The notes below the pieces were generated by a model, which saw only the letters and a program-made list of their open reading frames with translations, did not search any database and was not told the DNA's origin. From an uncultured Actinomycetota bacterium (GTDB lineage: Bacteria > Actinomycetota > Actinomycetes > Mycobacteriales > Mycobacteriaceae): a stretch of DNA of 64,000 nucleotides. The position numbers and the translations under genes are program-made. Positions within the stretch are counted from its first letter, which is position 1. Every line of letters starts with the position of its first letter. Below, piece after piece: positions 1-64,000 of this stretch. The stretch covers positions 118,713 through 182,712 of the forward strand of contig CAVZSJ010000005.1 in NCBI GenBank assembly GCA_963777885.1, written 5' to 3'.

Positions 1-930
1 ACCGCCGATGGGCAGATCCGCCACCTCACCCCGGACGGCGAGGAGGCCGAGCTTTTCTGGGCCACCGTCGGCGGTAACGGGCTCACCGGAATCGTTTTGC
101 GCGCGACGGTCGAGATGACGCCAACAGAGACGGCATATTTCATTGCCGACGGCGACATCACCCACACCCTGGACGAGACCATCGCGTTCCATAGTGACGG
201 CAGCGAGGCCAACTACACTTACTCGTCGGCGTGGTTCGATGCGATCAGTGCGCCGCCCAAGCTGGGCCGCGCCGTAATTTCGCGAGGGTCGTTGGCGAGG
301 ATTGAGCAGCTGCCGAAGAAGTTGCAGAAGAATCCGCTGAAATTCGATGCGCCGCAGTTCTTTACGATGCCCGATATCTTTCCCAACGGCTTGGGCAACA
401 AGCCGATCTTCGGCACGCTGACCGAACTCTGGTACCGCAAGTCGGGGACCTATCGCGGCAAGGCGCAAAACCTGACGCAGTTCTACCACCCACTGGATAT
501 GGTCGGCGAGTGGAACCGGGCCTACGGCCCAGCCGGTTTCAGCCAGTACCAGTTCGTGGTGCCGGTCGACGCCGTCGAGGAGTTCAAGGGCATCATGTAC
601 GACATCCAGAAGTCGGGCCACTACTCGTGGCTCAACGTGTTCAAGCTGTTCGGACCCGGAAACCAAGCGCCGCTAAGCTTCCCGATTCCGGGCTGGAACG
701 TCTGCGTCGATTTTCAGATCAAGCCAGGCCTCAACGAGTTCCTCAACGAACTCGACCGCAGGGTGCTGGAGTTCGGCGGCCGGCTCTACACCGGCAAAGA
801 CAACCGCGCCACCGCAGACACTTTCCACGCCATGTACCCACGCATCGACGAATGGATCGCGTTGCGCCGCAAGGTCGATCCCACCGGGGTCTTCGCCTCG
901 GACATGGCCCGACGTTTGGAGCTGCTCTAA
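1..930 (+). CDS. dprE1: Decaprenylphosphoryl-beta-D-ribose oxidase (5'-truncated by window)
   Basis: C-terminal part with [40 protein letters not shown]; directly followed by dprE2 and aftA. Confidence 0.96.
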
Positions 931-1695
931 ATGGTGCTCGACGCCGTGGGTAATCCCCAGACCATCCTGCTGCTCGGCGGTACCTCGGAGATCGGGCTGG
1001 CCATCTGCGAGCGTTATCTGCAGAACGCGAACGCGCGAATCTTGTTGGCCGCCATGCCCGACGACCCGGGCCGCGACGACGCGGTCGCGCAGATGAAGAC
1101 CGCCGGCGCGCGGTCGGTGGAGCTGATCGACTTCGAAGCCACCGATCCAGACAGCCACCCGAAGATGATCGAGGCGGCCTTCGCGACCGGCGACGTGGAC
1201 GTCGCGATCGTCGCCTTCGGTATACTCGGGGACGCTGAGGAGCTGTGGCAGAACCAGCGCAAAGCCGTGTTGGCCGCCGAAATCAACTACACCGCAGCGG
1301 TTTCTGTGGGAGTGCTGCTCGGTGAGAAGATGCGCGCTCAAGGCTTTGGTCAGATCATCGCGATGAGCACGGTCGCTGGTGAGCGGGTGCGACGGTCCAA
1401 CTTCGTCTACGGCTCCACCAAGGCCGGTCTGGACGGCTTCTACCTGGGGCTGTCAGAAGCTTTGCGCGAGTACGGGGTCCGTGTCTTGGTAATCCGGCCC
1501 GGCCAGGTGCGTACCCGGATGAGCGCGCATGTCAAGGAAGCTCCGTTGACCGTCGACAAGGAGTACGTCGCCAACCTCGCGGTGACCGCGTCCGCAAAAG
1601 GTAAGGAATTGGTTTGGGCGCCAGCAGCATTCCGCTACGTGATGGTGGTGTTGAGACACATCCCGCGGAGCATCTTCCGCAAGCTGCCGATCTGA
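931..1695 (+). CDS. dprE2: Decaprenylphosphoryl-2-keto-ribose reductase (SDR)
   Basis: [22 protein letters not shown] start, YGSTK YxxxK motif, abuts dprE1 stop. Confidence 0.96.
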
Positions 1696-1697
1696 CC

Positions 1698-3602
1698 ATG
1701 CGCAACGCACTGGCCAGCCTGGGCCAGATGGTCTTGGCCGCTGCGGTCGCGGCGATCGTTGCGGTGATATCGCTGATCGCCATCGCCGGCGTACAGTGGC
1801 CGGCCTTTCCGTCGTCCAACCAGCTGCACGCGCTGACCACCGTCGGTCAGGTCGTTTGTCTGGCCGGGCTGGTGGCCACCGGCTGGGTGTGGCGGCGGGC
1901 CCAGTCGAAAAGGCGCCGGCTGCTGGCTCAGTTAAGCGGGCTGGTGTTCGTTTCGGCGTTCACCATCGTGACGCTGGGCATGCCGCTGGGGGCCAGCAAG
2001 CTGTACCTGTTCGGCATCTCCGTGGACCAGCAGTTCCGCACCGAGTACCTGACGCGGCTCACCGACAGCCCCGCCCTGCACGACATGACCTACCTCGGTC
2101 TGCCGTCGTTCTACCCGCCCGGCTGGTTCTGGATCGGCGGACGTGTCGCGGCGCTCACCGGGATGCCGGCCTGGGAGCTCTACAAGCCATGGGCCATCAC
2201 CTCGATCACCGTCGCGGTCGCGGTCGCGCTGGTGCTGTGGTGGCGGATGATCCGCTTCGACTACGCGCTGATCGTCACCACCGCGACCGCGGCCGTGACG
2301 CTCGCCTACGGCTCTCCCGAGCCCTACTCCGCGATGATCACCGTGCTGCTGCCGCCGGTGCTGGTGCTGACGTGGTCGGGTCTGCGCGCCGGCGAACGCA
2401 CCGGAGGCTGGGCCGCCGTGGTTGCCGCAGGGGTGTTCCTCGGCCTCACGGCCACCTGGTACACGCTGCTGCTGGGCTACAGCGCATTCGCGATGGGGCT
2501 CATGGCGCTGGCGCTGGTCGCGTCCCGTTGGCGACAGGGTGGCGTCAAAGCCGCGCTCGACCCGCTGCGCCGGCTGGCCGTCATCGCCGTCATCTCCGTG
2601 CCCATCGCGGCCACCACCTGGCTGCCCTACCTGTTACGGGCCGCCCGCGACCCGGTCAGCGACACCGGCAGCGCCTATCACTACCTGCCGGCCGACGGCG
2701 CCGAACTGACCTTCCCGATGCTGCAGTTCTCGCTGCTGGGAGCGGTCTGCATGCTGGGCACGCTGTGGCTGGTGGTGCGGGCCCGCTCGTCGGTGCGGGC
2801 GGGCGCTCTGGCCATCGGGGTGCTGGCCGTCTACCTGTGGTCACTGTTGTCGATGCTGGCCACGCTGGCGCGTATGACGCTGCTGTCGTTCCGGCTGCAG
2901 CCAACGCTGACGGTGCTGCTGGTCGCCGCCGGAGCGTTCGGCTTCCTGGAGGGCACCCGCGCATTGGCGGCGCGGCACCGCACGGTGGTCCCAGTGGCCG
3001 GCGCCATCGGGTTGGCCGCGGCGATCGCGTTCAGCCAGGACATCCCCGACGTGCTGCGGCCGGACCTCACTATCGCCTACACCGACACCGACGGGCACGG
3101 CCAGCGTGGCGACCGCCGCCCACCGAGCTCGGAGAAGTACTACGACGCCGTCGACGCCGCTATCCAGCACGCCACCGGAAGGCCACGCGACCAGACGGTG
3201 GTGCTGACCGCCGACTACAGCTTTCTGTCGTACTACCCGTACTGGGGTTTTCAGGGGTTGACCTCGCACTACGCCAACCCGCTGGCGCAGTTCGACCTGC
3301 GCGCGGCCCAGATTGAGAAGTGGTCCACGCTCAAGACGGCCGACGAGTTTGTCCACGCGCTGGACACGCTGCCCTGGCCGGCGCCGACGGTATTCCTGAT
3401 GCGCCGCGGCGCCGGCAACACCTACACGTTGCGGCTGGCCCAGGACGTCTATCCCAACCAGCCCAACGTGCGTCGTTACACGGTGGACCTGCGGGCTGCC
3501 CTGTTCGCCGACCCACGCTTCAGCGTCCAAAGCATCGGACCGTTCGTGCTGGCCATCCGCAAGCCGGCGGCCCGGAGTGACTCCGAGATGACACAGCGCT
3601 GA
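1698..3602 (+). CDS. aftA: Arabinofuranosyltransferase AftA
   Basis: Polytopic GT-C protein with [22 protein letters not shown] at 1698, 2 nt after dprE2 stop; synteny. Confidence 0.95.
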
Positions 3603-6600
3603 TGGCCACTGTTGAAGAACTAGCATCTACCTCCGTGAGCGGCGCGGGAGCAAATTACCGGTTCGCCCGCCTCGTCGCTGTCGTCGCCGGACTGCTCGGT
3701 GCCCTGCTGGCCATCGCCACCCCGGTGCTGCCGGTCAACCAGACCACCGCCCAGCTGAACTGGCCGCAGAACGGCACCTTCGGCAGCGTCGAGGCGCCGC
3801 TGATCGGCTACGTGGCCACCGAGCTGAACGTCAGCGTGCCGTGCCAGACTGCCGCCGGACTCAACGCAGGCAAGACGGTGTTGCTGTCGACGGTGCCCAA
3901 GCAGGCGCCCAAAGCCGTCGACCGCGGGCTGCTCATCCAGCGCGCCAACGACGAACTGGTGTTCGTTGTACGCAATGTGCCGGTGGTCTCCGCTCCGCTG
4001 AGCCAGGTGTTGAGCCCGGCCTGCCAGCGCTTGACCTTCACCGCGCACGCCGACCGCGTCGTCGCCGAATTCGTCGGCTTGACGCAAGGGCCCAACGCCG
4101 AGCACCCCGGCTCGCCGTTGCGCGGCGAGAAGAGCGGCTACGACTTCCGGCCGCAGATCGTCGGTGTGTTCACCGATTTGGCCGGCCCGGCCCCGCCGGG
4201 CCTGAGGGTCTCGGCGACCGTGGACACCCGCTACAGCAGCAGCCCCACGCCGCTGAAGATGATCGCGATGATCCTCGGGGTGGTGCTGACGGGGGCCGCG
4301 CTCGTCGCGCTGCACATCCTCGACACCGCCGACGGCACCCGGCACCGGCGCTTCCTGCCGCCGCGGTGGTGGTCGATCGGCAGCCTGGACGCCCTGGTCA
4401 TCGCCGTGCTGGTGTGGTGGCATTTCGTCGGCGCCAACACCTCCGACGACGGCTACATCCTGACTATGGCCCGGGTGTCGGAGCACGCCGGCTACATGGC
4501 CAACTACTACCGCTGGTTCGGAACACCTGAGGCGCCGTTCGGCTGGTACTACGACCTGCTGGCGGTGTGGGCGCACGTGAGCACCGCAAGCATCTGGATG
4601 CGGCTGCCGACCCTGGTGATGGCGCTGACGTGCTGGTGGGTCATCAGCCGCGAAGTCATCCCCCGACTGGGTCGCTCGACGAAGACGAGCCGGGCCGCGG
4701 CCTGGACCGCGGCGGGCATGTTCCTGGCGACCTGGCTGCCGCTCGACAACGGTCTGCGGCCCGAGCCGATCATCGCGCTGGGCATTCTGCTGACCTGGTG
4801 TTCGGTGGAACGGGCGGTCGCCACCAGCCGCCTGCTACCGGTGGCGATCGCCTGCATCATCGGGGCACTCACGCTGTTCTCCGGACCGACGGGAATCGCC
4901 TCCATCGGGGCGTTGCTGGTCGCGATCGGGCCGCTGCGGACCATCCTGCACCGCCGATCCAAACAGTTCGGTGCGCTGCCATTGCTGGCGCCCGTGTTGG
5001 CTGCGGTCACCGTCACGGTGATCCTGATCTTCCGCGACCAGACCCTGGCCGGCGAGGTCCAGGCCACCGCTCTCAAGCGCGCCGTCGGACCCAGCCTGAG
5101 TTGGTTCGATGAGCACCTCCGCTACGAGCGCTTGTTCATGGCCAGCCCCGACGGATCGGTCGCCCGACGCTTCGCGGTGCTGGCGGTGCTGCTCGCGCTG
5201 GGCATCACCGTCGCAATGTCGTTGCGCAAGGGCCGTATTCCGGGCACGGCGGCCGGACCGAGCCGGCGCATCGTCGGCATCACCATCATTTCGTTTCTGG
5301 CGATGATGTTCACCCCCACCAAGTGGACCCACCACTTCGGGGTGTTCGCCGGGCTGGCCGGATCGCTGGGGGCGCTGGCCGCGGTCGCGGTGACGAGTGT
5401 GGCCATGCGCTCTCGACGCAATCGCGTGGTGTTCGCCGCCGCGGTGCTGTTCTTGGTGGCGTTGTCGTTCGCCAGCGTAAACGGCTGGTGGTATGTATCC
5501 AATTTCGGTGTGCCATGGTCGAATTCATTCCCGGCATGGCATTACGCGTTCGCCACCGCGCTGCTCGGCCTGACCGTGCTGGTGCTGCTACTGGCGGCGT
5601 GGTACCACTTCATCGCCACCGACGAGTCCGCAAACGGGCAACCCAGGACCGGGCCGCGAGTAGCAGCGATCATCCAGTCCCCGTTGGCAATTGCGGCATG
5701 GGCACTGGTGGTTTTCGAAGTGGCTTCGCTGACGCTGGCGATGACCGCCCAGTACCCGGCTTGGTCGGTGGGCCGGTCCAACCTTGAGGCGTTGCGCGGA
5801 AAGTCATGCGGACTGGCCGAGGACGTGCTGGTGGAGCAGGATCCCACTGCAGGCCTGCTCACCCCGGTAAGCGTGTCGGTCGGCGACGCCCTGGGCGCCG
5901 GCCTGTCAGAAGCGTTCACGCCCAACGGCATTCCCGCCGACGTGCGCGCCGACCCGGTGATGGAACGCCCGGGTGACCGCAGTTTCATCAACGACGACAA
6001 GCTGACCACCGGCGGCGAGGCCGGCACCGAGGGCGGAACCACCCCCGCGCCGGGGATCAACGGGTCGGCTGCCCAGTTGCCGTTCAACCTGGACCCGGCC
6101 CTCACGCCGGTGCTGGGCAGCTGGCGCTCCGGTATTCAGGTGCCCGCCCGGCTGCGATCGGGTTGGTACCGGCTACCGCCGCGCGACAAGGCCGGGCCAC
6201 TGTTGGTGGTGAGTGCGGCCGGTCGCTTCGATTCTCGCGAGGTCCAGGTGCAGTGGGCCACCGACGACGAGGCTTCCGGCGGACACCCCGGCGGGTCGTT
6301 CGAATTCGCTGACGTCGGTGCGTCTCCGGCCTGGCGTAACTTGCGATTGCCGCTGTCCGCAATACCCAACAGCGCCAGCCAAATTCGGCTGGTGGTCAAC
6401 GATGAAGACTTAGCGCCGCAGCACTGGATCGCGGTGACACCGCCGCGAATTCCGCAGCTGCGCACCTTGCAGGATGTGGTGGGATCCCGCGACCCGGTGT
6501 TCCTGGACTGGCTCGTCGGCCTGGCGTTCCCCTGCCAGCGTCCGTTCGGTCACCAGAACGGTGTCGACGAAACTCCGAGATGGCGAATCCTGCCGGATCG

Positions 6601-6838
6601 GTTCGGCGCCGAGGCAAACTCTCCCGTGATGGACAACAACGGCGGCGGCCCGCTGGGCGTCACCGAGTTGCTGCTGAAGGCGACCACGGTGGCCAGCTAC
6701 CTGAAAGACGACTGGTCTCGGGACTGGGGCAGCTTGCAGCGATTGACGCCCTACTACCCCAGCGCGCAACCGGCCCATCTGGAACTGGGGACTGTGACGC
6801 GCGGCGGCCTGTGGGATCCTGCGCCGCTCAGGCGTTAG
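3602..6838 (+). CDS. embC: Arabinosyltransferase EmbC
   Basis: 1078 aa; [31 protein letters not shown]; follows aftA. Confidence 0.96.
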   Translation: MATVEELASTSVSGAGANYRFARLVAVVAGLLGALLAIATPVLPVNQTTAQLNWPQNGTFGSVEAPLIGYVATELNVSVPCQTAAGLNAGKTVLLSTVPKQAPKAVDRGLLIQRANDELVFVVRNVPVVSAPLSQVLSPACQRLTFTAHADRVVAEFVGLTQGPNAEHPGSPLRGEKSGYDFRPQIVGVFTDLAGPAPPGLRVSATVDTRYSSSPTPLKMIAMILGVVLTGAALVALHILDTADGTRHRRFLPPRWWSIGSLDALVIAVLVWWHFVGANTSDDGYILTMARVSEHAGYMANYYRWFGTPEAPFGWYYDLLAVWAHVSTASIWMRLPTLVMALTCWWVISREVIPRLGRSTKTSRAAAWTAAGMFLATWLPLDNGLRPEPIIALGILLTWCSVERAVATSRLLPVAIACIIGALTLFSGPTGIASIGALLVAIGPLRTILHRRSKQFGALPLLAPVLAAVTVTVILIFRDQTLAGEVQATALKRAVGPSLSWFDEHLRYERLFMASPDGSVARRFAVLAVLLALGITVAMSLRKGRIPGTAAGPSRRIVGITIISFLAMMFTPTKWTHHFGVFAGLAGSLGALAAVAVTSVAMRSRRNRVVFAAAVLFLVALSFASVNGWWYVSNFGVPWSNSFPAWHYAFATALLGLTVLVLLLAAWYHFIATDESANGQPRTGPRVAAIIQSPLAIAAWALVVFEVASLTLAMTAQYPAWSVGRSNLEALRGKSCGLAEDVLVEQDPTAGLLTPVSVSVGDALGAGLSEAFTPNGIPADVRADPVMERPGDRSFINDDKLTTGGEAGTEGGTTPAPGINGSAAQLPFNLDPALTPVLGSWRSGIQVPARLRSGWYRLPPRDKAGPLLVVSAAGRFDSREVQVQWATDDEASGGHPGGSFEFADVGASPAWRNLRLPLSAIPNSASQIRLVVNDEDLAPQHWIAVTPPRIPQLRTLQDVVGSRDPVFLDWLVGLAFPCQRPFGHQNGVDETPRWRILPDRFGAEANSPVMDNNGGGPLGVTELLLKATTVASYLKDDWSRDWGSLQRLTPYYPSAQPAHLELGTVTRGGLWDPAPLRR

Positions 6839-6866
6839 GGGGCCATTAGAGGGCATTAAGCGGGAG

Positions 6867-6930
6867 ACACACTTCTGCCCCGCTCCGGATGGACGTCGGT
6901 AATGAATCCGGAAACGGGGCAGAAGTGTGT
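6867..6930. terminator. Long stem-loop between convergent embC and small ORF; likely bidirectional terminator
   Basis: Perfect 16-bp arms ACACACTTCTGCCCCG (6867-6882)/CGGGGCAGAAGTGTGT (6915-6930) plus inner TCCGGAT/ATCCGGA stem. Confidence 0.7.
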
Positions 6931-6935
6931 TCGGC

Positions 6936-7154
6936 CTACGGGACCAGGGCGCGCAGCGGGTGCGTGAGGGCCCAGCCCGGGTGGATGATGTCGCCAGCGT
7001 AGTGGCGCACGGGGTGCAGGGGGCCGCTGCGCGGGTCATACGGGTCTGCCGATGCGGTGGCCGGCATCAGCGATGCCACGAGTGACAGCCCGACGGACCC
7101 CAGCATCACACCCGCCATCATGCGGGCTTTGGAGACCTTCTTGTTCGAGTTCAT
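6936..7154 (-). CDS. Small secreted hypothetical protein (72 aa)
   Basis: AGAAGGA RBS before ATG; basic N-terminus, hydrophobic stretch, ASA-DP signal-peptidase-like site. Confidence 0.7.
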   Translation of the reverse strand: MNSNKKVSKARMMAGVMLGSVGLSLVASLMPATASADPYDPRSGPLHPVRHYAGDIIHPGWALTHPLRALVP

Positions 7155-7433
7155 GGTTATTCCTTCTCTGCCGGATCTCTCCCAAGTGGTTCACTCGGCC
7201 ACTTCGACGGAGGGAGTGAATCCTTGGGGTCGGTCGCGGTTGGCCGACAAGACAAGGTTGCCCCACACCGCTTGTGCGATGCTGGCGAGATTCTTGCGTA
7301 ATTCTTGCGTTCGCTGTCAAGCAGATATCTCCGCTAAGACGCACCTCACGCCGGTAGCCACGGCTCTGTGATCGGTTGCTGTCCGCTGATGCCAACTGCG
7401 CTCAGGCCTAAACGCGGCCTACGCTTGGGGTTC

Positions 7434-8072
7434 ATGGCCGCACCCACCCTGATGGACATGGCCTGCGCCGAACGGGCCGACCTCGCGGAATTCCTGGCCA
7501 CGCTGACGCCGCAGCAGTGGGCCACGCCCAGCCTGTGCACCAAGTGGACCGTCAAAGACGTCGTCGCGCACCTGATCAGCTACGAGGAACTCGGCACCCT
7601 GGGGTTGCTCAAGCGATTCCTGAAGGGTGGGATAGTGCGGGCCAACCAGGTTGGCGTCGATGAGTTCGCCCCAATGAGCACGCAGCAGCTGCTCGAATTC
7701 CTGCGTAATCATCTGACGCCCCAGGGGCTGACTGCGGGTTTTGGCGGCATGATCGCGCTCGTCGACGGCACGATCCATCACCAAGACATCCGGCGCACGC
7801 TCGGCCAACCGCGCGCCATCCCCGCCGATCGACTCACCCGGATTCTGCCTCTGGTGCCGAGCAACCCGCGCCTCGGCGCCGGACGCCGGATCAGGGGACT
7901 GCGACTGCGCGCCACCGACGTCGACTGGGCCCACGGCCGCGGGCCCGAAGTAACCGGCCCGGGCGAACCGCTGCTGATGGCGATGACCGGCCGCCCCGCC
8001 GCGCTCGCAGATCTCGCCGGCCCGGGGCTACCCGCTTTGGCTGCGCGGCTGGGTAATCGCGCGGCCGCGTGA
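7434..8072 (+). CDS. Mycothiol-dependent maleylpyruvate isomerase (MDMPI)/DinB-like family protein
   Basis: ERADLAEFL, W..PSLC..WTVKDVVAHL, DGTIHHQDIRR, LRATDVDW motifs; start chosen at 7434 (ORF open from 7368). Confidence 0.85.
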   Translation: MAAPTLMDMACAERADLAEFLATLTPQQWATPSLCTKWTVKDVVAHLISYEELGTLGLLKRFLKGGIVRANQVGVDEFAPMSTQQLLEFLRNHLTPQGLTAGFGGMIALVDGTIHHQDIRRTLGQPRAIPADRLTRILPLVPSNPRLGAGRRIRGLRLRATDVDWAHGRGPEVTGPGEPLLMAMTGRPAALADLAGPGLPALAARLGNRAAA

Positions 8073-8081
8073 TGGATCCGC

Positions 8082-9218
8082 TCAGCCGGGGTGGACCTGG
8101 AAGATGTACTCGCGGCTACCGATGCGGATGATGTCGCCGTCAGCCAGCGGCGCGCTGCCCCGGATGCGCCGATGCTGCACCTCGACACCATTGGTCGACT
8201 TGGAATCGTAGATGACGAAACCGGCTCCGGTGTCGATGATTACCGCGTGGTACCGACTGACGTCGGTATCGTCGTCGAAGACGATGTCGTTTTCCGTATG
8301 GCGCCCGATCCGGGTCGAGGCGCCGCTCAGCGGGTACTGACGACCCATCCGGTCGCGCAACCACGCGACGGCGTGCCCTGGGCCTACCGCGATGTCCGAC
8401 GCGGTGTGATAGATGCTCTGCTTGCGCGTGGTCAGCGCGGATCGGGTAGCGACCACGGGCTCCTGCCGCAGGATGCGTTCGTGCAGGGCACTCACCGTCG
8501 GGCCCGGGTCGATGCCCAGCCCGTCGGCCAGGGTCATCTTCAGTCGCCGATAGGCACCCAGGGCGTCCGATTGACGCTCGGTGACGTAATACGCGGTGAT
8601 CAGCTGTGCCCACAGCGGCTCCCGATAGGGGTGCTCGGCGGTGAGGGCCTCGAGCTCGGCGATGACGGCACCCGCGCGCCCGCAGGCGATTTCGGCTTCG
8701 GCGCGTGCGGTGTGGGCAGCCACCCGCTCTTCCAACAGCATGACGGCATACGCGTCGACGAAGGGGAAGTCGCGCAGGTCGTCGAGCACAGGTCCGCGCC
8801 ATTCTCCCAGCGCGGCGTGCAGGTGGTTGCTGGCGTCCTCGTAGTTTCCTGCGGCCGCGGCTCGCAGGCCCGCGGCTTTCTCGGCCGTGAAGCGCCCCAC
8901 GTCGCAGTCAGTGTCGGCGATGCTGATCTGATACCCCGGCGGTGCGCTGGCCAGCACCATGTACGGATCGGCGCCGGCGCCGTGGAGCAGGCGGCGCAGG
9001 GTGGATATGTGGGACTGGATGCTGGTGCGCGCCGCCGGCACGGGATCGGCGCCCCATACCCCGTCGATCAACGAATCCACAGAGACCGGCCGGTTGCGGT
9101 TGATCACCAGCATCGCCAACACCGCCCGCTGCTTGGCGGCACCCAACGGCACCCGGACGCCGCGCGCAGTCACCAGCAACGGCCCCAGAACACCAAACCC
9201 GAGACCCGAGTCACTCAT
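8082..9218 (-). CDS. embR: EmbR-type SARP regulator (wHTH + BTAD + FHA)
   Basis: FGVLGPL..KQRAVLAML, WRGPVL, HPYREPLWAQLITAYY, DPGP, FHA RIGR..SRYHA; start 9218 or 9260. Confidence 0.9.
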   Translation of the reverse strand: MSDSGLGFGVLGPLLVTARGVRVPLGAAKQRAVLAMLVINRNRPVSVDSLIDGVWGADPVPAARTSIQSHISTLRRLLHGAGADPYMVLASAPPGYQISIADTDCDVGRFTAEKAAGLRAAAAGNYEDASNHLHAALGEWRGPVLDDLRDFPFVDAYAVMLLEERVAAHTARAEAEIACGRAGAVIAELEALTAEHPYREPLWAQLITAYYVTERQSDALGAYRRLKMTLADGLGIDPGPTVSALHERILRQEPVVATRSALTTRKQSIYHTASDIAVGPGHAVAWLRDRMGRQYPLSGASTRIGRHTENDIVFDDDTDVSRYHAVIIDTGAGFVIYDSKSTNGVEVQHRRIRGSAPLADGDIIRIGSREYIFQVHPG

Positions 9219-9384
9219 TGCGCCGCCAGCCTTTCGGGTCCTCCAGCCCTCAGCCCTCATTCTGACGGCAGTGTAACCACATCCGGAGGATCCGCTCGGC
9301 TACGGCGAGCCCGCGCGGGATTGCGGGAGATTTCCAAGCACCCGTGATCGCTAGAACACGGGTTGCCGGAGAATCGACTGCCGG

Positions 9385-9546
9385 CTACAGCGCGGGTAGC
9401 GCGCCCTGGTCCAGGAACTCGTGGAGCAGGCGCACCAGCTGGTCGACCGAGATTTCGTTAGTCAGCATGATGGGGCGTGTCCGGTCGCGAGGCTTGCCGG
9501 CTTCCGCCTTGAACGCGTCGATCCTGTGGGTTGTGGGTGCGGTCAT
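9385..9546 (-). CDS. Putative 53-aa small protein (MTAPTTHRIDAFKAEAGKPRDRTRPIMLTNEISVDQLVRLLHEFLDQGALPAL)
   Basis: Hand-translated, below ORF-track cutoff; GGAGAGG RBS upstream of ATG; GC-rich third positions. Confidence 0.5.
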   Translation of the reverse strand: MTAPTTHRIDAFKAEAGKPRDRTRPIMLTNEISVDQLVRLLHEFLDQGALPAL

Positions 9547-9859
9547 GGCAGATCCTCTCCCGGGTCCCTAATTTGCCAGCGTGTGACATTGTTTCCCTTA
9601 TCCCGTCATTGCTAAACAAAAAGTTTTGATGAAATTCATTTCACCCCAGCCTGGGGGGAACCCCACGGTCGGAGGGGCCTTCGCGCCTGCGCCCGCCATT
9701 GTTTCCGAGACCTTTCTAGGCACGTGTTGAGTATTTCGTTACCGCCGCTATCGAAATGCATTACGGGTTGGCTCTCGGCCATTCCGAATCCAGTCATCTG
9801 GTCGATGCCCGAGCGTCCATCCATGGGGTCGCCAGCTGCGTCGCTTACGATCGACCCTC

Positions 9860-12800
9860 GTGCCCCTTGACGGTGATGTGCGATCGCAGCGGCTACCGAG
9901 GCTGATCGCCGTCGTCGCGGGAATCGCGGGCATGTTGCTCTGCGCCGTGATCCCCGTGCTTCCGGTGAAACAGACGACGGCCACCATCCTGTGGCCGCAG
10001 GGCACCGCGGACGGGCACGTCAACCAGGTCACCGCGCCGCTAGTGTCCGGAGCTCCACGGGCCCTGGACATTTCCATTCCCTGCTCGGCGATCGCCACCC
10101 TGCCTGCAGAGGGCGGATTGGTGGTCTCGACCCTGCCGACCAACGGCGTGGACGCCGGGAAGAACGGCCTTTTCGTACGCGGCGACAAGGACACGATCGT
10201 GGTCGCCTTCCGCGATTCGGTGGCCGCGGTGGCGCAACGTACAGCCGTCGCCGCCGGTGCGTGCACGGTGCTGCACACCTGGGCCGACGCCGGCGGTGTG
10301 GGCGCGGACTTCGTCGGCATACCCGGCGCCGCCGGGACCCTTTCCGCGGACAAGAAACCTCAGGTCGGTGGGATCTTCACCGACTTGAAGGTTCCCGCAC
10401 AGCCCGGGCTGTCGGCCCGCGTCGACATCGACACACGGTTCGTCACGGCGCCCTCGATCAGCAAGAAGATCGCGATGGTCCTCGGTGCACTGGCGGTCCT
10501 GATCGCCATCCTTGCGCTGGCGGCCTTGGATCGCCACAGCCGCGGCGCAACACTGATCAACTGGCGCTCCCCGATTGCCTGGCTGTCCCGATACCGGCCG
10601 CGTGACCACCGGATCACGTGGCGGCATGTCGGCGCCGCGGGCTGGCTCACCGACGTCGCGGTGATCGGCACGCTGCTGCTCTGGCATGTCATCGGCGCTA
10701 CCTCCTCAGACGACGGCTATAACCTGACCATCGCCCGCGTTGCGCCCAAAGCGGGCTACGTGGCCAACTACTACCGGTACTTCGGCACGACCGAGGCGCC
10801 GTTCGACTGGTATTTCTGGGTGCTGGCCAAGATGGCGTCGGTGAGCACCGCCGGAGTCTGGATGCGGATCCCGGCGACCCTGGCCGGCATCGCCTGTTGG
10901 CTGATCATCAGCCACTGGGTGCTGCGCCGGCTGGGCCCAGGCAGAGGTGGCCTGGCCACCAATCGGGTGGCGGTGTACACCGCCGGAGCGGTGTTTTTGG
11001 CCGCGTGGTTTCCGTTCAACAACGGTCTGCGCCCAGAACCGCTGATCGCCCTGGGCGTCATCGTCACCTGGATGCTGGTGGAACGCTCGATCGCGCTGCA
11101 GCGGCTAGCGCCCGCCGCGGTCGCGATCGTTGTCGCGATGCTCACCGCGACCCTGGCCCCGCAGGGCCTGATCGCGGTTGCCGCGCTGCTGACCGGGGCC
11201 CGGGCCATCGCCCAGATGATCCGGCGCCGACTGCCCACGGACGGGCTGCTGGCGCCACTGTTTGTGCTCTCGGCGTCGTTGGCGCTGATCACCCTCGTGG
11301 TGTTCCGCAGCCAAACGCTGGCCACGGCCGCCGAATCGGTGCGCATCAAGTACAAGGTCGGGCCCACGATCGCCTGGTACCAGGACTGGCTGCGCTACTA
11401 CTTCCTCACCGTGGAGTCGAACCCGGACGGGTCGATGGCGCGCCGCTTCGCGGTCCTGGTGCTGCTGTTGTGCCTGTTCGGGATGCTGTTCATCCTGCTG
11501 CGCCGCGGCCGCGTTCCCGGGTTGGCCAGCGGCCCGGCGTGGCGCTTGACCGGTACCACCGCGATCGGCCTATTGCTTCTCACGTTCACGCCCACCAAGT
11601 GGGCGATTCAGTTCGGTGCGTTCGCCGGGCTGGCCGGCGCCCTCGGTGGGGTCACGGCGTTCGCGTGCTCCCGGATCGGCCTGCATAACCGCCGAAACCT
11701 GACGCTGTACGTGACGGCGCTGCTGTTTGTGCTCGCGGTGGCCACATCCGGAGTCAACGGCTGGTTCTACGTCGGCAACTACGGGGTGCCGTGGTACGAC
11801 ATCCAACCGGTCATCGCCAGTCACCCGGTGACGACGATGTTCCTGGCGCTGTCGATCCTGACGGGGCTGTTGGCCGCCTGGCAGCACTTCCGGATGGACT
11901 ACGCCGGGCACACCGAAGTGAAGGACAACCGGCGCAACCGGGTCCTGGCGTCGACGCCGCTGCTGGTGGTCGCGACGATCATGGTCCTGGGCGATGTCGG
12001 CTCGCTGGCCAAAGGCGCGGTGGGCCGCTACCCGCTGTACACCACCGCCAAGGCCAACCTGGCCGCTGTGTCTTCTTGGACGTCCGGCTCTCTGAGTGGC
12101 AGTTGCTCGCTGGCCGACGACGTGCTGGCCGAACCCGACCCCAATGCCGGCATGTTGCAGCCGGTGCCGGGGCAGACGTTCGGGCCTGACGGCCCGCTCG
12201 GTGGCGTCAACCCGGTCGGCTTCAAACCCGACGGCGTGGGCGATGACCTGAGGTCCTACCCGGTGGTGACCAAACCGGGCGTGGTGAATTCCGACGCGTC
12301 ACCCAATAAGCCCAACGCCACCATGAGTGACTCCGCGGGCACGGCCGGCGGCAAAGGCCCCGTCGGAGTCAACGGATCGCACGCGGCGCTGCCGTTCGGG
12401 CTCGACCCGGCCCGCACACCGGTGATGGGCAGCTACGGCGAGAACTCGCTGGCCGCCACGGTGACCTCGTCCTGGTATCAGCTGCCGCCACGCACCCCCG
12501 ACCGGCCTGTGGTGGTGGTATCGGCCACCGGTGCCATCTGGTCGTACAAAGAGGACGGCACCTTCACCTACGGGCAGCAGCTGAAATTGCAGTGGGGCGT
12601 CACTCGCCCCGACGGCAGCACCCAGCCGCTCGCGGAAGTGCAGCCGATCGACATCGGGCCGGAGCCGGCGTGGCGCAATCTACGATTCCCGCTCACCTGG
12701 GCGCCCCCGGAGGCGAATGTGGCGCGCATCGTCGCCTACGACCCGAACCTGAGTTCCGAGCAGTGGTTCGCGTTCACGCCGCCGCGGGTCCCGGTGCTGC

Positions 12801-13192
12801 AGACCCTGCAGCAATTGATCGGATCGCAGACCCCGGTGCTGATGGACATCGCGACGGCCGCCAACTTTCCGTGCCAGCGGCCGTTCTCCGAACACCTTGG
12901 CGTCGCTGAACTTCCGCAATACCGCCTGATGCCCGACCATAAACAGACGGCGGCATCGTCGAACGGGTGGCAGGCCAGCGAGGCCGGCGGGCCATTCTTG
13001 TTCACTCAGGCAATGCTTTATACCTCGACCGTCTCGACCTACCTGCGTGGCGACTGGTATCGGGATTGGGGATCGGTCGAGCAGTATCACCGGCTCGTGT
13101 CGGCCGACCAGGCGCCCGACGCCGTTATCGAACAGGGTGTGATGACTGTGCGCGGCTGGAGCCGGCAAGGACCGATTCGGGCATTGCCATGA
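9860..13192 (+). CDS. embA: Arabinosyltransferase EmbA
   Basis: [15 protein letters not shown] start, [32 protein letters not shown]; overlaps embB start. Confidence 0.96.
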
Positions 13193-16100
13193 GTGTCACG
13201 ACCGTCGACAACCGCGAAGCGGCCCCCCGTCAGGACGTGAAGCTGACGCGCTGGGTCGCCACCATCGCCGGCCTGATCGGCTTCGTCTTGTCGGTCGCCA
13301 CGCCGCTACTTCCCGTCGTGCAGACCACCGCGACGCTGAACTGGCCCCAAAACGAGAATGGGCACGGGCAACTGAATAGCGTTACCGCGCCGCTGATTTC
13401 GCTGACACCGGTCGACGTGACGGTCACCGTGCCGTGTTCCGTGGTGCGCGCCCTGCCGCCCGAGGGCGGGGTGATTCTGAGCACCGCACCCAAAAAGGGC
13501 AAGGACGCCGCGCTGAACGCGTTGTTCGTCGTCGCCAGCAGTAAGCGCGTCGACGTCACCGACCGCAATGTGGTGATCGCCAGCGTGCCTCGGGATCAGG
13601 CGGAATCTCCGCAATGTCAGCGCATCGAGATCACGTCCACAAAGGCCGGCGCCTTCGCCACATTCGTCGGACTGAACGACCCGGCAGGAAAGCCGGTCGG
13701 CGGCGGTTTCCCCGATCCCAACTTGCGCCCCCAGATCGTCGGGGTGTTCACGGATCTGACCGGCCCCGCCCCGCCGGGGCTGAAGTTTTCAGCGACCATC
13801 GACACCCGGTTCTCCACCACACCAACGACTTTGAAGCTGGCGGCGATGGTGTTGGCCATCGTGTCCACGATCGTCTCACTCGTCGCGCTGTGGCGCATCG
13901 ACCAATTGGACGGCAGACGGATGCGCCGGCTCATCCCGGCGAACTGGCGAAAGTTCACCCTGGCCGACGCCACGGTCACCTTCGGCTTCGTGCTCTGGCA
14001 TGTGATCGGCGCGAACTCCTCCGACGACGGCTACATCCTGGGCATGGCGCGAGTCGCCGGTCCCGCCGGCTACATGTCCAACTACTTCCGTTGGTTCGGC
14101 AGCCCGGAGGACCCGTTCGGCTGGTACTACAACCTGCTGGCGCTGATGACCCGCGTCAGCGACGGCAGCCTGTGGATGCGCTTGCCGGACTTGATCGCCG
14201 GTCTGCTGTGCTGGCTGCTGCTGTCGCGTGAAGTGCTGCCCCGGCTCGGGCCCGCGGTGGCATCCAGCAAGGCGGCGACCTGGGCGGCAGGCCTGGTCCT
14301 GTTGACGGCGTGGATGCCGTTCGACAACGGCCTTCGCCCCGAGCCGATCATCGCGCTGGGTTCGCTGGTCACCTACGTGCTGATCGAACGTTCGATGCGC
14401 TACAGCCGGCTGACGCCTGCGGCGCTGGCGGTCATCACCGCGGCATTCACCCTCGGTGTCCAGCCCACCGGCCTGATCGCGGTGGCCGCATTGGTCGCCG
14501 GCGGCCGCCCGATCCTGCGCATCCTGGTGCGACGCCACCGCGTGGTTGGCACCTGGCCGTTGGTGGCTCCGATACTGGCGGCCGGCACCATCATCCTCAC
14601 CGTGGTGTTCGCCGACCAGACACTGTCGACGGTGTTGGAAGCCACCAGGATTCGCACCGCTATCGGTCCCAGCCAGGCGTGGTACACCGAGAACCTGCGC
14701 TACTACTACCTCATCTTGCCCACGGTGGACGGTTCGTTGTCGCGCCGGTTCGGCTTTTTGATCACCGCGCTGTGCTTATTCACCGCGTTGTTTATCATGT
14801 TGCGGCGCAAGCGAGTTCCGGGAGTCGCCCGAGGGCCGGCGTGGCGGCTGATGGGTGTCATCTTCGGCACCATGTTCTTCCTGATGTTCACCCCGACCAA
14901 GTGGGTGCACCACTTCGGGCTGTTCGCCGCGGTGGGTGCGGCGATGGCCGCGCTGACGACGGTGCTGGTGTCGCATGAGGTGCTGCGCTGGTCGCGCAAC
15001 CGCATGACGTTCGTGGCGGCGGTGTTGTTCGTCTTGGCGCTCTGCTTCGCCACCACCAACGGCTGGTGGTACGTCTCGAGCTACGGCGTCCCGTTCAACA
15101 ACGTCATGCCCAGGCTCCATGGGATCAGCATCAGCGCAGTCCTTTTCGCGTTTTTCGCGATCGCGGCTCTGTGGGCGGTCTGGTTGCACTTCGCGTCCCC
15201 GACCCGCGGTGAGGGCCGGCTGGCGCGGGCGGTGACCGCGGCGCCGGTGCCGATAGCGGCCGGATTCATGGCGCTGGTGTTCATCGCGTCGATGGTCGCC
15301 GGAATCGTGCGCCAGTACCCCACCTACTCCAACGGCTGGGCCAACTTGCGCGAGTTCGCCGGAGGCTGTGCGCTGGCCGACGACGTCCTCGTCGAGCCGG
15401 ACAGTAACGCCGGCTTCATGGTGCCTCTCAAAACTGGGGCGCCCGACAATTACGGCGCCCTGGGCGCGCTGGGTGGTGTCGCCCCAACAGGATTCACCCC
15501 CAACGGGGTGCCGGAACGGACCCTGGCCGAGGCGGTCCGCGAGACGTCGGTGCCGCAGCCCGGCACGGACTACGACTGGGATGCGCCGACCAAACTGACG
15601 GCGCCGGGCATCAACGGATCGACTGTGCCGCTGCCCTACGGCCTTGACCCGCAACGGGTTCCGCTAGCGGGTAGCTACACCACAGGCGCGCAGCAGCAGA
15701 GCAGGCTGACCTCGGCGTGGTATCAGCTGCCCAAGCCGGACGCCGGGCACCCCTTGGTGGTGGTGACCGCCGCGGGCAGGATCGCCGGCAACAGCGTGCT
15801 GCACGGACACACCGACGGGCAGACCGTCGTGCTGGAATACGGCACCACCGGGCCCGGCGGAGAACTGGTGCCGGCCGGTCGGCTGGTGCCCTACGACCTG
15901 TACGGCGAGCAGCCCAAGGTGTGGCGCAACCTGCGCTTCGCGCGCTCTCAGATCCCCGAGGGCGCGACCGCGGTGCGGTTGGTGGCTGAGGACCTATCCC
16001 TGACGCCCGAAGACTGGATCGCGGTGACCCCACCTCGGGTGCCGGAATTGCGCTCCCTGCAGGAGTACGTCGGCTCGACGCAGCCGGTGCTGCTGGACTG

Positions 16101-16434
16101 GGCGGTCGGCCTGGCGTTCCCGTGCCAGCAGCCGATGCTGCACGTCAACGGTGTCACCGAGATCCCGAAATTCCGCATCACCCCGGACTACAACGCCAAG
16201 AAGCAGGACACCGACACCTGGCAGGACGGCGTCAACGGCGGCCTGCTGGGAATCAGCGACCTGTTGTTGCGCGCCCATGTGATGTCCACGTATCTGTCCC
16301 GTGACTGGGGCCGAGACTGGGGATCGCTGCGCAAGTTCGAGACGATCGCCGATGCGCACCCTGCGCAACTCGACCTGAGTACGGCGACCCGCAGCGGCCT
16401 GTGGTCTCCGGGACCGATCCGCATCAAGCCCTAA
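13189..16434 (+). CDS. embB: Arabinosyltransferase EmbB
   Basis: ATGA overlap with emb[51 protein letters not shown]. Confidence 0.96.
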
Positions 16435-16642
16435 GCCGGATGCGGTGTTCCCAGGTAGGGGAAGTCATCCAGGGTGTCGGTGTGCGGACTCAGTCCCGGC
16501 GGGGGAACCTCACCTTTGGTGGCTCTTCGTAATCGAGAGTGCCGGAAAACGAATACGCGGGGTTACCAGTAATCTCCGGCGCGTCCGCATTGGGTGCGAA
16601 TTGGCCGGTCCCCTTGTCATGCGACCCTCCAACCACTCACAC

Positions 16643-16661
16643 TAGTAAAATATCTTTACTA
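16643..16661. promoter_or_regulatory. AT-rich inverted repeat, candidate operator
   Basis: TAGTAAA-ATATC-TTTACTA, perfect 7-5-7. Confidence 0.5.
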
Positions 16662-16843
16662 CCGTAGTCATACAGCAGTACCGTTGACAGCAGCAAGAAG
16701 TACGAATTCGCTGATGGCCAGATGGCGCTTGCGCAGCGCTGCGCACGCGCCGTCGCGGTCGGGTCTGCGGCGATCTGACTCGGCAGTGTTGACGTAGGTT
16801 ATGTACATCATGGGAGCAGTTGGGCGATGGAGCCGAGAACGGT

Positions 16844-17287
16844 ATGGACGACGCGCAGCCGGTTGATCTAGGGGTGGCGTTGTTCATCCCGTATCGGTAC
16901 ATGGAAGACCGAATCTTCCGGGCCATCCAAGATGCCGGGTTCGACGACTGGACCCTGGCCCAGGTCCGAGTGTTTCAACGCATCGCCCCGGATGGTTCGC
17001 GTCTCACAGACCTCGCTGATCAGGCGCAAGTGAGCAAGCAGAGCGCCGGGGTGCTAGTCGATCAACTGGAACGCTTTGGTTATGTCCGCCGGGTCCCCGA
17101 CCCGACGGATGGGCGCGCCCGGTTGATCGTGATCGAGGAACGTGGCCGGCGGGCGGCCGAGGTGGCGATGGCGACATCCACCGAGATCCTGGAGGAGTGG
17201 GCGGCCTACCTGGGCACCCGCAACTTCACGTTGCTGCAGCAGATCTTGGATCAACTCCGTGAGATCACCGACCCCTACGAGCGGTAA
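16844..17287 (+). CDS. MarR-family transcriptional regulator
   Basis: RLTDLADQAQVSKQSAGVLVDQLERFGYVRRVPDPTDGRARLI wHTH; start 16844 (alternative TTG 16820). Confidence 0.9.
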   Translation: MDDAQPVDLGVALFIPYRYMEDRIFRAIQDAGFDDWTLAQVRVFQRIAPDGSRLTDLADQAQVSKQSAGVLVDQLERFGYVRRVPDPTDGRARLIVIEERGRRAAEVAMATSTEILEEWAAYLGTRNFTLLQQILDQLREITDPYER

Positions 17288-17372
17288 ACCCGGCCGCGCT
17301 GAGCCTTCCGCCCCGTTTCCCGTTCGCCCAAGCCGCCAGGGGCTGCGGGCGCCAGCAGGCTTGGACTCCGCC

Positions 17373-17403
17373 TTGACATTAGTCAGTGTCATTGACTAAT
17401 GTC
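17373..17403 (+). promoter_or_regulatory. Sigma-A-like promoter overlapped by a perfect palindromic operator
   Basis: TTGACA (17373-78), N18, TAATGT (17397-402); GACATTAGTCA-N7-TGACTAATGTC (17375-17403). Confidence 0.7.
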
Positions 17404-17514
17404 GTCAGTGGTTCTTACGATTCTCCGGCGATGGACGGGTGGTTGCCACGATGCAGGCCCAAAACCCGCATTCACCAGCACGCCCATTGATCCCTCAACA
17501 GAAAGTGAAATATT

Positions 17515-18147
17515 ATGAAGTTTCTTGTCCTTGGAGCAACCGGCCGCACCGGCGTCCCCTTCGTCAAAAAGGCACTCGACCAGGGACACCAGGTCACCGC
17601 CCTCGTTCGGCGGTCCGACGCCAACGTTGACTCTCGCGCTCAAATCGTCAGGGGCGACGTCACCGACGCCGCCGTGATCGCGAAGGCAGCCCAGGGCCAC
17701 GACGCGGTGATCAGCACGCTCGGAGTGAAAAGCGTCCGCGAAACCCCCACGTTGATCACAGACACCATCCGTGCCGTCATCGCTTCTGCGAAAACGTCAG
17801 GGGTCGATCGCTTCGTCGTCGTCTCCGCGTTCGGAGTCGGCGACTCTCTTGCCAAGGCATCATTTCTGGCTGGCCTGATCTTCCGCACAGCGCTGCGCAA
17901 AAAATACGCCGACAAAGCCGCGTCGGAAGCTCTCTTGACTGCGAGCGATCTGAAATGGACCCTCGAATACCCTGGGGCGTTGAACAACCGGGACAGCACC
18001 CGATACACCGCTACCGTGCTCGAGAATGTCACAAAACTGCCGATCCTCCCCTCAGCATCCCGCGCAAACGTCGCCGATTTTCTCCTTCACTCCGCCGTGG
18101 AAAACACCTTCATCCGTCAGATCGTCGTCGTCACCGACACCAAATAA
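17515..18147 (+). CDS. NAD(P)H-binding oxidoreductase (biliverdin/flavin-reductase-like atypical SDR)
   Basis: MKFLVLGATGRTG, VTALVR, GDVTD, DAVISTLG, RANVADFLL. Confidence 0.85.
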   Translation: MKFLVLGATGRTGVPFVKKALDQGHQVTALVRRSDANVDSRAQIVRGDVTDAAVIAKAAQGHDAVISTLGVKSVRETPTLITDTIRAVIASAKTSGVDRFVVVSAFGVGDSLAKASFLAGLIFRTALRKKYADKAASEALLTASDLKWTLEYPGALNNRDSTRYTATVLENVTKLPILPSASRANVADFLLHSAVENTFIRQIVVVTDTK

Positions 18148-18565
18148 GTCACCGAGCACGCCCAAAAAACACCGCTCACCAGTGCCCCTTTGGTGAGGAA
18201 GTCCAGCCGGTAGTGCATCGCGTCGTCGGTGAACACCCGGCCGTTCGGATATTGCGCGGGCTGGGACGGATCGAAGTTCAACATGTCCGGCAGGATGCCG
18301 TGTTGGTCGATCGCGGCGACGGCTTCTTCGCGGGTGTAGTTGCCGGTGTGGCCCATCAGGTGGACGAACATTTCGAGCCAGCGGCCTCGGTTGGAATGCG
18401 TACAGATCGCAGAGATCGAGTCGCTGGTCTTGCAGGGTCGGGCAGAGGCTTAGCCCGGTGAAATGGTTGGACACCAATCTCCTTTGAGGACCGCACCTCT
18501 CCCGGAATGTCGCAGCGGTAATCCAATCAGACTTCGCATCGGGGCGGGATGAAACACTAGTCCGC

Positions 18566-19453
18566 ATGTGTTCGGGGCGCCTGGTGATCGCAGGGCTGGT
18601 CGGTGTGGTCGCCGTTGCGTGCGCCGGACCACCCAGATCGAGCCCGGCGAGTCCCCCGCCGGCCACGCCGTTCAACTACGTCGCCGTCGGCGACTCCTAC
18701 GCCGCTGCGCCGGGGGTACCGGACGCGGCACCGCCCGCAGGCTGCCGCAAGTCGTCCAATGGCTACCCGGGGATCCTGGCGCGACAGCTCAAGACGACCA
18801 GCTTCACCAACGCCACCTGCAGCGGCGCCAAGACCGAGAACATCACCGGGCACCCTCAACAGACCACCGACGGTCCGGTCGACCGGCAGATTGACGGGGT
18901 CGGCGCAACCACCGACTTGATCACCATGACGATCGGCGCCAACGACGTGGGTCTGCAGTCCGACGCGGAAGGCTGCCAGGTCACCTCGGCCGATCCCCTG
19001 CCATGCCTTAACGAGTTCGTGATGGGCAATGTCGATCGGATTTCGGAGGCGATCACGGCGGAGTTGCCGGCGTGGGAGGCGCTCATCGACCGACTGCGAG
19101 ACACGGCGCCGCACGCGCGGATCGTCGTCGTGGGGTACGGCACCTTTGTGCGCCCCGGCGGATGCTTCCCGGCGCAGCCGGTGCTGCCGCGCGACGCCGA
19201 TTATTTGCAATCCAAACTAAATGAACTCGATGACGTTCAGCAGCAACTCGCCACCAAGAAGACGGTCGACTATTTTGACACCCGTCCACTTTCGCAAGGC
19301 CACGACATATGTGCCGCCCCCAGCGATCGGTATATCGAAGGATTTGTGCCCACCGGCTCCGCTGTTCGCTTGCATCCCAACGCCTTTGGTGAGACGGCGG
19401 TGGGGAATGCGCTCGCCGGTTACCTCGAAAAGTCTGGGCCGCGCTTTAATTGA
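18566..19453 (+). CDS. Secreted or lipoprotein SGNH/GDSL hydrolase
   Basis: YVAVGDSYAA, IGANDVG, LHPNAFG; several Cys; N-terminal hydrophobic segment ending VAVAC. Confidence 0.85.
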   Translation: MCSGRLVIAGLVGVVAVACAGPPRSSPASPPPATPFNYVAVGDSYAAAPGVPDAAPPAGCRKSSNGYPGILARQLKTTSFTNATCSGAKTENITGHPQQTTDGPVDRQIDGVGATTDLITMTIGANDVGLQSDAEGCQVTSADPLPCLNEFVMGNVDRISEAITAELPAWEALIDRLRDTAPHARIVVVGYGTFVRPGGCFPAQPVLPRDADYLQSKLNELDDVQQQLATKKTVDYFDTRPLSQGHDICAAPSDRYIEGFVPTGSAVRLHPNAFGETAVGNALAGYLEKSGPRFN

Positions 19454-19576
19454 CTCGGTCCAAAAAAGGTGTCCCCGGGTTCCTGAGGTTTTAATTCCGT
19501 GGATTTCGTCAATTCCCGTTCTCGGAACGGCTAGTGGGGACAGCCAGAATAGGGTTGGGGAACAGATGGTGGGGAA

Positions 19577-20095
19577 ATGAGCGCGCGAACAGTCTGCGGA
19601 ACGTCCGCTGCAGCAGTCACATTATTGACCTTTCCGACAATCGCTTTGGGAGCCGGCACCGCTGATGCCAATCCCGGCGCTAATAGCGTGACCAGAGTTG
19701 TCCTGGACTCCGATCTGAAAAATTGCGATTTCAGCCTGACGCGCACCGCCCCCGCGGTCCCGAGTCCCATCTTGGGCACCGGCTGGGCTGAGATCGTCCA
19801 CACAGGGTCAAGCGCAGTCGCCCAGGTGCATCTCGACGCCCCCAACGAGCCCGGCGCCCATTACAACGTCGGCCTGATCGAGGAGCCGCGACCGTCGTCG
19901 GCTACGTGCGGCCCCGGGGATCCGGGCACGGCCTTCAGCGGCCTCGACACGGACGCGGCCGGCGTGGGAACGGCGACGGTGCAAGACAGCCTCCGGTCCG
20001 GTACGACGGGTGTTTGGGTGATCATCGAGCGCCCCAGCGCTCACTCTCAGGACCCCGCCGAGTTCTACACGTCCGAATTCGTGGCGCCCGTATAG
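19577..20095 (+). CDS. Secreted hypothetical protein
   Basis: 172 aa; signal-like N-terminus (TADA-NP), three Cys, beta-rich mature part; GGGGA upstream. Confidence 0.7.
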   Translation: MSARTVCGTSAAAVTLLTFPTIALGAGTADANPGANSVTRVVLDSDLKNCDFSLTRTAPAVPSPILGTGWAEIVHTGSSAVAQVHLDAPNEPGAHYNVGLIEEPRPSSATCGPGDPGTAFSGLDTDAAGVGTATVQDSLRSGTTGVWVIIERPSAHSQDPAEFYTSEFVAPV

Positions 20096-20130
20096 GCGTG
20101 TCGGCGCCGCGACTGTAATACGGTCGCGAC

Positions 20131-21925
20131 ATGAGTGAGTACGACTCCGAGGCCGTCGACCGGCTGCCTTTTTCGACTCCGGAAAAGTCCCAGCGCTACC
20201 ACACCGACAATTACCGTGGGGCCGTCGGCCTGAATTGGTATCTCACCGATCCGACGCTGCAGTCCACGATGGCGTACTACTACGGTCCCGACGAGTTGGC
20301 TGTTGTCGAGCCCGAACTGAGCCGGATTGGTGCGCTGATGGGCGGTCCGGTGGCGCACTGGGCCGACGAAACCGACCGCAACCCGCCGCGCCTGGAGCGC
20401 TACGACCGGTGGGGCCATGACGTCAGCCGGGTCGTTATGCCGGCGTCGTTCACCGAGTCAAAGCGCGCGGTGCTGGATGCGCAGCAATCCCTGCGCACCC
20501 GGGCGCGGGCCGCCAAGGTGAGCTCGTCACTGGCGATGTTCGCCTCTAACTATCTGCTGAACCAGGCCGACATCGGGATGGGCTGCGCGCTCGGCACCGG
20601 CGGCGGCATGGTGCAGTCGCTGGTCGCCGCCTACGCGCCCGCCGACGTCAAAGAACATGTCCTGGGCAAGTTCGAGTCCGGCGAATGGGCGGGCGAGACG
20701 GCGCAGCTGCTGACCGAACGCACCGGTGGCTCCGATCTGGGCGCGCTCGAGACGACGGCGACCCGCGCCGGAGATGCGTGGCTGCTCAATGGATTCAAAT
20801 GGTTCGCGTCCAACTGTGCCGGCGAGGCGTTCGTCGTGCTGGCCAAACCCGAGGGCGCTCCGGACTCCTCCCGCGGCGTCGCGAACTTCCTGGTGCTGCG
20901 GACCCGCCGTGACGGTTCGCGCAACGGGGTGCGGGTCCGGCGGCTGAAGGACAAACTCGGCACCCGCTCGGTGGCCTCCGGCGAGGTCGAGTTCGTCGAC
21001 GCCGAAGCGTTTCTGCTGTCCGGGGAAGCGTCCGGGGACGCGGGCCCGTCCGACGGCAAAGGGTCTGGGCCGGATGATGGAGCTGACCAACGCAGCGCGG
21101 CTGGGTATCGCATTGTTCGGGCTGGCCAATGCGCGCCGCGCCCTGGTCGAGGCGCTGTGCTACGCCCGCCAGCGCCAGGCGTTCGGCGGGGCTTTGATCG
21201 ACAAGCCGCTGATGCGGCGCAAGCTGGCGGAGATGATCGTCGACGTCGAAGCCGCGCTTGCGCTGGTGTTCGACGGCACCGGGGCAACCAACCACCGCCA
21301 GCCGAGCGGCATGCGCCAGCGCATCGCGGTGCCGGTCACCAAGCTCAAGGTATGCCGGCTGGGGATTACCGCGGCATCCGACGCCATCGAGATCCACGGT
21401 GGCAACGGCTACGTCGAAACATGGCCGGTGGCAAGGATTTTGCGCGACGCGCAGGTGAACACCATCTGGGAGGGCCCCGACAACATCCTGTGCCTCGACG
21501 TGCGGCGCGGCATCGAACAGACGCGCGCGCACGAGACCCTGTTGACCCGCATGCGCGATGCCGTATCGGTTTCCGATGATGACGAGACCACCCGCCTGGT
21601 GGCCGGCCGCATCGAGGACCTCGACGCCGCGATCACCGCGTGGATGAAATTGGACCGCTTGAATAGGGACGTGGCCGAGGCACGGCTGTTCCCGCTGGCC
21701 CAATTCATGGGCGATGTCTATGCCGCCGCGTTGCTCACCGAGCAGGCCGCCTGGGAGCGGGAGACCGGCGGCTCCGAGCGCAAAGCGCTCGTCGCCCGGT
21801 TGTACGCGTTGCGGCATCTCGCCGATCGTGGACCACTGCGCGGCATCGATGCCGACTCCGACGAGGCGGTGGAGCGGTTCGACGAACTCGTCGGGGGTGC
21901 GCTGATCAGTGGCGAGCAGACATAA
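20131..21925 (+). pseudogene. fadE35: Acyl-CoA dehydrogenase FadE35 (AidB-like) with a +1 frameshift near 21058-21063
   Basis: N-half (LTERTGGSDLG, LNGFKWFASN, LKDKLGTRSVASGEVEF) and C-half (MMELTNAARLG, IHGGNGYVE, TIWEGPDN) lie in different frames; the join is GGC AAA GGG TCT instead of G-K-G-L-G-R. Confidence 0.8.
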
Positions 21926-21971
21926 AAGCACGCGACACGCCGAAGAATTACGTGCTTTTGCGTCTGCTCGC
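21912..21971. repeat. Mycobacterial REP-like stem-loop between convergent genes
   Basis: GCGAGCAGAC..AAAAGCACG / CGTGCTTTT..GTCTGCTCGC arms. Confidence 0.7.
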
Positions 21972-21979
21972 GGTGCTAA

Positions 21980-22909
21980 CTAGGCCGTCAGCAGTTCGGC
22001 GGTGGCCTCCCACAGTCGTGCTTCACGACACGGGTCGCTGGCGAACGGTTTCACCTCGCGCTCTTGGGTTTTGACGACGAACGCCCCGGCTCGCAGATGC
22101 GCCCAGCGGTCGTCCAGGGCGATCGAGGCCAGCGCCGGTCCGGACTTGGCCGGCGACGACACCCCGGGAATCCGGGCCATCGCGCGCCCCACCCGTTGAA
22201 TGCCCGGGCTCTGGCCCCTCCCCAGGCCGGTGCCTGGCATGAACCCCGGCTCGTATACCGCCACATTGATGCCGGCGGGTGCTCGGCGTTGCAATTCGTG
22301 CGCGTAATAGACCAGCGCGAGTTTGGAATTCGAGTAGGCGAGCCAGGCTTGCTTGGATGTCGCCGGGACGCCGGGCGCGGCGGGCCGGGCAAGCTCGAGC
22401 GGATCGGCCCATTGCGCCGGCGGAATTCCCAGTATCCGGCGAAACATGTTCTGGTAGTACGTGTTCGAACCGAGCAGCACAATGCGTGCGGGCGTGACGA
22501 ACGAGCCGAGCAGGTCGCCGATGAGCTGCGCGTGCGCCAGGTAGTTCACGGCGAAGGTCAGCTCGTACCCGTCGGCGGAGGCGGTGCGGGTGTCGGTGCT
22601 CGAGAGGCCGGCGTTGGCCACCAATCCCCGCAGTGGGCGTGCCGCGCCGGCGTCCAGTAGATGTTTGACCCGCTGCCCGGCCTCTCGGACCTCGGCCAGC
22701 CGGGCAAGGTCGCAGCCGATCTCGTGAACGGTCGCGCCTGCCGCACGGGCGGCGTCGGCCACGTCAGTGAGCGCCCGGCCGGCGCGGCCGACCAGGAGGA
22801 GATCAGGACGTTCGGGTGCGCGGCGATGGGCGATGGCCAGCGTCGCGGCCTTGCCCAGTCCGCCGGTCGGCCCGGTGATCAGCACGGTGCCAGATGAGAT
22901 CGAAGTCAT
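21980..22909 (-). CDS. Short-chain dehydrogenase/reductase
   Basis: VLITGPTGGLG, NAG, FAVNYL, YSNSK catalytic YxxxK. Confidence 0.88.
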   Translation of the reverse strand: MTSISSGTVLITGPTGGLGKAATLAIAHRRAPERPDLLLVGRAGRALTDVADAARAAGATVHEIGCDLARLAEVREAGQRVKHLLDAGAARPLRGLVANAGLSSTDTRTASADGYELTFAVNYLAHAQLIGDLLGSFVTPARIVLLGSNTYYQNMFRRILGIPPAQWADPLELARPAAPGVPATSKQAWLAYSNSKLALVYYAHELQRRAPAGINVAVYEPGFMPGTGLGRGQSPGIQRVGRAMARIPGVSSPAKSGPALASIALDDRWAHLRAGAFVVKTQEREVKPFASDPCREARLWEATAELLTA

Positions 22910-23008
22910 CCTTCGAGTCTCAGGGTTGCCCGAAGGCTGAGGAAGTCGTCCGCCTTTCGTAGGACTGCCAATACCAGGACAAGCCCTTTCCAGGGTTCGA
23001 GGTACTGA

Positions 23009-24562
23009 CTAAATCGGCAGCAACGAATGCTTGCGGCCCACCCGCCACCACAGCTGCTTGTCGCGCAGCAGATGCAGCGACTTGCGCAGCAGCAGCCGGG
23101 TTTGGTGCGGGTCGACGACCGCGTCGATGAAGCCACGCTCGGCGGCGGTCCACGGAATGGCCATGTTCAGGTTGTAGCCCTCGATGAAGTCCTTCTTGAT
23201 GGCCTGCGCCTCGGGCGTGGTCGGATCAGGGAACCGCTTCATCAGCAGCTGCGCGGCACCCTCGGCGCCGATCACCGCGATGCGCGCGGTCGGCCACGCA
23301 AAGTTGAAGTCGGCCGTCAGCTGCCGCGAGCCCATCACCGCGTACGCGCCACCGTAGGACTTCCGAATCGTGATCGTCACCTTGGGCACGTCGGCTTCCA
23401 CCACTGCGGACAGGAACCGGCCGCCGCGCTTGATGATGCCGTTCTTCTCCTGCTCGGCACCCGGCAAGAACCCGGGTGTGTCGACGACGAAAACCAGAGG
23501 GATTTCGAACATGTCGCAGAACCGGATGAAACGGGTTGCCTTGTCGGAGGCCTCGTTGTCGATCGACCCGGACAGGTGCATGGGCTGGTTGGCGATCACA
23601 CCGACCGGATGGCCGTCGACCCGCGCGAAACCGGTGATGATCGCCTGACCGCCCTGGGCCGCGACATCGAGGAAGTCGCCGTCGTCGAAGATCCGCAGCA
23701 GGATCTCGTGCATGTCGTAGGCCATGTTGTCCGAGTCCGGCACGATCGAGTCCAGTTCCAGGTCGGTCGGCGTGATCTCCGGCTCCAGCCCGGGATTGAC
23801 GATCGGCGGACTGTCAAAGACGTTGGACGGCAGGAACGATAGGAAGTCACGGACGTACTGGAACGCCTCGGCCTCGGAGTCGACGACCTGATGAATGTTG
23901 CCGTAGCGGGCCTGGGCGTCGGCGCCACCGAGCTCGTCGAGGGTGACCTCTTCGCCGGTGACTTCCTGGATCACGTCAGGGCCGGTGACAAAGAAATAGC
24001 CTTGGTCGCGCACCGCAACGAGAAGATCATCCTGGATCGGCGAATAGACCGCTCCCCCAGCGCATTTGCCGAAGATGAGGGAGATCTGCGGCACGATCCC
24101 AGATAACAACTCGTGGCGGCGGCCCAGCTCGGCGTACCACGCCAGCGAGGTGACCGCGTCCTGGATCCGGGCGCCGCCCGAGTCCTGGATGCCGATGATC
24201 GGGCAACCGACCATCGCGCACCACTCCATCAGCCGCGCCACCTTGCGGCCGAACATCTCGCCGACCGTGCCCTGAAACACGGTCTGGTCGTGGGAGAAAA
24301 CCCCGACCGGCCGGCCGTCGATCATGGCGTGCCCGGTGACGACTCCGTCGCCGTACAACGCGTTGGGATCGCCTGGGGTACGGGCCAGCGCACCGGTCTC
24401 CAGAAAGGTGCCGGGATCGACCAGCGCGTGGACGCGGGCGCGGGCACTCGGGATGCCCTTCTTCTCGCGCTTGGCGACGGCCGCCTCACCGCCGGGCTCT
24501 TTGGCTAACTCCAGCTTTTGGCGCAGTTCAGCCAGCAGCTCGGCGGTGGTCTTAGTGCTCAA
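23009..24562 (-). CDS. accD4: Acyl-CoA carboxylase beta subunit AccD4
   Basis: [34 protein letters not shown]; downstream of pks13. Confidence 0.95.
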
Positions 24563-27500
24563 TTGCGGGCCCTCTGTTCAGCCTCGATCGTGTGCTCGAT
24601 CTGGTCCAGTGCGCGGCTCATGTGTTCGCCCACCTTGGCGATGATCGGCTCGTCGATGGCCTGAATGTGCTCGCCACCGATCGGCACGACCTCGAGGTCG
24701 GCAACATACTCACCCCAGCCGCCGTCCGGCTTACGAACGGCGTACCGCGGTTCGAACATGATCGCGTCGTCATGGTAGCGATCGGCCATGTAGAGCGTGA
24801 CGTGCCCGTCGTATGGCTGGATCTGGGCGGTGTCGATGGCCCGGTTGTCCAGGTACGACGTGCGCTGGTGCTCGATGATCCCGGCCGGGATCTGCACCCC
24901 GCTCTGGCTCACGGCGTCCATCACGAACCGGATCTGGCCCTCATCGTCCAGCTCCTCGAGCTGCTCGTAGGGAATCGCCGGGATGGTGACGTTGAACGTC
25001 CTCTCGGCGAACCGGGCGTAGCGGTCCCAGCGCTTGCGGACCTCGTCCTTGGTCTGCGGGACCTCCTCGCTGGCGCGCACCGCGTCGATCAGCCCCACCC
25101 ACTCGACGTCCTTGCCCAGCTGCCTGAGCCCGATCGCGCACGCGTAGGCCAGCACACCGCCCAGCGACCAGCCCGCCAGAATGTAGGGCCCGTCGCCCTG
25201 CATCTCGATCAGCTTCGGAACGTATTGCGCCGCACGTTCTTCGATCGACCCTTCGACCCGCTCGAATCCGTACATCGGGGTGTCCGCGGGCAACCGGTTG
25301 AGCAGCGGCTCGTACACCACCGTCGAGCCGCCGGCCGGATGGAACACGAACACCGGCGGTTTCGAACTGCCTTCCGGTCGCGCCCGCAGCGTGCGCACGA
25401 AGCCGTCGATCTGCCCGGCCTCCAGATAGACCCGCACCTTCTCGGCGAGCGCCTCGATGTTCTCCGACGTCAGCACGTCCTCGGCGGTGATTGGTCCCTC
25501 GGCGCGCTCGGAGAGCCGCTGCGCCATCTTCTCGGCGGCGCCACCGTCCAGCGTGGGCAGCGGGTTGAAGATGCCGCCCGGGGACTTGCCGGTGATGATG
25601 GCCCACGTGGCGAAGGCGACCCGCTCGGCGGCGTCACGCGGCGGAATGTCGGAGTTGAGCGCCTTGGCGACCGCCTCCTGGTTGAGCGCTTCGGCCGCTC
25701 CCTTCAGATTCGGCTGGCCGCCATTAACGGCGGGGCCGGACGGGCCGGAGGGATCCGTCGGCGGCGGTGGAATCGGCGTATCGGAGGCAGGCGGCGGGGG
25801 CGTTTCCGGGGTTTCCGGTTCCGGTTCCGGCTCCGCCTGGGGGTCCGGCGCCGGCGCTGTCACGCTGGAAGGCGTTGCACCACTGAGTAATTCGGCCTGC
25901 GCACGAGCGATGTCCTCGGCGGTCTGGGTCTTCTGGTGCTCGTGCAGCTGCTCGACCTCGTCGCGGTGCTCGATCGCGTACTCGATCAGCTTCTCGACGG
26001 CGTAGAGGTTCGCGTCACGCACTGCCGTCAACTGAATGGGCGGCAGGTCGAAGTCGTACTCGACGCGGTTCTTGATTCGCACCGCCATCAGCGAGTCCAG
26101 ACCCAGCTCGATCAGCGGCACCTCCCACGGCAGGTCCTCGGGCTCGTAGCCCATTGCCGCCGCGACGATGGTGCCCAGCCGCTCGGCGATGGTCTCGCCG
26201 GATTCCGCTGACCACTTGGTGAAGCCAGCCGGCATATAACGGGTGGTCAGGCTGTCGTCGAGCGTCTCGGCGCTGGGATCCTCGCCCGCAGTGATCGCGG
26301 CCGTCCTGGGATCGCCGCCTACGGGCGCGGCGGGCGCCACGACGGTGGCCTCGCCAGTAATGGCCGTGCCCGCACCGACCGCCGTCGGCAGCACCGAAGC
26401 AACGCCGCCGCGGCTGACCAGCGCGTCATATACCAGCGTGAAGGACTCGTCGACGCGCGCGTGCACCTGGACCGACGCGCCGCCGGGGTGGCGAGTCAGG
26501 CTCGTGACCAGTCGGGCACCGTACGCGGGCACCGCCCGCTGCTCGGAGGCGCTCAGTTGCGCATCTGGAATGACCTGGCTCGCTGCGAGCTTCACCAGGT
26601 CGGCCAGATCCGTCGTGGTGCGGGGAGCGTACTCCCAGACGTGGCGGCCGTCCGGCAGCGCGACGTGCGAACCCGGCGGCAGGATCGAGGCGTCGCCGAG
26701 GAAGTTCACATTCAGCCAGTGCTCTTTGCGCTTGAACCGGGTCGGCGGGATGTTCGCAAAGTCTTCCGGTCCGGCGGGCCGCTCGACGGGGCGGAACAGC
26801 GTTCGGGGGTCCAGGTGGTGGCCATACACGTAGAGCTGCGCCAGCGTCGAGATGATCGACTCGACCTCGTCCTGCTTGCGGGCCAGCGTCGGGATCAGCT
26901 GGGCGTCGTGCAGCCCGGCGTCCGCCGTCGTCAGGCCCACCTGCATCAGCGCCACCGGGTTGGGGGCCAGCTCCACGAAGGTGGTGTGGCCGCTGTCGAC
27001 GGCGTTGCGGATGCCGTGGGTGAAGTAGACGCTGTGCCGCAGGCCCTTCTTCCAGTACTCGACGTCGTGGATCGGGTCGCTGCCGGGCTTGACGTAGCTG
27101 CCCTCGTGCACCGTCGAGTAGATCCCCGCGGTCGGGCGCATCGGTTTGATGCCCTGCAGCTCCGCCGTGAGCTCGCCGAGCAGCGGGTCCATCTGCTGGG
27201 TGTGGCTGGCGCCCTTGGTCTGGAACTTGCGGGCGAACTTTCCCTCGGCCTCACAGCGGGCAATGATCGCATCGACCTGTTCGGGCGGCCCGCCGATGAC
27301 GGTCTGGGTCGGCGCGGCGTAGACGCACACCTCCAGGTCGGGGTAGTCGGAGAACACCGTCTTGATCTCGTCGGCGGAGTACTCCACCAGCGCCATCAGC
27401 CGGATGTACTCACCGAAGAGCATCGCCTCGCCCTCGCCCATCAGGTGCGAGCGCGAGCAGATCGTCCGGGTGGCGTCGTGCAGCGACAGGCCGCCGGCGA

Positions 27501-29943
27501 AGTACGCCGACGCTGCCTCGCCCAGCGACTGGCCGACGACCGCGGCGGGCTTGGCGCCGTGATGCTTGAGCAGCTCACCCAGCGCGATCTGGATCGCGAA
27601 GATGGTGACCTGGGTGGTCTCGATGCCGTAGTCCTGCGAGTCGTCGAGGACCAGCTCGAGCACCGAATAGCCCAGCTCGTCCTGGACCAGCGCGTCCACC
27701 TTTTCGATCCACTCGGCGAACACCGGGTTGCGCAGGTAGAGGCTCTTGCCCATCTTGCGGTGTTGCGCGCCGAATCCGGCCAGCACCCACACCGGGCCGT
27801 TGGTGACGGGCCCGTCGACGCTGAACACGTTGGGCCGCTGTTTGCCCTCGGCAACCGCACGCAGACCCTTGACGGCCTCCTCGTGGTTGTGCGCCAGCAC
27901 CACCGCGCGCGAACGGCCGTGGTTGCGCCTCGACAGCGACCGGCCGATCGACTCCAGCGACGACGCCTGGCCTTCTGGGCTTTCCATCCAGTCCGCCAGC
28001 TCCGCAGCGGCCGTCTTCTTGCGTGACGTCAGGAACGCCGACACGACGAGCGGGACCAGAGGATCCGAGAGTTCTTCCGCCGCAAGCTCTTCCAGCGCAA
28101 CTTCCTTAAGCCGCAGCGCCTCGTCGGTGACGCCCGGCAGCTCGTACTCCGGCTCCTCGGCCGCCCCCCCGGATTGTGCGGCCCCGTCACCGATGATCTC
28201 GCCGTACTCGTCGAAACGCAGCGCGTGGCCCTCGAAGGAGGGGGTGTCAGACGGGGCCGCTACGGGCACCTTGAGCTCGGGCTCCGCATCCCGTTCGATC
28301 ACGTCGCGCGGCAGGACCTCGCGCACGACCATGTGCGCGTTGGCGCCGCCGAAGCCGAAGCTGGACACGCCGGCCAGCGCGTAGCCGCCGTAGCGGGGCC
28401 AGTCGGTCGCGGTGTCGATGACCTTCAGGCGCATTGCGTCGAAGTCGATGTACGGGCTGGGTCCAGCGAAGTTGATGGACGGCGGCAGCTTGTTGTGCTG
28501 CAGCGAGAGCACCACCTTGGCCATGGCGGCCACACCTGCGGCCGATTCCATGTGCCCCACATTGGTTTTCACCGCACCCAGCAGGGCAGGCCGGTCCGCG
28601 GGACGCCCGCGGCCGACGACGCGGCCCAGCGCCTCGGCCTCGATCGGGTCGCCGAGGACGGTGCCGGTGCCGTGCGCCTCGATGTAGTCGACGGTGCGCG
28701 GATCGATGCCCGCGTCTTTGTACGCGCGGCGTAGCACCTCGGCCTGCGCGTCCTGGTTGGGCGCGATCAGGCCGTTGGACCGGCCGTCGTGGTTGATCGC
28801 ACTGCCGGCGATGACGGCCAGGATCTGATCGCCGTCGCGGCGGGCGTCGTCGACCCGCTTGAGCACCAGCATGCCGCCGCCCTCGGAGCGGGTGTAGCCG
28901 TCGGCGTCGGAGGAGAACGACTTGATTCGGCCGTCCGGGGCGAGCACCGCACCGATCTCGTCGAAACCGAGCGTGACCGCGGGGGTGATGAGCGCGTTGA
29001 CGCCGCCCGCGACCGCCACGTCGCATTCGCCGTTGCGCAGCGCCTGCACGGCCTGGTGGGCCGCCACCAGCGAGCTTGAGCACGCGGTGTCGACCGCGAG
29101 CGACGGGCCGCGGAAGTCATAGAAGTAGGACACCCGGTTGGCGATGATCGAGGTGGCGTTGCCGGTGATGGCGTACGGGTGCGCGACGGTCGGGTCGGAT
29201 ATCGCCATGAAGCCGTAGTCGTTGCTCGAGACGCCGACGTACACGCCGACGGCCGCACCGCGCAGGCTCGACGCCGGGATGCGAGCGTGTTCGAGCGCCT
29301 CCCAGGTCAGCTCGAGCGCCATCCGCTGCTGCGGGTCGATGTTGTCGGCCTCGGTCTTGGCCACCGCGAAGAACTCGGAGTCGAAACCCTTGATGTCCTT
29401 CAGGTAGCCGCCCCGGGTGCGCGCCTGATTGATCCGTTCGGCCAGCCGGGGCTCTTCGAGGAACTCCGACCAGCGGCCCTCAGGCAGGTCGGTGATGGCA
29501 TCGCGGCCTTCGAGCAGCGCCTGCCAGGTTTCGTCGGGGCTGTTCATGTCGCCGGGCAGCCGGGTGGACAGGCCCACGACCGCGATGTCGACGCGCTCGG
29601 CGGGGCCGGTGCGCGTCCAATCCAAAGCGTCTGAATCGTCGTCGTCGCGTTCGGGTTCGCCCTCGACGATCCGGGTCGCCAGCGATTCGATGGTCGGGTG
29701 TTGGAAGGCCACCGCGACCGACAGCGTGACGCCGGTCAGGTCTTCGATGTCGGCGGCCATGGCCACGGCGTCCCGCGACGCCAGGCCCAGCTCCACCATC
29801 GGAACCGACTCGTCGATGTCGTCGGGTGACTTCCCGACGGCCTTGCCCACCCAGTTGCGCAGCCACTGGCGCATCTCGGGGACCGTTATGCCGGTCTGGT
29901 CGGGGTTGCCCTGGGGCTCCTCTATGTCTGCTGAATCTGTCAT
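24559..29943 (-). CDS. pks13: Mycolic acid condensase Pks13 (ACP-KS-AT-ACP-TE)
   Basis: [34 protein letters not shown]; 1794 aa; between fadD32 and accD4. Confidence 0.97.
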
Positions 29944-29955
29944 GTTTATCGAGTC

Positions 29956-31842
29956 CTATTCGGTGGCGAACACCGTCGGTGAAGCGATGCCGCTGCGCAG
30001 GCTGCCGTCCAGGTAGGCGGCACGGCAGGCGCGGCGGCCGATCTTGCCGCTGGAGGTACGGGGAATACTGCCGGCCTGAACCAGCAGCACGTCGCGCACA
30101 GTCACACCGTGCCCGACGGCGATGGCCGCCCGGATGTCGTCAGCGATGGGCTGGTAGTCCATCTTGTGCGCACCGGCGGCCCGCTCGCCGACGATGACCA
30201 GCTGCTCTGAGGTGTCCTCGGGATCGAGTTTCAGCCCGGCGTGCGAGTCGTCGAACACGTTCTGGGGCAGCTGATTGGCCGGCACCGAGAAGGCGGCTAC
30301 GTAGCCGACCCGTAGCGCCTTGGTGGATTCCTGCGCCGTGTACTCCAGGTCCTGCGGATAGTGGTTGCGGCCGTCGACGATGACGAGGTCCTTGATCCGG
30401 CCCGCTATATAGAGGTGCCCCTTGTGATAGGTGCCGTAGTCGCCGGTGCGCACCCACAGGCCGTCGTCGGGGGCGCCGTCGGCGTGCGATTCGCCGATCC
30501 GCGACTTGAGGATGTTGCGGAAGACCTCGGTGGTCTCTTCTTCCTTGCCCCAGTACCCGAGGCCCAGGTTGTTGCCGTGCAGCCAGATCTCGCCGATTTG
30601 CCCGTCCGGCAGCTCGCTGGCCGCTTCTATGTCGACGATGACCGCCCATTCGTCGACGCCGACCTTGCCGGCGGAGACCTGAGCGACGGCGGTCGGCGCG
30701 TCGGCGGCGACCTCGACGAAGTGCCCCTTGTTGAGCTGGTCGCGGTCCACGTGGATGATGGTCGGCTTCTCGTCCTTCGGAGTGGTGGAGACGAACAGCG
30801 TCGCCTCGGCCAGCCCGTAGGACGGCTTGATCGCCGTCTCTGGCAAGCCATACGGCGCAAACGCTTCGTAGAACTTGCGCATGGACGCCGGGCTCACCGG
30901 TTCGCTCCCGTTGAGAATGCCCTTGACGTTGCTCAGATCCAGGGGCGGCTCGTCGTCACGGGGCAGGCCACGCAGCGCGGCGTGTTCGAACGCGAAGTTC
31001 GGCGCGGCTGAGAAGACGCCGCCCGTCTCGCCGGGCTTGCGCGCGAGCTCGCGGATCCACCGCCCGGGCCGGCGCACGAATGCGGCGGGTGTCATGAAGG
31101 TGAAGCTCTGCCCGAGCACCGACGACAGCAGGCAGGTGATCAGGCCCATGTCGTGGAAGAACGGCAGCCACATGCAGCCGCGGTCGCCTTCGGTGCCCTC
31201 GAGCGCGTTGAGCACCTGCAGCACGTTGGTGGGCAGGTTCAGATGACTGATCTGCACGCCGGTCGGGGCGCGGGTCGAGCCGGAGGTGTACTGCAGGTAG
31301 GCGGTGCTGTCCTGGCCGGCATCCGGCACTTGCCAGGTGGCGGCGACCTCGGTCGGCACCGCATCGACAGCGATCACGCGGGGCCGCTGCTTGGCAGAGC
31401 GGGCGCGGATGAACTTGCGTACACCTTCCGCGGACTCGGTGGTAGTCAGGATCGTCGACGGGGCGCAGTCGTCGAGCACGGCGTGCAACCGGCCCACGTG
31501 ACCCGGCTCGGCGGGGTCGAACAGCGGCACCGCGGTCCGGCCGGAGTACAGCGCCCCGAAGAAGGAAACGAGGTAGTCCAGGTTCTGCGGGCACAGGATG
31601 GCGATGCGATCTCCAGGTTGGGTCACCTGCTGCAGGCGCGCCCCGACGGCGCGGTTGCGGGCGCTGAACTCGGACCACAGAATGTCGCGTTCGATGCCGT
31701 CCCGTTCGGTGGAGAAGTCCAGGAAGCGGTAGGCCAGCTTGTCCCCACGGACCTTCGCCCACTTTTCGACGTGTTTGACCAGGTTGGTGTTTTCCGGGAA
31801 CCGGATCTTTCCATTGACGATGAACGGGTTGTGGTAGGCCAT
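29956..31842 (-). CDS. fadD32: Fatty acyl-AMP ligase FadD32
   Basis: [13 protein letters not shown] start, [29 protein letters not shown]. Confidence 0.96.
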
Positions 31843-32122
31843 TCCGCCCTCTCCTGTTACAACACGACTTGCAAACGACTCGGTACTACTCGAACGATGT
31901 GGCCGGCTTGGCCGACGATTGTCTTCGGTTGGCTCGGCCGCCGGCGATTACCTGCCCCGCGCGCTGAGCCGCGACCCGCACGGGTCAACACACACTACTC
32001 TGATCACTCTTACTTTTCTCTTAATGTTAAGGCGCGGCGCACGGCAGACCAAATCACAAGGTACCGCCGATGTGGTCACGATCGGCGCACGGGAAGCTGT
32101 GTCCTGCCGCCATCGGGCGGCG

Positions 32123-33160
32123 TCATCCGTGTTTGGGATGCGGCGCGCCATCGATGAGCCCGTGCGCCCAGTTCAGCGTCCAATCGGACGCGGGCGCCCC
32201 GTCGAGATTCCAGAACTGGGTAGTGGCGTACATCGCATGGATCGGCTGGCCCCCGTTACCGGCCAGCGTGCTCAGCGTGTTGGACAGGTTGGCGACGTTG
32301 AACGCCTCGGCCGGTGCGGCGCAGATCAGGTCGCCCGGGGCGCAGATCTCGTTGGTCTTGCCCTCCAGCGCGCCGAAGCCACCCGGCCGCGGCCCGGTCA
32401 TGGTCAAGCCCATCCCGGACAGGATCGGCACCTCGTGCAGGGTGATCTCGGCACCCTCACCCGGCGGGTCGGGGCCGATCTCCTTGCCCACGCCGTCCTC
32501 ACGACGGCCGTCGGCGATCAGCGTCACGCCGAGCACCAGGTCATCGTCGACGGGTCCGCGGCCATTGCCGATATCGCTGGCGATGTCACCGATGATCACC
32601 GCGCCCTGCGAGAAGCCCATCAGCACGTAGCTGGTCAATGGGCACTTGCTGTTCATGTCGGTCAGCTCTTGGACCGTCGCGCGGGTGCCTTCCGCGCGGC
32701 TGTCGTTGTAGTTCATCTGATTGTCGGCGGCGAGGGGATTGCGGAACTGCGCCGTGTAGGGAGTCGTGTACGTCTGCAGGCGTGGGGATCCGAACTGCTG
32801 GCCGAGCGTCGCCGTGGCGTTGTGCAGCAACGCATTCGGGAATTGCATCGGATTCAGCGGGCTGTCTTGCAGGGACGATTCCCAGGTGCCGGGAACGTCG
32901 ACCAGCAGCACGTCCGGGCAGGACGCGTCCTGGGAGGCGGGCCGGGGCTTGTGTGGATGTCCGGAGCCAGACGTCGGGGGAACGGCCCCGGGCGGCACCG
33001 CGCTGGGCGCAGTCTCGGGGCTGCGCAGCATGACGACCACGGCGAAGATGACAAGTCCCACGACAACCGCCATCGCGCCTGCCGCGACCCATGCCAGGGC
33101 TCGGTGGCGTTGACGACGCGCGGCGGTGGGCTTTTTGGTCGACTTGGCCTTCTTGGCCAT
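32123..33160 (-). CDS. Cutinase-like lipase/thioesterase (Rv3802c/Culp6 ortholog)
   Basis: N-terminal [27 protein letters not shown]; synteny. Confidence 0.93.
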
Positions 33161-33290
33161 ACGTGTGCGCTCTCCTGCTAGCAGATAGCAGCCAAGCGGC
33201 CGTCCCGCCCGCGCTGCACTCGACTACACGGTACCGGCTCAAGGTATGGGCCCCGCCGGCTCGCGCGCGCCTCAATAGCGGGCTCTGCGA

Positions 33291-34211
33291 CTAGCGGATG
33301 GCCCCGACGATGTCACCCGACATGGCGCCCAGCTGCCCACTCCAAGACCCCCAGCCGTTGTCGCCGCCACCGGGGAAGTCGAAGTGGGCATTGTGCCCGC
33401 CGACGTTGCGATACTGCTGGTAGAACGTCAGGTTGGTGCCCTGCGCGATTTCCGACTGGCCGATCATGGCGGCGGGATCGCTGGCGCCCCCACTCTTCGG
33501 GCTCCACACCCAGATCCGGCTGTTGTTCTGGGCCAGCAGATCGGCATGCACCCACGGGTCATGCCACTTCCACCGGCCCAACTGTGCCGCGCCCCACATG
33601 GCCTGGGTGTTCGCCCCGCCGAATTGCTGCATGCCCGCGGTGATCGCGCCGTTCACCGAGGTGTCTGACGGGTACAGGAAGCCCGACAGCGAGCCGGCGA
33701 AACCGAACCGGTCGGGATGGAAGCACGCCAGCGCCAACGCGGCGTACCCGCCCTGGGCGGCGCCGACGACGCCGTGACCGCCCGGCGCCAGGCCACGGTT
33801 GGCTGCCAGCCAATCGGGCAGCTCACTGGACAGGAAGGTCTCCCACTGCTTGCTGCCGTCCTGTTCCCAGTTGGTGTACATGCTGTAGGCGCCACCGGCG
33901 GGCGCCGCGACCGAGATCCCCTTGCCGCCCAGCGTGTTCATCCCGTTGCCCGCGGTGACCCAGTTGCTGACGTCCGGGCCGGCGTCGAAGGCGTCGAGCA
34001 GGTACACAGCGTGCGGGCCGCCGGCCAGGAAGGCCACCGGGATGTCGCGCCCCATCGCCGCCGAGGGCACCATCAGGGTCTCGTAGCCCGCGGCGCGCGC
34101 CTGGGTAGCCCCCAGAACAACAGTCGTGACCGTGACGCCGCCTACCGCGATTGACAATGCGGCGGCGCAGAGCGCCCGCAGAACCGCCGACAGACCCTGT
34201 ACGCCCCTCAT
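33291..34211 (-). CDS. fbpD: MPT51/FbpD, non-catalytic antigen-85 family protein
   Basis: GAGGAGG RBS + ATG 34211; LMVPSAAMGRDIPVAF; GAAQGG (Ser replaced by Ala). Confidence 0.92.
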   Translation of the reverse strand: MRGVQGLSAVLRALCAAALSIAVGGVTVTTVVLGATQARAAGYETLMVPSAAMGRDIPVAFLAGGPHAVYLLDAFDAGPDVSNWVTAGNGMNTLGGKGISVAAPAGGAYSMYTNWEQDGSKQWETFLSSELPDWLAANRGLAPGGHGVVGAAQGGYAALALACFHPDRFGFAGSLSGFLYPSDTSVNGAITAGMQQFGGANTQAMWGAAQLGRWKWHDPWVHADLLAQNNSRIWVWSPKSGGASDPAAMIGQSEIAQGTNLTFYQQYRNVGGHNAHFDFPGGGDNGWGSWSGQLGAMSGDIVGAIR

Positions 34212-34380
34212 GGCTACCTCCCTCGTCGCTGGCTGGTTGAACACTATCCAGGCCACGGTGGTCACGGAAGCCCGGGTAGTGAACCGCGTCACATCTGGGT
34301 TTGCAAAGGGCCGCAAACGACTGACGGCGACGACCCGGATTGGGTCGTCGCCGCCAGTCGTGTTGTTTTCAGCCCGGCTG

Positions 34381-35472
<1,092 letters not shown>

Positions 35473-35761
35473 TTAACGCGTGTTTTGGGCTTAAATGGGT
35501 TTCCGACTGCACACGTCGGGCGCGGCAGTGCTCGTGTAGTCAATCACAAATCGGCTCGTGCTCTCTCATCGAGCAGGTCGCTGTGGCAATAGTTCCCCGC
35601 GGTTCTCGGACTAAACGCGGCCCGCAAAAGCGAGCTTTTCGCATGTGCCCGGGCATCGTTGCGCGCTGGTGAGCGCTCAATTGTGAGTTTGCTGGCAACT
35701 TTTGCCGACCGTGCGTACCAGATTGTCATTGTGATTTTTTCGGCGCCCATCCCAGAATCGC

Positions 35762-37642
35762 TCAATCGCGCGGCGCAGCGGGGGGTACGTCGGGCACCGG
35801 CAGCCCGCATCTGGCGAGCTCGTAGAGCGGAACGCGATCGATCCGGTAGCCGGTGAATTGAAACGAGTTCACGACGTTGGACAAGAACCGGTGCGCGGTC
35901 AGCGGAGCACGCACCGAGCTCAGCACCGACTTGGTCTCGGGGCATTGCAGGGCCGCCACCGCCTGAGCGATCCAGACCTGGTCCAGGTAGCCGGGAATAC
36001 CAGGTGGCCACTTCACCCAGGGGCCGTCGGCGATGACCCAGTCCGGGAAGAGGTTCTTGTCGTGCCCGATCCGGCCGTGCTTGAGCCGTTCGGTGTGTTG
36101 GGCGACGGGGTTCGCCAGCCCGATCTGATCGATCACCCTGACGTCCAGCCCGACGTTCATGCCCACCATGCCGAGGTTGGTGAAAAACACCGCATGCTGG
36201 GGCTTTTGGTCGGCCGGGGCTGCTCCAGGTTTCGGCGGAATCATCGGCACCAGGTCCCACTGGGTGTAGTTGCCGGACGGCAACAGCAGGGCCCCGTCGG
36301 GAGTGTTGTCGAGTGCGGTCAGGATGGCGGCCATCCTCGGGTAGTCCAGGTAGTCGGCGGCGGTCAGCGGATGTGCGTGCCCGGTGGCCTGGGCATAGAA
36401 GCGGCGCTCGTCGACGATCCCGGAGTAGGTGACGCGGGTGGCGTCGTCGCCCATGCCCGGTGAGTTCGCCGCCCACAACGACCACCCCGCGACGCCCAGC
36501 CAGAGCAGGCCGGCAGCGCCGGCCAGCCAGTAGCCGGTCTCCGGCGTATAACGCGGGTCCGTGCGGTCCGGGATCGGGATCGGTATGACGGCCACCGGAG
36601 CCAGTAAACAAAACAGTGGCGCCAGCAGCACCCGGCCGTGCATGAAGTCGCCGCCTTGGCGGATCCAATAGAACGCCTGCAGCAGCCCGCTGACCAGAAC
36701 AAAGGCCACCACGGCCGGCGGGCTTTGCACGGCCCGGGCCAGCCGGCCGTAGTTGGGGGATTCCATCGGGCGGACGAACGATGGCCGCCGGCGGACCACC
36801 ATCAACAACACGCCCAGCGGCACCAGCAGCAGTACCGGCAGCCACAGCGCATAGGGCTGATCGAAATTCGCCAGGTAGATCATGCCTTGCGACCACTTGT
36901 CGCCGGCGGCGTCCTTGGCCAGCGCGGTGCCGGGCACCAACAGGCCGTAATAGCCCATCCGAAAGATTTCGTAGCCAACCGGCAGAAGTCCCCCGGCGAC
37001 CACGATGAGCACGCGATTCCGCCAGGTCCGGGCCGCGATCAGCATCATGATCAGGGTCAGCCCGCCCATCAGGGCCAACTCGGGCCGGACCAAGACGGAG
37101 AACCCCGCCACGAAGGCCAGCGCAGCGAGGAAGAGCCGGTTGTCCGAACGGGTTCGTAACGGCTGCGACCAGCACACCAGCATCCACCAGAGCAAACCGA
37201 GATAAGCCAGCGCCAGCCCGCTCTCCAGACCGGACGTGGCGAAGTCACGCGAGGGTGGCAGCGCGATGTAAACCAGCGCCCCGGCGGGCAGCATGATCGC
37301 CCGGCGGCCCCGCAGGCTGGGTGCGTACAACCGGCCGGCCCCCAGCATCAGCAGCGCCACGCCCAGCAAGGACAGCATCAGCGCCAGCGTTAGCGCTACG
37401 TATTCCATCCGCAGCGGTCCGCCGATCCAGCTCCCGGCATACATCAGATACGTCCACGCTGTGGAGGTGTTTGCCTCCACCCGCTCGCCCTGGTTGAACA
37501 CCGGCCCGTTGCCGGCCAACAGATTCCGCACGGTCCGCAGCACGATCAGTCCGTCGTCGGCGATCCAGCGCCGTTGCCAGCTGCCCCAACAGAACAGCCC
37601 GACGACCACGAACACGCTCAGCCACAGGCTGATCCGGACCAC
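35762..37642 (-). CDS. aftB: Terminal arabinofuranosyltransferase AftB
   Basis: WQRRWIADDGLIVLRTVRN, GDFMHGR, HDKNLFPDW; start uncertain (37642 by orthology, or 37738). Confidence 0.93.
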   Translation of the reverse strand: MVRISLWLSVFVVVGLFCWGSWQRRWIADDGLIVLRTVRNLLAGNGPVFNQGERVEANTSTAWTYLMYAGSWIGGPLRMEYVALTLALMLSLLGVALLMLGAGRLYAPSLRGRRAIMLPAGALVYIALPPSRDFATSGLESGLALAYLGLLWWMLVCWSQPLRTRSDNRLFLAALAFVAGFSVLVRPELALMGGLTLIMMLIAARTWRNRVLIVVAGGLLPVGYEIFRMGYYGLLVPGTALAKDAAGDKWSQGMIYLANFDQPYALWLPVLLLVPLGVLLMVVRRRPSFVRPMESPNYGRLARAVQSPPAVVAFVLVSGLLQAFYWIRQGGDFMHGRVLLAPLFCLLAPVAVIPIPIPDRTDPRYTPETGYWLAGAAGLLWLGVAGWSLWAANSPGMGDDATRVTYSGIVDERRFYAQATGHAHPLTAADYLDYPRMAAILTALDNTPDGALLLPSGNYTQWDLVPMIPPKPGAAPADQKPQHAVFFTNLGMVGMNVGLDVRVIDQIGLANPVAQHTERLKHGRIGHDKNLFPDWVIADGPWVKWPPGIPGYLDQVWIAQAVAALQCPETKSVLSSVRAPLTAHRFLSNVVNSFQFTGYRIDRVPLYELARCGLPVPDVPPAAPRD

Positions 37643-37715
37643 CGGCTGGTACGGGAACACCGGCCGGGTGACCCGCGGCGCACGGCGGGCAGCCAACGCC
37701 GTCGCGAGTCGGGGG

Positions 37716-38654
37716 CTAGCCGAAGGCAACAGCGGCACCAACTGTTCCGATCCACGCCAAGACCAGCAGCTGGAACACTCGGTCGCGCAACGCGATCTCT
37801 TCGGGCTCCCCCGCCAGTCCGCCGTCGACGTCCACCGCGTAGCGCAGGATCGCGATGGTGAACGGCACCATGGACACCGAGAACCAGCCCGCCGAGCCGT
37901 GGTCACGCTCGAAGGCCCACAGCCCGTAGCACATCACCACCGCGGTGGCCGACAACGTCCAGACGAACCGCAGGTAGGTGCTGGTATAGCTTTCCAGCGC
38001 CTTGCGGATCGCCGCACCGGTGCGCTCGGCCAGTTGCAGCTCGGCGTAGCGCTTGCCGGCCACCATGAACAGCGATCCGAACGCCGCCATCAGCAGAAAC
38101 CACTGCGACAGCCGGGTATCGGTGGCCGCGCCCCCGGCAATGGCCCGGAGCAGATACGCCGACGACACAATGCAGATGTCCATCACCGCCTGGTGTTTCA
38201 GGCCGAAGCAGTAGCCCAACTGCATGGCGATGTAGACCGCCATCACCACCGTGAGATTTGGCGTCAGCCACCAGGCCAGGCCGAGCGACGCCGCGGCAAG
38301 CACGACCGCCAGGGCGTAGGCCAGCCATTCGGGCACCACCCCTGCGGCGATCGGGCGGAACCGCTTGGTGGGGTGTTCGCGGTCGGCCTCGACGTCGCGG
38401 ACGTCGTTGACCAGGTACACCGCGGAGGCCGCGAGGCTGAACACCACGAAGGCGACCGCGACCTGGAGCCCCAGTTGGCCGTAGTCGTAGCGGTGTCCAC
38501 GGCCCGCCGCGCTCAACGGCGCGGCCAGGACCAACACGTTTTTCATCCATTGCCGCGGGCGGACCGCCTTGACCACGCCGGTGATCAAATTCGCCGGGGG
38601 CCCGATCATTAAGGCTTCTTTTTTGGCTTCACCGACTTGACCGTGTTCACTCAT
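37716..38654 (-). CDS. ubiA: Decaprenyl-phosphate phosphoribosyltransferase
   Basis: RPRQWMKN, NDVRDVEADREHPTKRFRPIAAG. Confidence 0.95.
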   Translation of the reverse strand: MSEHGQVGEAKKEALMIGPPANLITGVVKAVRPRQWMKNVLVLAAPLSAAGRGHRYDYGQLGLQVAVAFVVFSLAASAVYLVNDVRDVEADREHPTKRFRPIAAGVVPEWLAYALAVVLAAASLGLAWWLTPNLTVVMAVYIAMQLGYCFGLKHQAVMDICIVSSAYLLRAIAGGAATDTRLSQWFLLMAAFGSLFMVAGKRYAELQLAERTGAAIRKALESYTSTYLRFVWTLSATAVVMCYGLWAFERDHGSAGWFSVSMVPFTIAILRYAVDVDGGLAGEPEEIALRDRVFQLLVLAWIGTVGAAVAFG

Positions 38655-39184
38655 CTACGCAACATCTCCCGCATTTGGACGGCGATCCCCGCGACGGCGG
38701 CGCCAAGACCGATACCGAAAGCCACGTCGCTGGGATAGTGCACCCCCAGCAGTATCCGCGAAAGTGCCATCGGCGGGACGAGCAACACGGGTAGCGGCAA
38801 CCCGGTGGCGCGCCCCAGCAAGACGGCCGCGGCCGTGGTGGAGGTGGCATGCGCCGACGGGAAGCTCAACTGGCTGGGTGTGCCGACGTTGACCGCGACG
38901 GCCGGATGGTGCGGCCGTTTGCGCCGTACCACCCGCTTGACCAGCACGGCGGCGGCATGCGCGGCGAACGCGCCGGCCCCTGCCATCAGCCAGTCCTCCC
39001 GGCGGCGCGGCGCCAGGAGCGCACCTAGTGCCGACACCGCGACCCAGCCGATGCTGTGCTCCCCGAAGTGAGACAGCCCGCGCGCCACGGTCAGCAGACC
39101 CGGGCGGTCGGCCAGCGCCGACTGGACGGCAACCAGCGCGGCCACCTCGCCGCGCGGCGGCGCCGGAGGAGAGGCGTCAGGCAT
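38651..39184 (-). CDS. PAP2 phosphatase (Rv3807c ortholog)
   Basis: KRVVRRKRP, SFPSAHAT, SRILLGVHYPSDV. Confidence 0.92.
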   Translation of the reverse strand: MPDASPPAPPRGEVAALVAVQSALADRPGLLTVARGLSHFGEHSIGWVAVSALGALLAPRRREDWLMAGAGAFAAHAAAVLVKRVVRRKRPHHPAVAVNVGTPSQLSFPSAHATSTTAAAVLLGRATGLPLPVLLVPPMALSRILLGVHYPSDVAFGIGLGAAVAGIAVQMREMLRR

Positions 39185-41084
39185 GTTGGGGCTTGCTGTC
39201 CGCTGATTGCAGCAACACCGTCTCCCACTTCTGCTTGCTGGACAGCACGGGCAGCGCATCCCGGTACGCCCTGCGCATCTCGTCGAAGCGACTGGCCAGC
39301 AGACGCTGCCGGCGCAGCGACTTGAGCAGCAGCGAGAGCATCTTGCGCCGATCGCGCTGGCGGTAGACGACGCCGCACCCGTCGGCGGTGGTGACGGTGA
39401 CCCCGTCGACCGTGCACAGCCGGAACCAGCGCGCGTCTTGCGTCGGCACGTTGAACTCGGGGCGCTCGTGGGATTGGGGATCTGCCTGGGTGAGGTTGTG
39501 CAGGATGCCGCGAGCCAGCCGGTAGCTGATGGACAGCGGGTTGACCGGCGGCTTCATCGCCTTGCTTTGCTGAGACGGTGCCGGCAGTTCGCTGGCCGCC
39601 GGCAGGACGACGGCGTCGGGGAATTCCTTGCGCAGCCGATGCACTTCGGGCAGGGCCGATTCCAGAATCGAAAAGATGTGTTCGGGTCCGGCGAGGAAGT
39701 CGTCAATGGCCCGGTTCTGGATCGCCACCGTCGAATATTCAAGGCAGGCCAGGTGTTTCAGCGTTGCCTTGAAATGGCTGCGGATCAGGCCGGAAACCTG
39801 CCTTTTTGGGCCGTCCCAGTGCAGCGCGGCGACCACCAACCGGTTGCGCAGGTGGAAGTAGGCCTGCCAGTCGATCGCGTCGTCTTTGTCGCTCCAGGCC
39901 ATGTGCCAGATCGCGGCACCGGGCAGCGTGACCGTCGGGTAGCCGTGCTCGCCGGCCCGCAGGCCGTATTCGGCGTCGTCCCATTTGATGAACAGCGGCA
40001 GCGGCTGTCCCATCTCCTCGGCGACTTGGCGCGGGATCATGCACGTCCACCAACCGTTGAAGTCGACGTCGATGCGTCGGTGCAGCAGCGCGCTCCGTTC
40101 GTTGTTGTCGCTCAACGGGTATTCGGCGAAGTCGTGATCGTACTCGGCGTGCGGCGCGGCGGTCCACATGAAGTCCGACTGGTCGACGACCTCGCCCATG
40201 ATGTGCAGGTGCGACGGCTCTTGCAGGTTGAGCATCTGACCGCCGATCAGCATCGGCGTCTTGGCGAATCGGTTCATCGCCAGCACCCGCAGAATAGAGT
40301 CCGGCTCGATGCGGATATCGTCGTCCATGAACAGAATCTGTTGGCAGTCGGTGTTTTTCAGCGCCTCATACATCACCCGGCTGTAACCACCGGAACCGCC
40401 CAGGTTGGGCTGGTCGTGGATGGAGAGCCGAGAACCCAGGCCCGCGGCCGCTGCCGGAAAGTCTGGATGATCGCGCACTTTGCGCACGCCCTGATCCGGG
40501 ACAATGACTGCGCCGATGACCTTGTCCACCAACGGATCCGCGGTCAGATCGGCCAGCGCATTGACACAGTCAGCAGGGCGGTTGAACGTCGGGATACCGA
40601 CCGCGATGTTGGCCGTACCCGGCGCGGGTTCGGTCGCATACCAACCGCCGCTGACCAATGTGACCTTGGTGTCGGTGGTGATGTCGAACCAGATCCAACC
40701 GCCGTCCTCGAACGACTTGAGCGGCACCTCCAACTCGACGACGGTTGGCTGGTCGTCGGTGCCGACGAATTGGCGGCCCTCCGCAGAGATCCGAACCCCG
40801 GTGGCCTTGGTCCGATACAGGTCGACACGACCGGTTCCGGTCAGCTCGACCCGCAACACGACCGATTGGCAGATCGACCAGCGGCGCCAGTAGCTCGCCG
40901 GGAAGGCGTTGAAGTACGTCGCGAAGGAGACCTCGGACTCCGCACCGATCTGCAGGGAGGTGCGCGTCGTCGCATGCGCACGCCGGGCGTTGGTGGTCGA
41001 TTCCTCCAGGTAAAGCTTGCGTACGTCGAGCGGCTCACCCGGACGCGGCAGGATAATTCGAGACAGCAGGCTTACGGCGGTCAT
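39177..41084 (-). CDS. glfT2: Galactofuranosyltransferase GlfT2
   Basis: PTFNRP, NLGGSGG, FMDDD, FIKWDDAEY, WQAYFHLRN; start 41084. Confidence 0.95.
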   Translation of the reverse strand: MTAVSLLSRIILPRPGEPLDVRKLYLEESTTNARRAHATTRTSLQIGAESEVSFATYFNAFPASYWRRWSICQSVVLRVELTGTGRVDLYRTKATGVRISAEGRQFVGTDDQPTVVELEVPLKSFEDGGWIWFDITTDTKVTLVSGGWYATEPAPGTANIAVGIPTFNRPADCVNALADLTADPLVDKVIGAVIVPDQGVRKVRDHPDFPAAAAGLGSRLSIHDQPNLGGSGGYSRVMYEALKNTDCQQILFMDDDIRIEPDSILRVLAMNRFAKTPMLIGGQMLNLQEPSHLHIMGEVVDQSDFMWTAAPHAEYDHDFAEYPLSDNNERSALLHRRIDVDFNGWWTCMIPRQVAEEMGQPLPLFIKWDDAEYGLRAGEHGYPTVTLPGAAIWHMAWSDKDDAIDWQAYFHLRNRLVVAALHWDGPKRQVSGLIRSHFKATLKHLACLEYSTVAIQNRAIDDFLAGPEHIFSILESALPEVHRLRKEFPDAVVLPAASELPAPSQQSKAMKPPVNPLSISYRLARGILHNLTQADPQSHERPEFNVPTQDARWFRLCTVDGVTVTTADGCGVVYRQRDRRKMLSLLLKSLRRQRLLASRFDEMRRAYRDALPVLSSKQKWETVLLQSADSKPQHA

Positions 41085-41085
41085 G

Positions 41086-42291
<1,206 letters not shown>

Positions 42292-42562
42292 TTATCCGAC
42301 CGCGGGGAAATAACCCCATTTCGCGACGTGACGGGGCCGGAATGCGAGCAGGGTTCGGTCGGATTTCGGACACGTGGGGCTGCCGTGCCGTGTGTTGCGG
42401 TCAGAGTACCGATTGCCTCACGATTCGATATCGTCACTCTAGTCACACCAATCCCACTCGTACCATCAATGGCGTGGGGTTCAGGTCTGCACCGAAGGCT
42501 TGAGTGCAGAGATGGCCCCACAAACGAGATAGCCCGAATGGGCCCAATTGGAGGAGACTTCC

Positions 42563-43723
42563 GTGCCGAACCGACGCCGACGCAAGCTCTCGACAGCCAT
42601 GAGCGCGGTCGCCGCCCTGGCAGTCGCGAGTCCGTGCGCATACTTCCTGGTCTATGAATCGACCGAAAGCCCCAAACCGCCGCAACACCACGAGTTCAAA
42701 CAGGCAGCGGTCGTCACCGACCTGCCCGGCGAGCTCATGGGCGCGCTGACCCAGGGACTGTCGCAGTTTGGGATCAACCTGCCGCCAGTCCCTGCGCTGA
42801 GCGGCACGAGCGCCACGGGCGCCGGGGCGACAAGTCCGGGCCTGGGCCTGGGTAGCCCGAGCCTCGGCACCAGCGGCCTGGGCACCGGTGGCCTGGGCAC
42901 CTCGGGCTTGACAGGTACCGGGCTGACCAGCCCCGGACTGACAAGTCCCGGGCTCGGCACGGGCCTGACGACGGGGGCCGCGACACCTGGGCTGACCACG
43001 CCCAGCACCGCGCTGACGCCGACGTTGCCGACGACCCCGGGCGCGGCTGCTGCTACCACCCCGAACCCCGCCCTCACCAGTCCGGCCGGTGTGGCACCCG
43101 GTATGGGCAGCCCGATCGCGGCTCCCAGCGAGGTGCCGATCTCGGACCCGGGCGCCGACGGCACCTACCCGATCCTGGGTGACCCCTCCGGCCTTGGCGG
43201 TGGCGGGCTGGGTGCCAGCCCGGCTGCCGGCGGCGGCGGCGGTGGTGGCGGTGGCGGTGGGCTCATCAACGACTTGATGCAAGCCGCCAACAGCTTGGGT
43301 GCCGGTCAGGCTATCGACCTGCTCAAGGGCCTGGTGATGCCGGCGATCATGCAGCAAGTCCACGGCGGTGCCGGCGCGGCGGCTGCCGCGCCGGGTGCCG
43401 CGCTCCCGGGTGCGGCGGGCCTGCCGGGGGCGGCTGCCCTGCCGGGTGCCGCGCTCCCGGGTGCGGCGGGTATTCCGGCCACCGCGACCGGCGCGACGCA
43501 CGGTACCGCCGCCCTGCCGACGGGCGCGGCGCACGGTGCCGCGGCGCTGCCGACGGGCGCGGCTCCGGCGACAGCAGGGGCTGCGGGAGCGCTGCCGACC
43601 GCAGCGGGTGCCGCGGCGGCTCCGGCTGCGACGGTTCCGGGTGCGGCGGCTGCCGCGACGGTTCCGGGTGTGGCAGCTCCGGCCGCGGCGGCGCCGGCGG
43701 CCCCGCTGACCCCGCCCATGTAG
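42563..43723 (+). CDS. erp: Exported repetitive protein Erp/PirG
   Basis: GGAGGAG RBS + GTG; MPNRRRRKLSTAMSAVAALAVASP; PGLTS-type repeats; EVPI..GTYPILGDP; GAGQAIDLLKG. Confidence 0.92.
   Translation: MPNRRRRKLSTAMSAVAALAVASPCAYFLVYESTESPKPPQHHEFKQAAVVTDLPGELMGALTQGLSQFGINLPPVPALSGTSATGAGATSPGLGLGSPSLGTSGLGTGGLGTSGLTGTGLTSPGLTSPGLGTGLTTGAATPGLTTPSTALTPTLPTTPGAAAATTPNPALTSPAGVAPGMGSPIAAPSEVPISDPGADGTYPILGDPSGLGGGGLGASPAAGGGGGGGGGGGLINDLMQAANSLGAGQAIDLLKGLVMPAIMQQVHGGAGAAAAAPGAALPGAAGLPGAAALPGAALPGAAGIPATATGATHGTAALPTGAAHGAAALPTGAAPATAGAAGALPTAAGAAAAPAATVPGAAAAATVPGVAAPAAAAPAAPLTPPM
43390..43470 (+). repeat. 30-bp perfect direct repeat in erp 3' region
   Basis: GCCGGGTGCCGCGCTCCCGGGTGCGGCGGG at 43390-43419 and 43441-43470. 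Confidence 0.85.
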
Positions 43724-43754
43724 AACCCAGTAAAACCTTCAACACCTGTTACCT

Positions 43755-43790
43755 GACGGCACCGCAGAGTCACATCTCTGCGGTGCCGTC
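43755..43790 (+). terminator. Intrinsic terminator-like hairpin after erp
   Basis: Perfect 15-bp stem GACGGCACCGCAGAG/CTCTGCGGTGCCGTC, 6-nt loop. Confidence 0.8.
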
Positions 43791-43874
43791 GAACGTTCGT
43801 TCGTGGGGTTTTTCCAGACTCATATACCGTGTCGCCTCATAAATAACAATAGAAACACCCGTAACATCGGCGTT

Positions 43875-45488
43875 ATGGTGTCCCGCAGGCGTGCGCCGAC
43901 GATGTTGCTCACCGCTTTCGCGGCTGCCGTCGTCGTTGTGTCGTGGATCGTGGACCCGACACCCGAAAGCGGCCCAGCCGCTCCGGCCGGCGACACCCAG
44001 CTAGCCGAGCACCCGCTGGTCGGGCTCGGCGGCGGCGTGACGGTTCGCGAGGTTACCCAGGGCGCACCGTTTTCGTTGGTCGCGCTCACCGGCGACCTGG
44101 CCGGCACCGCCACGCGCGTGCGGGCGAAGCACGTCGACGGTTCCTGGGGACCCTGGTACCAGACCGACTTCGAAACCGGTGGGGCAACCGGTGGGGCCGA
44201 AGCGGCGGGACCCCGCAGCACCGACCCGGTGTTCGTCGGCACCACCACGTCCGTGCAGATCGCGGTCACCCGCCCGATCGATGCGCAGGTGACGCAGGCG
44301 CCGGCAGAGTCACCGCCGAACCTCGGATACAAACCGGCCACCAAGGAACAGCCCTTCGGGCAGAACATCTCCGCGATACTCATCTCCCCGCCGCAGGCGC
44401 CGGCCCGACCGCATTGGACGCCCCCGGAGGGAGTGCTGATGCCCGGCCAGGCACCCGCCATCATCAGCCGGGCGGATTGGGGCGCCGACGAGTCGCTGCG
44501 CTGCGGTACGCCAAAGTACGACAACGGGATTCGCGCCGCGGTAATTCACCACACCGCGGGCAGCAATGACTATTCACCCCTGGAATCGGCCGGCATCGTC
44601 AAGGCCATCTACACGTACCACGCCAAGACGCTGGGCTGGTGCGACATCGCGTACAACGCGTTGGTCGACAAATACGGCCAGGCATTCGAGGGCAGCGCGG
44701 GCGGTCTCACCAAACCCGTCGAGGCCTTCCACACCGGTGGGTTCAACCGCAACACCTGGGGTGTGGCGATGATCGGCAACTTCGACGATGTGGCGCCGAG
44801 CCCGCTTCAGGTGCGTACCGTGGGCCGGCTGCTCGGCTGGCGCCTGGGCATGGACAACGTCGACCCCAAGGGCACGGTGGCACTGGAATCGGCCGGTAGC
44901 CACTACACCACCTTCCCGGCCGGCGCCATTGCGACGTTGCCGACCATCTTCACCCACCGCGACGTCGGCAACACCGACTGCCCGGGCAACGCCGCCTACG
45001 CGTTGATGTACGAGATCCGCGACATCGCCTCACATTTCAACGATCCACCCGAGGAACTGATCAAGGCACTCGAAGGTGGCGCGATCTACCAGCACTGGCA
45101 GGAGATCGGCGGCACCAACAGCTTCCTGGGTGCACCGACCTCACCCGAGGACGACGCCGAGGGCGGGGCCCGCTACGCCACGTTCGTCAGGGGCGCGATG
45201 TACTGGTCGCCGGCCACCGGCCCCCAACCCGTGACGGGCGCGATCTACGACGCCTGGGCCTCGCTGAGCTACGAACGCGGTGTGCTCGGATTGCCGACCA
45301 GCGCGGAGATCCAAGAGCCACTGCAGATCACGCAGAACTTCGCGCACGGAACGTTGAACTTCGAGCGGTTGACCGGCAACGTCACCGCGGTCGTCGACGG
45401 AATCACCACGCCGGTCTCGACGCAAACCGCGAGCACACCAGAGGTCCCAGCCGAACACTTCTCGCCACCGGCCCACCCGGCCATCTAG
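43875..45488 (+). CDS. PGRP-like N-acetylmuramoyl-L-alanine amidase with LGFP repeat (Rv3811 ortholog)
   Basis: VIHHTAG, WCDIAYN, THRDVGNTDCPG, LGAPTSPE, LGLPTS. Confidence 0.9.
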   Translation: MVSRRRAPTMLLTAFAAAVVVVSWIVDPTPESGPAAPAGDTQLAEHPLVGLGGGVTVREVTQGAPFSLVALTGDLAGTATRVRAKHVDGSWGPWYQTDFETGGATGGAEAAGPRSTDPVFVGTTTSVQIAVTRPIDAQVTQAPAESPPNLGYKPATKEQPFGQNISAILISPPQAPARPHWTPPEGVLMPGQAPAIISRADWGADESLRCGTPKYDNGIRAAVIHHTAGSNDYSPLESAGIVKAIYTYHAKTLGWCDIAYNALVDKYGQAFEGSAGGLTKPVEAFHTGGFNRNTWGVAMIGNFDDVAPSPLQVRTVGRLLGWRLGMDNVDPKGTVALESAGSHYTTFPAGAIATLPTIFTHRDVGNTDCPGNAAYALMYEIRDIASHFNDPPEELIKALEGGAIYQHWQEIGGTNSFLGAPTSPEDDAEGGARYATFVRGAMYWSPATGPQPVTGAIYDAWASLSYERGVLGLPTSAEIQEPLQITQNFAHGTLNFERLTGNVTAVVDGITTPVSTQTASTPEVPAEHFSPPAHPAI

Positions 45489-45494
45489 CTCCAC

Positions 45495-45500
45495 TAGTCT
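45495..45500 (+). promoter_or_regulatory. Candidate -10 box for a leaderless decarboxylase-synthase transcript
   Basis: TAGTCT (TANNNT) 7 nt before GTG 45508; no SD sequence present. Confidence 0.45.
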
Positions 45501-45507
45501 GCGACGT

Positions 45508-47415
45508 GTGCCCGAGACGCCTTATCTGACCATCCATCTCGGTCGGGTGCGCGAGAACTACCACGCCTTGCACGCCGCACTGCCCGATGCGCGGATCCGC
45601 TACGCGGTCAAGGCGAATCCGGCCGAACCCATCCTGCGTCTGCTGGCGGCCGAGGGCGCGGCCTTCGACGTCGCCTCGATAGGTGAGATCGACGCATGCA
45701 CCGCCGCCGCGATCGACGGCCACCTTCTGACCTTCGGCAACACGCTCAAGAAGCCGGCGGACATCGCTCGAGCGTTCTCGATCGGGGTGCGTCGGTTCAC
45801 CTTTGACACGCACGACGGTGCGACAACCATCGCCGAGCATGCCCCCGGGTCAAGCGTGGAATGCCGTATCGCACCGGCGTTTCCGTCGTCGGTAACCCCG
45901 TTCGGCCACAAGTTCGGTTGCGCTCCGACCGAGGCCGTCGACCTGCTTGACTATGCCCGGTCGCTGGGCCTTCGGCCGGAAGGGGTGTGCTTCCATGTCG
46001 GCTCCCAACAGCTCGACCCCGCCGCATGGGAGATCGGAATACATTGTGCTGAAACGGTCTTCGCCGCCCTGAGCGATCTCACCACCCTCAACGTCGGCGG
46101 CGGCTTCCCCATCGCATACGCGACCGGCGCGCCGGAGCTCGGCCTGGTGACCGACTCCATCATGACCGCGCTGGACCGCCATTTCGGTTCGAGCCCGCCA
46201 CAACTCGTGGTGGAACCCGGACGGGCGATCGTCGGCTCGGCAGGCGCTATCCACTGCGAGGTGGTGTCGGCGCGCGCCGGTACCGATGGGCGGCGCTGGG
46301 TGTACCTCGACATCGGTCGCTACGGCGGCCTCGCCGAAACCGAGAACGAGTACATCCGCTACCGGTTGCGGACCGACCGCGACGACGACCCCGTCGACGA
46401 TGCCGTGATCGCGGGCCCGACCTGCGACGGCGACGACGTGCTCTACCAAAGCTATCCGCTTCCTGGCACGCTGCGGGCAGGAGACCGGGTCGAGATCGCG
46501 GACGCCGGCGCCTACACCGCAAGCTATGCTTCCGTATCGTTCAATGGATTTGCGCCCTTGCCAACGTATTTCGCGGGCAGCATCGCGCGGGACATCGTCG
46601 AGCCGCTGGCTCCCGGACTCACCCGCACCTGGCGGCTGTCGGAAGTCATCTGCGATGTGCGCACCGAATTCCAGCATGTGGTGATCGGCCGCACCGAACA
46701 GGGGGCCGCGTTGTTCTGCGACGGAGAGCGGCAGAGCACCGAGTTCAGCCAGCTCGTTTACCACGAGGCGCTGCTGGTGCCGGCGTTGTTGCTGGCAGGC
46801 AAGATCGAGCGCGTGCTCGTCATCGGGTCCGGCGAGGGGGTGGTCAGCCAGATGGCGGTCGCCGCCGGCGCCACGCATGTCGACCACGTCGACATCGACC
46901 GCGAGGCGGTGAGACTGTGCGCGCAGCATCTGCCGTACGGTTACGCGATAGACGAATTGCTCAGCGCGGAAAAAGGACTCGGCCCGATCACGGTGCACTA
47001 CCGCGACGGCTGGAGCTTCGTAGCCGAATCGAGCACGTCGTACGACGTCGTCGTCGTCGATCTGCCCGACGAGCGAACCGAACCCGTGCAGCACAATCGG
47101 TTGTACGAGGCCGGCTTCCTCAGAGCCTGCCGAGACACCGGTCGAGTGGTGGCCTTTCAGGCTGGGTGCCCGACCCTGTGGCGCAACGACTCGCTGCGGT
47201 ACTCGTGGCGTCGGTTTCACGAAACCTTTGACACGGTCGTGTATTTCGGCAGCGACGAACACGAATGGGCGTTTCTGTCGGGACTGGGCCACGCTGTGCC
47301 GGACCCCGTGGCGGCCATGTCCGCCCGCTTGCCGACCCTGCCCTACCAGCCTCGGACCATCGACACCGACTCGCTGATCGCGTCCACCATTGCGCCGAAA
47401 ACGCTCAGATCTTGA
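45508..47415 (+). CDS. Fusion of fold-type III PLP ornithine/lysine decarboxylase and spermidine-synthase-like aminopropyltransferase
   Basis: N: YAVKAN(K), FDVAS, HVGSQ, NVGGGF, EPGR, GPTCDG, GAYT..FNGF. C (from about 46590): EFQHV, DGERQST, YHE, VLVIGSGEG, VDID, DG, VVVDLPD. One uninterrupted 635-aa frame. Confidence 0.9.
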   Translation: MPETPYLTIHLGRVRENYHALHAALPDARIRYAVKANPAEPILRLLAAEGAAFDVASIGEIDACTAAAIDGHLLTFGNTLKKPADIARAFSIGVRRFTFDTHDGATTIAEHAPGSSVECRIAPAFPSSVTPFGHKFGCAPTEAVDLLDYARSLGLRPEGVCFHVGSQQLDPAAWEIGIHCAETVFAALSDLTTLNVGGGFPIAYATGAPELGLVTDSIMTALDRHFGSSPPQLVVEPGRAIVGSAGAIHCEVVSARAGTDGRRWVYLDIGRYGGLAETENEYIRYRLRTDRDDDPVDDAVIAGPTCDGDDVLYQSYPLPGTLRAGDRVEIADAGAYTASYASVSFNGFAPLPTYFAGSIARDIVEPLAPGLTRTWRLSEVICDVRTEFQHVVIGRTEQGAALFCDGERQSTEFSQLVYHEALLVPALLLAGKIERVLVIGSGEGVVSQMAVAAGATHVDHVDIDREAVRLCAQHLPYGYAIDELLSAEKGLGPITVHYRDGWSFVAESSTSYDVVVVDLPDERTEPVQHNRLYEAGFLRACRDTGRVVAFQAGCPTLWRNDSLRYSWRRFHETFDTVVYFGSDEHEWAFLSGLGHAVPDPVAAMSARLPTLPYQPRTIDTDSLIASTIAPKTLRS

Positions 47416-49363
47416 TCGACGGCAGCAGCCTGGTCAGGTTCCAGAGTCGGTTGCGCCGCGCGGATAGCGATGAGATCGCCAGTGCGACAGCCAATATGCC
47501 CAATAGTGTGATGATCGCCTGCCACAGCCGGTAGTCGATGCCGCCCAGAATCAACTGCCGAAGTCCGTTGACCCCGTATGACATCGGGTCAAAGCGATGC
47601 AAGATTTGGAACGGTTTCGAGGTGGTTTCTACGGGGTACATGCCGCCGGCGCTAACCAGCTGCAGCATGAGTAGAGCCATGATCAGCACCCGACCCACCG
47701 CTGGGCCGACGACGGCGTTGATCGCCTGGGTCGCGGCGACGAAGGCCAAGGAAACCAACACCATGAACGCCAGCATCGCGAACGGATGGACGGCGTGCAT
47801 CCCGAGCGCGAACCGCACGACACAGTAGAGGATGATCGCCTGGAACATCGCGATCGACGCCGCGGGCAGGTAGCTGGCGAGTACTACCCGGATCGACATC
47901 ACCTCAGCGGCGATCGCGCGGTTTTGCAAGGGACGCAACACCATCCACAGCACCAGCGCGCCGAAGAACAGAGCCAGCGTGAGGAAGAACGGCGCCATGC
48001 CGGTGCCGAAGTTGGGCGCGCCGTTTTTGTGGGTGGCCTGCAGATCAACCGGACCGCCGATGGTGTTGGCGATCGCGTCCTTCTGCTGGCTGGTCCAGTT
48101 GGGCACCTGGTTGGCGCCCTCGGCGAGTTTGCCGGCCAGTTCTGCCGCACCCGCCCGCAGTTGCCCGGTTCCCGAGTGCAGCTGTTGTGCGCCGTCGTCG
48201 AGTTTGGCTATGCCGGTTGCCAGTTCAGCGTTACCGGTGGCGAGCTGCTGAGCCCCGTTGCGCAGCTGATTCAGCTTGTTGGTGAGGTCAGAGCCTCGGC
48301 CGCCGACTCGGTCCAAGGCGGCTGTCAAGGGGCTCCCGGATGCGCGCAGCGACTGGGTCATCGAGATCGCGGCGCTTTCCGCGTCGGTCAGCTGCTGGCG
48401 GATCTGCGGCGTGAACTGGTGGCCCCGCAGCTGGTCCTGTATACCCCGCAGCGCCCCCGCGGCATTGCCGGCTGCTGGATCTGGGCTACCGGAGAGCTGA
48501 TCAATGACCGACGAGAGCGAGTTAGCGGCGGCGTCCTGCGCCGTGGCGATGGTGCCGATCTGGTCGGTGGCCTGCTGCAGGGCGGTGGTGCCCTGTTGCA
48601 ATCGCGCTGTGTCGCCGCCGATTTGGGCCAGCGCCTTGCTCACCGCCAGCAGTGGGTCGGTGGCTTCGTTGATCCCGTCGGACAGCTGCTTGGCGCCGGT
48701 GGCAAGCTGTGCCGAACCGGACCGTGCGGTATCGAGACCGGCCGCGAGCTGGCCGGCGCCGTCATCGACCTGGGCCGCCCCGTCGGCGAGCTGTTTTGCC
48801 CCGTCGGCGGCCTGCTTGATTCCGGTGCCGGACGTGACGACCACGGATAGCACGTGGTTGACCGCCTGCCCGGAGATGCGGGAGGACACGGCGTTGAGCA
48901 CCTGGTCGGTGGCAGTGCGGCCAATGCTGGACGAGATGTAGTTGTTGGCGTCGTTGTAGACCGCGATCAGATTGGCTTTCCGCGGTTGCCCGGTCAGGGG
49001 CGATGCGATCGCTTCACTGAAGTCCGGCGGCAACTCGAGCATGAAGTAGTACTGGCCGTGGTCGACTCCGCTGCGCGCCTGGTCGAGGTTCACGACATGC
49101 CAGTCCATGCCGCCGTCGGCGGTCAGGCTCTTGGCGATTTCTGACCCGACGTTCAGCTGCTGCCCGGAGACGACGGCGCCACGGTCGGCATTGACCAGCG
49201 CCACGGGCATCTTGTTCACGTGGCCGAAGGGATCCCAGTACGCCCACAGGTAGAGCGCTCCGTAGACCAGGGGGAGCAGCATCAGCACCACAATGGCTGC
49301 CCGCGTCATCCGGCTGCGGCCGAAACGTTTGATCTCCGAACCGAATGCCAGTCCAGCCAGCAT
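47405..49363 (-). CDS. YhgE/Pip family membrane protein
   Basis: PLVYGALYLWAYWDPFG..PVALVNAD, GAxQLAxG heptad repeats, NFGTGMAPFF, LQLVSAGGMYPVE, PMSYGV. Confidence 0.9.
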   Translation of the reverse strand: MLAGLAFGSEIKRFGRSRMTRAAIVVLMLLPLVYGALYLWAYWDPFGHVNKMPVALVNADRGAVVSGQQLNVGSEIAKSLTADGGMDWHVVNLDQARSGVDHGQYYFMLELPPDFSEAIASPLTGQPRKANLIAVYNDANNYISSSIGRTATDQVLNAVSSRISGQAVNHVLSVVVTSGTGIKQAADGAKQLADGAAQVDDGAGQLAAGLDTARSGSAQLATGAKQLSDGINEATDPLLAVSKALAQIGGDTARLQQGTTALQQATDQIGTIATAQDAAANSLSSVIDQLSGSPDPAAGNAAGALRGIQDQLRGHQFTPQIRQQLTDAESAAISMTQSLRASGSPLTAALDRVGGRGSDLTNKLNQLRNGAQQLATGNAELATGIAKLDDGAQQLHSGTGQLRAGAAELAGKLAEGANQVPNWTSQQKDAIANTIGGPVDLQATHKNGAPNFGTGMAPFFLTLALFFGALVLWMVLRPLQNRAIAAEVMSIRVVLASYLPAASIAMFQAIILYCVVRFALGMHAVHPFAMLAFMVLVSLAFVAATQAINAVVGPAVGRVLIMALLMLQLVSAGGMYPVETTSKPFQILHRFDPMSYGVNGLRQLILGGIDYRLWQAIITLLGILAVALAISSLSARRNRLWNLTRLLPSIKI

Positions 49364-49365
49364 CG

Positions 49366-50034
49366 TTAGCCCCCTTCGGTCAGGATGCGGTGATCGTGTA
49401 GGTCGTGATCGGGGGCGTTGGTTCCGAGCGGATTGGTGACCCCGACGACGACGGTGCGCTGCTCCGCGATCGCACCGAGCCGTTCGACTGCGACCGCCCG
49501 ACGGTCGTTGTCGCGAACTTGCTCGAGATCGCCGACCACCAGGATCGGTCGGTCCGAAAACAGCGCGAGCGTGATGCGCAGCAGGAACAGTTCCAGATCG
49601 GAAAGCTCGACGATGTAAGCCTTTGGCGCAGGCGGGGGAATGTCACCGAAGACTTGTGCCAGCTGGGCCGCACCGGGTTCGTCCGGCACCCGCGAATACC
49701 AGGGCGCCAACCATTGGCGTTGCTCGGCCAGCACAGTCTGAACGGTGACCATCTCCTCGAGCTCATCGATGTCGGCGAACGCCGCGATCGAGCAGTGCCG
49801 GCGGATGGCACGTGGTTCGGTGTCGCCCAGTACGGTCACCGTTCCGCGGGTGGGTTTGAGTCGGCCCGCCAGCGTTAAGAGCAACGTGTGCTGTTCCGGG
49901 CCGCCGGGCATCCGAATGGCGTGAAACCCAGCCGCGAGCTCGAGGTCGATGCCCGAGAACAGCGGTCCGTGTTCGCCGTCCAGACCTAACCCGGCCGCGG
50001 TGATCACGACCGGTATGTCCTGTGGGTCGTCCAT
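49366..50034 (-). CDS. Degenerate ABC ATPase-like protein
   Basis: ABC layout (GPLFSGIDL, LAGRLKPTRGTVTVLG) but Walker A = PGGPEQHT, signature = LSDLE, Walker B = ILVVGD. Confidence 0.75.
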   Translation of the reverse strand: MDDPQDIPVVITAAGLGLDGEHGPLFSGIDLELAAGFHAIRMPGGPEQHTLLLTLAGRLKPTRGTVTVLGDTEPRAIRRHCSIAAFADIDELEEMVTVQTVLAEQRQWLAPWYSRVPDEPGAAQLAQVFGDIPPPAPKAYIVELSDLELFLLRITLALFSDRPILVVGDLEQVRDNDRRAVAVERLGAIAEQRTVVVGVTNPLGTNAPDHDLHDHRILTEGG

Positions 50035-50041
50035 CTCGCCG

Positions 50042-50509
50042 CTACAGAATCGCGACCGCCACGACGATGCCCAGTGCGAACTGCGCCGCCGCGACCATCA
50101 GCGACTCGTAATTGAACTCGTCACTCTGGAACAGCGCGTCCATGTCGATGCCGATGACCAACGTGGCGAATCGCATCATCACCACCTGCGCGATAATTCC
50201 GACGAGCCCGAAAATCGCTGAGCCGACGAGCCCTTCGACCAGCTTTCCCGACGACGCGTAGATCGCCAGCACCACGATGAACGCCATGCTGACCATGCCC
50301 GCGGCGGCAACGACGATCGCGTTCGGCTTTCCGGCGTCGACCATCCTGCGCAACGGCCCCGGCGTGGTGAGGTCGATGGCGTAGAACCCGATCATCATCA
50401 GCACCAACCCGACGATGGCGTACAGGACGATGGCACCGACCCCGCGGGCGAGCACGTTCCAGTATCCCGCATCCCAATAGCCTGACAGGGCAACGCTGGT
50501 TGTTGTCAT
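50042..50509 (-). CDS. DUF350 (YjfL-like) membrane protein
   Basis: About 4 TM; IDLTTPGPL..G.PNA.VVAAA and AAAQFALGIVVAVAI; position beside GspS-like gene as in yjfL-yjfC. Confidence 0.75.
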   Translation of the reverse strand: MTTTSVALSGYWDAGYWNVLARGVGAIVLYAIVGLVLMMIGFYAIDLTTPGPLRRMVDAGKPNAIVVAAAGMVSMAFIVVLAIYASSGKLVEGLVGSAIFGLVGIIAQVVMMRFATLVIGIDMDALFQSDEFNYESLMVAAAQFALGIVVAVAIL

Positions 50510-50540
50510 CGATGATCAACTCCATTCAATTTCATTGGGT

Positions 50541-51719
50541 TCACGAGGATCCTTCTTTCAAAGGGATCCGGTGCGGGACAAAAGCTGCGCCGTCATCGGT
50601 CACCAGTCCGCCGGTCTCGCGGATACCAAGACCCGCCGACGAATCCCCGACGACCCATGCGCCCAGCGCGGGCCGCATGTCGTCGAATTGTGGCAACGGG
50701 TCCAACAATTGGTAGACGAAACCTTCCTCGCCGTAGACGCCGCCCGTCGCGGTGTCCATGCCGGCGCCGACGATGGTGATGTTGGCGCCCTCACGGCCGA
50801 GCTTGGGCTTGCGGACGTATTCGGTGAGCTCGTGCGGATCGTCGAGGTAGGCGGGCAGCAGGTTCGGGTGGCCGGGATACATCTCCCAGAGCACGGCCAG
50901 AATTGCCTTGTTGGACAACAACGTCTTCCACAGCGGTTCGATCCACATCGTCTGCGGCAGGCCCGACACCACATTTTTGCCGAACTCGTCTTCGAGCATC
51001 CATTCCCACGGGTGCAGCTTGAAGATGGTGTCGATCTGCGCCTCTTCCAGGTCGACGAACCGCTTCAGGGCGCTATCCCAACCGATGTCCTCGATCATCA
51101 AGCCGACGGTGTTGAAGCCCGCCTCCGCCGCGGTCTCCTGCAGGTAGGTCGTGGTGATCTGGTCCTCGCCAGTGGCTTCCACGCCGGACCAGCTGAAGTG
51201 TAATTCGTTGCTGGGCAGCAGATCACGAACCACCTTCCAACGGTCGACCAGTTGCTCGTGCAGCGAGTTCCACTGGTCGTCGTTGGGGAACTTGTCTTTG
51301 AGCCAGTACCACTGCAGGATCGCCGCCTCGAGCAGCGTCGTGGGTGTGTCCGCGTTGTACTCCAGCAGCACCGCCGGCCGGCGCCCGTCATAGCGCAAGT
51401 CGAATCGTCCGTACACGTGCGGATCGGAACGACGCCATGATTCGGCGATCGGTTGCCAACTCCATTCCGGCAGACCGAAATCTGCGTACCGCTCCATCAG
51501 TACCACCTGCTCGACGGCGTTCAGGCACATCGAATGCAGCAGCTCGACGTCGGCTTCCAGCGCCAGGATCTCGTCCATGTCGAACTCGTAGTACACCGAC
51601 TCGTCCCAGTACGGCCGGGCCGCGCCCCGCGCGTCACGCGCAGGTGTCCCGTACACCATGCCTTGGGATTCGACGATCGACCGCCAATTCGGTCGAGGCT
51701 GCGTCCTGAGCCGCTTCAC
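50541..51719 (-). CDS. Glutathionylspermidine synthase-like ATP-grasp ligase (YgiC/YjfC type, no amidase domain)
   Basis: YWDES.YY, YGRFDL, LLEYNADTPTTLLEA, QWNSLHE, FKLHPWEW, EPLWK..LSNKAIL, KP.LGREGANI, GLGIRE..T...F.PH. Confidence 0.93.
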   Translation of the reverse strand: MKRLRTQPRPNWRSIVESQGMVYGTPARDARGAARPYWDESVYYEFDMDEILALEADVELLHSMCLNAVEQVVLMERYADFGLPEWSWQPIAESWRRSDPHVYGRFDLRYDGRRPAVLLEYNADTPTTLLEAAILQWYWLKDKFPNDDQWNSLHEQLVDRWKVVRDLLPSNELHFSWSGVEATGEDQITTTYLQETAAEAGFNTVGLMIEDIGWDSALKRFVDLEEAQIDTIFKLHPWEWMLEDEFGKNVVSGLPQTMWIEPLWKTLLSNKAILAVLWEMYPGHPNLLPAYLDDPHELTEYVRKPKLGREGANITIVGAGMDTATGGVYGEEGFVYQLLDPLPQFDDMRPALGAWVVGDSSAGLGIRETGGLVTDDGAAFVPHRIPLKEGSS

Positions 51720-52417
51720 GAGCCCCCGCCCTTGCCGCCACTGAGCTTGCCGCCCAGCCCGCCGCGCTGAATGGTCGTGCCCGACCTCGTTTTAACGGTC
51801 GAGCCGCTGGGAGCCGATATCGAACCACCGATCGGTCGTTGACCGATTGATCCCGAGCTGCCGTAGTAGTACCGGTACTGATGTCCGCCGTAGAAGAAGA
51901 AGCCGTTGAGGCCCGCGGTGTGATTGGTGCAGTAGTCGTCCGGGACGATCACCGGTTGACCGTTGGTGTCGTCCCGGACGCATTGGGCAGTGACGGTGGG
52001 TCCTGAAAACGCCCAATACCCTAGGCCCGCAACCACGCCCACCACTCCGATGCCGACCCCGGCGCCGATCAGTCTGCGATTTCGCTTGTGCCGCTTGGCT
52101 TCCGCTTCGAGTCGCGCCTCTTCGTCCTCGCGCTGCTTTTTGGCGAACTTCTCCCGCGCGCGTAACTCGGCGGGTGTCGGCGCGCGTGGACGTGTCGTTT
52201 CCGCATCCTGAAACTCAACGCTGCCGCCCGACGGGTACGGCTTGGATTGCGTCGGTTCTTCCTGCTCCGACCAGGCCACTGGCGATTCGGGTTCGGCTTG
52301 ATGTTGGTCCGAATGGCGCCCGACCGATTCGGTCTTGTCTGCGTCGGTCTTGTCTGCGTCGGACTTGTCGCCTTGGGGCTCGCCGCTTTCCGGTGGTTTG
52401 TCTTCATCCGAACCCAT
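51716..52417 (-). CDS. YgiB/DUF1190-like single-pass membrane protein with Gly-rich C-terminus
   Basis: Acidic disordered N-terminus, KRHKRNRR + TM, C-x16-C (..PDDYC), Tyr/Gly-rich segment, ends TIQRGGLGGKLSGGKGGGS; GTGA overlap with the ligase gene; GGAGG RBS. Confidence 0.7.
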   Translation of the reverse strand: MGSDEDKPPESGEPQGDKSDADKTDADKTESVGRHSDQHQAEPESPVAWSEQEEPTQSKPYPSGGSVEFQDAETTRPRAPTPAELRAREKFAKKQREDEEARLEAEAKRHKRNRRLIGAGVGIGVVGVVAGLGYWAFSGPTVTAQCVRDDTNGQPVIVPDDYCTNHTAGLNGFFFYGGHQYRYYYGSSGSIGQRPIGGSISAPSGSTVKTRSGTTIQRGGLGGKLSGGKGGGS

Positions 52418-52535
52418 CAGCGGTCCTCCCCTCCGCTCGACCCGCCGGTCACGATGACGCGGCGGGCGTCAGGCCGGAACATGGGCACGCGGGCAGTTTT
52501 CCACATCGCAGCAGCGTACGACGCTAGATGCGGGG

Positions 52536-53354
52536 CTAGACGGGCCACCAGCGTTCCAATACCCGCGCGACGCCGTCCTCGGTGTTCGAGCTGGTGACTT
52601 CGTTGGCGGCGGCCACCGCCTCGGGATGGGCGTTACCCATCGCGACGCCGTGACCTGCGCGCAGCAGCATCGGCACGTCGTTGGGCATGTCGCCGAAGGC
52701 CACCACCTCGCCGTCGCCGATCCCCAGCGGCCGGGCGATCTCCTCGACACCGGTCGCCTTGCTGATTCCCAGCGGCAGGATCTCCACCAGCCCGTTGTTG
52801 GTGGAGTAGGTGATGTCGCCCTCGAGCCCGACATGCTTGGCCAGCTCAGCGGCCATATCCGCGCTGCGCGCGCCGGCTTTGCGGATCAGCAACTTGATGG
52901 CCGGCGCGCTGAGCAGGTCTTCGATCGACACCTCGGTGTTGTCCGGGTTGAGCCACGCGTGCTCGTAGCCGGGCGAGCTGACGAATTGCGGGGTGGCCGC
53001 GTCATGGGCGCTGTTGCCGATCCGCTCGACGGCCAGGCCCGCGCCTGGGATCGCGCGACTCGCGATCTCGGCCAACTCGCCCAGCAGATCGACGGACAGC
53101 GTGCGCGCCGCCAGCACCCGATCGGTCGCAGGATCATAGATCACCGCACCATTGGCGCAGGCCGCCATCGGCGCGAAGCCGAGCGCCTCGACGACGGGGT
53201 GTACCCAGCGCGGTGGCCGCCCGGTCGCCAGGATGAAGTGCGCACCTGCGGCGACGGCAGCGCGCACGGCTTCGCGGGTGCGCGGGGTGATGGTCTCGTC
53301 GTCGTCGAACAACGTGCCGTCGACATCGCAGGCGATGAGGGCCGGCGCCGTCAT
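52536..53354 (-). CDS. Cof-type HAD hydrolase (Rv3813c ortholog)
   Basis: ACDVDGT, ATGRP, KATG, FGDMPND. Confidence 0.93.
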   Translation of the reverse strand: MTAPALIACDVDGTLFDDDETITPRTREAVRAAVAAGAHFILATGRPPRWVHPVVEALGFAPMAACANGAVIYDPATDRVLAARTLSVDLLGELAEIASRAIPGAGLAVERIGNSAHDAATPQFVSSPGYEHAWLNPDNTEVSIEDLLSAPAIKLLIRKAGARSADMAAELAKHVGLEGDITYSTNNGLVEILPLGISKATGVEEIARPLGIGDGEVVAFGDMPNDVPMLLRAGHGVAMGNAHPEAVAAANEVTSSNTEDGVARVLERWWPV

Positions 53355-53403
53355 GTGGTGGTCATATTTTTTTGGATGTCATTCTGCAGATGTCACCCGA
53401 TCG

Positions 53404-54189
53404 TCAGTGCGTTCCACTTTGGTCTTGCCCCGGCCGCGTCACGCCATCGTGTCCATACTTTCGTGCCCGCTCCTGCAGTTCGGCCAGACGGATCGCCCTC
53501 GAGTCGTCCTGGTTCGGCGCGCTGCCACCCAGCCGCCGGGGCACCCAGAACTCCCCCTCGGGATGCGGGTATTCCTGCTGCACTTTGTACAGCAACCCAG
53601 TCATCGCGTTGCGCAGCGCGACGTTGAGCTGCTCGGGCGTGCCCTGCGGCGCGAGCGGACGCCCGATCGCCACGGTGACCGGAACCTTGTTGCGGAACAC
53701 CTTTTTCGGATGGTCTTTGGGCCAGATCCGGTGTGCCCCCCAGACGATCGTCGGGATGATCGGCACCCGCGCGGCCAGCGCCATCCGCGCCGCGCCGGTC
53801 TTGAACTCCCTGAGTTCGAAACTGCGGCTGATGGTGGCCTCGGGGTGTACCCCGATGAGTTCTCCCTCGCGCAGACGCTGCACGGCCACGTCGAAAGCAT
53901 CCTGTCCCCTGGTGCGGTCGACGGGAATCAGCCGGGCGTGCTTGATCACGTAGTTGGCCGCTTTCACGTCCGCCATTTCGGCCTTGATCATGAAATACAT
54001 GCGCCGGCCCCGCTCCCGCACGGCGAATAACGGTGGCAGCCAGTCCAGGTAGCTGGTGTGGTTCTGCGCGAGAATGGCAGGACCCCGCGCGGGAATGTAC
54101 TCCAGCCCCTGGAACGTGAACGTGGTTCCGTTCATCGCGACCATCGGCGGAACGATCCACTCCCCCAGACGGTAAAACGGCTCTGCCAT
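53404..54189 (-). CDS. PlsC-like acyltransferase (Rv3814c ortholog)
   Basis: NHTSYLD, HPEATISR, KTGAAR. Confidence 0.92.
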   Translation of the reverse strand: MAEPFYRLGEWIVPPMVAMNGTTFTFQGLEYIPARGPAILAQNHTSYLDWLPPLFAVRERGRRMYFMIKAEMADVKAANYVIKHARLIPVDRTRGQDAFDVAVQRLREGELIGVHPEATISRSFELREFKTGAARMALAARVPIIPTIVWGAHRIWPKDHPKKVFRNKVPVTVAIGRPLAPQGTPEQLNVALRNAMTGLLYKVQQEYPHPEGEFWVPRRLGGSAPNQDDSRAIRLAELQERARKYGHDGVTRPGQDQSGTH

Positions 54190-54207
54190 GTGCTGTTCCT
54201 CCTCTCG

Positions 54208-54963
54208 CTACCGCGACCCGTGCGCGGTCCGGCCGGTGGCCTTGGCCGCGGCGTCGTCGGCGTCCATTTGAGCCGCCTCGGCCAACGTCGGCGCGCTGCC
54301 GCCCAGACGGCGGGGCACCCAGTACGCCCCGGCGGGATGGTCGTACCGCTGCTGCGCCCGGGACAGCAGCGCGGACATCGACCGGCGCAGCGCGGCGTTG
54401 GTGGCCGCCATATCGTCGGCCGCGCGCAACGGCTCCCCCACCAGGACAGTGACCGGTACCTTGTGGCGACCGAGCTTTCTGGGATGGTCCTTGGTCCACA
54501 CCCGCTGTGTGCCCCACACGATCACGGGGATGATCGGCACGCCGGCTTCCTGCGCCATTCGGGCGGCCCCGGTCTTGAACTCCTTGAGCTCGAAGCTGCG
54601 GCTGATCGTGGCCTCTGGATAGACCCCGACCAGTTCACCCTCGTGTAGCCGCTGCACGGCCACCGCGTAGGCGTCGGCTCCCGCGCCGCGGTCCACGGGG
54701 ATGGTTCCGGTGCGCTTGATAAGGAAGTTGACGCTCTTCACCTGCTGCATCTCGGCCTTGATCATGAATCGCATCCGGCGGCCGCGGTGATGCATGGCCA
54801 GCGCGGCCGGTAGCCAGTCGACATAGCTCGTGTGGTTAATGGCCATCACGGCGCCCCCGCGGTCGGGAACGTTCCCCTCGCCGAGGTAGGTGATCCGGCT
54901 CCCGGTCGCCACGACGATCAGCTGGGTCAGGATCTCGAGCGCGCGGAATGTCGGTTCGGCCAT
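54208..54963 (-). CDS. PlsC-like acyltransferase (Rv3815c ortholog)
   Basis: NHTSYVD, YPEATISR. Confidence 0.92.
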   Translation of the reverse strand: MAEPTFRALEILTQLIVVATGSRITYLGEGNVPDRGGAVMAINHTSYVDWLPAALAMHHRGRRMRFMIKAEMQQVKSVNFLIKRTGTIPVDRGAGADAYAVAVQRLHEGELVGVYPEATISRSFELKEFKTGAARMAQEAGVPIIPVIVWGTQRVWTKDHPRKLGRHKVPVTVLVGEPLRAADDMAATNAALRRSMSALLSRAQQRYDHPAGAYWVPRRLGGSAPTLAEAAQMDADDAAAKATGRTAHGSR

Positions 54964-54966
54964 CGA

Positions 54967-55749
54967 TCACTGCTCCGTCCCGCCGCCATCCTCCAGCTGG
55001 GCGCGGCGGGCCGCCTTCTCGGCTGCCTCGTCGGCGTCCAGGCGGGTCGCCTCGGCCAACGAGGGCGCACCCCCGCCCAGCCGGTGCGGCACCCAGAACT
55101 CCCCTGCCGGATGCGGCCCGTAGTGCTCTTGCGCCTGATCCAGCAGATGTTGCATCCGTGAGTGCAGCAGGCCGTTCAAGTCCTCGATCGCCAGCGTCGG
55201 TTCGATCGGTTCGCCGACGAGGACCGTGATCGGCACCTTCGGGCGGAACAGCTTCTTGGGCTGCCCTTTCGTCCAGACTCGCTGCGCGCCCCAGACAATG
55301 TGCGGGATGATCGGCACTCCGGCCTCGACCGCCATTCGGGCGGCTCCCGATTTGAACTCCTTGATCTCAAAGCTGCGGCTGATCGTCGCTTCGGGATAGA
55401 CGCCGACCAATTCGCCGTCCTTCAAGTTCCGGACCGCGGCCTCATAGGACGCGGCCCCGCTTTGCCGGTCTACCGGGATATGCCGCAGGCTGCGCATGAT
55501 CGGGCCGGTGAACTTGTGGTCGAACACCTCCTGCTTGGCCATGTACCGCACTTTGCGGCCGCGTCCCTGTTGGTAGGTGGGCAAACCCGCCAGCATGAAG
55601 TCGAGGTAGCCGGTGTGGTTGATCGCGATGACGGCACCGCCGCTGGTCGGGATGTTCTCCACCCCCGAGAGAGTGATCTTCAGCCCCTGGACGCGAAAGA
55701 TCAGGCGAACGATCTGAATCACAGTCCCGTATACCGGTTCCACAGCCAT
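54967..55749 (-). CDS. PlsC-like acyltransferase (Rv3816c ortholog)
   Basis: NHTGYLD, YPEATISR. Confidence 0.92.
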   Translation of the reverse strand: MAVEPVYGTVIQIVRLIFRVQGLKITLSGVENIPTSGGAVIAINHTGYLDFMLAGLPTYQQGRGRKVRYMAKQEVFDHKFTGPIMRSLRHIPVDRQSGAASYEAAVRNLKDGELVGVYPEATISRSFEIKEFKSGAARMAVEAGVPIIPHIVWGAQRVWTKGQPKKLFRPKVPITVLVGEPIEPTLAIEDLNGLLHSRMQHLLDQAQEHYGPHPAGEFWVPHRLGGGAPSLAEATRLDADEAAEKAARRAQLEDGGGTEQ

Positions 55750-55925
55750 TTAGCCTAGTGGTCCCGACTGTGAGCCGCCTGAAGTGCCAAAAAGACCTGC
55801 TTATTGTCCTGCCGGTCGGCCCAGCGCTCGGGCGGTGCGGCCGTGGCAGGCCTGCGACCGTAACTCGGATCTGGATGCTCCACGCTAAGCTCGAAGCGAT
55901 CGCGAAAGATGTCAGAAAGGTATTT

Positions 55926-57476
55926 GTGCAGGTCACGAGCGTCGGCCACGCCGGCTTCCTGATTGAAACGCATGCGGGCAGCATCCTTTGCGACCCCTGG
56001 GTCAACCCGGCCTATTTTGCGTCCTGGTTCCCGTTCCCGGACAACAGCACATTGGACTGGGACGCTTTGGGCGCCTGCGACTACCTATACGTTTCGCATC
56101 TGCACAAGGACCACTTCGATGCCAAGCACCTGCGTAGGCACGTCAATAAAGACGCGGCGGTGCTGTTGCCGGACTTCCCGGTGCCCGATTTGCGAAATGC
56201 GCTGCAGGAATTGGGGTTTCATCGGTTTTTCGAGACCTCCGACTCGGTCAAACATAGGCTGAGTGGGTCTAAAGGCGACCTAGACGTCATGGTCATCGCG
56301 CTGCGGGCACCCGCGGACGGACCGATCGGTGATTCGGCGCTGGTGGTATCAGATGGCGCCACAACGGTTTTCAACATGAACGACGCCCGGCCGGTCGAGT
56401 TGGACGAGCTGGCCGCCGACTTCGGCCACATCGACGTACATCTGCTGCAGTACTCCGGGGCGATCTGGTACCCGATGGTTTACGACATGCCGGAGCGCGC
56501 CAAGGAAGCGTTCGCCGTTCAAAAGCGCCAGCGGCAAATGGACCGCGCACGCCAGTACATCGCGCAGGTGGGGGCGACCTGGGTAGTGCCTTCGGCGGGG
56601 CCGCCGTGCTTTCTGGATGCCGAGCTGCGCCACCTCAACGACGACCACGCGGACCCGGCCAACATCTTTCCCGACCAGATGGTGTTCCTGGATCAGATGG
56701 GCAGCAACGGGCACGATCGCGGCTTGCTGATGATTCCGGGGTCAGTCGCGGACTTCACTGGTAAGTCACTGAATTCGCTGAATCATCCGCTGCCCACCGA
56801 TGAGGTCGAGGCCATCTTCACCACCGGCAAGGCGGCGTACATCAGTGATTACGCCGACCGGATGGCTCCGGTCCTTGCGGCGGAGCGGGCGAGCTGGGCA
56901 CCGGCCATCGGCGAGCCGTTGCTGGAGCCTTTGCGCGCGCTGTTCGAGCCGATCATGCTGCAAAGCGACGAAATCTGCGACGGCATCGGGTACCCGGTCG
57001 AACTGGTGATGGGGCCGGAGACCATCATTCTGGACTTTCCCAAACGCGCCGTCCGCGAACGGATTCCGGAAGAAAAAGTCCGCTATGGATTCGAGATAGC
57101 GCCGGAACTGGTGCGCACCGTGCTGCGCGACCAGGAACCGGACTGGGTCAACACCATTTTCTTGTCCACCCGGTTTCGGGCGTGGCGAGTCGGCGGCTAC
57201 AACGAGTACCTGTACACGTTCTTCAAATGTTTGACCGACGAACGGATCGCGTACGCCGACGGCTGGTTCGCCGAGACCCACGATGATTCGGCATCGATCA
57301 CCCTGGACGGCTGGGAGATTCAACGGCGCTGCCCCCATCTCAAAGCTGACTTGTCGAAATTCGGCGTGGTAGAAGGCGATACGCTGACCTGCAACCTGCA
57401 CGGGTGGCAGTGGCGTCTGGACAACGGGCGCTGTTTGACGACGCGGGGGCATCCGTTGCGGAGTTCCCGCGCATGA
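55926..57476 (+). CDS. MBL-fold + C-terminal Rieske protein (Rv3818 ortholog)
   Basis: VTSVGHAG, CDPW, SHLHKDH, CPH..CNLHGW; start GTG 55926. Confidence 0.9.
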   Translation: MQVTSVGHAGFLIETHAGSILCDPWVNPAYFASWFPFPDNSTLDWDALGACDYLYVSHLHKDHFDAKHLRRHVNKDAAVLLPDFPVPDLRNALQELGFHRFFETSDSVKHRLSGSKGDLDVMVIALRAPADGPIGDSALVVSDGATTVFNMNDARPVELDELAADFGHIDVHLLQYSGAIWYPMVYDMPERAKEAFAVQKRQRQMDRARQYIAQVGATWVVPSAGPPCFLDAELRHLNDDHADPANIFPDQMVFLDQMGSNGHDRGLLMIPGSVADFTGKSLNSLNHPLPTDEVEAIFTTGKAAYISDYADRMAPVLAAERASWAPAIGEPLLEPLRALFEPIMLQSDEICDGIGYPVELVMGPETIILDFPKRAVRERIPEEKVRYGFEIAPELVRTVLRDQEPDWVNTIFLSTRFRAWRVGGYNEYLYTFFKCLTDERIAYADGWFAETHDDSASITLDGWEIQRRCPHLKADLSKFGVVEGDTLTCNLHGWQWRLDNGRCLTTRGHPLRSSRA

Positions 57477-57817
57477 GCGAGACACCCGGCCAAACCTACG
57501 ACGACGGTCTCATCCAGCTGGACCACGCGGCGATCACGTTGCGCCGCTACCACTTTCCATCGGGCACAGCGAAGATCATTGCGTTGGAATCGATCCGTGG
57601 ATATCGCGCCGAGAAGCTGGGCCTGCTAGTGCAGCGGTTCCGGGTCTGGGGTTGTTCGGATATGCGCCGTTGGTTGCCGCTCGACGTGCACCGGCCCCTC
57701 AAGTCGACGCTGATTACGTTGGACGTGCCGGGAACCTGGCCGAGCCCGGCGTTCACGCCGGCGCGCCCGGGTGATTTCACTGCGCTGCTGGAAGTGCTGC
57801 TCAGTCAGCGGAGCTAG
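57473..57817 (+). CDS. Conserved hypothetical protein (Rv3819 ortholog)
   Basis: ATGA overlap with upstream gene; YDDGLIQLD..ITLRRYHFPSG. Confidence 0.85.
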   Translation: MSETPGQTYDDGLIQLDHAAITLRRYHFPSGTAKIIALESIRGYRAEKLGLLVQRFRVWGCSDMRRWLPLDVHRPLKSTLITLDVPGTWPSPAFTPARPGDFTALLEVLLSQRS

Positions 57818-57828
57818 CTGGGACTAGC

Positions 57829-59247
57829 TCAAGCCCACTTCAGAGAGGGCGCGAAGGCTGCCCGGCGCCGGCCGTCGGCGACGCGGACGAACACGGACTT
57901 CATGGCTTCCAGGTAGCGAATAACCGATTCGCGGGCGACGGGATTATTGGGGAATAACACCATCACCTTGGTCTCCTGCCGGAACCGGCCTACCCACATC
58001 GACACCTGATGCGAAACCCGGCCTTCGTCGTAAATCCGGAAATCCAAGTCGGAGCCGGCGACAGCTGACAGCGGAGCAATGCTCGCGTCCAGGAAGGACA
58101 TCACGAAGTTTCCCGGTCGGGGCCTGCGCAGGTTCAGCTCGGGAGGCGCCAATTCCAACGCGCGGTCGAACGGCACGCTCGCCAGGTCGTGACCCGAATC
58201 GAAGGAATTCTGGGCGCCCCGGGCGGTGTCGCCGAACGACGTCGCGGAGACGGGAACGGTGATTGGGACCAGTCCGGTGAACCAGCCGGTCGTCGCGAGT
58301 TCCGTTGGCGTGCTGCGGGTGTCGGTCGTGGTGAGCAGGGAGATCGTTTCGTCGCCGGTCAACTCGTGCTCGGTGAGGGCGGCGCAGCCGAAAACGCCCC
58401 CGCTGAAGCGAGCGCCCGCCGCCGCGCACGCGTCGTCGAATCGCCGGGTCTGCTGCTCGTCCATGAGCGTCACGTCGAGCAGGTCGCCGGTACAGGGCAC
58501 CGATAAGTCACCCAGCGGCAAGGGAAAGTGCGGAAGTGTTCCGCCGCTGTGTTCGGCGAAATCGAACCAGGCGCGGATGCTGGGGGAGTCCACCGTCAGA
58601 GCCGACATCTCCCGGCGCTGCCGGTCGCAGTAATCCTCGTACTTGCCCACCGCCGGCAGTGGAGCGGGCACGCCGCCCCGCACCAACGTGGTGTACATCG
58701 TGTGGATCTCGGTGAATAGCACGGGAACGATCATCAGGTCGACGCAGAGATGGCCGATGCTCGCGTAGAAGGTGAAGTGGTCGGCGCTCTGAATCACCCC
58801 GAACAAGAAGCAACCCCACTGCAACGGATGTGGCGCCGAGATGTGGTCGCGCAACTCCGCGGTCGTCATGTCCTTGTGTTCGTTCGGAACGAATTCGATT
58901 TCAGCGGGATCCGTGATGGTGCGCCGCCTGATGTCGTCGGCGTCCTTGTACTCGAACCACGTGCGGTACGTGTCGTGCCGACGAAGATGGGCGTTGATCG
59001 CGTAGCTCATGGCGCGGACGTCGCACCGACCGGCGACCTCCCAGGTGAAGATCATCATGCGGGTCATTTCGAGACCCCGTGCGGCGTGGTCGGTGTAACG
59101 ACGAAGGTGCTGGGTTTGCTGGTAGCTGGGCGGCACAGGGCTCACCGGCGCGTGCCGGGCGTTCAGGCTTGCGGCGGCCGAGGGATGCCAACAAGTAATC
59201 GTGCCCGGGTCCGGGGACCAGTCGTGAAGTGTTGACATTGCAAACAC
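57829..59247 (-). CDS. papA2: Polyketide-associated acyltransferase, PapA2-like
   Basis: GGAGGAGG RBS + GTG; MFAMSTLHDWSPDPG; HLRRHDTYR; HLCVD (HxxxD); synteny with sap/chp1/mmpL8. Confidence 0.85.
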   Translation of the reverse strand: MFAMSTLHDWSPDPGTITCWHPSAAASLNARHAPVSPVPPSYQQTQHLRRYTDHAARGLEMTRMMIFTWEVAGRCDVRAMSYAINAHLRRHDTYRTWFEYKDADDIRRRTITDPAEIEFVPNEHKDMTTAELRDHISAPHPLQWGCFLFGVIQSADHFTFYASIGHLCVDLMIVPVLFTEIHTMYTTLVRGGVPAPLPAVGKYEDYCDRQRREMSALTVDSPSIRAWFDFAEHSGGTLPHFPLPLGDLSVPCTGDLLDVTLMDEQQTRRFDDACAAAGARFSGGVFGCAALTEHELTGDETISLLTTTDTRSTPTELATTGWFTGLVPITVPVSATSFGDTARGAQNSFDSGHDLASVPFDRALELAPPELNLRRPRPGNFVMSFLDASIAPLSAVAGSDLDFRIYDEGRVSHQVSMWVGRFRQETKVMVLFPNNPVARESVIRYLEAMKSVFVRVADGRRRAAFAPSLKWA

Positions 59248-59731
59248 ATTTTCCTCCTCCTGTCCCCCCACCCAGTCGGTTGCACGGACACTTTAAGTTC
59301 GGCGGCCACTGGGGCTGCGGAGCCTTTGCTGCTATTCGACCTCTACCAGTGATGACCGGTAACACACCGGCGTGTCGTGCCCGGGGACCGCGGATATCCA
59401 GTAGGTAGCCGTCTGCGATAAAACCCTAGCAACATATCGGTCCGAGCACTGCGGAATAACCATTAAAGCAAACAGGCCTATTTGCCCGCGTCTCGCGAGG
59501 TTCCCAGCAACCACCTGGCACAAACGTCAACCTCATCCCCCGGCCTTAGTCATCCCCACGGAGGGCGCGACGACCGTCTGTCCGAGCGTCCGACCAAAGA
59601 TCAACAACGCCCCTTAGCGTACGGGCAACCGTTGTCGATTGTGTTACTAGAACTTAGGTGTCAGCTTTGTATTTGGCGCCCGGGAAACATTCCGGCGCGG
59701 GGCCGCAACGACTGCGGTACGGTTCTCATAC

Positions 59732-60486
59732 ATGTGGATCACCGTGCTAGTGATGGCACTCGCGGTGATTTTCGAGCCGATTCGGCTCGGCCTGGCAGTC
59801 CTCATGCTGAACAGGCCCCGCCCGCTGTTGCAACTGTCCACCTTCTTGTGCGGCGGATTCACCATGGGCCTAGGCGTCGGCCTGGTCATCCTTTTCATCC
59901 TGCGGACCACACCATTGGCCGGACACTTCACCGTGGCCCAGGCCCAGATCGTGGCCGGGCTGCTCGCGCTGCTGGTGGCCGCCGCGTTGGCCACGAACAC
60001 CGTGGTTCGCAAACAGATTCGCCGGGTTCCGGCGAGCGCTCCGGTCGGCGGCGAGGGTGGCTCCGAGGGCGGCTCCGAGGGGGCTCCGAGGGGGGCATCG
60101 TCTTGTTGGACCCGGCCCCGCCGGGCAGCCTGAGGAAGCTGACGACGCGCGCCCGAGAATTTCTGCAGGGCGACTCCCTGCGTGTCGCATGGGTCAGCGG
60201 GCTGGCCGTCGCGTTGCCGTCGGCCAACTACTTGGGCGCGATGGCGGCCATCCTTGCCGCTGGCGCTGGTCCGATGGCGCAGGCGCACGCCTTGCTGCTG
60301 TTCAACGTGGTGGCGTTCACGCTGGTCGAGATCCCGCTCGTGAGCTACCTGGTGGCGCCGCAGAAGACGCGGCTGTTCATGGCCGCCTTGCAGGAGTGGC
60401 TGCGGACGCGCAGCCACTGGGAGTTCGCCCTCCTGCTGGCGGCCGGAGGCTGCTTCCTGGTCGTGCTCGGCGCCAGTAGCCTCTGA
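59732..60486 (+). pseudogene. sap: GAP-family (Sap/Rv3821-like) glycolipid export accessory protein, frameshifted at about 60079-60083
   Basis: N-half MWITVLVMALAVIFEPIRLG.. and C-half LLDP..FLQGDSL..ALPSANYL..EIPL lie in different frames; adding one G restores a single ORF. Confidence 0.8.
60050..60096 (+). repeat. 12-bp tandem repeat (GAGGGNGGCTCC; Gly-Ser-Glu-Gly) with G homopolymers
   Basis: GGCGAGGGT GGCTCCGAGGGC GGCTCCGAGGG GGCTCCGAGGGG GGC; one unit is 11 bp. Confidence 0.85.
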
Positions 60487-60686
60487 GCGAGCTCCGAGAA
60501 GCCTCAGTACCCGCTGTGAACAGCGCAATCCGATCTAGCGAATTGGTACTTCCGCCCCGTTTTAGCTACGCGCGCGGTAACATTGCTTCCGATATGGACT
60601 GGCCTATCGGGCAGGGTGGGTCACCGCGGCGCGTAGGTCAGATTGATGACAGCGCTAGCCGGCCGGCCAAATTTATTGGGGGTTTC

Positions 60687-61865
60687 GTGAACAAACTGCT
60701 CGCAGGGGCCGTCGCGGCAGGAATGCTAACGTGCGCAACGGCTTTCGGCGATGGCTTGGCTGGGGTTGCAAGGGCCGACGACACCGCGTTGATTGTCCCC
60801 GGCACCGCGCCATCCCCCTACGGACCGCTGCGGTCGCTGTATCACTTCAAACCGGAGACACAGCCTGAGATCGGCCAGAACTACATTCCCCCGGACGCTA
60901 CCCGTCGCATCGTGCCCTATCCGGGCAGCTTCTGGCCGGTCACCGGCTTGAACTCGCCCACCCTAGGTCAGTCCGTGACAACCGGGACGAACAACCTGGA
61001 CTCGGCGATCCGCAACACCAAGGGCCCCATCTACGCGGCCGGACTGTCGCAGGGCACGCTGGCCCTCGACCAGGAGCAGCTGAGGTTGGCGAACGACCCG
61101 GCTGCACCCCCGCCGGACCAGCTCACGTTCGTCAAGGCGGGCGACCCGAACAATCTCCTGTCGCACGTATTCAGGCCGGGCACCCGCGTTCCCCTGATCA
61201 ACTACACCGTGACGCCTCCCCTGGACAGCCAGTACGACACCGTCAATGTCGTGGGTCAATACGACATTTTCTCCCACCCGCCGGACAGGATGGGAAACCT
61301 GCTCGCTGACCTGAACGGCGTTACGGCAGGCGGCTTCTACGGTCACAGCGCGACGGCTTTCTCGGACCCGTCCCACGTCGCGCCTCAGGACATCACCAGG
61401 ACCGTCAACGACAGGGGTGGCACCACGACGACCTATCTGATCCGCAGCGGTGATGAGCTGCCGATGGTGAAGGCGCTCGTGGACATGGCGGGGCTGCCGC
61501 CGGACGCGGCCGGACCACTCAACGCGGTGCTGAAGCCCATGGTGGACAGGGCTTACGGCCCGGATCCGGGCGCGCTGCCGAACCCCAAGGACATCTCCCA
61601 GGTCGGGCACATCGGCCCCGCGATCAGCATCCCCATTGAAAGCACCAATGCCGGCATCACGGCGGGCGTAACTGCTGCGAACCTCGTCGTCAACGGCGGC
61701 AACATCATCAGCACGGTGTCACGTGTGGCCTCCGGCGGCGCCGGCGCGGCCGGCGCGGTCTCACACGCTGCGTTGCCTGCCGCCAACGCGGGTAAGGGCG
61801 CCGCGGGTGCCGTCAGCACGCTGGCGAAGGTCGGCGCTCTGCTGCCCAAGAAGCATAAGCTCTAA
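60687..61865 (+). CDS. chp1: PE-PPE domain acyltransferase, Chp1 (Rv3822)-like
   Basis: TALIVPGTAPSPYGPLRSLYHF, YPGSFWP, GLSQG, YGHSA, ends LLPKKHKL; start 60687 (frame open from 60516). Confidence 0.88.
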   Translation: MNKLLAGAVAAGMLTCATAFGDGLAGVARADDTALIVPGTAPSPYGPLRSLYHFKPETQPEIGQNYIPPDATRRIVPYPGSFWPVTGLNSPTLGQSVTTGTNNLDSAIRNTKGPIYAAGLSQGTLALDQEQLRLANDPAAPPPDQLTFVKAGDPNNLLSHVFRPGTRVPLINYTVTPPLDSQYDTVNVVGQYDIFSHPPDRMGNLLADLNGVTAGGFYGHSATAFSDPSHVAPQDITRTVNDRGGTTTTYLIRSGDELPMVKALVDMAGLPPDAAGPLNAVLKPMVDRAYGPDPGALPNPKDISQVGHIGPAISIPIESTNAGITAGVTAANLVVNGGNIISTVSRVASGGAGAAGAVSHAALPAANAGKGAAGAVSTLAKVGALLPKKHKL

Positions 61866-62004
61866 GCCTTCCCGGCCATCGTGATGTCGTCAGACCGGTA
61901 GACGACTCTCAATGTGACATCACATGCGATATATCGCATTGAGAAATCGCCTGATGTCTTGCCGACGGTAATTGTGTGGCCCACGTGGTTATTGATGTGA
62001 TTAT

Positions 62005-63999
62005 CTAGAGCCTGAGCCCGTCGTATAACGAAAACCCGATCACGTCGTCGTCCACCCACGCCGGCAACTTCTCCTCGTCGGGCAGCAGCCGGTTGCGTTT
62101 CACGCGCTGAGCACCGCCGGCGGCGGGCGCGGTTCGCCGCCAGCGCCACAGCCCCGACGGCCGCCACCAGTTCGCCTTGCCGACCAGTACCGCAATGGCG
62201 GGCACCAGCACGGTACGTACCAGGAACGTATCCAACAGCAGCCCGGTGCCGAGGACGAAGCCACCTTGGACCACATTGGCGAGGCTGGAAAAGACCATGC
62301 CGAACATCGAGGCCGCCATGATCAGGCCCGCAGCGGTGATCACGCCACCGGTTGAGCCCACGGTGCGGATGACCCCCGAGCGCATGCCGACCGCGGATTC
62401 TTCACGCAGCCTGGAAATGAGCAGCATGTTGTAATCGGCGCCGACCGCGACCAATATGATGAACGTTAATCCGGGAACGCTCCAATGCATTTCCTGGCCG
62501 AGCAGCAATTGAAAGACGATGACGCCGATACCGAGTGCCGACAAATAGGAAATGATCACCGAACCGATCAGGTAAAGCGGCGCAACAATCGCTCGCAGCA
62601 ACACGATCAGAATCAGCAGCACGACGCAGATGGTCATGATGATGATCAAGCGCACGTCATGGTCGGAGTAGTCACGGGTGTCCTTGAGCATCACCGGTAA
62701 TCCGACCACCGATACCTTCGCATCGGACAGCGTGGTGTTCGGTTGAGCCCCTCGCGCGGCGGCAACGACCGATTCGACCTGGTCCATGGCGGCGGAGCTG
62801 AACGGGTTGACGTCGTTTTGGACCAGATACCGGATCGCGTGTCCGTCGGGCGTCACAAATGCGGAGGCGAACTTCTTGAGGTCGTCGACATTCATACCGT
62901 GCATGAGGTCCTGCGCCTCGGCCGGTAACTGCCCGGGGGTGCCGGCTTCACCGGTGGCATACGACAGCAATTGCGGGGGAATGTAGAACCCCGCCATCGC
63001 CGGGGTGGTGGCGTTGTCCTTCATGGCCAGCAGGAAGGTCGACGCCTCGCCCAGCCCGAGGCCCATCTTTTTGACCTGGTCGACCAGCAGTTGCACTCCG
63101 TCGGCCAGTTGTTTGCTCCCGTCGGCGAGCTGATTGGCCCCGTTTTGCAGGTAGTTGACCTTGGCGTGCATGTTGCCGCCATTGCCCATGCCCAATGAGC
63201 CCATGGCGCTGGTGACGGTGGTCAGCGCCTTGCTCAGGCCACTCACGGTCGACGCCAAAGTCTGCAGAGACCCGGTCGCCTGCAACTGTCGGCCCAGCGC
63301 AGATAGTTTGCCCAGTGTTCCGTCGTCGCGGGCGGCCACCATGCGGTGCAACTCGTCGCGCGCCCTGACGCAACCCGAATCCATATCGCACGCCGGACTG
63401 GTATCGAGTGCATTCAGCACCGGGTTGGCCCAGTCGGAGTTGTTCGCGATGAAGTTGGAATTGGCCCCGATCGCGTCGCCGAGGCTGTGCATGCTGCCGA
63501 TCAGCTGCGCGGCCCCCTGCAGTTCGCCGAGCGTCTTATTGCCGCCGAATACGCTCTGCAGATACCCGAGAGCGTCGATGAGACCGCCCGCGTTGGCCAC
63601 GGCCTGATTCACCTGGGTCCGCAGATCGCCGAGCTTGCCCGCCATGAGATTGGCGCCGCCCGCGAGCTTGTCGAGATCACCCTTGCGGTCGGCGATTTGC
63701 TTGGAGCCCTCATCCAGCTTGCCGCCGACCTGGCCCGCCTGCCACGAGGCCCTGGCCTGCTCGAGTGACTGTCCGTCGGGCCGGGTGATGCCCCTGACCA
63801 TCGCGACGCCCTTGACCTGGCTGACCCGTTGTGCCATTTGCTCCAGGTCGGCAAGGGCCTGCGGCGTGCGCAGGTCGTGCGGTGATTCGATGAACAGGTA
63901 CTCGGGGATGATCATGTTCGTCGAGAAATGCCGATCCAGTGCGGCGTAGCCGATCGAGCTCTCGACCGAAGGCGGCAAGGTCTTGCGATCGTCGTAGTT
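62005..63999 (-). CDS. mmpL8: MmpL8-like RND transporter (5'-truncated by window)
   Basis: [32 protein letters not shown], ends [15 protein letters not shown]; frame open to window edge. Confidence 0.88.
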
Positions 64000-64000
64000 G

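Follow-up and report, generated by a model that had tools for sequence, protein, structure and literature searches.

Genes at the embB locus and the inserted segment

The window, i.e. the whole stretch of 64,000 nucleotides that was analysed, belongs to genome G000 and carries an embB-type arabinosyltransferase gene, next to which remnants of a DUF4331 gene lie on the opposite strand. These remnants are split by a segment containing two intact genes, a regulator and a reductase. The relevant features are the following.

12967..16434, + strand: embB-type arabinosyltransferase gene (Pfam Arabinose_trans 4.9e-202, plus EmbC C-terminal and N-terminal domains)
16431..16512, - strand: last C-terminal piece (26 aa) of the DUF4331 pseudogene, from translation; aligns to residues ~310-334 of the intact G017 homologue
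16513..16520, no strand: left copy of the 8-bp target-site duplication, CCTTTGGT; single copy in the X22 empty-site contig and in the G017 homologue
16521..18186, + strand: the 1666-bp fossil element in full, made up of the left repeat and the cargo module; homology to the copy on contig C4 and to six full copies begins and ends exactly here
16521..16542, + strand: GGCTCTTCGTAATCGAGAGTGC, which is the left terminal inverted repeat of an ISL3-family transporter IS; G057 has the identical 22-bp repeat, also in G245, G076, G162 and G205
16820..17287, + strand: intact MarR-family regulator gene, 155 aa, TTG start (Pfam MarR_2, PF12802, 3.5e-9; MarR, PF01047, 2.5e-7)
17375..17403, no strand: palindrome with 14-bp arms GACATTAGTCAGTG/CATTGACTAATGTC, ~110 bp upstream of the reductase gene, from a repeat search
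17515..18147, + strand: intact gene for an NAD(P)H-binding atypical short-chain reductase, 210 aa (Pfam NAD_binding_10, PF13460, 3.5e-39, residues 7-193)
18184..18186, + strand: truncation joint GCC, adjoining the target duplication, from junction comparison with full copies
18187..18194, no strand: right copy of the 8-bp target-site duplication, CCTTTGGT, from the sequence and the X22 empty-site contig
18195..18390, - strand: C-terminal piece of the DUF4331 pseudogene, ..RWLEMFVHLMGHTG..YRLDFLTKG; matches residues ~241-309 of the G017 homologue
18391..18474, - strand: N-terminal 28 codons of the DUF4331 pseudogene, VSNHFTGLSLCPTLQDQRLDLCDLYAFQ, in another frame; aligns to residues 1-28 of the G017 homologue

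The marR reading frame is open in all 8 copies of the element that we know, and the reductase keeps 204 to 206 of its 210 residues among them. The best PDB matches of the reductase are flavin reductase (NADPH)/biliverdin IXbeta reductase (BLVRB), at 1.9e-14 over residues 2-110. The palindrome at 17375..17403 is a candidate MarR operator. The pair forms an intact, stranded and immobile accessory operon, which is probably functional.

The stop codon of the DUF4331 remnant (TAG, complement of 16431-16433) overlaps that of embB (TAA, 16432-16434) on the opposite strand. As the preliminary description of this DNA had proposed, minus-strand translation from 18196 (..RLDFLTKG) and the 16431-16512 peptide fall in one frame once the insert is removed, and the G017 homologue confirms this. 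Intact homologues of 336-345 aa exist in relatives, and their reading is continuous over the insertion junction. The one on contig C64 of G017 (..YRLAFLTKGDCPPTGLSPHTDTLDVFPYLGTPHP; Pfam DUF4331, PF14224, 7.6e-32) is uninterrupted and contains ACCAAAGG only once, at the insertion point. Homologues thus cross the junction, and the 16431-16512 peptide corresponds to their C-terminus, the two points at which the preliminary description could have failed. By itself, the 92-aa DUF4331 fragment of the window has no Pfam match.

Apart from the insertion, the DUF4331 gene is not intact either. Only residues 1-28 and ~241-336 are left, in different frames, and ~212 codons are absent between the N-terminal and C-terminal pieces; in relatives, ~640 bp separate the matches to these two pieces. 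This deletion is separate from the insertion, and because of it the gene is dead regardless of the insertion: it is a doubly broken pseudogene.

Target duplication and empty site

The sequence CCTTTGGTG occurs at 16513-16521 and 18187-18195, with a third copy at 19383-19391, when 0.38 copies per window are expected by chance; none of 100 shuffles reached the three copies observed. The direct repeat that had been described as bracketing the insert is therefore real and at the right positions, but it is not 9 bp long. The duplication comprises 8 bp, CCTTTGGT. The ninth repeated base, a G, opens the left repeat of the element on one side and belongs to the native flank at the other.

From soil run X22, a 372-nt contig without a single mismatch to the window jumps from 16512 to 18187, skipping 1674 bases (1666 + 8). 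This contig is an empty-site allele in the same species, and the insertion is recent enough for such an allele to persist there. Together with the relatives that have a single ACCAAAGG, it answers the search for an empty site that had been suggested.

Full-length relatives and a second truncated copy

Among 401 genomes of the same genus, the same unit was found at other sites in six, with six different left flanks, which brings the total to eight copies at eight sites in seven genomes. The insert is thus present elsewhere, as the preliminary description had asked to be checked, both in a second copy in the window genome and in these six. Full copies measure ~2.2-3.1 kb: the left repeat and the cargo come first, then ATCACC and the inner repeat, followed by the transposase gene in the opposite orientation and finally by the right repeat. 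In six out of six, ...CAGTGCC is followed by ATCACC-GGCCCTTCGTAA.., the start of the inner inverted repeat, and the right repeat ends in ...GAAGAGCC. In G057 the terminal repeats form a perfect 22-bp inverted pair (locus L045, 4138-4159 and 6737-6758). An 8-bp target duplication flanks four of the six full copies (G057, TATTTAGT; G245, CCTTTATT; G162, ATCAAAAT; G205, GGTAATCG/GGCAATCG). The transposase gene is intact in G076 only, where it encodes 440 aa with clear family matches (Pfam DDE_Tnp_ISL3, PF01610, 3.1e-53; ISL3 HTH and zinc ribbon; NCBIfam ISL3, NF033550, 2.3e-98); elsewhere it has internal deletions or frameshifts, both repeats being kept. We also found six related plain IS copies of ~1.47 kb, which share these repeats and are likewise flanked by duplications of 8 bp; this places ATCACC outside the IS proper.

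A right-end pattern, AACACCGCN{1,2}ACCAGTGCC, run against the genome contigs was too loose: its 120 matches were mostly random, and the two real ones were the copy in G076 and L091, a further copy of the full type. Scanning metagenome contigs with a 31-nt left-end pattern gave 0 matches. The element was absent from a plasmid collection, in which the reductase gene alone matched (83%) on three large Streptomyces plasmids. A full-length sister carrying C17930, otherwise a private allele of the window copy, is present in the same soil study; in X3/X2 its right flank is different (GGTTTACCGG..) and absent from the window genome.

On sequence comparison with these copies, 16521-18186 is shown to come from an ISL3-family transporter IS, of which it comprises the left inverted repeat and both cargo genes. 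The comparison further shows that an ISL3 cargo element was inserted by a DDE transposase at CCTTTGGT, in the DUF4331 gene downstream of embB, duplicating 8 bp. A target-site duplication around a transposase-less cassette, as first supposed, is borne out by the full copies in six genomes and by the same-species empty site. The window element has no right repeat and has kept the left one. Searching for an inverted-repeat pair inside the insert alone gave none, the left repeat being recognisable only against full copies. The earlier statement that terminal inverted repeats are lacking thus holds only for the right end, where the repeat disappeared together with the IS; it overlooked the 22-bp repeat at 16521-16542. 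The absence of a recombinase was correctly seen and extends beyond the insert: no ISL3 transposase was detected in 16521-18186 or in the whole 6.28-Mb genome (estimated 100% complete) by tblastn with the transposase and a PF01610 search. Neither were further copies of either element terminus found in the genome besides the two elements. Without transposase and right repeat, the window copy can no longer be called an autonomous member of the ISL3 family.

The second copy in G000 lies at C4:252966-254626. It is 93.5% identical to the window copy and has identical truncated ends, and it is flanked on each side by a different 8-bp duplication, AGTTTGAC. In both copies, perfect 8-bp duplications directly adjoin ...GTGCC. 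Short-read contigs from X21 span both junctions of the C4 copy. Its empty site was sought in relatives, where the intergenic target is not conserved. A second copy with the same ends and another duplication excludes insertion by microhomology, which had been offered as one option.

G000 is the sole genome with truncated copies (n=2). An independent origin of the two, as suggested by a tree, is weakened by the location of all 54 lineage-diagnostic sites in or just before the marR block; outside this block, the element copies form a star without shared derived sites. What looks like “two lineages” among the G000 copies has no other basis than a mosaic marR block, and independent truncations are not proven.

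Origin of the truncated form

Our preferred account, to which we give a probability of about 0.6, is that an ISL3 cargo unit was inserted in the DUF4331 gene and lost its IS half later. The complete element would have landed in the DUF4331 gene first. The IS half (6 bp plus ~1.47 kb) would then have been deleted between two GCC triplets, one located 6 bp beyond the inner repeat, the second at the tip of the right repeat. The deletion would be a transposase-associated, microhomology-guided loss of the IS, of the type known for ISApl1 in Tn6330 and for IEE-stimulated excision, and it would have left the regulator-reductase pair stranded with one inverted repeat in a genome without transposase. 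As both GCC partners are inside the element, the same product could arise at any insertion site, which would explain the identical end of the C4 copy.

Several observations favour such a loss. The joint is a 3-bp GCC microhomology (...CAGTGCC|ATCACC..IS..GAAGAGCC|duplication), the deleted length is that of the IS plus 6 bp, fitting the pattern reported for ISApl1/Tn6330, and the full-length sister sharing C17930 exists in the same soil study. On the other hand, a full-element allele at the DUF4331 site (right repeat ...CGATTACGAAGAGCC|CCTTTGGTGAGG) was not seen in 15 metagenome runs, which yielded only truncated and empty alleles; loss after insertion is for this reason deduced, not observed. 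The identical joint must also have been used at two loci, although CC, a 2-bp microhomology right at the edge of the IS, was available as well. The six other genomes decay differently, keeping both repeats with lesions in the transposase gene. Finally, the restriction of truncated copies to G000 points to a genome-specific history that could equally be direct delivery of the truncated form.

Such delivery is the one serious competitor, to which we give roughly a one-in-four chance. An ISL3 transposase, acting in trans or from transient donor DNA, would have paired the left repeat with a weak surrogate end, ...CACCAGTGCC (reverse complement GGCACTGG..), so that the cargo module alone was inserted twice in a genome which never kept the IS. 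The unit would then resemble a mobile insertion cassette, one of whose ends is degenerate. Perfect 8-bp duplications abutting ...GTGCC, as seen in both G000 copies, are what strand transfer there predicts, and the tip GGC and positions 5-6 agree with the repeat consensus GGCTCT. The lack of ISL3 transposase or repeat remnants elsewhere in the genome and of a full-length allele at the site in the 15 runs also fits, and the same soils contain nearly identical full elements that could have been the donors. However, the alignment of the putative end (GGCACTGGTGAG..) with the repeat consensus gives a match at 9 of 22 positions, without the conserved inner AGAGTGC block, and the 6-bp distance of this end from the genuine IS end is left as a coincidence. 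No truncated copy occurs in any of the genomes that hold a full element, not even in G076 with its intact transposase, and to our knowledge the use of a surrogate end is not documented for the ISL3 family. Of the two routes first envisaged, mobilisation in trans and later loss of the IS, the kind of object they imply is supported, and loss after insertion is favoured, though not firmly, over direct insertion by a surrogate right end.

Two other explanations are refuted. Mycobacteria have Ku/LigD end joining, and a double-strand break might have been repaired with a free marR-reductase fragment, through end joining or microhomology, the 9-bp repeat being a by-product; the window copy, taken alone, indeed shows no inverted-repeat pair. 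However, the same fragment, with ends identical to the base, is present at a second locus, where the 8-bp duplication is another one. On the left, the fragment begins with exactly the 22-bp repeat of an ISL3 element, and an 8-bp duplication is the signature of the family, seen in four full and six related plain IS copies. The C4 copy and the exact left repeat make capture of this kind very improbable. More improbable still is an artefact, in which the junctions would come from chimeric metagenome assembly or the 9-bp repeat from chance. It is true that soil metagenomes appear to be the source of the genome assembly and that 1-nt indels distinguish it from short-read contigs at 16458 and 18155. 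Yet independent Logan short-read contigs cover the left junction (X1, X2 and X3) and the right one (X1, X2 and X7), so that the insert structure does not come from assembly, and those of X21 do so for the C4 copy; what the empty-site allele lacks is precisely the element and 8 bp, and the count of the 9-mer is far above that of the shuffles (three vs 0.38 expected).

We tentatively consider that the ISL3 transposase itself could make the truncated unit in a fixed way, either by ejecting the IS and the 6-bp spacer, after which the donor closes again at GCC, where the right repeat ends, or by using GGCACTGG as a second, weak right end. If so, which is rather unlikely, the element would have a built-in means of dropping its cargo permanently in a new genome, with the same product at every site.

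Lying in a decaying DUF4331 gene, the insert is thus the cargo half of an ISL3-family transposon minus its transposase half, a known kind of mobile-element fossil. ISPpu12 is another transporter IS of this family. In Enterococcus faecium, tnpA-fosB3 is an ISL3-family cargo element of 2,435 bp that forms circles with abutted repeats (PMC3812183). Full copies of our element resemble ISL3 transporter ISs by their zinc ribbon and HTH DDE transposase, repeats starting with GGCTCTTCG, 8-bp duplications and cargo inside the repeats. They differ by the cargo, here a MarR regulator and a BLVRB-like reductase, and by a third, inner repeat, which nests the IS proper in the whole unit. The window copy shares with these systems the 8-bp duplication and copies at different sites, and lacks the transposase and one of the two terminal inverted repeats, which measure about 20-40 bp in the family.

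For Tn6330, the account of Snesrud et al. 2018 relayed by Chandler, Ross and Varani (bioRxiv 10.1101/2023.06.07.543989) is that flanking ISApl1 copies (IS30 family) are lost, stranding mcr-1-pap2, by deletions close to IS length between 2-4 bp microhomologies; IEE-stimulated IS excision, as presented in the same source, is the other route of IS loss that we compared. The window copy resembles Tn6330 decay in that the original target duplication is kept, the presumed deletion is of about IS length between 2-4 bp microhomologies and the cargo is immobilised; the parent form with the IS exists here (six copies), the joint is GCC and the missing part is IS + 6 bp. By contrast, the element studied here is of the ISL3 family, in a soil mycobacterium, with a single-IS parent instead of a compound transposon; both microhomology partners are inside the element, so that the product is site-independent; and the 15 runs yielded no parent allele at this site.

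MICs and MITEs are non-autonomous, are mobilised in trans and have both terminal inverted repeats. Like them, the window unit is without transposase, with a MIC-like cargo, and is found twice in the genome, each time with its own target duplication; unlike them, it has only a left repeat, its right end matching at 9/22, in a genome without the cognate transposase.

An apparent orphan cassette thus becomes a documented case of a regulator-reductase pair which an ISL3 transporter IS moved from one soil mycobacterium to another and which was then stranded; the species still has the empty-site allele, and full-length sister elements occur in the same soils. It probably offers a natural example, from neither Enterobacteria nor the IS30 and IS3 families, of cargo fixation by IS loss, a process proposed to explain resistance genes without a mobile element nearby. 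With their identical truncation, the two copies would lend themselves to a simple assay in Mycobacterium smegmatis of whether the transposase drives the loss. For the annotation of the genome, the DUF4331 gene is to be recorded as a doubly broken pseudogene, and the cassette as an immobile, probably functional accessory operon.

Insertion site and host gene

G000, the genome that contains the window (C5:118713-182712), is that of a soil mycobacterium-like bacterium, 6.28 Mb in 18 contigs. The 1666-bp insert (16521-18186) lies in the remains of a DUF4331 gene, between embB and a GDSL lipase gene:

ends 16434: Emb-type arabinosyltransferase gene embB (Pfam 4.9e-202)
16521-16542: left inverted repeat of the window copy
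16820-17287: MarR regulator gene
17515-18147: NAD(P)H-binding reductase gene (210 aa)
18391-18474, minus strand: DUF4331 N-terminal remnant, residues 1-28
18566-19453: GDSL lipase gene, downstream of embB
downstream of embB: AidB/FadE-like acyl-CoA dehydrogenase gene

Region 16435-19690 (DUF4331 remnant, insert and lipase gene) is missing entirely from the three nearest relatives, in which embB is followed by ~300 bp and then by the homologue of 19700-20094, so that this region is accessory DNA. In the genomes G014 and G023, the lipase gene lies directly 3' of embB.

A 9-bp direct repeat had been proposed around the insert, and CCTTTGGTG is indeed present at 16513-16521 and 18187-18195 (three copies observed for 0.38 expected per window, from shuffles). 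On the left, however, the ninth base is the first G of the left inverted repeat, whereas on the right this G belongs to the native flank and is also present in the homologue of genome G017. The duplication proper thus comprises 8 bp, CCTTTGGT, the length to be expected of an ISL3 element. The third copy, at 19383-19391, lies in the lipase gene, where 19383-19393 reads CCTTTGGTG(AG), encodes ..HPNAFGET.. and has 11 bases in common with 18187-18197. It coincides with neither an insertion nor a break in homology and is therefore probably due to chance in a constrained coding motif.

The disrupted reading frame was correctly recognized: without the insert, the minus-strand ..YRLDFLTKG to its right continues into the left-flank peptide, with a stop codon that overlaps the embB stop. 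Proteins of 336-345 aa in relatives pass straight through the junction, e.g. ..YRLAFLTKGDCPPTGLSPHTDTLDVFPYLGTPHP in G017, whose homologue matches Pfam DUF4331 (7.6e-32) and has one ACCAAAGG at the position of the insert. The remnant is more damaged than at first reading, since only residues 1-28 and ~241-336 are left, in different frames. At 18390/18391, ~200 bp from the right end of the element, ~212 codons (residues 29-240 of the 336-aa homologue) were deleted with a frame change, an event separate from and unrelated to the insertion.

The empty site that the preliminary description had suggested looking for exists within the species: a contig of 372 nt from the public soil metagenome run X22 agrees with the embB end and DUF4331 tail at every base and jumps from 16512 to 18187, skipping 1674 bases, i.e. 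the 1666-bp element plus one 8-bp duplication. The junctions of the window copy are spanned by short-read contigs from other such runs (both in X1 and X2, left in X3, right in X7). Compared with the assembly, nearly every short-read contig lacks one G of the G-run at 16458, so that the final codons of the DUF4331 remnant are shifted (one X4 contig retains the extra G), and has an additional T after 18155; these differences are either strain variation or assembly indel errors.

Relation to ISL3-family transporter elements

A search of the same genome revealed a second copy at C4:252966-254626, 93.5% identical, whose homology with the window copy begins and ends at the same bases and which has another direct repeat, AGTTTGAC, on its flanks. 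Identical ends with different short duplications are a signature of transposition, not of repair. Among 401 genomes of the genus, six further full-length matches were found (92-98% identical), each with its own left flank. All six run past ...CACCAGTGCC into ATCACC and then GGCCCTTCGTAA(A)TTCAGAG(T/C)GC; after this inner repeat come a minus-strand transposase gene and GCACTCTCGATTACGAAGAGCC. In the G057 copy, the 22 bp at the two extremities are perfect inverted repeats of each other, with TATTTAGT on both flanks. Duplications of 8 bp also surround the G245, G162 and G205 copies, but not those of G076 and G139. In the G076 copy the transposase gene is intact, and its 440-aa product has the zinc ribbon, HTH and DDE domains of ISL3 (Pfam 3.1e-53; NCBIfam ISL3 2.3e-98); in the remaining full copies the gene is frameshifted or internally deleted. 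Plain copies of related IS (75-87% protein identity) measure ~1.47 kb and have the same repeats and 8-bp duplications, which places ATCACC outside the IS proper. The complete object is thus an ISL3-family transporter IS, an ordinary IS that is preceded by two cargo genes and an outer left repeat enclosing them.

The window copy ends at 18186, where ...CAGTGCC directly abuts the duplication; ATCACC, inner repeat, transposase gene and right repeat are all missing, and the C4 copy has the same right end. Terminal inverted repeats had been reported as absent, but the left one is there and only the right one is missing. The cassette is transposase-less, as described: no ISL3 transposase was found in G000 by tblastn or with the Pfam model, nor any further copy of either element terminus. 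The element descends from an ISL3 transporter IS and works like one, but two defining features, transposase and right repeat, are missing; it is therefore a fossil derivative and not a member able to move. With one repeat only, it does not strictly qualify as a mobile insertion cassette either.

Repair-mediated capture is excluded by the C4 copy, with its same ends and different duplication, and by the 22-bp inverted pair of G057. An assembly artefact is excluded by contigs spanning the junctions of both copies (for the C4 copy, both junctions are covered by contigs of X21) and by the X22 empty-site contig.

Probable loss of the transposase half

In full copies, ...CAGTGCC is followed by ATCACC, the IS and ...GAAGAGCC before the duplication; in truncated copies it is followed directly by the duplication. 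What the truncated copies lack is thus the IS and 6 further bp, between two directly repeated GCC, one of them forming the right inverted repeat tip. We favour loss after insertion, with a probability of roughly 0.55-0.6: a complete element would have inserted, and its IS half plus 6 bp would then have been deleted between two GCC of the element. In the loss of ISApl1 from Tn6330 and IEE-stimulated excision, deletions of about IS length occur between 2-4 bp microhomologies, are transposase-dependent and leave the cargo immobilised; the same work places ISL3 elements among the circle-forming, copy-out-paste-in families (bioRxiv 10.1101/2023.06.07.543989), and circle formation was shown for an ISL3 tnpA-fosB3 unit (PMC3812183). 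The likeness to Tn6330 lies in an IS-length deletion at short microhomology, here IS plus 6 bp at GCC.

Insertion of the unit already truncated, its left repeat pairing with GGCACTGG.. as a surrogate end, is the less likely alternative. Clean duplications at this end in both G000 copies would fit it, as would the restriction of truncated copies to G000 and the failure to find a full-length allele at the DUF4331 site in 15 runs; yet only 9 of 22 positions of the surrogate end agree with the repeat, a genuine end is 6 bp away, and genomes where full elements reside have no truncated copies. Under post-insertion loss, both GCC partners are inside the element, so that independent events at different sites would yield the same product. 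A tree first placed the window copy with those of G057 and G245, and the C4 copy with those of G076 and G162. The marR block, a recombinant mosaic, and the stretch just before it contain all 54 lineage-diagnostic sites, and outside the block the copies form a star; judging from this pattern, independent truncation of the two G000 copies is likely but not proven.

Events of this kind are already known; to our knowledge, neither this element with its cargo nor the identical truncation of two copies has been described. They provide a clean natural example of stranded cargo and pose a testable mechanistic question. Runs X3/X2 contain a full-length sister element (compared over 5650-6790 of locus L045), inserted elsewhere, in which the C at 17930, otherwise private to the window copy, also occurs. 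Its right flank (GGTTTACCGGTTACGG..) is absent from G000, and it may represent a donor lineage from the same soils.

Cargo genes and surroundings of the second copy

Both cargo reading frames are open in all eight copies. The closest solved relatives of the reductase are flavin/biliverdin-IXbeta reductases; the 'detoxification' role proposed for the cargo is a guess. A palindrome with 14-bp arms precedes the reductase gene and is a candidate operator. Upstream of marR are a 34-bp near-perfect palindrome (16721-16754, GATGGCGCTTGCGCAGC/GCTGCGCACGCGCCGTC) and, at 16643-16661, a 7-bp-arm repeat, TAGTAAA..TTTACTA. The marR mosaic block (alignment columns 259-874 of the eight copies, window ~16780-17390) is ~11% diverged between two copy groups, for 1-2% in the rest of the element, which suggests that the regulator allele was exchanged by recombination, either between elements or with a native locus.

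At loci without IS (L022, i.e. G009:C5, and G291, G190 and G102), marR and the reductase gene are divergent; they share one direction in the transposon and in G411, G088, G292 and G279. The G411 and G088 homologues match the unit only across positions 94-1647, so that the native locus does not include the unit's outer 93 bp or its last 18 bp. Three large Streptomyces plasmids carry genes, annotated as NAD(P)-binding oxidoreductase, with 83% DNA identity to the reductase region 17466-18177 (insert query 945-1656), which hints that this gene may have spread widely by horizontal transfer.

Some 100 bp from the C4 element lies a 53-bp duplicate (C4:252810-252863, 92% identical) of the 3' end of a tRNA gene that is located on the same strand at a distance of 31.5 kb (C4:284387-284439). 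This arrangement resembles an attachment-site scar left by an integrated island. Positions 7620-7885 of locus L017 correspond to the C4 flank downstream of a polyketide synthase gene. In X1-X3 this flank runs into unrelated DNA (..GCGGACGGGTACGGGG..) right after AGTTTGACGGG, the other flank being missing, whereas X21 and X11 have the G000 arrangement; strains therefore differ at the C4 flank, where the breakpoint and the element's duplication are 3 bp apart.

Follow-up and report, generated by a model that had tools for sequence, protein, structure and literature searches.

A decarboxylase-aminopropyltransferase fusion, a YgiC/YjfC-type ligase triad and an NBD-Pip pair in a probably composite Mycobacterium locus

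The six genes lying between the Rv3811 and Rv3813c orthologues of the window (the whole stretch of 64,000 nucleotides analysed) can be explained, with moderate confidence, as a composite locus built of three modules with separate evolutionary histories: a fusion of a lysine/ornithine decarboxylase (L/ODC) with an aminopropyltransferase (APT); a triad made up of a YgiC/YjfC-type ATP-grasp ligase, a membrane partner protein (TM233) and a DUF350 protein; and a pair formed by a degenerate ABC nucleotide-binding-domain (NBD) protein and a YhgE/Pip membrane protein. Triad and fusion would be functionally coupled. In the mechanism that we propose, the triad would be the counterpart, in actinobacteria, of the E. 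coli ygiB-ygiC / yjfL-yjfM-yjfC module. Its cytoplasmic ligase, working with the two membrane proteins, would form an amide bond between an amine of a polyamine and the carboxylate of a peptide, as suggested by the published activity of YgiC and YjfC and by homology to their structures, and the fusion would supply the amine. In Mycobacterium, fusion and triad would have come together, in convergent orientation, between the orthologues of Rv3811 and Rv3813c, and the NBD-Pip pair would be an unrelated chromosomal cassette that landed in the slot between them in the sub-clade of the window.

Layout of the locus and the fusion enzyme

The upstream flank, the Rv3811 (Csp) orthologue (43803-45488, plus strand), matched Amidase_2 and LGFP repeats in Pfam, and its identity was confirmed by the Rv3811_N domain (PF27503) carried by its orthologues in relatives. 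The fusion gene starts 19 nt after it on the same strand, and the two are probably co-transcribed because this gap is so small; it is also short in relatives (21-45 nt in L074, L078, L080, L081, L086 and L088). The five other genes follow one another on the minus strand in the order TM233, ligase, DUF350, NBD and Pip, with spacings of -4, 31, 7 and 2 nt, and the Pip and fusion genes converge with an 11-nt overlap of their 3' ends. At 118 nt upstream of the triad, on the same strand, lies the Rv3813c orthologue, a Cof-type HAD-IIB hydrolase (52536-53354; PF08282 and TIGR00099), which was the neighbour in every Mycobacterium island examined. The ORFs, coordinates and spacings of the original prediction were exactly reproduced, and its assignment of the two flanks was borne out by these profile matches. 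All six ORFs have conserved homologues in other genomes, and GC3 was 0.77-0.86 in five of them. The signal was weaker for TM233, which was accepted only under a less strict GC3-GC2 threshold and whose reality as a gene rests on conservation. The six are genuine genes, not chance ORFs of high-GC DNA. Of the families originally assigned, the fusion, Pip, DUF350, the ligase and the degenerate ABC ATPase were recovered by profile, while a 'YgiB-like' protein, the label given to TM233, was not.

The fusion (45508-47415, plus strand, 635 aa) consists of an N-terminal L/ODC domain of the alanine-racemase fold (45508-46575; PF02784 and PF00278) and a C-terminal SpeE-like APT domain (46576-47415; PF01564, spermine/spermidine synthase). 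The best PDB match of the L/ODC domain was the Selenomonas ruminantium lysine/ornithine decarboxylase (5GJM, E = 1.9e-58), and the Vibrio vulnificus enzyme was also matched (2PLJ, E = 2.2e-45). These enzymes share the PLP-binding and catalytic motifs with the fusion, though both stand alone. The alignment with 5GJM showed conservation of YAVKANP (with the PLP lysine), HVGSQ, GGGFP, EPGR and GPTCDGDD, so that the PLP lysine, the catalytic Cys-Asp motif and the two Pfam domains that characterize the family were all found. With these intact motifs and this closest solved homologue, the domain would be expected to produce putrescine and/or cadaverine. The APT domain aligned with spermidine synthases of the PDB (E = 4e-18) and has the SpeE motif set (G-x-G-[DE]-G, D-x-D and D-x-x-D) on a PF01564 fold. 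Its motifs GSGEG (corresponding to GGGEG in Thermus SpeE, 3ANX), DHVDID, DGW and DLPDE are identical to those of orthologues linked to an S-adenosylmethionine decarboxylase (AdoMetDC) domain. Both domains are under purifying selection, as indicated by dN/dS values of 0.235 (L/ODC) and 0.167 (APT) against genome G124, at a dS of about 0.7.

In other genera the orthologues are unfused, an L/ODC gene being followed by a gene for an AdoMetDC(PF02675)-APT protein; one genus has three separate genes, with an arginase-family gene in front. The APT domain of this actinobacterial cassette is orthologous to that of the window (56-62% identity, same motifs). When the AdoMetDC-APT protein of L042 was aligned, its residues 120-404 corresponded to window positions 46576-47412 and the AdoMetDC segment was cleanly gone: APT is joined directly to the decarboxylase at the spot where the orthologues carry AdoMetDC. 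Seven Mycobacterium fusions have this junction and its indels in common, and clustering at 90% identity gave over 100 clusters of the fusion, with M. kansasii, M. szulgai, M. lacus and M. asiaticum among the carriers. We infer that it would have arisen in a slow-growing mycobacterial ancestor from an L/ODC + AdoMetDC-APT cassette by in-frame deletion of the AdoMetDC domain, the loss of which is what the alignment shows. An AdoMetDC-APT fusion of Ca. Pelagibacter has been found functional by experiment (PMC11107197); the fusion of the window differs from such proteins in that AdoMetDC is missing and a decarboxylase takes its place.

AdoMetDC was not found elsewhere in the genome of the window either. 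A search with PF02675 gave no match while its positive controls did match, and tblastn with four orthologous AdoMetDC domains gave only noise (E >= 0.18); PF01536 gave no match, and its positive controls were silent as well. AdoMetDC was absent from all eight genomes of the genus, that of the window included, and present in 19 of the 151 in the family. The polyamine synthesis postulated originally can therefore not be called self-contained, since an APT is encoded in a genome in which both profile and tblastn searches failed to reveal any AdoMetDC. In such a genome, no co-substrate is known for the retained APT domain. To our knowledge, it is an old puzzle that mycobacteria encode SpeE-like enzymes yet no AdoMetDC. 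The conservation of an AdoMetDC-less fusion in many non-tuberculous mycobacteria, M. kansasii and M. szulgai among them, sharpens it.

The ligase triad and its association with polyamine genes

The ligase (50541-51719, minus strand, 392 aa) matched PF03738 over its full length (E = 2.9e-148, residues 12-385 on profile positions 1-371). It is nearer to the stand-alone E. coli enzymes YgiC (7UK8, E = 1.5e-89) and YjfC (7UK6, E = 4e-79), with which it is homologous over the full length, than to bifunctional GspS (1.4e-24) or trypanothione synthetase (1.7e-36), and it contains no CHAP amidase or other domain. It is present in one copy in the genome, shows 70-90% identity across genera of the Mycobacteriaceae and has a dN/dS of 0.09. 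YgiC and YjfC are both labelled 'peptide--spermidine ligase' in RefSeq and, in the passage of PMC11762307 that cites Pederick 2023, are described as ATP-dependent peptide-spermidine ligases acting on peptide carboxylates, an activity known only for these E. coli enzymes; their physiological peptide substrate, according to the same source, is still to be found, as is their role. By this homology the ligase of the window is a predicted peptide-polyamine ligase. The third gene of the triad (50042-50509, minus strand, 155 aa) encodes a membrane protein of the DUF350 (YjfL) family with four hydrophobic segments (PF03994, 60 bits vs a cut-off of 26; 59.2 bits in the genome scan, where it was the sole match of its family).

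The ligase and its triad were found in 41 of 151 Mycobacteriaceae genomes, and the ligase in 44 of 301 genomes across the class. By tblastn, DUF350 lay directly downstream of the ligase in 38 of 40 related loci and TM233 directly upstream in 31 of them; the neighbours of the triad in other genera were kdp, OsmC, SGL and acyP. The triad is probably the known, physiologically unexplained ygiBC/yjfLMC module of E. coli. In tolC-ygiB-ygiC and yjfI-J-K-L-M-C, as in the window, the ligase is accompanied by DUF350 and by a small protein of the envelope whose RGG[FYL]G motif is followed by a Gly/Ser tail, and the partner gene is directly upstream of that of the ligase (ygiB-ygiC, yjfM-yjfC). There are also differences. 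The gene order in the window is partner-ligase-DUF350 rather than yjfL-yjfM-yjfC; YgiB and YjfM are DUF1190 lipoproteins with a Gly-Gly tail, whereas the partner in the window is anchored by a transmembrane helix, has no DUF1190 match and ends in Gly-Ser; there is no TolC, PspA, YjfI or YjfK gene near the triad; and the triad of the window is coupled to a polyamine-synthesis fusion.

The system had been put forward as a candidate undescribed one, but not only have the YgiC/YjfC ligases been published, Ravi et al. 2024 (PMC11237479) also reported, with reference to Li et al. 2019 (Biochem J), that GspS-like ligases, DUF350 and DUF1190 are associated with polyamine genes. The operons of Ravi et al., for which a role in envelope or membrane stress was proposed, tie the same three families to polyamine genes, for example those for AdoMetDC, a SpdSyn-like protein and polyamine oxidase (PMC11237479). 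The window differs from them by the absence of the CesT/Tir-PspA dyad, the potassium channel and the DUF2491 gene; neither the dyad nor the DUF4247/DUF2617 or band-7 proteins that replace it (group 3 of Ravi et al.) were encoded near the locus in the window or in nine Mycobacterium islands. Furthermore, the polyamine partner in the window is a fusion of an alanine-racemase-fold L/ODC with an APT from which AdoMetDC is gone, and in most genera studied here the two modules only co-occur, unlinked.

Evidence for a functional link between the triad and the polyamine genes was obtained from their distribution. Among the 18 genomes with the fusion or the unfused cassette, 17 have the triad, as against 24 of the 133 others (17/1/24/109; Fisher p = 1.9e-10 over 151 genomes, kinship among which is handled only by a genus-level count). 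At the level of genera, all nine with a cassette fall among the 15 of 34 that have the triad (p = 9.5e-5). In genus g24, the cassette was intact in the four genomes with the triad, while the four without it held remnants (an APT interrupted by stop codons, pieces of ODC, or an AdoMetDC ORF on its own). Fusion and triad are adjacent in nine Mycobacterium lineages (the window, L074/L075, L076, L078, L080, L081, L086, L088 and L002), in which the content of the slot between them differs. That the polyamine enzyme and the GspS-like operon are functionally linked, as had been suspected, is supported by this co-occurrence and by an adjacency that persists while the DNA in between varies. The co-occurrence search that had been proposed as a check was, over the 151 genomes of the family, positive for fusion or cassette with triad and negative for Pip (see below).

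It is unlikely, albeit worth weighing, that the association is one of synteny only, i.e. that the fusion serves polyamine (diamine) synthesis of the cell in general and that the ligase takes another or any available amine, with no dedicated coupling. Such an explanation would account for cassette and triad being unlinked in all genera but Mycobacterium (170 kb to Mb apart), for the occurrence of the triad outside the family without this cassette, and for the fusion being more probably co-transcribed with the Rv3811 orthologue than with the triad. Also in its favour are the 24 triad genomes that lack the cassette, from which it follows that the ligase does not strictly depend on it; in M. intermedium, the fusion is present with no triad within 8 kb. 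Against it stand the nested distribution, the decay of the g24 cassette in exactly those genomes that lack the triad, an adjacency that outlasts turnover of the intervening DNA in nine lineages, and the recurrence of polyamine genes near GspS-like/DUF350 modules in other phyla (PMC11237479). The clean nested co-occurrence of a Mycobacteriales ligase orthologue with a dedicated polyamine cassette, together with their correlated loss, offers a genetic handle on the amine used by the ligase, by pairwise comparison of species that have the cassette with species that lack it.

The membrane partner protein TM233

TM233 (51716-52417, minus strand, 233 aa) has a disordered, charged N-terminal region predicted to be cytoplasmic, one transmembrane helix (residues 116-134) and then a domain predicted to be outside, with two invariant Cys, YRYYYG, RGG[LF]G and a Gly/Ser/Lys tail ending in Gly-Ser. 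It had 466 homologues. At a threshold of E <= 10, the DUF1190 profile (PF06693) found nothing, neither in TM233 nor elsewhere in the genome, though it did match its E. coli control. Comparison of TM233 with YgiB/YjfM by hhalign gave a probability of 13.8% (E = 0.002) over only 38 C-terminal columns, and TT[IV]xRGG[LF]G was the only similarity detected by BLASTP. What stands of the 'YgiB-like' label is a set of traits typical of DUF1190 partners: a gene directly upstream of the ligase and coupled to it, anchoring in the envelope (by a transmembrane helix rather than a lipobox) and a C-terminal motif with a Gly-rich tail; the search with PF06693 did not bear out membership of the DUF1190 family.

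The C-terminus of TM233 is itself a conceivable substrate. In the GspS family the site of action is a C-terminal glycine carboxylate, as established for GspS, and the ligase might polyaminate its own partner, the Gly-Ser end of TM233 (Gly-Gly in YgiB/YjfM) being converted to an acyl phosphate and then to a polyamine amide before or during export. We regard this as rather improbable. The stop codon of TM233 overlaps the ligase start by 4 nt; the C-terminal residue was Ser in 119 of 120 homologues and the last two were Gly-Ser in 116, even though the tail varies in length (8-20 residues) and composition; RGG[LFY]G with a Gly/Ser tail is common to TM233, YgiB and YjfM; and the vacancy for a physiological peptide substrate of YgiC/YjfC would be filled. 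However, the tail is predicted to be outside the membrane, since a K/R/H cluster precedes the single helix and the two invariant Cys follow it, while the ligase is cytoplasmic and ATP-dependent. More speculative still, and in our view quite doubtful, is the idea that the APT domain, if catalytic, relies on a non-homologous route to decarboxylated AdoMet or on another donor or acceptor, and that its product is used by the YgiC-type ligase to amidate the invariant Gly-Ser C-terminus of its translationally coupled partner. If true, this would amount to protein C-terminal polyaminylation and would reveal the natural substrate that has long been sought for YgiC/YjfC enzymes.

The NBD-Pip pair and the variable slot

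The last two genes of the minus-strand series encode the NBD protein (49366-50034, 222 aa) and its partner Pip (47405-49363, 652 aa), an ABC-2-type permease with a large heptad-repeat ectodomain. Pip matched TIGR03061 (191.6 bits vs 96) and TIGR03062 (237.1 bits vs 102), as well as TIGR03057 and PF12698. The signature domains, the permease fold and the ectodomain are shared with the YhgE/Pip family (the phage receptors Pip of Lactococcus and YueB of B. subtilis, and EsaA of type VII secretion); the differences are that the cognate NBD is degenerate and that, in this locus, the pair sits as a passenger in a slot of variable content. The NBD protein had no Pfam match, but a profile of its family (11 homologues) matched ABC NBDs of the PDB (YbiT, 1e-7; MlaF, 2e-6). 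All 11 homologues lack the Walker A lysine, which is replaced by R in distant members (GSGRT) and by Q/H in the window (GGPEQHT); with this Walker A and the signature LSDLE, the protein departs from the GxxGxGK[ST] and LSGGQ of a competent NBD.

Of the 151 family genomes, 73 have the NBD and Pip genes, in every case together with NBD first, and often 3' of an acyl-CoA dehydrogenase gene. They were about as frequent in genomes with the triad (19/41) as in the others (54/110; p = 0.86), and were not associated with the polyamine cassette (p = 0.21); G124 has both cassette and triad and lacks the pair. The window, L074/L075 and L076 are the only places where the pair adjoins the triad; it does so in none of 40 other loci. 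The pair is thus a separate, widespread cassette and a later insertion in the sub-clade of the window, and the role of delivery arm that the dead ABC ATPase and Pip had been given finds no support.

The 7- and 2-nt gaps suggest that DUF350, NBD and Pip are probably co-transcribed, the window holds the only NBD-Pip pair of the genome, and the six-gene order is kept in L074/L075 and L076, all as expected if the six genes were one self-contained system that makes a polyamine, ligates it to an acceptor and exports or delivers the conjugate to the envelope through NBD and Pip for stress or phage defence, as originally proposed; we consider this most improbable in view of the independent distribution of the pair, the other contents of the slot, the missing Walker A lysine and the lack of relevant PADLOC matches. 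PADLOC models matched nothing except for the APT domain with mad2, a generic methyltransferase-fold similarity, and so lent nothing to the idea of phage defence. Under the composite reading, the 7-nt coupling between DUF350 and NBD, conserved in three lineages, could nevertheless mean that the pair has been functionally recruited in this sub-clade.

The slot between fusion and triad forms a minor hot spot, where genes turn over. In other species it is empty or contains PE genes (three of the species examined), PIN toxin-antitoxin genes or MFS/methyltransferase genes, and in M. tuberculosis the position is presumably that of PE_PGRS62. This turnover bears on the evolution of the cell-wall gene cluster.

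Gene content and flanks of the locus

The original prediction placed six genes between the orthologues of Rv3811 and Rv3813c, and all six open reading frames were recovered with unchanged boundaries. The first, on the forward strand (45508-47415), encodes a 635-residue protein in which a PLP-dependent Orn/DAP/Arg decarboxylase (PF02784, PF00278), of the lysine/ornithine decarboxylase (L/ODC) type, is followed by a spermine/spermidine synthase domain (PF01564), i.e., an aminopropyltransferase (APT). The five others are on the reverse strand and encode, in order of transcription, a 233-residue partner protein without any Pfam match at E <= 10 (51716-52417), a 392-residue ligase with a full-length match to the GSP_synth profile (50541-51719; E = 2.9e-148), a 155-residue DUF350 protein (50042-50509), a 222-residue degenerate ABC nucleotide-binding-domain (NBD) protein, also without Pfam match (49366-50034), and a 652-residue YhgE/Pip protein (47405-49363; TIGR03061, TIGR03062, ABC-2 permease). 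The intergenic distances in this operon were again -4, 31, 7, and 2 nt. The families assigned beforehand to the fusion, Pip, DUF350, and ligase genes were each matched by profile search. A scan of 45000-53500 revealed nothing that resembled a promoter, and no terminator between the operon genes was convincing. The convergent fusion and Pip genes overlap at their 3' ends by 11 nt (47405-47415), which leaves no space there for a terminator.

Profile searches identified the flanking genes as encoding an Amidase_2+LGFP protein and a Cof-type HAD hydrolase. In relatives, the Amidase_2+LGFP orthologues contain PF27503 ('Rv3811_N'). This confirmed that the locus lies inside the glf-glfT2/acyltransferase cell-wall cluster, with the Rv3811 and Rv3813c orthologues on either side. 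Between glf and the Rv3811 orthologue, a 391-residue open reading frame without Pfam match (42548-43723, forward strand; GC about 0.73) probably encodes, judged by its position, the Erp/PirG (Rv3810) repeat protein; the opposite strand contains an open reading frame of equal length.

Origin and conservation of the L/ODC-APT fusion

Both domains were found in one open reading frame only in the genome of the window and in one other genome of the same genus (G124), among the 151 genomes sampled in the family. The fusion was found in slow-growing mycobacteria, where it makes up more than 100 clusters at 90% identity. Its carriers include M. kansasii, M. szulgai, M. asiaticum, M. montefiorense, and M. 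florentinum, and the existing annotation of these proteins is 'alanine racemase' or 'spermidine synthase domain protein'. Adjacent, unfused orthologues (50-62% identity) were present in 16 genomes from eight other genera. In this cassette, the L/ODC gene is followed by a gene in which S-adenosylmethionine decarboxylase (AdoMetDC; PF02675, with its ESH self-processing motif) is fused to the orthologous APT. In the AdoMetDC-APT protein, residues 120-404 align with 46576-47412 of the window, and the unfused L/ODC orthologues stop about ten residues past the NGF.PL motif. Since the APT part aligns from residue 120 and the decarboxylases end near this motif, the fusion is, as judged from these alignments, the cassette from which the AdoMetDC domain and the gene boundary were removed in frame. 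The junction and two small indels are common to seven Mycobacterium fusions, so that this event took place once. Functional AdoMetDC-APT fusions are already known from Pelagibacter (PMC11107197). A fusion of L/ODC with APT that lacks AdoMetDC, and that slow-growing mycobacteria have conserved, is new.

Another arrangement was observed in the genus g8 (L051:11980-12981, L055), where an arginase-family gene is followed by separate L/ODC, AdoMetDC, and APT genes. Such a gene set suggests that this genus can make a polyamine all the way from arginine; tblastn detected no homologue of the arginase-family gene in the genome of the window (E > 0.5).

The catalytic motifs of the fusion are kept, both in the decarboxylase domain (PLP lysine, HVGSQ, GGGFP, EPGR, GPTCDGDD), whose best match of known structure was the lysine/ornithine decarboxylase of Selenomonas (5GJM, E = 1.9e-58), and in the transferase domain (GSGEG, DHVDID, DGW, DLPDE). 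Both domains are under purifying selection, the dN/dS ratios against G124 (dS about 0.7) being 0.235 for the decarboxylase and 0.167 for the transferase, similar to those of neighboring genes. Neofunctionalization of the fused domains was rejected, as no substitution specific to the fused group lies within the catalytic motifs. The differences between fused and unfused proteins amount to V505, S562, small indels, and five peripheral positions of the ODC domain.

AdoMetDC was searched for elsewhere in the genome. PF02675 had no match, while it matched in seven control genomes, and tblastn of four orthologous AdoMetDC domains against the whole genome returned only noise. The class 2 profile (PF01536) had no match either, its controls being also silent. 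AdoMetDC was found in 19 of the 151 family genomes, in 16 of them within the cassette; the window's genus, with eight genomes in the sample, had none. As these searches of genome and genus were empty, the transferase domain is conserved without any recognizable source of its co-substrate. The genome has a second SpeE paralogue (C7:62331-63899, reverse strand), a membrane-fused protein of 522 residues and Rv2601 type that adjoins ruvA/ruvB, displays the motifs GGGDG and DLPDPD, and likewise has no AdoMetDC partner. No DUF350 gene was found beside it, either with PF03994 or by reading of the gap.

The ligase triad and its link with the polyamine cassette

The ligase is encoded by a single-copy gene in the genome of the window, and was present in 41 of the 151 family genomes, with 70-90% identity across genera, and in 44 of 301 genomes of the class Actinomycetes. 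In the PDB, it closely matched E. coli YgiC (7UK8, E = 1.5e-89) and YjfC (7UK6, E = 4e-79), both named 'peptide--spermidine ligase' in RefSeq, and it is much farther from bifunctional GspS and trypanothione synthetase. When the 10 kb on each side of 40 ligase matches were analyzed by tblastn and ORF clustering, tblastn located a DUF350 gene next after the ligase in 38 loci and a homologue of the 233-residue protein directly before it in 31. Outside Mycobacterium, the surroundings of this triad are fixed (L013:8874-19294 and others among L003-L039), the order being kdpABC-kdpDE, OsmC, an SGL/gluconolactonase-like protein, an acylphosphatase, the triad, and smc. A potassium channel occurs in related operons (Ravi et al., PMC11237479).

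The triad was found in 17 of the 18 genomes that have the cassette or the fusion, versus 24 of the 133 that have neither (Fisher p = 1.9e-10). All cassette genera (9/9) were among the triad genera (15/34; p = 9.5e-5), the correction for phylogeny in these statistics being at the genus level only. This occurs even though, outside Mycobacterium, cassette and triad lie 170 kb to several Mb apart. In the genus g24, the cassette is intact in the four genomes with the triad and decayed in the four without it, the remnants (G106:C1:1098942-1101117; G023:C79:31674-31997; G121:C1:1151928-1152251; G135:C10:103336-103659 and C2:155569-156647) consisting of APT sequences with internal stops, decarboxylase fragments, and lone AdoMetDC open reading frames of 142-148 residues. 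No orthologue of the cassette's transferase was found outside the family in the 301 class genomes. In all Mycobacterium islands examined except that of M. intermedium, fusion and triad are convergent neighbors between the HAD and Rv3811 orthologues. The nested distribution, the correlated decay in g24, and the adjacency in Mycobacterium support a functional coupling of cassette and triad, in which the cassette would provide the amine used by the ligase. The ligase is independent of this cassette in some genomes.

In M. intermedium (L087:8001-17917), the fusion adjoins the Rv3811 orthologue and is followed by P450, hydrolase, metallophosphatase, and SMC-like ATPase genes, with no triad within 8 kb; this may reflect a large insertion or loss of the triad.

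By homology, the decarboxylase domain would convert ornithine and/or lysine to putrescine and/or cadaverine, and the YgiC-like ligase would use ATP to couple a polyamine to a peptide carboxylate through an amide bond. DUF350 and the partner protein presumably tie this ligation to the membrane.

The partner protein comprises a charged, disordered N-terminal half with invariant G65, Q70, R78, E84, R86, and R88, a single transmembrane helix (residues 116-134) just preceded by KRHKRNRR, and a C-terminal domain with two invariant cysteines, YRYYYG, RGG[LF]G, and a Gly/Ser/Lys tail (...GGKLSGGKGGGS). Among 120 Mycobacterium homologues, this tail ranges from 8 to 20 residues, its last residue is Ser in 119, and its last two are Gly-Ser in 116. 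The protein had been called 'YgiB-like', and YgiB and YjfM share, at the same relative position, ...T[VI]xRGG[FY]G... and a short Gly/Ser tail. Membership of DUF1190 was not borne out: that family had no match in the partner (Pfam, E <= 10), PF06693 had none in the whole genome, pairwise BLASTP against YgiB/YjfM returned a weak C-terminal motif alone, and hhalign gave a 14% probability over 38 C-terminal columns. We thus rank the partner as an analogue of YgiB/YjfM by position and motif, with homology unproven. Weak matches to PF28211/NF045516 ('GlpR/SepX') are in the low-complexity N-terminal region.

The invariant Gly-Ser end makes the partner itself a candidate acceptor for the ligase. We consider this unlikely, because the predicted topology would place the tail outside the cell, where it would be poorly reachable for a cytoplasmic ATP-grasp enzyme.

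The system had also been thought undescribed. Operons of GspS-like ligase, DUF350, and DUF1190 genes are repeatedly linked to polyamine genes in Ravi et al. 2024 (PMC11237479), who credit Li et al. 2019 (Biochem J) with the same association. In E. coli (RefSeq), the gene orders are ygiB(DUF1190)-ygiC and yjfL(DUF350)-yjfM(DUF1190)-yjfC. The activity of YgiC/YjfC was published by Pederick et al. 2023, and their natural substrate has yet to be established (PMC11762307). The locus is thus a variant of a known but unexplained module type. Two further points are new: in Mycobacteriales, a specific polyamine cassette is tied to a YgiC-like triad by nested phyletic distribution and correlated loss, and the partner occurs as a membrane-anchored, Gly-Ser-ended variant. 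A role in phage defense, also proposed, received no support from a PADLOC search.

The NBD-Pip pair and the variable slot

The family of the 222-residue protein has members in 73 of the 151 genomes, and a YhgE/Pip gene always came next after them (16 loci). An acyl-CoA dehydrogenase gene often precedes the pair, whose neighborhood is otherwise variable. A profile built from 11 members of the family matched PDB structures of ABC nucleotide-binding domains. The Walker A lysine is missing from the whole family, and the signature motif reads LSDLE, so that the protein was correctly predicted to be a dead ABC ATPase.

Across the 151 genomes, neither the triad (p = 0.86) nor the cassette (p = 0.21) was associated with the presence of the NBD-Pip pair. 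None of the 40 family loci had the pair next to the triad; this arrangement was confined to the window and to two uncultured lineages related to it (L074/L075 and L076). The DNA between the DUF350 and fusion genes is a turnover slot, new within the Rv3811-Rv3813c interval. It has no gene in M. heidelbergense (2 nt) or M. kansasii (116 nt). M. saskatchewanense and M. szulgai have a PE gene there, M. riyadhense a PE gene with a PIN-type toxin-antitoxin pair, and G124 an MFS gene, a methyltransferase gene, and three others. Because its distribution is independent and the slot content varies among species, the NBD-Pip pair is a passenger. Of the proposed six-gene 'synthesis-conjugation-export' system, the coupling of cassette and triad is thus retained, but membership of the NBD-Pip pair is not supported. 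Read-through transcription from the triad into the pair is nonetheless probable in the window's lineage, given the gap of 7 nt between the DUF350 and NBD genes.

The inserted segment corresponds almost exactly to the two open reading frames, and no repeats or mobile-element remnants were noticed. In G124 (L002:14017-15210), the 3' end of the fusion gene shares 4 nt with the MFS transporter gene, after which come a class I methyltransferase gene and two open reading frames without Pfam matches. This transporter could be a polyamine exporter in that species.

Follow-up and report, generated by a model that had tools for sequence, protein, structure and literature searches.

A gene in the 64,000-nucleotide stretch of mycobacterial DNA analysed here (hereafter the window) encodes a predicted PLP-dependent basic amino acid decarboxylase fused to a SpeE-type aminopropyltransferase (APT), in a genome that lacks a recognisable AdoMetDC. 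Comparison with relatives that carry the same modules in two genes shows that the putative decarboxylase was joined to SpeE by an in-frame deletion, in which its stop codon was lost together with the entire AdoMetDC domain. The fusion is a new variant of the known polyamine enzyme fusions, and the missing AdoMetDC is its central fact rather than a loose end.

The gene (Table 1) has a GTG start and is translated into 635 residues without internal stops. Three Pfam domains score above their gathering cut-offs: Orn_Arg_deC_N (PF02784; residues 12-242, E 6.6e-42, 144 bits against 23.4), Orn_DAP_Arg_deC (PF00278; residues 232-334, E 1.4e-13, 51.4 bits against 23) and Spermine_synth (PF01564; residues 417-560, E 4.2e-12, 46.4 bits against 22.9). 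The first-pass annotation had proposed a single ORF with both domains and had listed fold-III PLP and SpeE motifs; the ORF is confirmed and every named motif was found in place, the K35 codon at 45610 included. Since the same continuous fused ORF occurs at 56 further loci, with 71-87% identity to the window protein, the fusion is not a sequencing artefact, and none of the 57 orthologues has a stop between the domains. The protein collection contains more than 120 full-length clusters of the fusion. An AF2 monomer model is good in the barrel and the SpeE core, and poor in the decarboxylase beta-sheet domain. Public annotations of the orthologues are wrong or uninformative: many are named alanine racemase at NCBI and diaminopimelate decarboxylase/spermidine synthase at IMG. 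No paper characterising an ODC-SpeE fusion was found in the literature searched.

Table 1. Position of the fusion gene, its domains and motifs, and the neighbouring genes in the window
Feature	Position	Strand	Basis or remark
Amidase_2 and LGFP cell-wall amidase, upstream gene	43803..45488	+	Pfam, synteny; 19 nt before fusion start
Whole gene, PLP decarboxylase-SpeE-like fusion (P0001)	45508..47415	+	635 aa
Alanine-racemase-fold (fold III) PLP basic-amino-acid decarboxylase domain, aa 1-355	45508..46572	+	Pfam, PDB sequence search, Foldseek
AVKAN	45604-45618	+	Translation; K35 codon 45610-45612
GPTCDGDD	46414-46437	+	Translation
Linker AGSIARD, 7 residues, variable	46573..46593	+	Junction comparison, column variability
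SpeE-type APT domain, aa 363-635	46594..47412	+	Pfam, PDB search, conservation, dN/dS
DGERQ	46720-46734	+	Translation
YHE	46759-46767	+	Translation
GSGEG	46825-46839	+	Translation
DLPDE	47059-47073	+	Translation
Lineage-specific insertion between fusion and DUF350 gene	47405..50034	-	In closest relatives only
YhgE/Pip-family membrane protein	47405-49363	-	Pfam
222-aa ORF	49366-50034	-	Between YhgE/Pip gene and DUF350 gene
Conserved partner cluster, convergent with fusion gene	50042..52417	-	Pfam, linkage, translation
DUF350 membrane protein	50042-50509	-	Pfam
Glutathionylspermidine-synthetase-like preATP-grasp ligase	50541-51719	-	Pfam
Single-pass membrane protein, Gly-rich tail	51716-52417	-	Translation

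The data support the assignment of the N-terminal domain as an ornithine/lysine-type decarboxylase, as had been proposed in the first-pass annotation; it is closest to bacterial lysine/ornithine decarboxylases and is not a LysA. Its best solved relatives by sequence are the Selenomonas Lys/Orn decarboxylase (E 1.7e-58) and then the Vibrio L/ODC; a Foldseek search with the AF2 model likewise returned the Selenomonas enzyme (SrLDC, 35% identity) as top match. The LysA equivalog TIGR01048 gives 153 bits against a cut-off of 297.9, the motif is CDG instead of CES, and a true LysA, with CESGD, is encoded by another gene of the host genome. The Schiff-base lysine K35, H163, the Gly-rich phosphate loop G197-G199, the EPGR residues E236 and R239, D268, C306-D307 and Y336 are invariant in all 77 sequences (57 fused and 20 split orthologues). 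In the alignment, the corresponding motifs of SrLDC and ODC match C306-D307 of GPTCDGDD and D268 of LDIGRYG. The specificity region contains an invariant, family-specific acidic stretch, A-E-T-E-N-E-Y (276-282). We infer ornithine or lysine as substrate from homology and the D268/D307 pair only.

The SpeE part consists of an N-terminal beta-hairpin subdomain (363-411) followed by a Rossmann core. Key residues are Q409, Y418-H419-E420, the glycine loop G440-S-G-E443-G444, the ribose-binding acid D462, D500-G501 at the adenine, D518-L-P-D521-E522 with the catalytic aspartates D518 and D521, and the loop Q528-Y533. Q409, Y418-H-E420, the acid of the glycine loop, D462, D500-G501 and D518/D521 are invariant in the 57 fused and 20 split sequences. 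The earlier description of intact SpeE motifs and of a GSGEG loop with an acidic residue is therefore accurate, and neither domain shows signs of inactivity as judged by its residues. PDB matches are SpeE of P. horikoshii, T. cruzi and T. thermophilus (E 4e-18 to 2.5e-15). The NCBIfam equivalogs score far lower than required (PRK00811 93 against 260; TIGR00417 73 against 250) and the domain is best placed in a divergent subfamily. Because both domains fall well under the equivalog cut-offs, family membership cannot give their substrates. The multi-pass N-terminal membrane domain of Rv2601-type proteins is absent; the N-terminus is the soluble TIM-barrel decarboxylase.

The origin of the fusion can be read from its split relatives. 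Nocardia, Mycolicibacterium and some Mycobacterium relatives have two genes, the decarboxylase and then an AdoMetDC-SpeE fusion, with PF02675 (AdoMet_dc) between the two modules (E 2e-31 and 1e-30). These AdoMetDC domains retain the ESH...H...TCG processing and catalytic motif; an N-terminal class 1b AdoMetDC with an ES processing site is present in loci L064-L075 and L077-L082 and missing from the window protein. In the split form the decarboxylase ends in '...FNGF..L..F' and a stop, and the AdoMetDC domain is followed by 'IVEP.APG'; the window junction, '...FNGFAPLPTYF-AGSIARD-IVEPLAPG', aligns exactly with this arrangement. The linker AGSIARD is the scar that replaces the stop codon and the approximately 115-residue AdoMetDC domain of the relatives. 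A third permutation, [decarboxylase-AdoMetDC][SpeE], occurs in L087. A Nocardia-rooted tree agrees with a single loss of AdoMetDC.

The first-pass annotation had noticed that no speD lies nearby, and this holds for the entire genome, a 100% complete assembly. A PF02675 profile search gave 0 matches with positive controls, and an HMM trained on the AdoMetDC domains of the relatives, searched with --max against all six-frame ORFs, gave a best E of 0.13. PF01536 also had 0 matches, for a search in which the control for this profile was not valid. Of 81 genomes sampled from the genus, PF01564 was found in 40 and AdoMetDC (PF02675) in four, and AdoMetDC in none of the ten fusion carriers; SpeE-like genes without AdoMetDC are common across the genus. 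The variable interval that separates the fusion from the DUF350 gene, compared in six species, contains no consistent compensating gene: only PE-family, MFS, P450, LysR, DUF202 and YhgE genes are found. The three other fold-III decarboxylase paralogues of the genome are all LysA-like, one of them without the catalytic Lys and Cys, hence none is an obvious SAM decarboxylase, and no dcSAM (decarboxylated SAM) source could be identified in the genome. Without AdoMetDC, triamine synthesis would need some other donor source. Canonical SpeE enzymes are described as strictly dependent on AdoMetDC, with SpdSyn called its 'obligatory partner' (PMC10407285). M. smegmatis is reported to have no detectable polyamines (PMC8503589), so that mycobacteria are not known as polyamine producers.

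Both domains are well conserved. Among the 57 fused sequences, with a mean pairwise identity of about 75%, 13 catalytic or binding positions of SpeE and 12 of the decarboxylase are invariant, as is the gatekeeping loop Q528-Y533, in a SpeE domain with 99 of 271 positions invariant overall. Estimates of dN/dS, computed from separate alignments for each domain, are 0.19 (decarboxylase) and 0.18 (SpeE) for the fused group, 0.22 and 0.23 for split Mycobacteriaceae, and 0.17 and 0.11 for Nocardia. Tests for type I and type II divergence, comparing the fused with the split group, identified no position that is fixed differently, and only two conservative, weakly shifted sites. These comparisons show that both domains have been equally under purifying selection since the fusion and have retained all predicted catalytic residues.

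The fusion lies in a syntenic context, glfT2-glf-orf-amidase, on its upstream side. On the other side, linkage with the DUF350 and ligase genes is retained in about 50 loci and also in a second genomic context (L064-L070). Clusters of DUF350 and GSP-synthetase-like genes associate with polyamine genes (PMC11237479). A separate Rv2601-type copy with GGGDG (C7, 522 aa) is found elsewhere in the genome.

Our preferred reading, tentative at a probability of about 0.45, is that the protein is a working diamine-forming decarboxylase and aminopropyltransferase that feeds a polyamine ligase, with dcSAM coming from a source other than a recognisable AdoMetDC. The ancestor, as the comparison with the split relatives shows, was a polyamine module with three activities: a gene for an L/ODC-type PLP decarboxylase and, after it, one for an AdoMetDC-SpeE fusion. 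The N-terminal domain, as a head-to-tail dimer, would convert L-ornithine and/or L-lysine to putrescine or cadaverine, and this dimer may replace the dimerising role that the AdoMetDC domain has in AdoMetDC-APT fusions. The C-terminal domain would bind an amine acceptor together with a nucleoside donor, and aminopropylation of the diamine is most likely still its activity, Glu443 of the glycine loop and the DLPD motif suggesting the dcSAM-using type. The amine product could then be conjugated with a carboxylate by the neighbouring ATP-grasp ligase. Against this reading stand the absence of an identifiable dcSAM source in the genome, the reported lack of polyamines in M. smegmatis and the low equivalog scores of both domains. 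The interpretation given in the first-pass annotation stands for the real fusion, the Orn/Lys type, the intact SpeE motifs and the lack of speD; its channelling from diamine to triamine and its aminopropylcadaverine product are hypothetical.

Alternatively only the decarboxylase would work, its diamine going to the ligase in a pathway shortened after the loss of AdoMetDC, and the SpeE domain would be retained without turnover as a ligand-binding, regulatory or assembly module that, for example, senses diamine, MTA or SAM or docks the ligase. That no fusion-bearing genome has AdoMetDC agrees with this, as does the possibility that the ligase takes the diamine directly, and animal spermine synthase, which keeps a dead AdoMetDC-like domain for dimerisation (PMC12803844), offers a precedent. 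From a pure scaffold, however, one would expect the loss of the catalytic aspartates. Instead, the 13 positions for donor, acceptor and catalysis are invariant, like the loop, although only 99 of the 271 positions of the domain are, dN/dS of SpeE is not above that of the Mycobacteriaceae relatives that kept AdoMetDC, and zero sites diverge between fused and split forms; we regard this alternative as rather unlikely. Even less can be said for a decaying relic, a mis-assembled gene pair or an ordinary LysA/alanine-racemase paralogue, as the public names and the frame changes in a few MAG copies (L057, L061, L062, L073, L076, G004 and G041) could suggest. This is scarcely credible and already contradicted by the 57 intact orthologues, by dN/dS of about 0.18-0.19 in both halves, by the CD motif in place of CES, by a LysA score of half its cut-off and by the separate true LysA; the frame-shifted copies moreover all derive from metagenome bins except one.

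Two further possibilities would remove the need for an external dcSAM source. If the fold-III PLP domain itself decarboxylates SAM, alone or besides Orn/Lys, the pyruvoyl AdoMetDC would have been redundant and therefore deletable without compensating change. It would account for the absence of any trace of the loss in either domain, and for the PLP domain occupying the exact former place of AdoMetDC, N-terminal to SpeE. The frequency of SpeE-like genes without AdoMetDC in the genus (PF01564 in 40 and PF02675 in 4 of 81 genomes) also speaks for it. Yet a PLP-dependent SAM decarboxylase was not found in the literature searched, and the domain, 35% identical to a lysine decarboxylase, still has D268 and D307, with which ODCs bind the distal amine of Orn/Lys. 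Its coexistence with a bona fide-looking AdoMetDC in the split relatives argues for a different job, and since genomes with only the membrane-type SpeE lack the PLP domain, it cannot solve the general mycobacterial puzzle; there is in our opinion little chance that this is correct. Still smaller is the chance of a changed donor, in which SAM itself would supply its 3-amino-3-carboxypropyl group for transfer by SpeE, and the PLP domain would afterwards remove the carboxyl group from the carboxy-polyamine, like carboxyspermidine decarboxylases. Such a route would make dcSAM superfluous and the physical fusion logical, and carboxy-intermediate routes to spermidine and spermine do exist, via aspartate semialdehyde (PMC10599626, PMC11999265). 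But carboxyaminopropyl transfer from SAM in polyamine synthesis was not found in the literature searched, a residue such as Glu443 selects for dcSAM and against the carboxylate of SAM, and this Glu is identical in AdoMetDC-carrying relatives, the PLP domain groups with L/ODCs and has no carboxy(nor)spermidine decarboxylase model among its NCBIfam matches, and no residue changes accompanied the loss of AdoMetDC. The widespread Rv2601-type SpeE-like proteins are likewise without an AdoMetDC partner. An improbable, broader version is that mycobacteria obtain the aminopropyl donor by a non-pyruvoyl route so far unrecognised, through SAM decarboxylation by the fused PLP domain or through another enzyme; this would have made AdoMetDC dispensable and would feed these proteins too.

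APTs are seen as enzymes that cannot be separated from AdoMetDC. In this case nature deleted AdoMetDC from a three-enzyme module, yet the transferase domain is preserved across dozens of AdoMetDC-less Mycobacterium species, with carriers in the M. simiae, M. kansasii-gastri, M. gordonae, M. asiaticum and M. szulgai groups. Either mycobacteria have a new dcSAM source or a new donor, or selection can maintain SpeE domains for a role that is not aminopropyl transfer. Either way, the answer matters for the function of bacterial clusters of SpeE-like, DUF350 and GSP-synthetase-like genes, and for the question whether a conjugated polyamine is made by mycobacteria, which usually count as polyamine non-producers. 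For experiments, a ready-made pair is at hand in the fused and split forms.

Bacterial AdoMetDC-aminopropyltransferase fusions, including a Nocardia farcinica protein, were reportedly described by Green et al. in Mol Microbiol in 2011. The SpeE half of the AdoMetDC-SpeE fusions is orthologous to that of the window protein (60-70% identity), has an identical GSGEG loop, DLPDE motif and beta-hairpin, and in Nocardia and Mycolicibacterium adjoins the same decarboxylase gene; in contrast, the window protein has no AdoMetDC and carries the formerly separate upstream PLP decarboxylase in its place. AdoMetDC-APT fusions from Pelagibacter and delta-proteobacteria have been assayed (PMC11107197, PMC12803844). 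Membrane-protein-SpdSyn-like fusions with DUF350 and AdoMetDC were reported by Li, Kurihara, Kim, Liang and Michael (2019, Biochem J), as relayed in PMC11237479. These, represented by the M. tuberculosis Rv2597-Rv2601 locus, resemble our case in tying a DLPD-type SpeE-like enzyme to DUF350 and GSP-synthetase-like ligases; in mycobacteria they also occur without AdoMetDC. Unlike them, the window protein has a decarboxylase and no membrane domain.

The decarboxylase half shares its fold with lysine/ornithine decarboxylases such as Selenomonas ruminantium LDC/ODC (5GJM), Vibrio vulnificus L/ODC (2PLJ) and eukaryotic ODC. The catalytic set (PLP Lys, His, Gly loop, EPGR, Asp268, Cys-Asp, Tyr) is common to these alanine-racemase-fold enzymes, with E 1.7e-58 by sequence and about 1e-29 by Foldseek (TM 0.77 normalised to the target), but identity is about 35% and the AETENEY stretch and the APT fusion set the window enzyme apart. 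Polyamine enzyme fusions are known elsewhere, among them the bifunctional AdoMetDC/ODC of Plasmodium. It similarly places two consecutive or converging polyamine activities on one polypeptide, the L087 type being a bacterial ODC-like-AdoMetDC fusion, but its partner domains and lineage are different, and the window pair lacks the enzyme that links its members metabolically. Animal spermine synthase is likewise an APT that came from an ancestral AdoMetDC-APT fusion and lost the AdoMetDC function (PMC12803844); in animals, however, the dead domain still serves dimerisation and AdoMetDC is encoded by a gene of its own, whereas in the window genome the domain was excised and none is left.

The decarboxylase-SpeE fusion claimed by the first-pass annotation is genuine: it starts with GTG, has no stop between the domains or elsewhere, and recurs as the same continuous ORF in 56 further loci among one-genome-per-species contigs. 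All the motifs that had been named lie in place in the translation, namely K35 in AVKAN (codon 45610-45612), GPTCDGDD, DGERQ, YHE, GSGEG and DLPDE. More than 120 full-length protein clusters share 73-98% identity with it under names as varied as 'alanine racemase', 'spermine/spermidine synthase domain-containing protein' and 'diaminopimelate decarboxylase/spermidine synthase'. Carriers include M. intermedium, simulans, triplex, genavense, montefiorense, sherrisii, simiae, asiaticum, gordonae, gastri, persicum, szulgai, angelicum, bohemicum and heidelbergense, and the fusion is thus real and conserved. The window has a GC content of 63-69%; the gene's neighbours are glfT2, glf and an Amidase_2-LGFP cell-wall amidase, whose gene ends 19 nt before it. 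This composition, these neighbours and the homologues assign the window to Mycobacterium. One or two frame changes occur in the copies L057, L061, L062, L073, L076, G004 and G041, several of them around residues 340-400. G041 is the only one of these not from a metagenome bin, and the changes may reflect assembly indels, or else true pseudogenes or genes split anew.

Coordinates of the fusion gene, its domains and related features (C, contigs of the window genome; L, loci with homologues)
Feature	Location	Description
Fusion gene	window 45508-47415(+)	635 aa
Orn_Arg_deC_N	residues 12-242	Pfam, E 6.6e-42
Orn_DAP_Arg_deC	residues 232-334	Pfam
Spermine_synth	residues 417-560	Pfam, E 4.2e-12
YhgE/Pip-family gene and 222-aa ORF	window 47405-50034(-)	between fusion and DUF350 genes
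233-aa protein	window 51716-52417(-)	upstream of and overlapping ligase gene
Rv2601-type SpeE-like protein	C7:62520-63038(-)	locus L001, 522 aa, N-terminal multi-pass membrane domain
LysA-like paralogue	C5:321425-322489(-)	457 aa, outside window
Second LysA-like paralogue	C17:173758-174834	motifs intact
True LysA	C2:710746-711789
Permuted module	L087:2239-4598	metagenome contig
ODC-SpeE protein P0177	L088:1061-3031	656 aa, short metagenome contig
BpsA-like branched-chain polyamine synthase	L088:3-1049	directly before P0177
Flanking genes of split module	L075:9376-9942; 12287-12781	Mycolicibacterium llatzerense

A PDB sequence search identified the lysine/ornithine decarboxylase (L/ODC) of Selenomonas ruminantium as the best solved relative of the N-terminal half (E 1.7e-58), followed by Vibrio vulnificus L/ODC, eukaryotic ODCs and a chlorovirus ADC, with DAP decarboxylases scoring far lower; Foldseek on the AF2 model (pLDDT 79) reproduced this ranking. 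Both the ODC-type Cys-Asp pair (C306-D307) and D268, the second Asp that contacts the substrate amine, are present. LysA identity was rejected on a TIGR01048 score of 153 against a cut-off of 298 and the lack of a CES motif. The proposed ornithine/lysine-type assignment therefore stands, and the domain has the structural hallmarks of an L/ODC-type decarboxylase. Elsewhere in the genome, the LysA-like paralogue on C5 carries Met where the PLP Schiff-base Lys would be (YAGMAL) and GEVGD for CESGD, and is likely a pseudoenzyme.

The C-terminal half matches the solved SpeE structures of P. horikoshii, T. cruzi and T. thermophilus (E 4e-18 to 2.5e-15). Its donor, acceptor and catalytic set is complete (Q409, Y418-H-E420, G440-S-G-E443-G, D462, D500-G501, D518-L-P-D521), including the acidic E443 of the glycine loop, so that the SpeE motifs are intact as described and the domain has the structural hallmarks of a SpeE-type transferase. 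Scores well under the NCBIfam equivalog cut-offs place the domain in a divergent subfamily.

At 20 other loci about 350 extra bases interrupt the match to the query; these loci come from Nocardia, Mycolicibacterium llatzerense and its relatives, and several genomes labelled Mycobacterium sp. In this split form the decarboxylase is a gene of its own (363-366 aa), followed and overlapped by a gene for a protein of about 400 aa, which combines AdoMet_dc (SAM decarboxylase, AdoMetDC; PF02675, E 2e-31 and 1e-30) with Spermine_synth, belongs to a type already described in the literature, the AdoMetDC-aminopropyltransferase fusions, and keeps the ESH...IH...TCG processing and catalytic signature. The split junction reads '...SFNGF..L..F...' and stop, then 'G(C)HVLAEF...[AdoMetDC]...TVFRG.GK. 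IVEP.APG.TR.W'; that of the window, '...SFNGFAPLPTYF AGSIARD IVEPLAPGLTRTW', lines up with it exactly, AGSIARD being a variable seven-residue linker between the fused domains. By this line-up, the fusion protein is the two-gene module after in-frame removal of the stop codon and an AdoMetDC domain of about 115 aa. A third permutation of the module, at L087, pairs a decarboxylase-AdoMetDC protein (510 aa) with a SpeE-like one (276 aa) over a 4-nt overlap; the three activities clearly belong together. In an ML tree of the decarboxylase and SpeE parts rooted on Nocardia, split Mycobacteriaceae form one clade (support 98) with the base unresolved, and a single AdoMetDC loss is enough. Among the best 150 of 1.84 billion cluster representatives, only two have decarboxylase and SpeE without AdoMetDC: a Mycobacterium cluster and a distant singleton, P0177 (35% identity), in which an ODC and a canonical SpeE form an unrelated, independent fusion.

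AdoMetDC supplies SpeE's aminopropyl donor, dcSAM, and the lack of a nearby speD extends to the whole window genome (6.28 Mb, 18 contigs, 100% complete): PF02675 found no match there while seven control genomes were positive, and an HMM of the relatives' AdoMetDC domains, run unfiltered on all six-frame ORFs, found none either (best E 0.13). In an even sample of 81 genomes across the genus, the intact fusion occurs in ten, none with AdoMetDC, which is found in four (three by the split module, one by another AdoMetDC-SpeE fusion). Of the 81, 40 have SpeE-like genes, for the most part of the membrane-fused Rv2601 type, and about 30 genomes have an Rv2601-type gene without an AdoMetDC partner, as does the window genome, whose copy has canonical GGGDG and DLPDPD motifs. 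SpeE-like genes lacking an AdoMetDC are thus a feature of mycobacteria in general, and the fusion protein breaks the rule that SpeE has an AdoMetDC partner.

Across 57 fused sequences (mean pairwise identity about 75%), nothing varies at the 13 SpeE donor, acceptor and catalytic positions, at Q528-Y533 of the gatekeeping loop or at any catalytic residue of the decarboxylase. Nei-Gojobori dN/dS for decarboxylase and SpeE, respectively, indicates purifying selection in fused sequences (0.19, 0.18), split Mycobacteriaceae (0.22, 0.23) and Nocardia, also split (0.17, 0.11). At 90% thresholds no fixed difference separates fused from split forms at any position; lowering this to 75% reveals only two conservative shifts, P/A324 and V/I438. 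Both domains thus behave as if their jobs were unchanged by the AdoMetDC deletion; decay of an orphaned SpeE domain is ruled out by its invariant catalytic positions and dN/dS.

At almost all loci the fusion gene is convergent with genes for DUF350, for a preATP-grasp ligase resembling glutathionylspermidine synthetase (E 2.9e-148) and for a single-pass membrane protein whose tail is Gly-rich. This linkage persists with the split form outside the glf neighbourhood (L064, L065, L067-L070), which argues for a functional unit. The membrane protein of the window, the 233-aa protein, for which Pfam gave no match, combines an acidic N-terminus with a single transmembrane helix, a Cys/Tyr/Gly-rich outer domain and a tail ending GGKLSGGKGGGS; its position mirrors yjfM of the E. 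coli yjfL-yjfM-yjfC cluster. Besides the window, only its three closest relatives (L003, L004, L049) have the insertion of the YhgE/Pip gene and the 222-aa ORF, and other species have unrelated PE-family, MFS, P450, LysR or DUF202 genes there, which marks a variable insertion hot spot. At L075, genes for a mycothiol S-transferase (DinB-type) and a VanY-like M15 peptidase stand in for the ligase cluster. Polyamine genes are reported to cluster with DUF350 and GSP-synthetase-like ligases (PMC11237479), in agreement with the window.

The N-terminal domain would convert ornithine or lysine to a diamine, which the C-terminal domain would still bind and probably aminopropylate, the product passing to the neighbouring ligase. 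The main rival holds that the SpeE domain is retained for a binding or assembly role and does not turn over, though perfect retention of its catalytic residues speaks against a pure scaffold. Painless loss of AdoMetDC would be neatly explained by two bolder readings, one with SAM as a substrate of the PLP domain's decarboxylation and the other with direct use of SAM and decarboxylation afterwards; both are disfavoured by the ODC-type substrate residues kept in the PLP domain and by Glu443, which is of the dcSAM type. Since polyamines are reported undetectable in M. smegmatis (PMC8503589), any product may be conjugated or limited to certain lineages.

Our literature search found no paper describing a decarboxylase-SpeE architecture without AdoMetDC, and the sharply defined, easily tested question it poses should interest polyamine and mycobacterial biochemists. 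The fusion protein lacks the defining feature of AdoMetDC-aminopropyltransferase fusion systems, as the AdoMetDC domain is missing, but descends from these and would work like them.

What the first reader, a model, noticed from the sequence alone, without database searches (positions are those of the whole stretch)
50541..52417. GspS-like ligase in a mycothiol organism, translationally coupled to a protein ending in GGKGGGS: possible protein polyaminylation
Seen: a full ATP-grasp synthetase with no CHAP amidase, overlapping (GTGA) the stop of a membrane protein whose tail is RGGLGGKLSGGKGGGS. Known: GspS activates the C-terminal Gly carboxylate of glutathione and joins it to spermidine; mycobacteria use mycothiol/ergothioneine; E. 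coli YgiC/YjfC were reported as ATPases without glutathionylspermidine synthetase activity. Inference: the acceptor may be the Gly-rich C-terminus of the partner protein. Caveat: the positive-inside rule predicts that tail is extracytoplasmic, so modification would have to precede export or topology differs.
Basis: inference. Interest (0 to 1): 0.75.

Follow-up and report, generated by a model that had tools for sequence, protein, structure and literature searches.

The report
Polyamine ligase with glycine-tailed partner
This Mycobacterium locus is the actinobacterial version of the E. coli ygiB-ygiC / yjfL-yjfM-yjfC gene set, and its exported partner protein carries a floppy tail with a nearly fixed Gly-Ser/Gly-Gly end that is a testable candidate for the ligase's unknown natural substrate.

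Summary
A 233-aa membrane-anchored protein ending in RGGLGGKLSGGKGGGS (51716-52417, minus strand) overlaps by GTGA a 392-aa stand-alone GSP_synth ATP-grasp ligase with no CHAP domain (50541-51719). A DUF350 gene follows.

This is not a mycobacterial oddity. The ligase is a YgiC/YjfC-type enzyme, a family shown in 2023 to have peptide-spermidine ligase activity. The trio has the gene order of E. coli yjfL-yjfM-yjfC and ygiB-ygiC.

The partner-ligase pair recurs in many actinobacterial genera, one acidobacterium and four proteobacterial phages. In 201 Mycobacteriaceae genomes the two genes co-occur strictly.

New here: in 118 non-redundant partners, position -2 is Gly in 115. The last residue is Ser (90), Gly (23), Thr (4) or Glu (1). 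Ser uses both codon families. The rule holds where the genes are far apart, so it is selection on the protein, not a hidden ribosome site. The tail is predicted disordered.

Tail polyaminylation therefore gains support (about 40%) but stays unproven. In every lineage the tail ends up outside the cytoplasm, so modification would have to precede or accompany export.

Verdict: new member of a known but unexplained module; moderate interest.

The parts
51716..52417 (-). Partner gene: 233-aa type-II membrane protein, a DUF1190-like 'GGFG-tail' protein (counterpart of E. coli YgiB/YjfM)
   Evidence: ORF and translation. 466 homologues. No Pfam hit for this protein, but 9 of 40 relatives give sub-threshold DUF1190 hits, best E 0.0014. 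It shares the [ST][VI]xRGG[FYL]G motif and a Gly-ended tail with YgiB and YjfM.
52073..52234 (-). Conserved cytoplasmic juxtamembrane segment of the partner (residues 62-115: SGGSxxFQDxxTTRPRxPTPAELRAREKF..., then a long helix)
   Evidence: Invariant columns in alignment A1. AF2 helix 82-118 with pLDDT about 90. Present in the TM-anchored relatives and absent from the lipoprotein-type relatives.
52016..52072 (-). Single transmembrane anchor (residues 116-134, LIGAGVGIGVVGVVAGLGY), N-terminus inside
   Evidence: Hydropathy and flanking charges: 7 K/R before, 1 after.
51773..51997 (-). Small extracytoplasmic beta-rich domain (residues 141-215) with the invariant Cys pair C146/C163 and the YRYYYG motif
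   Evidence: AF2 pLDDT about 90-95 and strands 141-210. C146 and C163 are invariant in A2. No PDB fold match at E<=0.001.
51752..51766 (-). RGGLG motif (residues 218-222), the most widely conserved sequence feature of the partner family
   Evidence: R218, G219, G220 and G222 are invariant or nearly so. The same motif occurs in E. coli YgiB/YjfM and in the phage partners.
51719..51751 (-). Disordered Gly/Ser/Lys tail (residues 223-233, GKLSGGKGGGS) ending Gly-Ser; candidate carboxylate substrate of the ligase
   Evidence: pLDDT <50 for residues 220-233. Terminal rule in 118 tails: position -2 Gly 115/118; position -1 Ser 90, Gly 23, Thr 4, Glu 1. 110/118 end G-[GS] against 41.5 +/- 4.9 after shuffling each last-8 window.
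51716..51719 (-). GTGA overlap: ligase start GTG overlaps the partner's stop TGA (translational coupling)
   Evidence: Sequence. Of 118 loci, 96 have the partner stop within -4 to +3 nt of the ligase start.
50541..51719 (-). YgiC/YjfC-type stand-alone ATP-grasp carboxylate-amine ligase (392 aa)
   Evidence: PF03738 E 2.9e-148, full length. PDB YgiC 7uk8 E 1.5e-89 and YjfC 7uk6 E 4e-79. The equivalents of GspS R316, D318, E330, N332, E391 and R598 are invariant, while the DSASC loop is DTPTT.
50042..50509 (-). DUF350 (YjfL-type) membrane protein, 155 aa, 31 nt downstream of the ligase
   Evidence: PF03994 E 3.3e-16. Only copy in the genome. Found downstream of the ligase in Mycobacteriales, Pseudonocardiales and most Streptosporangiales loci (62 of the 80 loci), but not next to the Streptomyces ligases.
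49366..50034 (-). Degenerate ABC-ATPase-like protein, 7 nt downstream; lineage-specific passenger of the operon
   Evidence: Only weak NCBIfam ABC hits, E about 0.002-0.01. Not found beside the ligase in other genomes.
47405..49363 (-). YhgE/Pip family membrane protein, 2 nt downstream; lineage-specific
   Evidence: TIGR03061/TIGR03062. Absent from the other loci.
45508..47415 (+). Fusion of a PLP-dependent Orn/DAP-type decarboxylase with a SpeE-like aminopropyltransferase, convergent with the operon; possible local amine supply
   Evidence: PF02784, PF00278 and PF01564. Linked to the trio only in a same-genus genome, L050. No AdoMetDC (PF02675) in the genome.

Best explanation
Identity (about 90% sure). 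This is the actinobacterial form of the conserved envelope module known from E. coli as ygiB-ygiC and yjfL-yjfM-yjfC. It has three parts: a cytoplasmic YgiC-type ATP-grasp ligase, an exported membrane-anchored partner with an RGG(F/L)G motif and a disordered Gly/Ser tail, and a DUF350 membrane protein.

Chemistry (inferred from the family). The ligase uses ATP to form an acyl-phosphate on a peptide C-terminal carboxylate. It then amidates that carboxylate with a polyamine. Here the amine could be putrescine or cadaverine, or a product of the nearby decarboxylase/SpeE-like fusion.

Substrate (favoured but unproven, about 40%). The carboxylate is the partner's own C-terminus, ...Gly-Ser-COOH here and ...Gly-Gly-COOH in E. 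coli, Streptomyces and phages. Because the ligase needs ATP and the tail ends up outside the cell, the modification would have to occur on the newly made partner. The time window is just after coupled translation and before, or while, its C-terminus (the last part to leave the cytoplasm) is translocated. The result would be an envelope protein tipped with a cationic, amine-bearing group.

The confidence given (0.4) is for the whole statement, including the substrate step.
For: Shown:
- Full-length PF03738 match without CHAP, and closest solved relatives YgiC/YjfC.
- Catalytic residues kept, but the glutathione-loop DSASC replaced by DTPTT, as in YgiC/YjfC.
- Same gene order as in E. coli, with tight coupling there too: 5-nt and 2-nt gaps.
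- Family activity is peptide-spermidine ligase with unknown natural substrate.
- Strict phyletic coupling in 201 Mycobacteriaceae genomes. The ligase is in 53 and the partner in 48. All 48 lie inside the ligase set and next to the ligase. Among the other 5, the three loci inspected, covering all three genera concerned, carry a divergent partner.
- A partner was found next to the ligase in all but one (L131) of about 124 loci examined, spanning many actinobacterial genera and one Bryobacteraceae genome.
- The pair also occurs in Ralstonia phage RSL1, Achromobacter phage Motura, Aeromonas phage 60AhydR15PP and Acinetobacter phage KARL-1. All four phage partners are lipoproteins ending ...GGFG...GG.
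- Terminal rule: Gly at position -2 in 115/118; Ser, Gly, Thr or Glu at -1. Ser is encoded by AGC (32) and TCN (58). The rule holds in 8/8 loci with gaps >=21 nt and in a stand-alone paralogue. 110/118 obey it against 41.5 expected after shuffling.
- YgiB relatives end SMGG in 116/120.
- The tail is disordered in the AF2 model, and D/E occur in the last 8 residues of only 4 of 118 partners.

Inferred: the tail is the substrate, and modification happens before or during export.
Against: - In every lineage the partner is exported, either through a lipobox signal peptide or through an N-in TM anchor with a conserved Cys pair. The ligase has no signal sequence. Enzyme and mature tail are therefore in different compartments.
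- The spacing between RGGFG and the C-terminus varies from 7 to 30 residues.
- No ligase residue covaries with a Ser or a Gly terminus once phylogeny is considered. Streptosporangiales with either ending share the same TDDTSSFVPH motif.
- No modification of YgiB or YjfM has been reported in the papers I could read. The key paper (Pederick 2023) was not readable here, so I do not know which peptides were accepted.
- One ligase locus (L131) has no recognisable partner within 3 kb.
Confidence: 0.4

Rival explanations
1. The ligase joins a polyamine to a small cytoplasmic peptide or metabolite. The conjugate is exported, perhaps by DUF350, and acts on or is bound by the exported partner. The partner is a beneficiary or receptor, not the substrate.
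For: It resolves the compartment problem without special timing. YgiC/YjfC act on short peptides in vitro, as cited. The module is repeatedly linked to membrane proteins and polyamine genes (Ravi et al.; hss-gss clusters). An SMR-type transporter gene lies two genes upstream of the partner gene in phage KARL-1.
Against: It does not explain why the most conserved part of the partner is a disordered tail with a fixed Gly-(Ser/Gly) end, while the folded domain diverges beyond HMM recognition between phyla. DUF350 is absent beside the Streptomyces ligases and some phage ligases, whereas the partner is almost always present.
Confidence: 0.3
2. The ligase amidates a carboxylate of an envelope precursor, for example a peptidoglycan stem-peptide intermediate. 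The partner and DUF350 act later in the same envelope pathway.
For: The module has envelope-stress associations in E. coli: ygiB is Cpx-induced, there are tolC-linked phenotypes, and YgiB accumulates in a tsp mutant. Stem peptides carry free C-terminal carboxylates, and polyamine-linked peptidoglycan exists in some bacteria (my own knowledge, not checked here).
Against: No peptidoglycan-synthesis genes are conserved next to the module. No polyamine-modified peptidoglycan is known in E. coli or mycobacteria (own knowledge). The conserved tail end remains unexplained.
Confidence: 0.1
3. The partner is a regulator or membrane scaffold of the ligase rather than a substrate. For example, its conserved cytoplasmic N-terminal segment could dock the ligase at the membrane. 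The tail's conserved end would then serve an unrelated extracytoplasmic role, such as recognition by a C-terminal protease or binding to a wall polymer.
For: There is a conserved cytoplasmic motif and helix in the TM-anchored forms. YgiB rises 3-4 fold in an E. coli tsp (tail-specific protease) mutant.
Against: Lipoprotein-type partners in E. coli, Streptomyces and phages have no cytoplasmic part at all, yet keep the pairing and the tail.
Confidence: 0.1
4. It is a true thiol-polyamine synthetase that makes a glutathionylspermidine-like conjugate with glutathione, mycothiol or ergothioneine.
For: The Pfam family name, and the distant relationship to GspS and trypanothione synthetase.
Against: The NCBIfam GspS equivalog scores 120 bits against a cut-off of 882. 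The DSASC loop of GspS is replaced by DTPTT. YgiC/YjfC lack GspS activity (Sui 2012, as cited). Actinomycetes use mycothiol, not glutathione (PMC4360819), and mycothiol has no free carboxylate (own knowledge).
Confidence: 0.03

Closest known systems
E. coli yjfL-yjfM-yjfC (within yjfIJKLMC) and tolC-ygiB-ygiC
   Same: The three protein types are the same: DUF350 membrane protein, exported protein with ...RGG(F/Y)G and a Gly-ended tail, and a CHAP-less GSP_synth ligase 40-43% identical to the window's. The partner lies immediately upstream of the ligase and is tightly coupled.
   Different: The partner is anchored by an N-in TM helix with a roughly 115-residue cytoplasmic extension instead of a lipobox. 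It ends Gly-Ser rather than Gly-Gly. It is not recognised by the Pfam DUF1190 model. DUF350 follows rather than precedes the pair. There are no PspA/YjfI/YjfK or TolC neighbours; instead there is a degenerate ABC ATPase, a YhgE/Pip protein and a decarboxylase-SpeE fusion.
Bifunctional glutathionylspermidine synthetase/amidase (E. coli Gss) and trypanothione synthetase
   Same: ATP-grasp synthetase fold and the catalytic Arg/Asp/Glu/Asn set. The chemistry is a C-terminal (Gly) carboxylate joined to a polyamine amine.
   Different: No CHAP amidase domain. The glutathione-binding loop is not conserved. The score is far below the equivalog cut-off. The organism lacks glutathione.
Phage-borne partner-ligase pairs (Ralstonia phage RSL1 ORF051-gsp; Achromobacter phage Motura gp274-gss-...-gp271; Aeromonas and Acinetobacter T4-like phages)
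   Same: A small exported protein ending ...RGGFG...GG lies directly upstream of, or two genes before, a YgiC-type ligase 36-46% identical to the window's. Motura also has a DUF350-like protein and a homospermidine synthase.
   Different: Lipoprotein anchors, proteobacterial hosts, and a phage genomic context.
ATP-grasp enzymes that modify protein C-termini (RimK on ribosomal protein S6; tubulin tyrosine ligase)
   Same: They are precedents for an ATP-grasp enzyme activating the alpha-carboxylate of a specific protein's flexible C-terminal tail (own knowledge). This resemblance concerns how the system may work, not family membership.
   Different: Those enzymes add amino acids, not polyamines. 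Their substrates are cytoplasmic. They belong to different ATP-grasp subfamilies.
Ubiquitin-like / Pup C-terminal tagging (..RGG, ..GGQ/GGE)
   Same: A disordered Gly-Gly-type C-terminus whose carboxylate is activated with ATP and joined to an amine. One relative (Bryobacteraceae, L141) even ends ..GGGGE.
   Different: There is no beta-grasp fold, E1 or PafA-type enzyme. Here the tailed protein would receive a small amine rather than be attached to another protein. This is analogy only.

Membership tests
YgiC/YjfC-type stand-alone peptide-polyamine ligase (Pfam GSP_synth, PF03738) | Full-length match to PF03738 above the gathering score | tested here: met
   494.5 bits against a cut-off of 29.3; residues 12-385 on profile 1-371/371.
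YgiC/YjfC-type stand-alone peptide-polyamine ligase (Pfam GSP_synth, PF03738) | No N-terminal CHAP amidase domain; length about 390 aa | tested here: met
   392 aa with only one Pfam domain; aligns from residue 1 with YgiC residue 9.
YgiC/YjfC-type stand-alone peptide-polyamine ligase (Pfam GSP_synth, PF03738) | ATP/Mg and polyamine-site residues kept (GspS R316, D318, E330, N332, E391, R598; the roles are recalled from the GspS structure papers) | tested here: met
   All are invariant columns in alignment A5 of GspS, the window ligase, YgiC, YjfC and two actinobacterial ligases.
YgiC/YjfC-type stand-alone peptide-polyamine ligase (Pfam GSP_synth, PF03738) | Glutathione-binding loop (NADSASC in GspS) replaced as in YgiC/YjfC (NADTPTS) | tested here: met
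   The window has NADTPTT.
YgiC/YjfC-type stand-alone peptide-polyamine ligase (Pfam GSP_synth, PF03738) | ATP-dependent ligation of spermidine to peptide C-termini | not testable with these tools
   Known for the E. coli enzymes only through citations of Pederick 2023; that paper is not held.
DUF1190 (PF06693; YgiB/YjfM) | Match to the Pfam model above the gathering score (22 bits) | tested here: not met
   No hit for the window protein even at E<=10. 9 of 40 relatives give sub-threshold hits, best E 0.0014. hhalign against YgiB/YjfM gives probability <8%.
DUF1190 (PF06693; YgiB/YjfM) | Exported protein with N-terminal membrane attachment and conserved Cys pair(s) | tested here: met
   A TM anchor (N-in) replaces the lipobox, and C146/C163 are invariant. 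Lipobox forms exist among close relatives.
DUF1190 (PF06693; YgiB/YjfM) | C-terminal [ST][VI]xRGG[FYL]G motif followed by a short tail ending in Gly-Gly or Gly-Ser | tested here: met
   TTIQRGGLG...GGGS here, against TVTRGGFG...SMGG in YgiB and TVSRGGYG...HWGG in YjfM.
DUF1190 (PF06693; YgiB/YjfM) | Gene immediately upstream of a YgiC-type ligase | tested here: met
   GTGA overlap here; 5-nt and 2-nt gaps in E. coli.
DUF350 (PF03994; YjfL) | Match above the gathering score; small multi-pass membrane protein next to the ligase | tested here: met
   60 bits against a cut-off of 26; residues 20-154 on profile 2-133/133; 31 nt downstream of the ligase.
Bifunctional glutathionylspermidine synthetase/amidase (NCBIfam NF007801) | Equivalog score and presence of the amidase domain | tested here: not met
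   120 bits against a cut-off of 882; only the synthetase part aligns.

The most novel reading that the evidence does not exclude
YgiC-type ligases may be protein C-terminal polyaminylases. In this reading they activate the terminal Gly/Ser carboxylate of their dedicated, co-translated partner and cap it with a polyamine before or during export. That would create an envelope protein with a cationic, primary-amine tip. The tip could bind anionic wall polymers, or even act as an amine acceptor for cross-linking to peptidoglycan. This would be a new kind of bacterial post-translational modification, shared by Actinobacteria, Proteobacteria and their phages. It would also name the long-sought substrate of E. 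coli YgiC and YjfC.
Probability: 0.35. Interest if true: 0.85.

Novelty: new member of a known kind. Interest (0 to 1): 0.55.

Why it matters
The natural substrate of the YgiC/YjfC ligases has been open since these genes were tied to tolC-dependent envelope defects in E. coli. A 2025 review still calls it unknown. The module is widespread: more than 595 matching stretches in species-representative genomes and 139 phage records. In E. coli it is linked to envelope stress.

The comparative result here points to one cheap, decisive experiment. The only part of the partner conserved from E. coli to Mycobacterium to phages is a disordered tail with a fixed Gly-(Ser/Gly) end. That experiment is mass spectrometry of the partner's C-terminus with and without the ligase.

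It also explains why a modification could have escaped routine proteomics. The C-terminal tryptic peptides are only four residues long: GGGS here and SMGG in YgiB.

For mycobacteria specifically, it would add a polyamine-dependent envelope modification in a group where polyamine biology is poorly understood.

Tried and rejected
1. The Gly-rich tail as a by-product of an embedded Shine-Dalgarno site or start/stop overlap. Rejected. The terminal Ser uses both AGC (32) and TCN (58) codons. The rule holds in 22 loci with gaps of 4 nt or more, including 8/8 with gaps >=21 nt, and in a stand-alone paralogue with no ligase downstream.
2. Formal homology of the partner to Pfam DUF1190. Inconclusive. 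The HMM gives only sub-threshold hits, and hhalign against a low-diversity YgiB/YjfM profile gives probability <8%.
3. Fold search with the AF2 model of the partner. No PDB match at E<=0.001.
4. Covariation between the ligase sequence and a Ser or a Gly terminus. The high mutual-information columns are phylogenetic. Within Streptosporangiales both endings go with identical ligase motifs. Uninformative.
5. Natural partner-ligase fusions (P0327, P0355, P0297, P0332). These are frameshift-ridden assembly artefacts, not fusions.
6. Tat export as a way round the compartment problem. The n-regions have RR or KR, but not followed by the hydrophobic pair of the Tat consensus (sequences). One weak Pfam hit to a Tat-signal family (E 0.048) is not support.
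7. The decarboxylase-SpeE fusion, the degenerate ABC ATPase and YhgE/Pip as core parts of the system. They are not conserved beside the trio outside the genus.
8. Reading Pederick 2023, Sui 2012 and Dhamdhere & Zgurskaya 2010 directly. None is held.
Full report
**1. What is there**

On the minus strand, five co-directional genes are tightly spaced.
- 51716-52417 encodes a 233-aa protein.
- 50541-51719 encodes a 392-aa protein whose GTG start overlaps the upstream TGA stop (GTGA).
- 50042-50509 lies after a 31-nt gap.
- 49366-50034 lies after a 7-nt gap.
- 47405-49363 lies after a 2-nt gap.

The 392-aa protein matches Pfam GSP_synth over the whole model (E 2.9e-148) and has no other domain. The third gene is DUF350. 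The fourth is a degenerate ABC-ATPase-like protein. The fifth is a YhgE/Pip protein. A convergent gene at 45508-47415 fuses an Orn/DAP-type PLP decarboxylase to a SpeE-like domain.

**2. Organism**

The ligase is 98% identical to one in an uncultured actinobacterial MAG and 91% identical to that of Mycobacterium ostraviense. Named partner homologues come from M. heidelbergense, M. saskatchewanense, M. lacus, M. simiae and M. riyadhense.

**3. The ligase**

- Its closest solved relatives are E. coli YgiC (7uk8, E 1.5e-89, aligned from residue 1) and YjfC (7uk6, E 4e-79). Trypanothione synthetase and GspS are far more distant.
- An alignment with the GspS synthetase domain keeps the equivalents of R316, D318, E330, N332, E391 and R598. 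I recall their roles from the GspS structure papers.
- The GspS loop NADSASC is NADTPTT here, like NADTPTS in YgiC/YjfC.
- The NCBIfam GspS equivalog scores 120 bits against a cut-off of 882.
- YgiC and YjfC lack GspS activity (Sui 2012) but have peptide-spermidine ligase activity (Pederick 2023). As of 2025 the physiological substrate was still called unknown. I could not read the primary paper.

**4. The partner**

- It has an acidic N-terminal region.
- It has a conserved juxtamembrane segment, modelled as a long helix (residues 82-118).
- It has one TM segment (116-134), with 7 K/R on the N side and 1 on the C side.
- It has a small beta-rich domain (141-215, pLDDT about 90-95) with an invariant Cys pair.
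- It has the motif RGGLG, followed by an 11-residue tail with pLDDT <50.
- No PDB fold match was found.

Pfam DUF1190 does not hit this protein. However, 9 of 40 relatives give sub-threshold DUF1190 hits, and DUF1190 is the only recurrent family. E. coli YgiB (...TVTRGGFGES...SRSMGG) and YjfM (...TVSRGGYGRSSSARGHWGG) share the motif and the Gly-ended tail. In E. coli the order is yjfL (DUF350) - yjfM (DUF1190) - yjfC, and ygiB - ygiC, with 2-nt and 5-nt gaps.

The window therefore holds the same three-part module. Ravi et al. 2024 already describe operons that combine this ATP-grasp ligase with DUF350 and a DUF1190 lipoprotein.

**5. How firmly the pair is coupled**

- In 201 genomes of the GTDB family, the ligase is in 53 (15 of 34 genera; 4 of 12 in the same genus).
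- A profile of the partner finds it in 48 of the same 201. All 48 are ligase-positive, with the two genes adjacent.
- Among the other 5 ligase-positive genomes, the three loci inspected, covering all three genera concerned, have a more divergent tailed partner next to the ligase.
- Across the phylum sample the ligase is in 14 of 301 genomes.
- Of about 124 loci examined, only one (L131) shows no partner within 3 kb. These loci cover Mycobacterium, Mycolicibacterium, Nocardia, Tsukamurella, Pseudonocardia, Amycolatopsis, Saccharothrix, Streptosporangium, Nonomuraea, Actinomadura, Streptomyces and others, plus one Bryobacteraceae MAG.
- The core is partner + ligase, usually with DUF350. The ABC-like gene, YhgE and the decarboxylase-SpeE fusion are not conserved neighbours outside the genus.
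- 139 phage records encode relatives of the ligase. In all four phages inspected, a small lipoprotein ending ...RGGFG...GG sits just upstream. These are Ralstonia RSL1, Achromobacter Motura, Aeromonas 60AhydR15PP and Acinetobacter KARL-1.

**6. The tail rule (the new result)**

Among 118 non-redundant partners next to ligases:
- Position -2 is Gly in 115.
- Position -1 is Ser in 90, Gly in 23, Thr in 4 and Glu in 1.
- Positions -3 to -8 are mixed G/S/K.
- GS or GG makes up only 20% of the interior tail dipeptides.
- Shuffling each protein's last eight residues gives 41.5 +/- 4.9 proteins that obey the rule, with a maximum of 57 in 2000 shuffles. The observed number is 110. These figures are not corrected for relatedness, but the rule spans more than 20 genera with tails that cannot be aligned to each other.

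The rule is not a nucleotide-level constraint.
- The terminal Ser is encoded by AGC (32) and by TCN (58).
- The rule holds in all 22 loci where the partner stop is 4 nt or more from the ligase start, including 8 with gaps >=21 nt.
- It also holds in a stand-alone paralogue with no ligase downstream.

Three further observations fit.
- In a library of 50%-identity representatives, 91 complete members all show [QS]RGG[FL]G plus a G/S-rich tail of 7-30 residues ending GS, GG or SS.
- YgiB relatives end SMGG in 116 of 120.
- Acidic residues are almost absent: D/E occur in the last 8 residues of 4 of 118 proteins.

**7. Interpretation**

The family's chemistry acts on the C-terminal carboxylates of peptides. 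The partner's most conserved feature, across phyla and phages, is a disordered tail with a fixed small-residue end. The two genes are inseparable. Together this makes the partner's own C-terminus the best single candidate for the natural substrate. ATP-grasp enzymes that modify protein C-termini exist (RimK, tubulin tyrosine ligase; own knowledge).

The main obstacle is the compartment. Every partner is exported, by lipobox or by an N-in anchor with a Cys pair. The ligase needs ATP and has no signal sequence. Modification would have to happen on the nascent or pre-export protein.

That timing is conceivable. The C-terminus is the last part to leave the cytoplasm, only about 95 residues follow the TM helix, and translation of the two genes is coupled. 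It is inference only. I found no support for Tat export.

I put the tail-substrate model at about 40%. A small-molecule or peptide substrate with an exported product gets about 30%. Other readings share the rest.

**8. The amine**

The genome has no prokaryotic-type AdoMet decarboxylase (PF02675). The SpeE-like domain therefore has no obvious source of aminopropyl donor. Putrescine or cadaverine from the fused decarboxylase, or an imported polyamine, are as likely as spermidine.

Links of this ligase family to polyamine-synthesis genes are documented elsewhere: hss-gss clusters and AdoMetDC or polyamine-oxidase operons.

**9. Earlier notes of this scan**

Notes from other windows describe the same module in many other phyla, and several raise the same tail idea. 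I treat them as leads only. The tail statistics above were computed independently on my own loci. One note led me to the PNAS 2023 paper and to phage Motura.

**10. Verdict**

- The locus is a new, actinobacterial member of a known but functionally unexplained module.
- Its value lies in sharpening a testable hypothesis about that module, not in being a new system.

Noticed in passing
window 45508-47415 (+): A single 635-aa ORF fuses an Orn/DAP-type PLP decarboxylase to a SpeE-like aminopropyltransferase. The genome has no PF02675 AdoMet decarboxylase, so the transferase's aminopropyl donor is unclear. The fusion is also present near the trio in one same-genus genome (L050), but not in other genera.
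   Followed up: partly
window 49366-50034 (-) and 47405-49363 (-): A degenerate ABC-ATPase-like protein (only weak ABC hits) lies 2 nt upstream of a YhgE/Pip membrane protein and is co-directional with the trio. Neither gene was found beside the ligase in any other genome inspected.
   Followed up: partly
window 52073-52234 (-), partner residues 62-115: TM-anchored partners carry a conserved cytoplasmic motif (G-S-x-R-F-Q-D-x-x-T-x-x-P-R-x-P-T-x-A-E-x-R-A-R) followed by a long helix. It is absent from the lipoprotein-type partners. It may be a docking site for a cytoplasmic protein such as the ligase.
   Followed up: no
L151 3627-4181 (genome G187, contig C5): A stand-alone partner paralogue (184 aa, ending ...IQRGGLGGRGGSGS) lies next to a 548-aa membrane protein and far from the genome's only ligase gene. 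A second partner-like match lies about 6 kb away and contains an in-frame TGA.
   Followed up: partly
L141 2215-3000 (Bryobacteraceae MAG, Acidobacteriota): This is the only non-actinobacterial chromosomal locus among the 80 returned. Its partner ends ...RGGFGATAEGGGGGE, a Gly-Gly-Glu end reminiscent of Pup.
   Followed up: no
L154 2595-2999; L156 3114-3497 and 4884-5396; L155 1845-2453; L157 1137-1478 and 1582-2118: Jumbo and T4-like phages of Ralstonia, Achromobacter, Aeromonas and Acinetobacter carry the tailed-lipoprotein + ligase pair. Motura adds a homospermidine synthase and a DUF350-like protein. KARL-1 has an SMR (QacE-like) transporter gene two genes upstream of the partner.
   Followed up: partly
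proteins P0327, P0355, P0297, P0332 (representative library): These apparent partner-ligase fusion proteins are chimeras full of frameshifted Arg/Ala-rich stretches. They are assembly or gene-calling artefacts, not real fusions.
   Followed up: yes
homologues of the partner (e.g. P0032, P0059): Some homologues carry a precomputed Pfam label, PF28211.1. This does not reappear when the same proteins are scanned against the Pfam copy available here. A newer Pfam release may already hold a family for this protein; its name could not be looked up.
   Followed up: no
window 52536-55749 (-) and 55758-57476 (+): The module sits next to a Cof-type HAD hydrolase, three tandem 1-acylglycerol-3-phosphate-acyltransferase-like paralogues and a 572-aa gene ending in a Rieske-like Cys/His motif. 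The same flank occurs in the same-genus genome L050. Only 4 of 12 same-genus genomes have the module, so it may be an insertion at this site.
   Followed up: no
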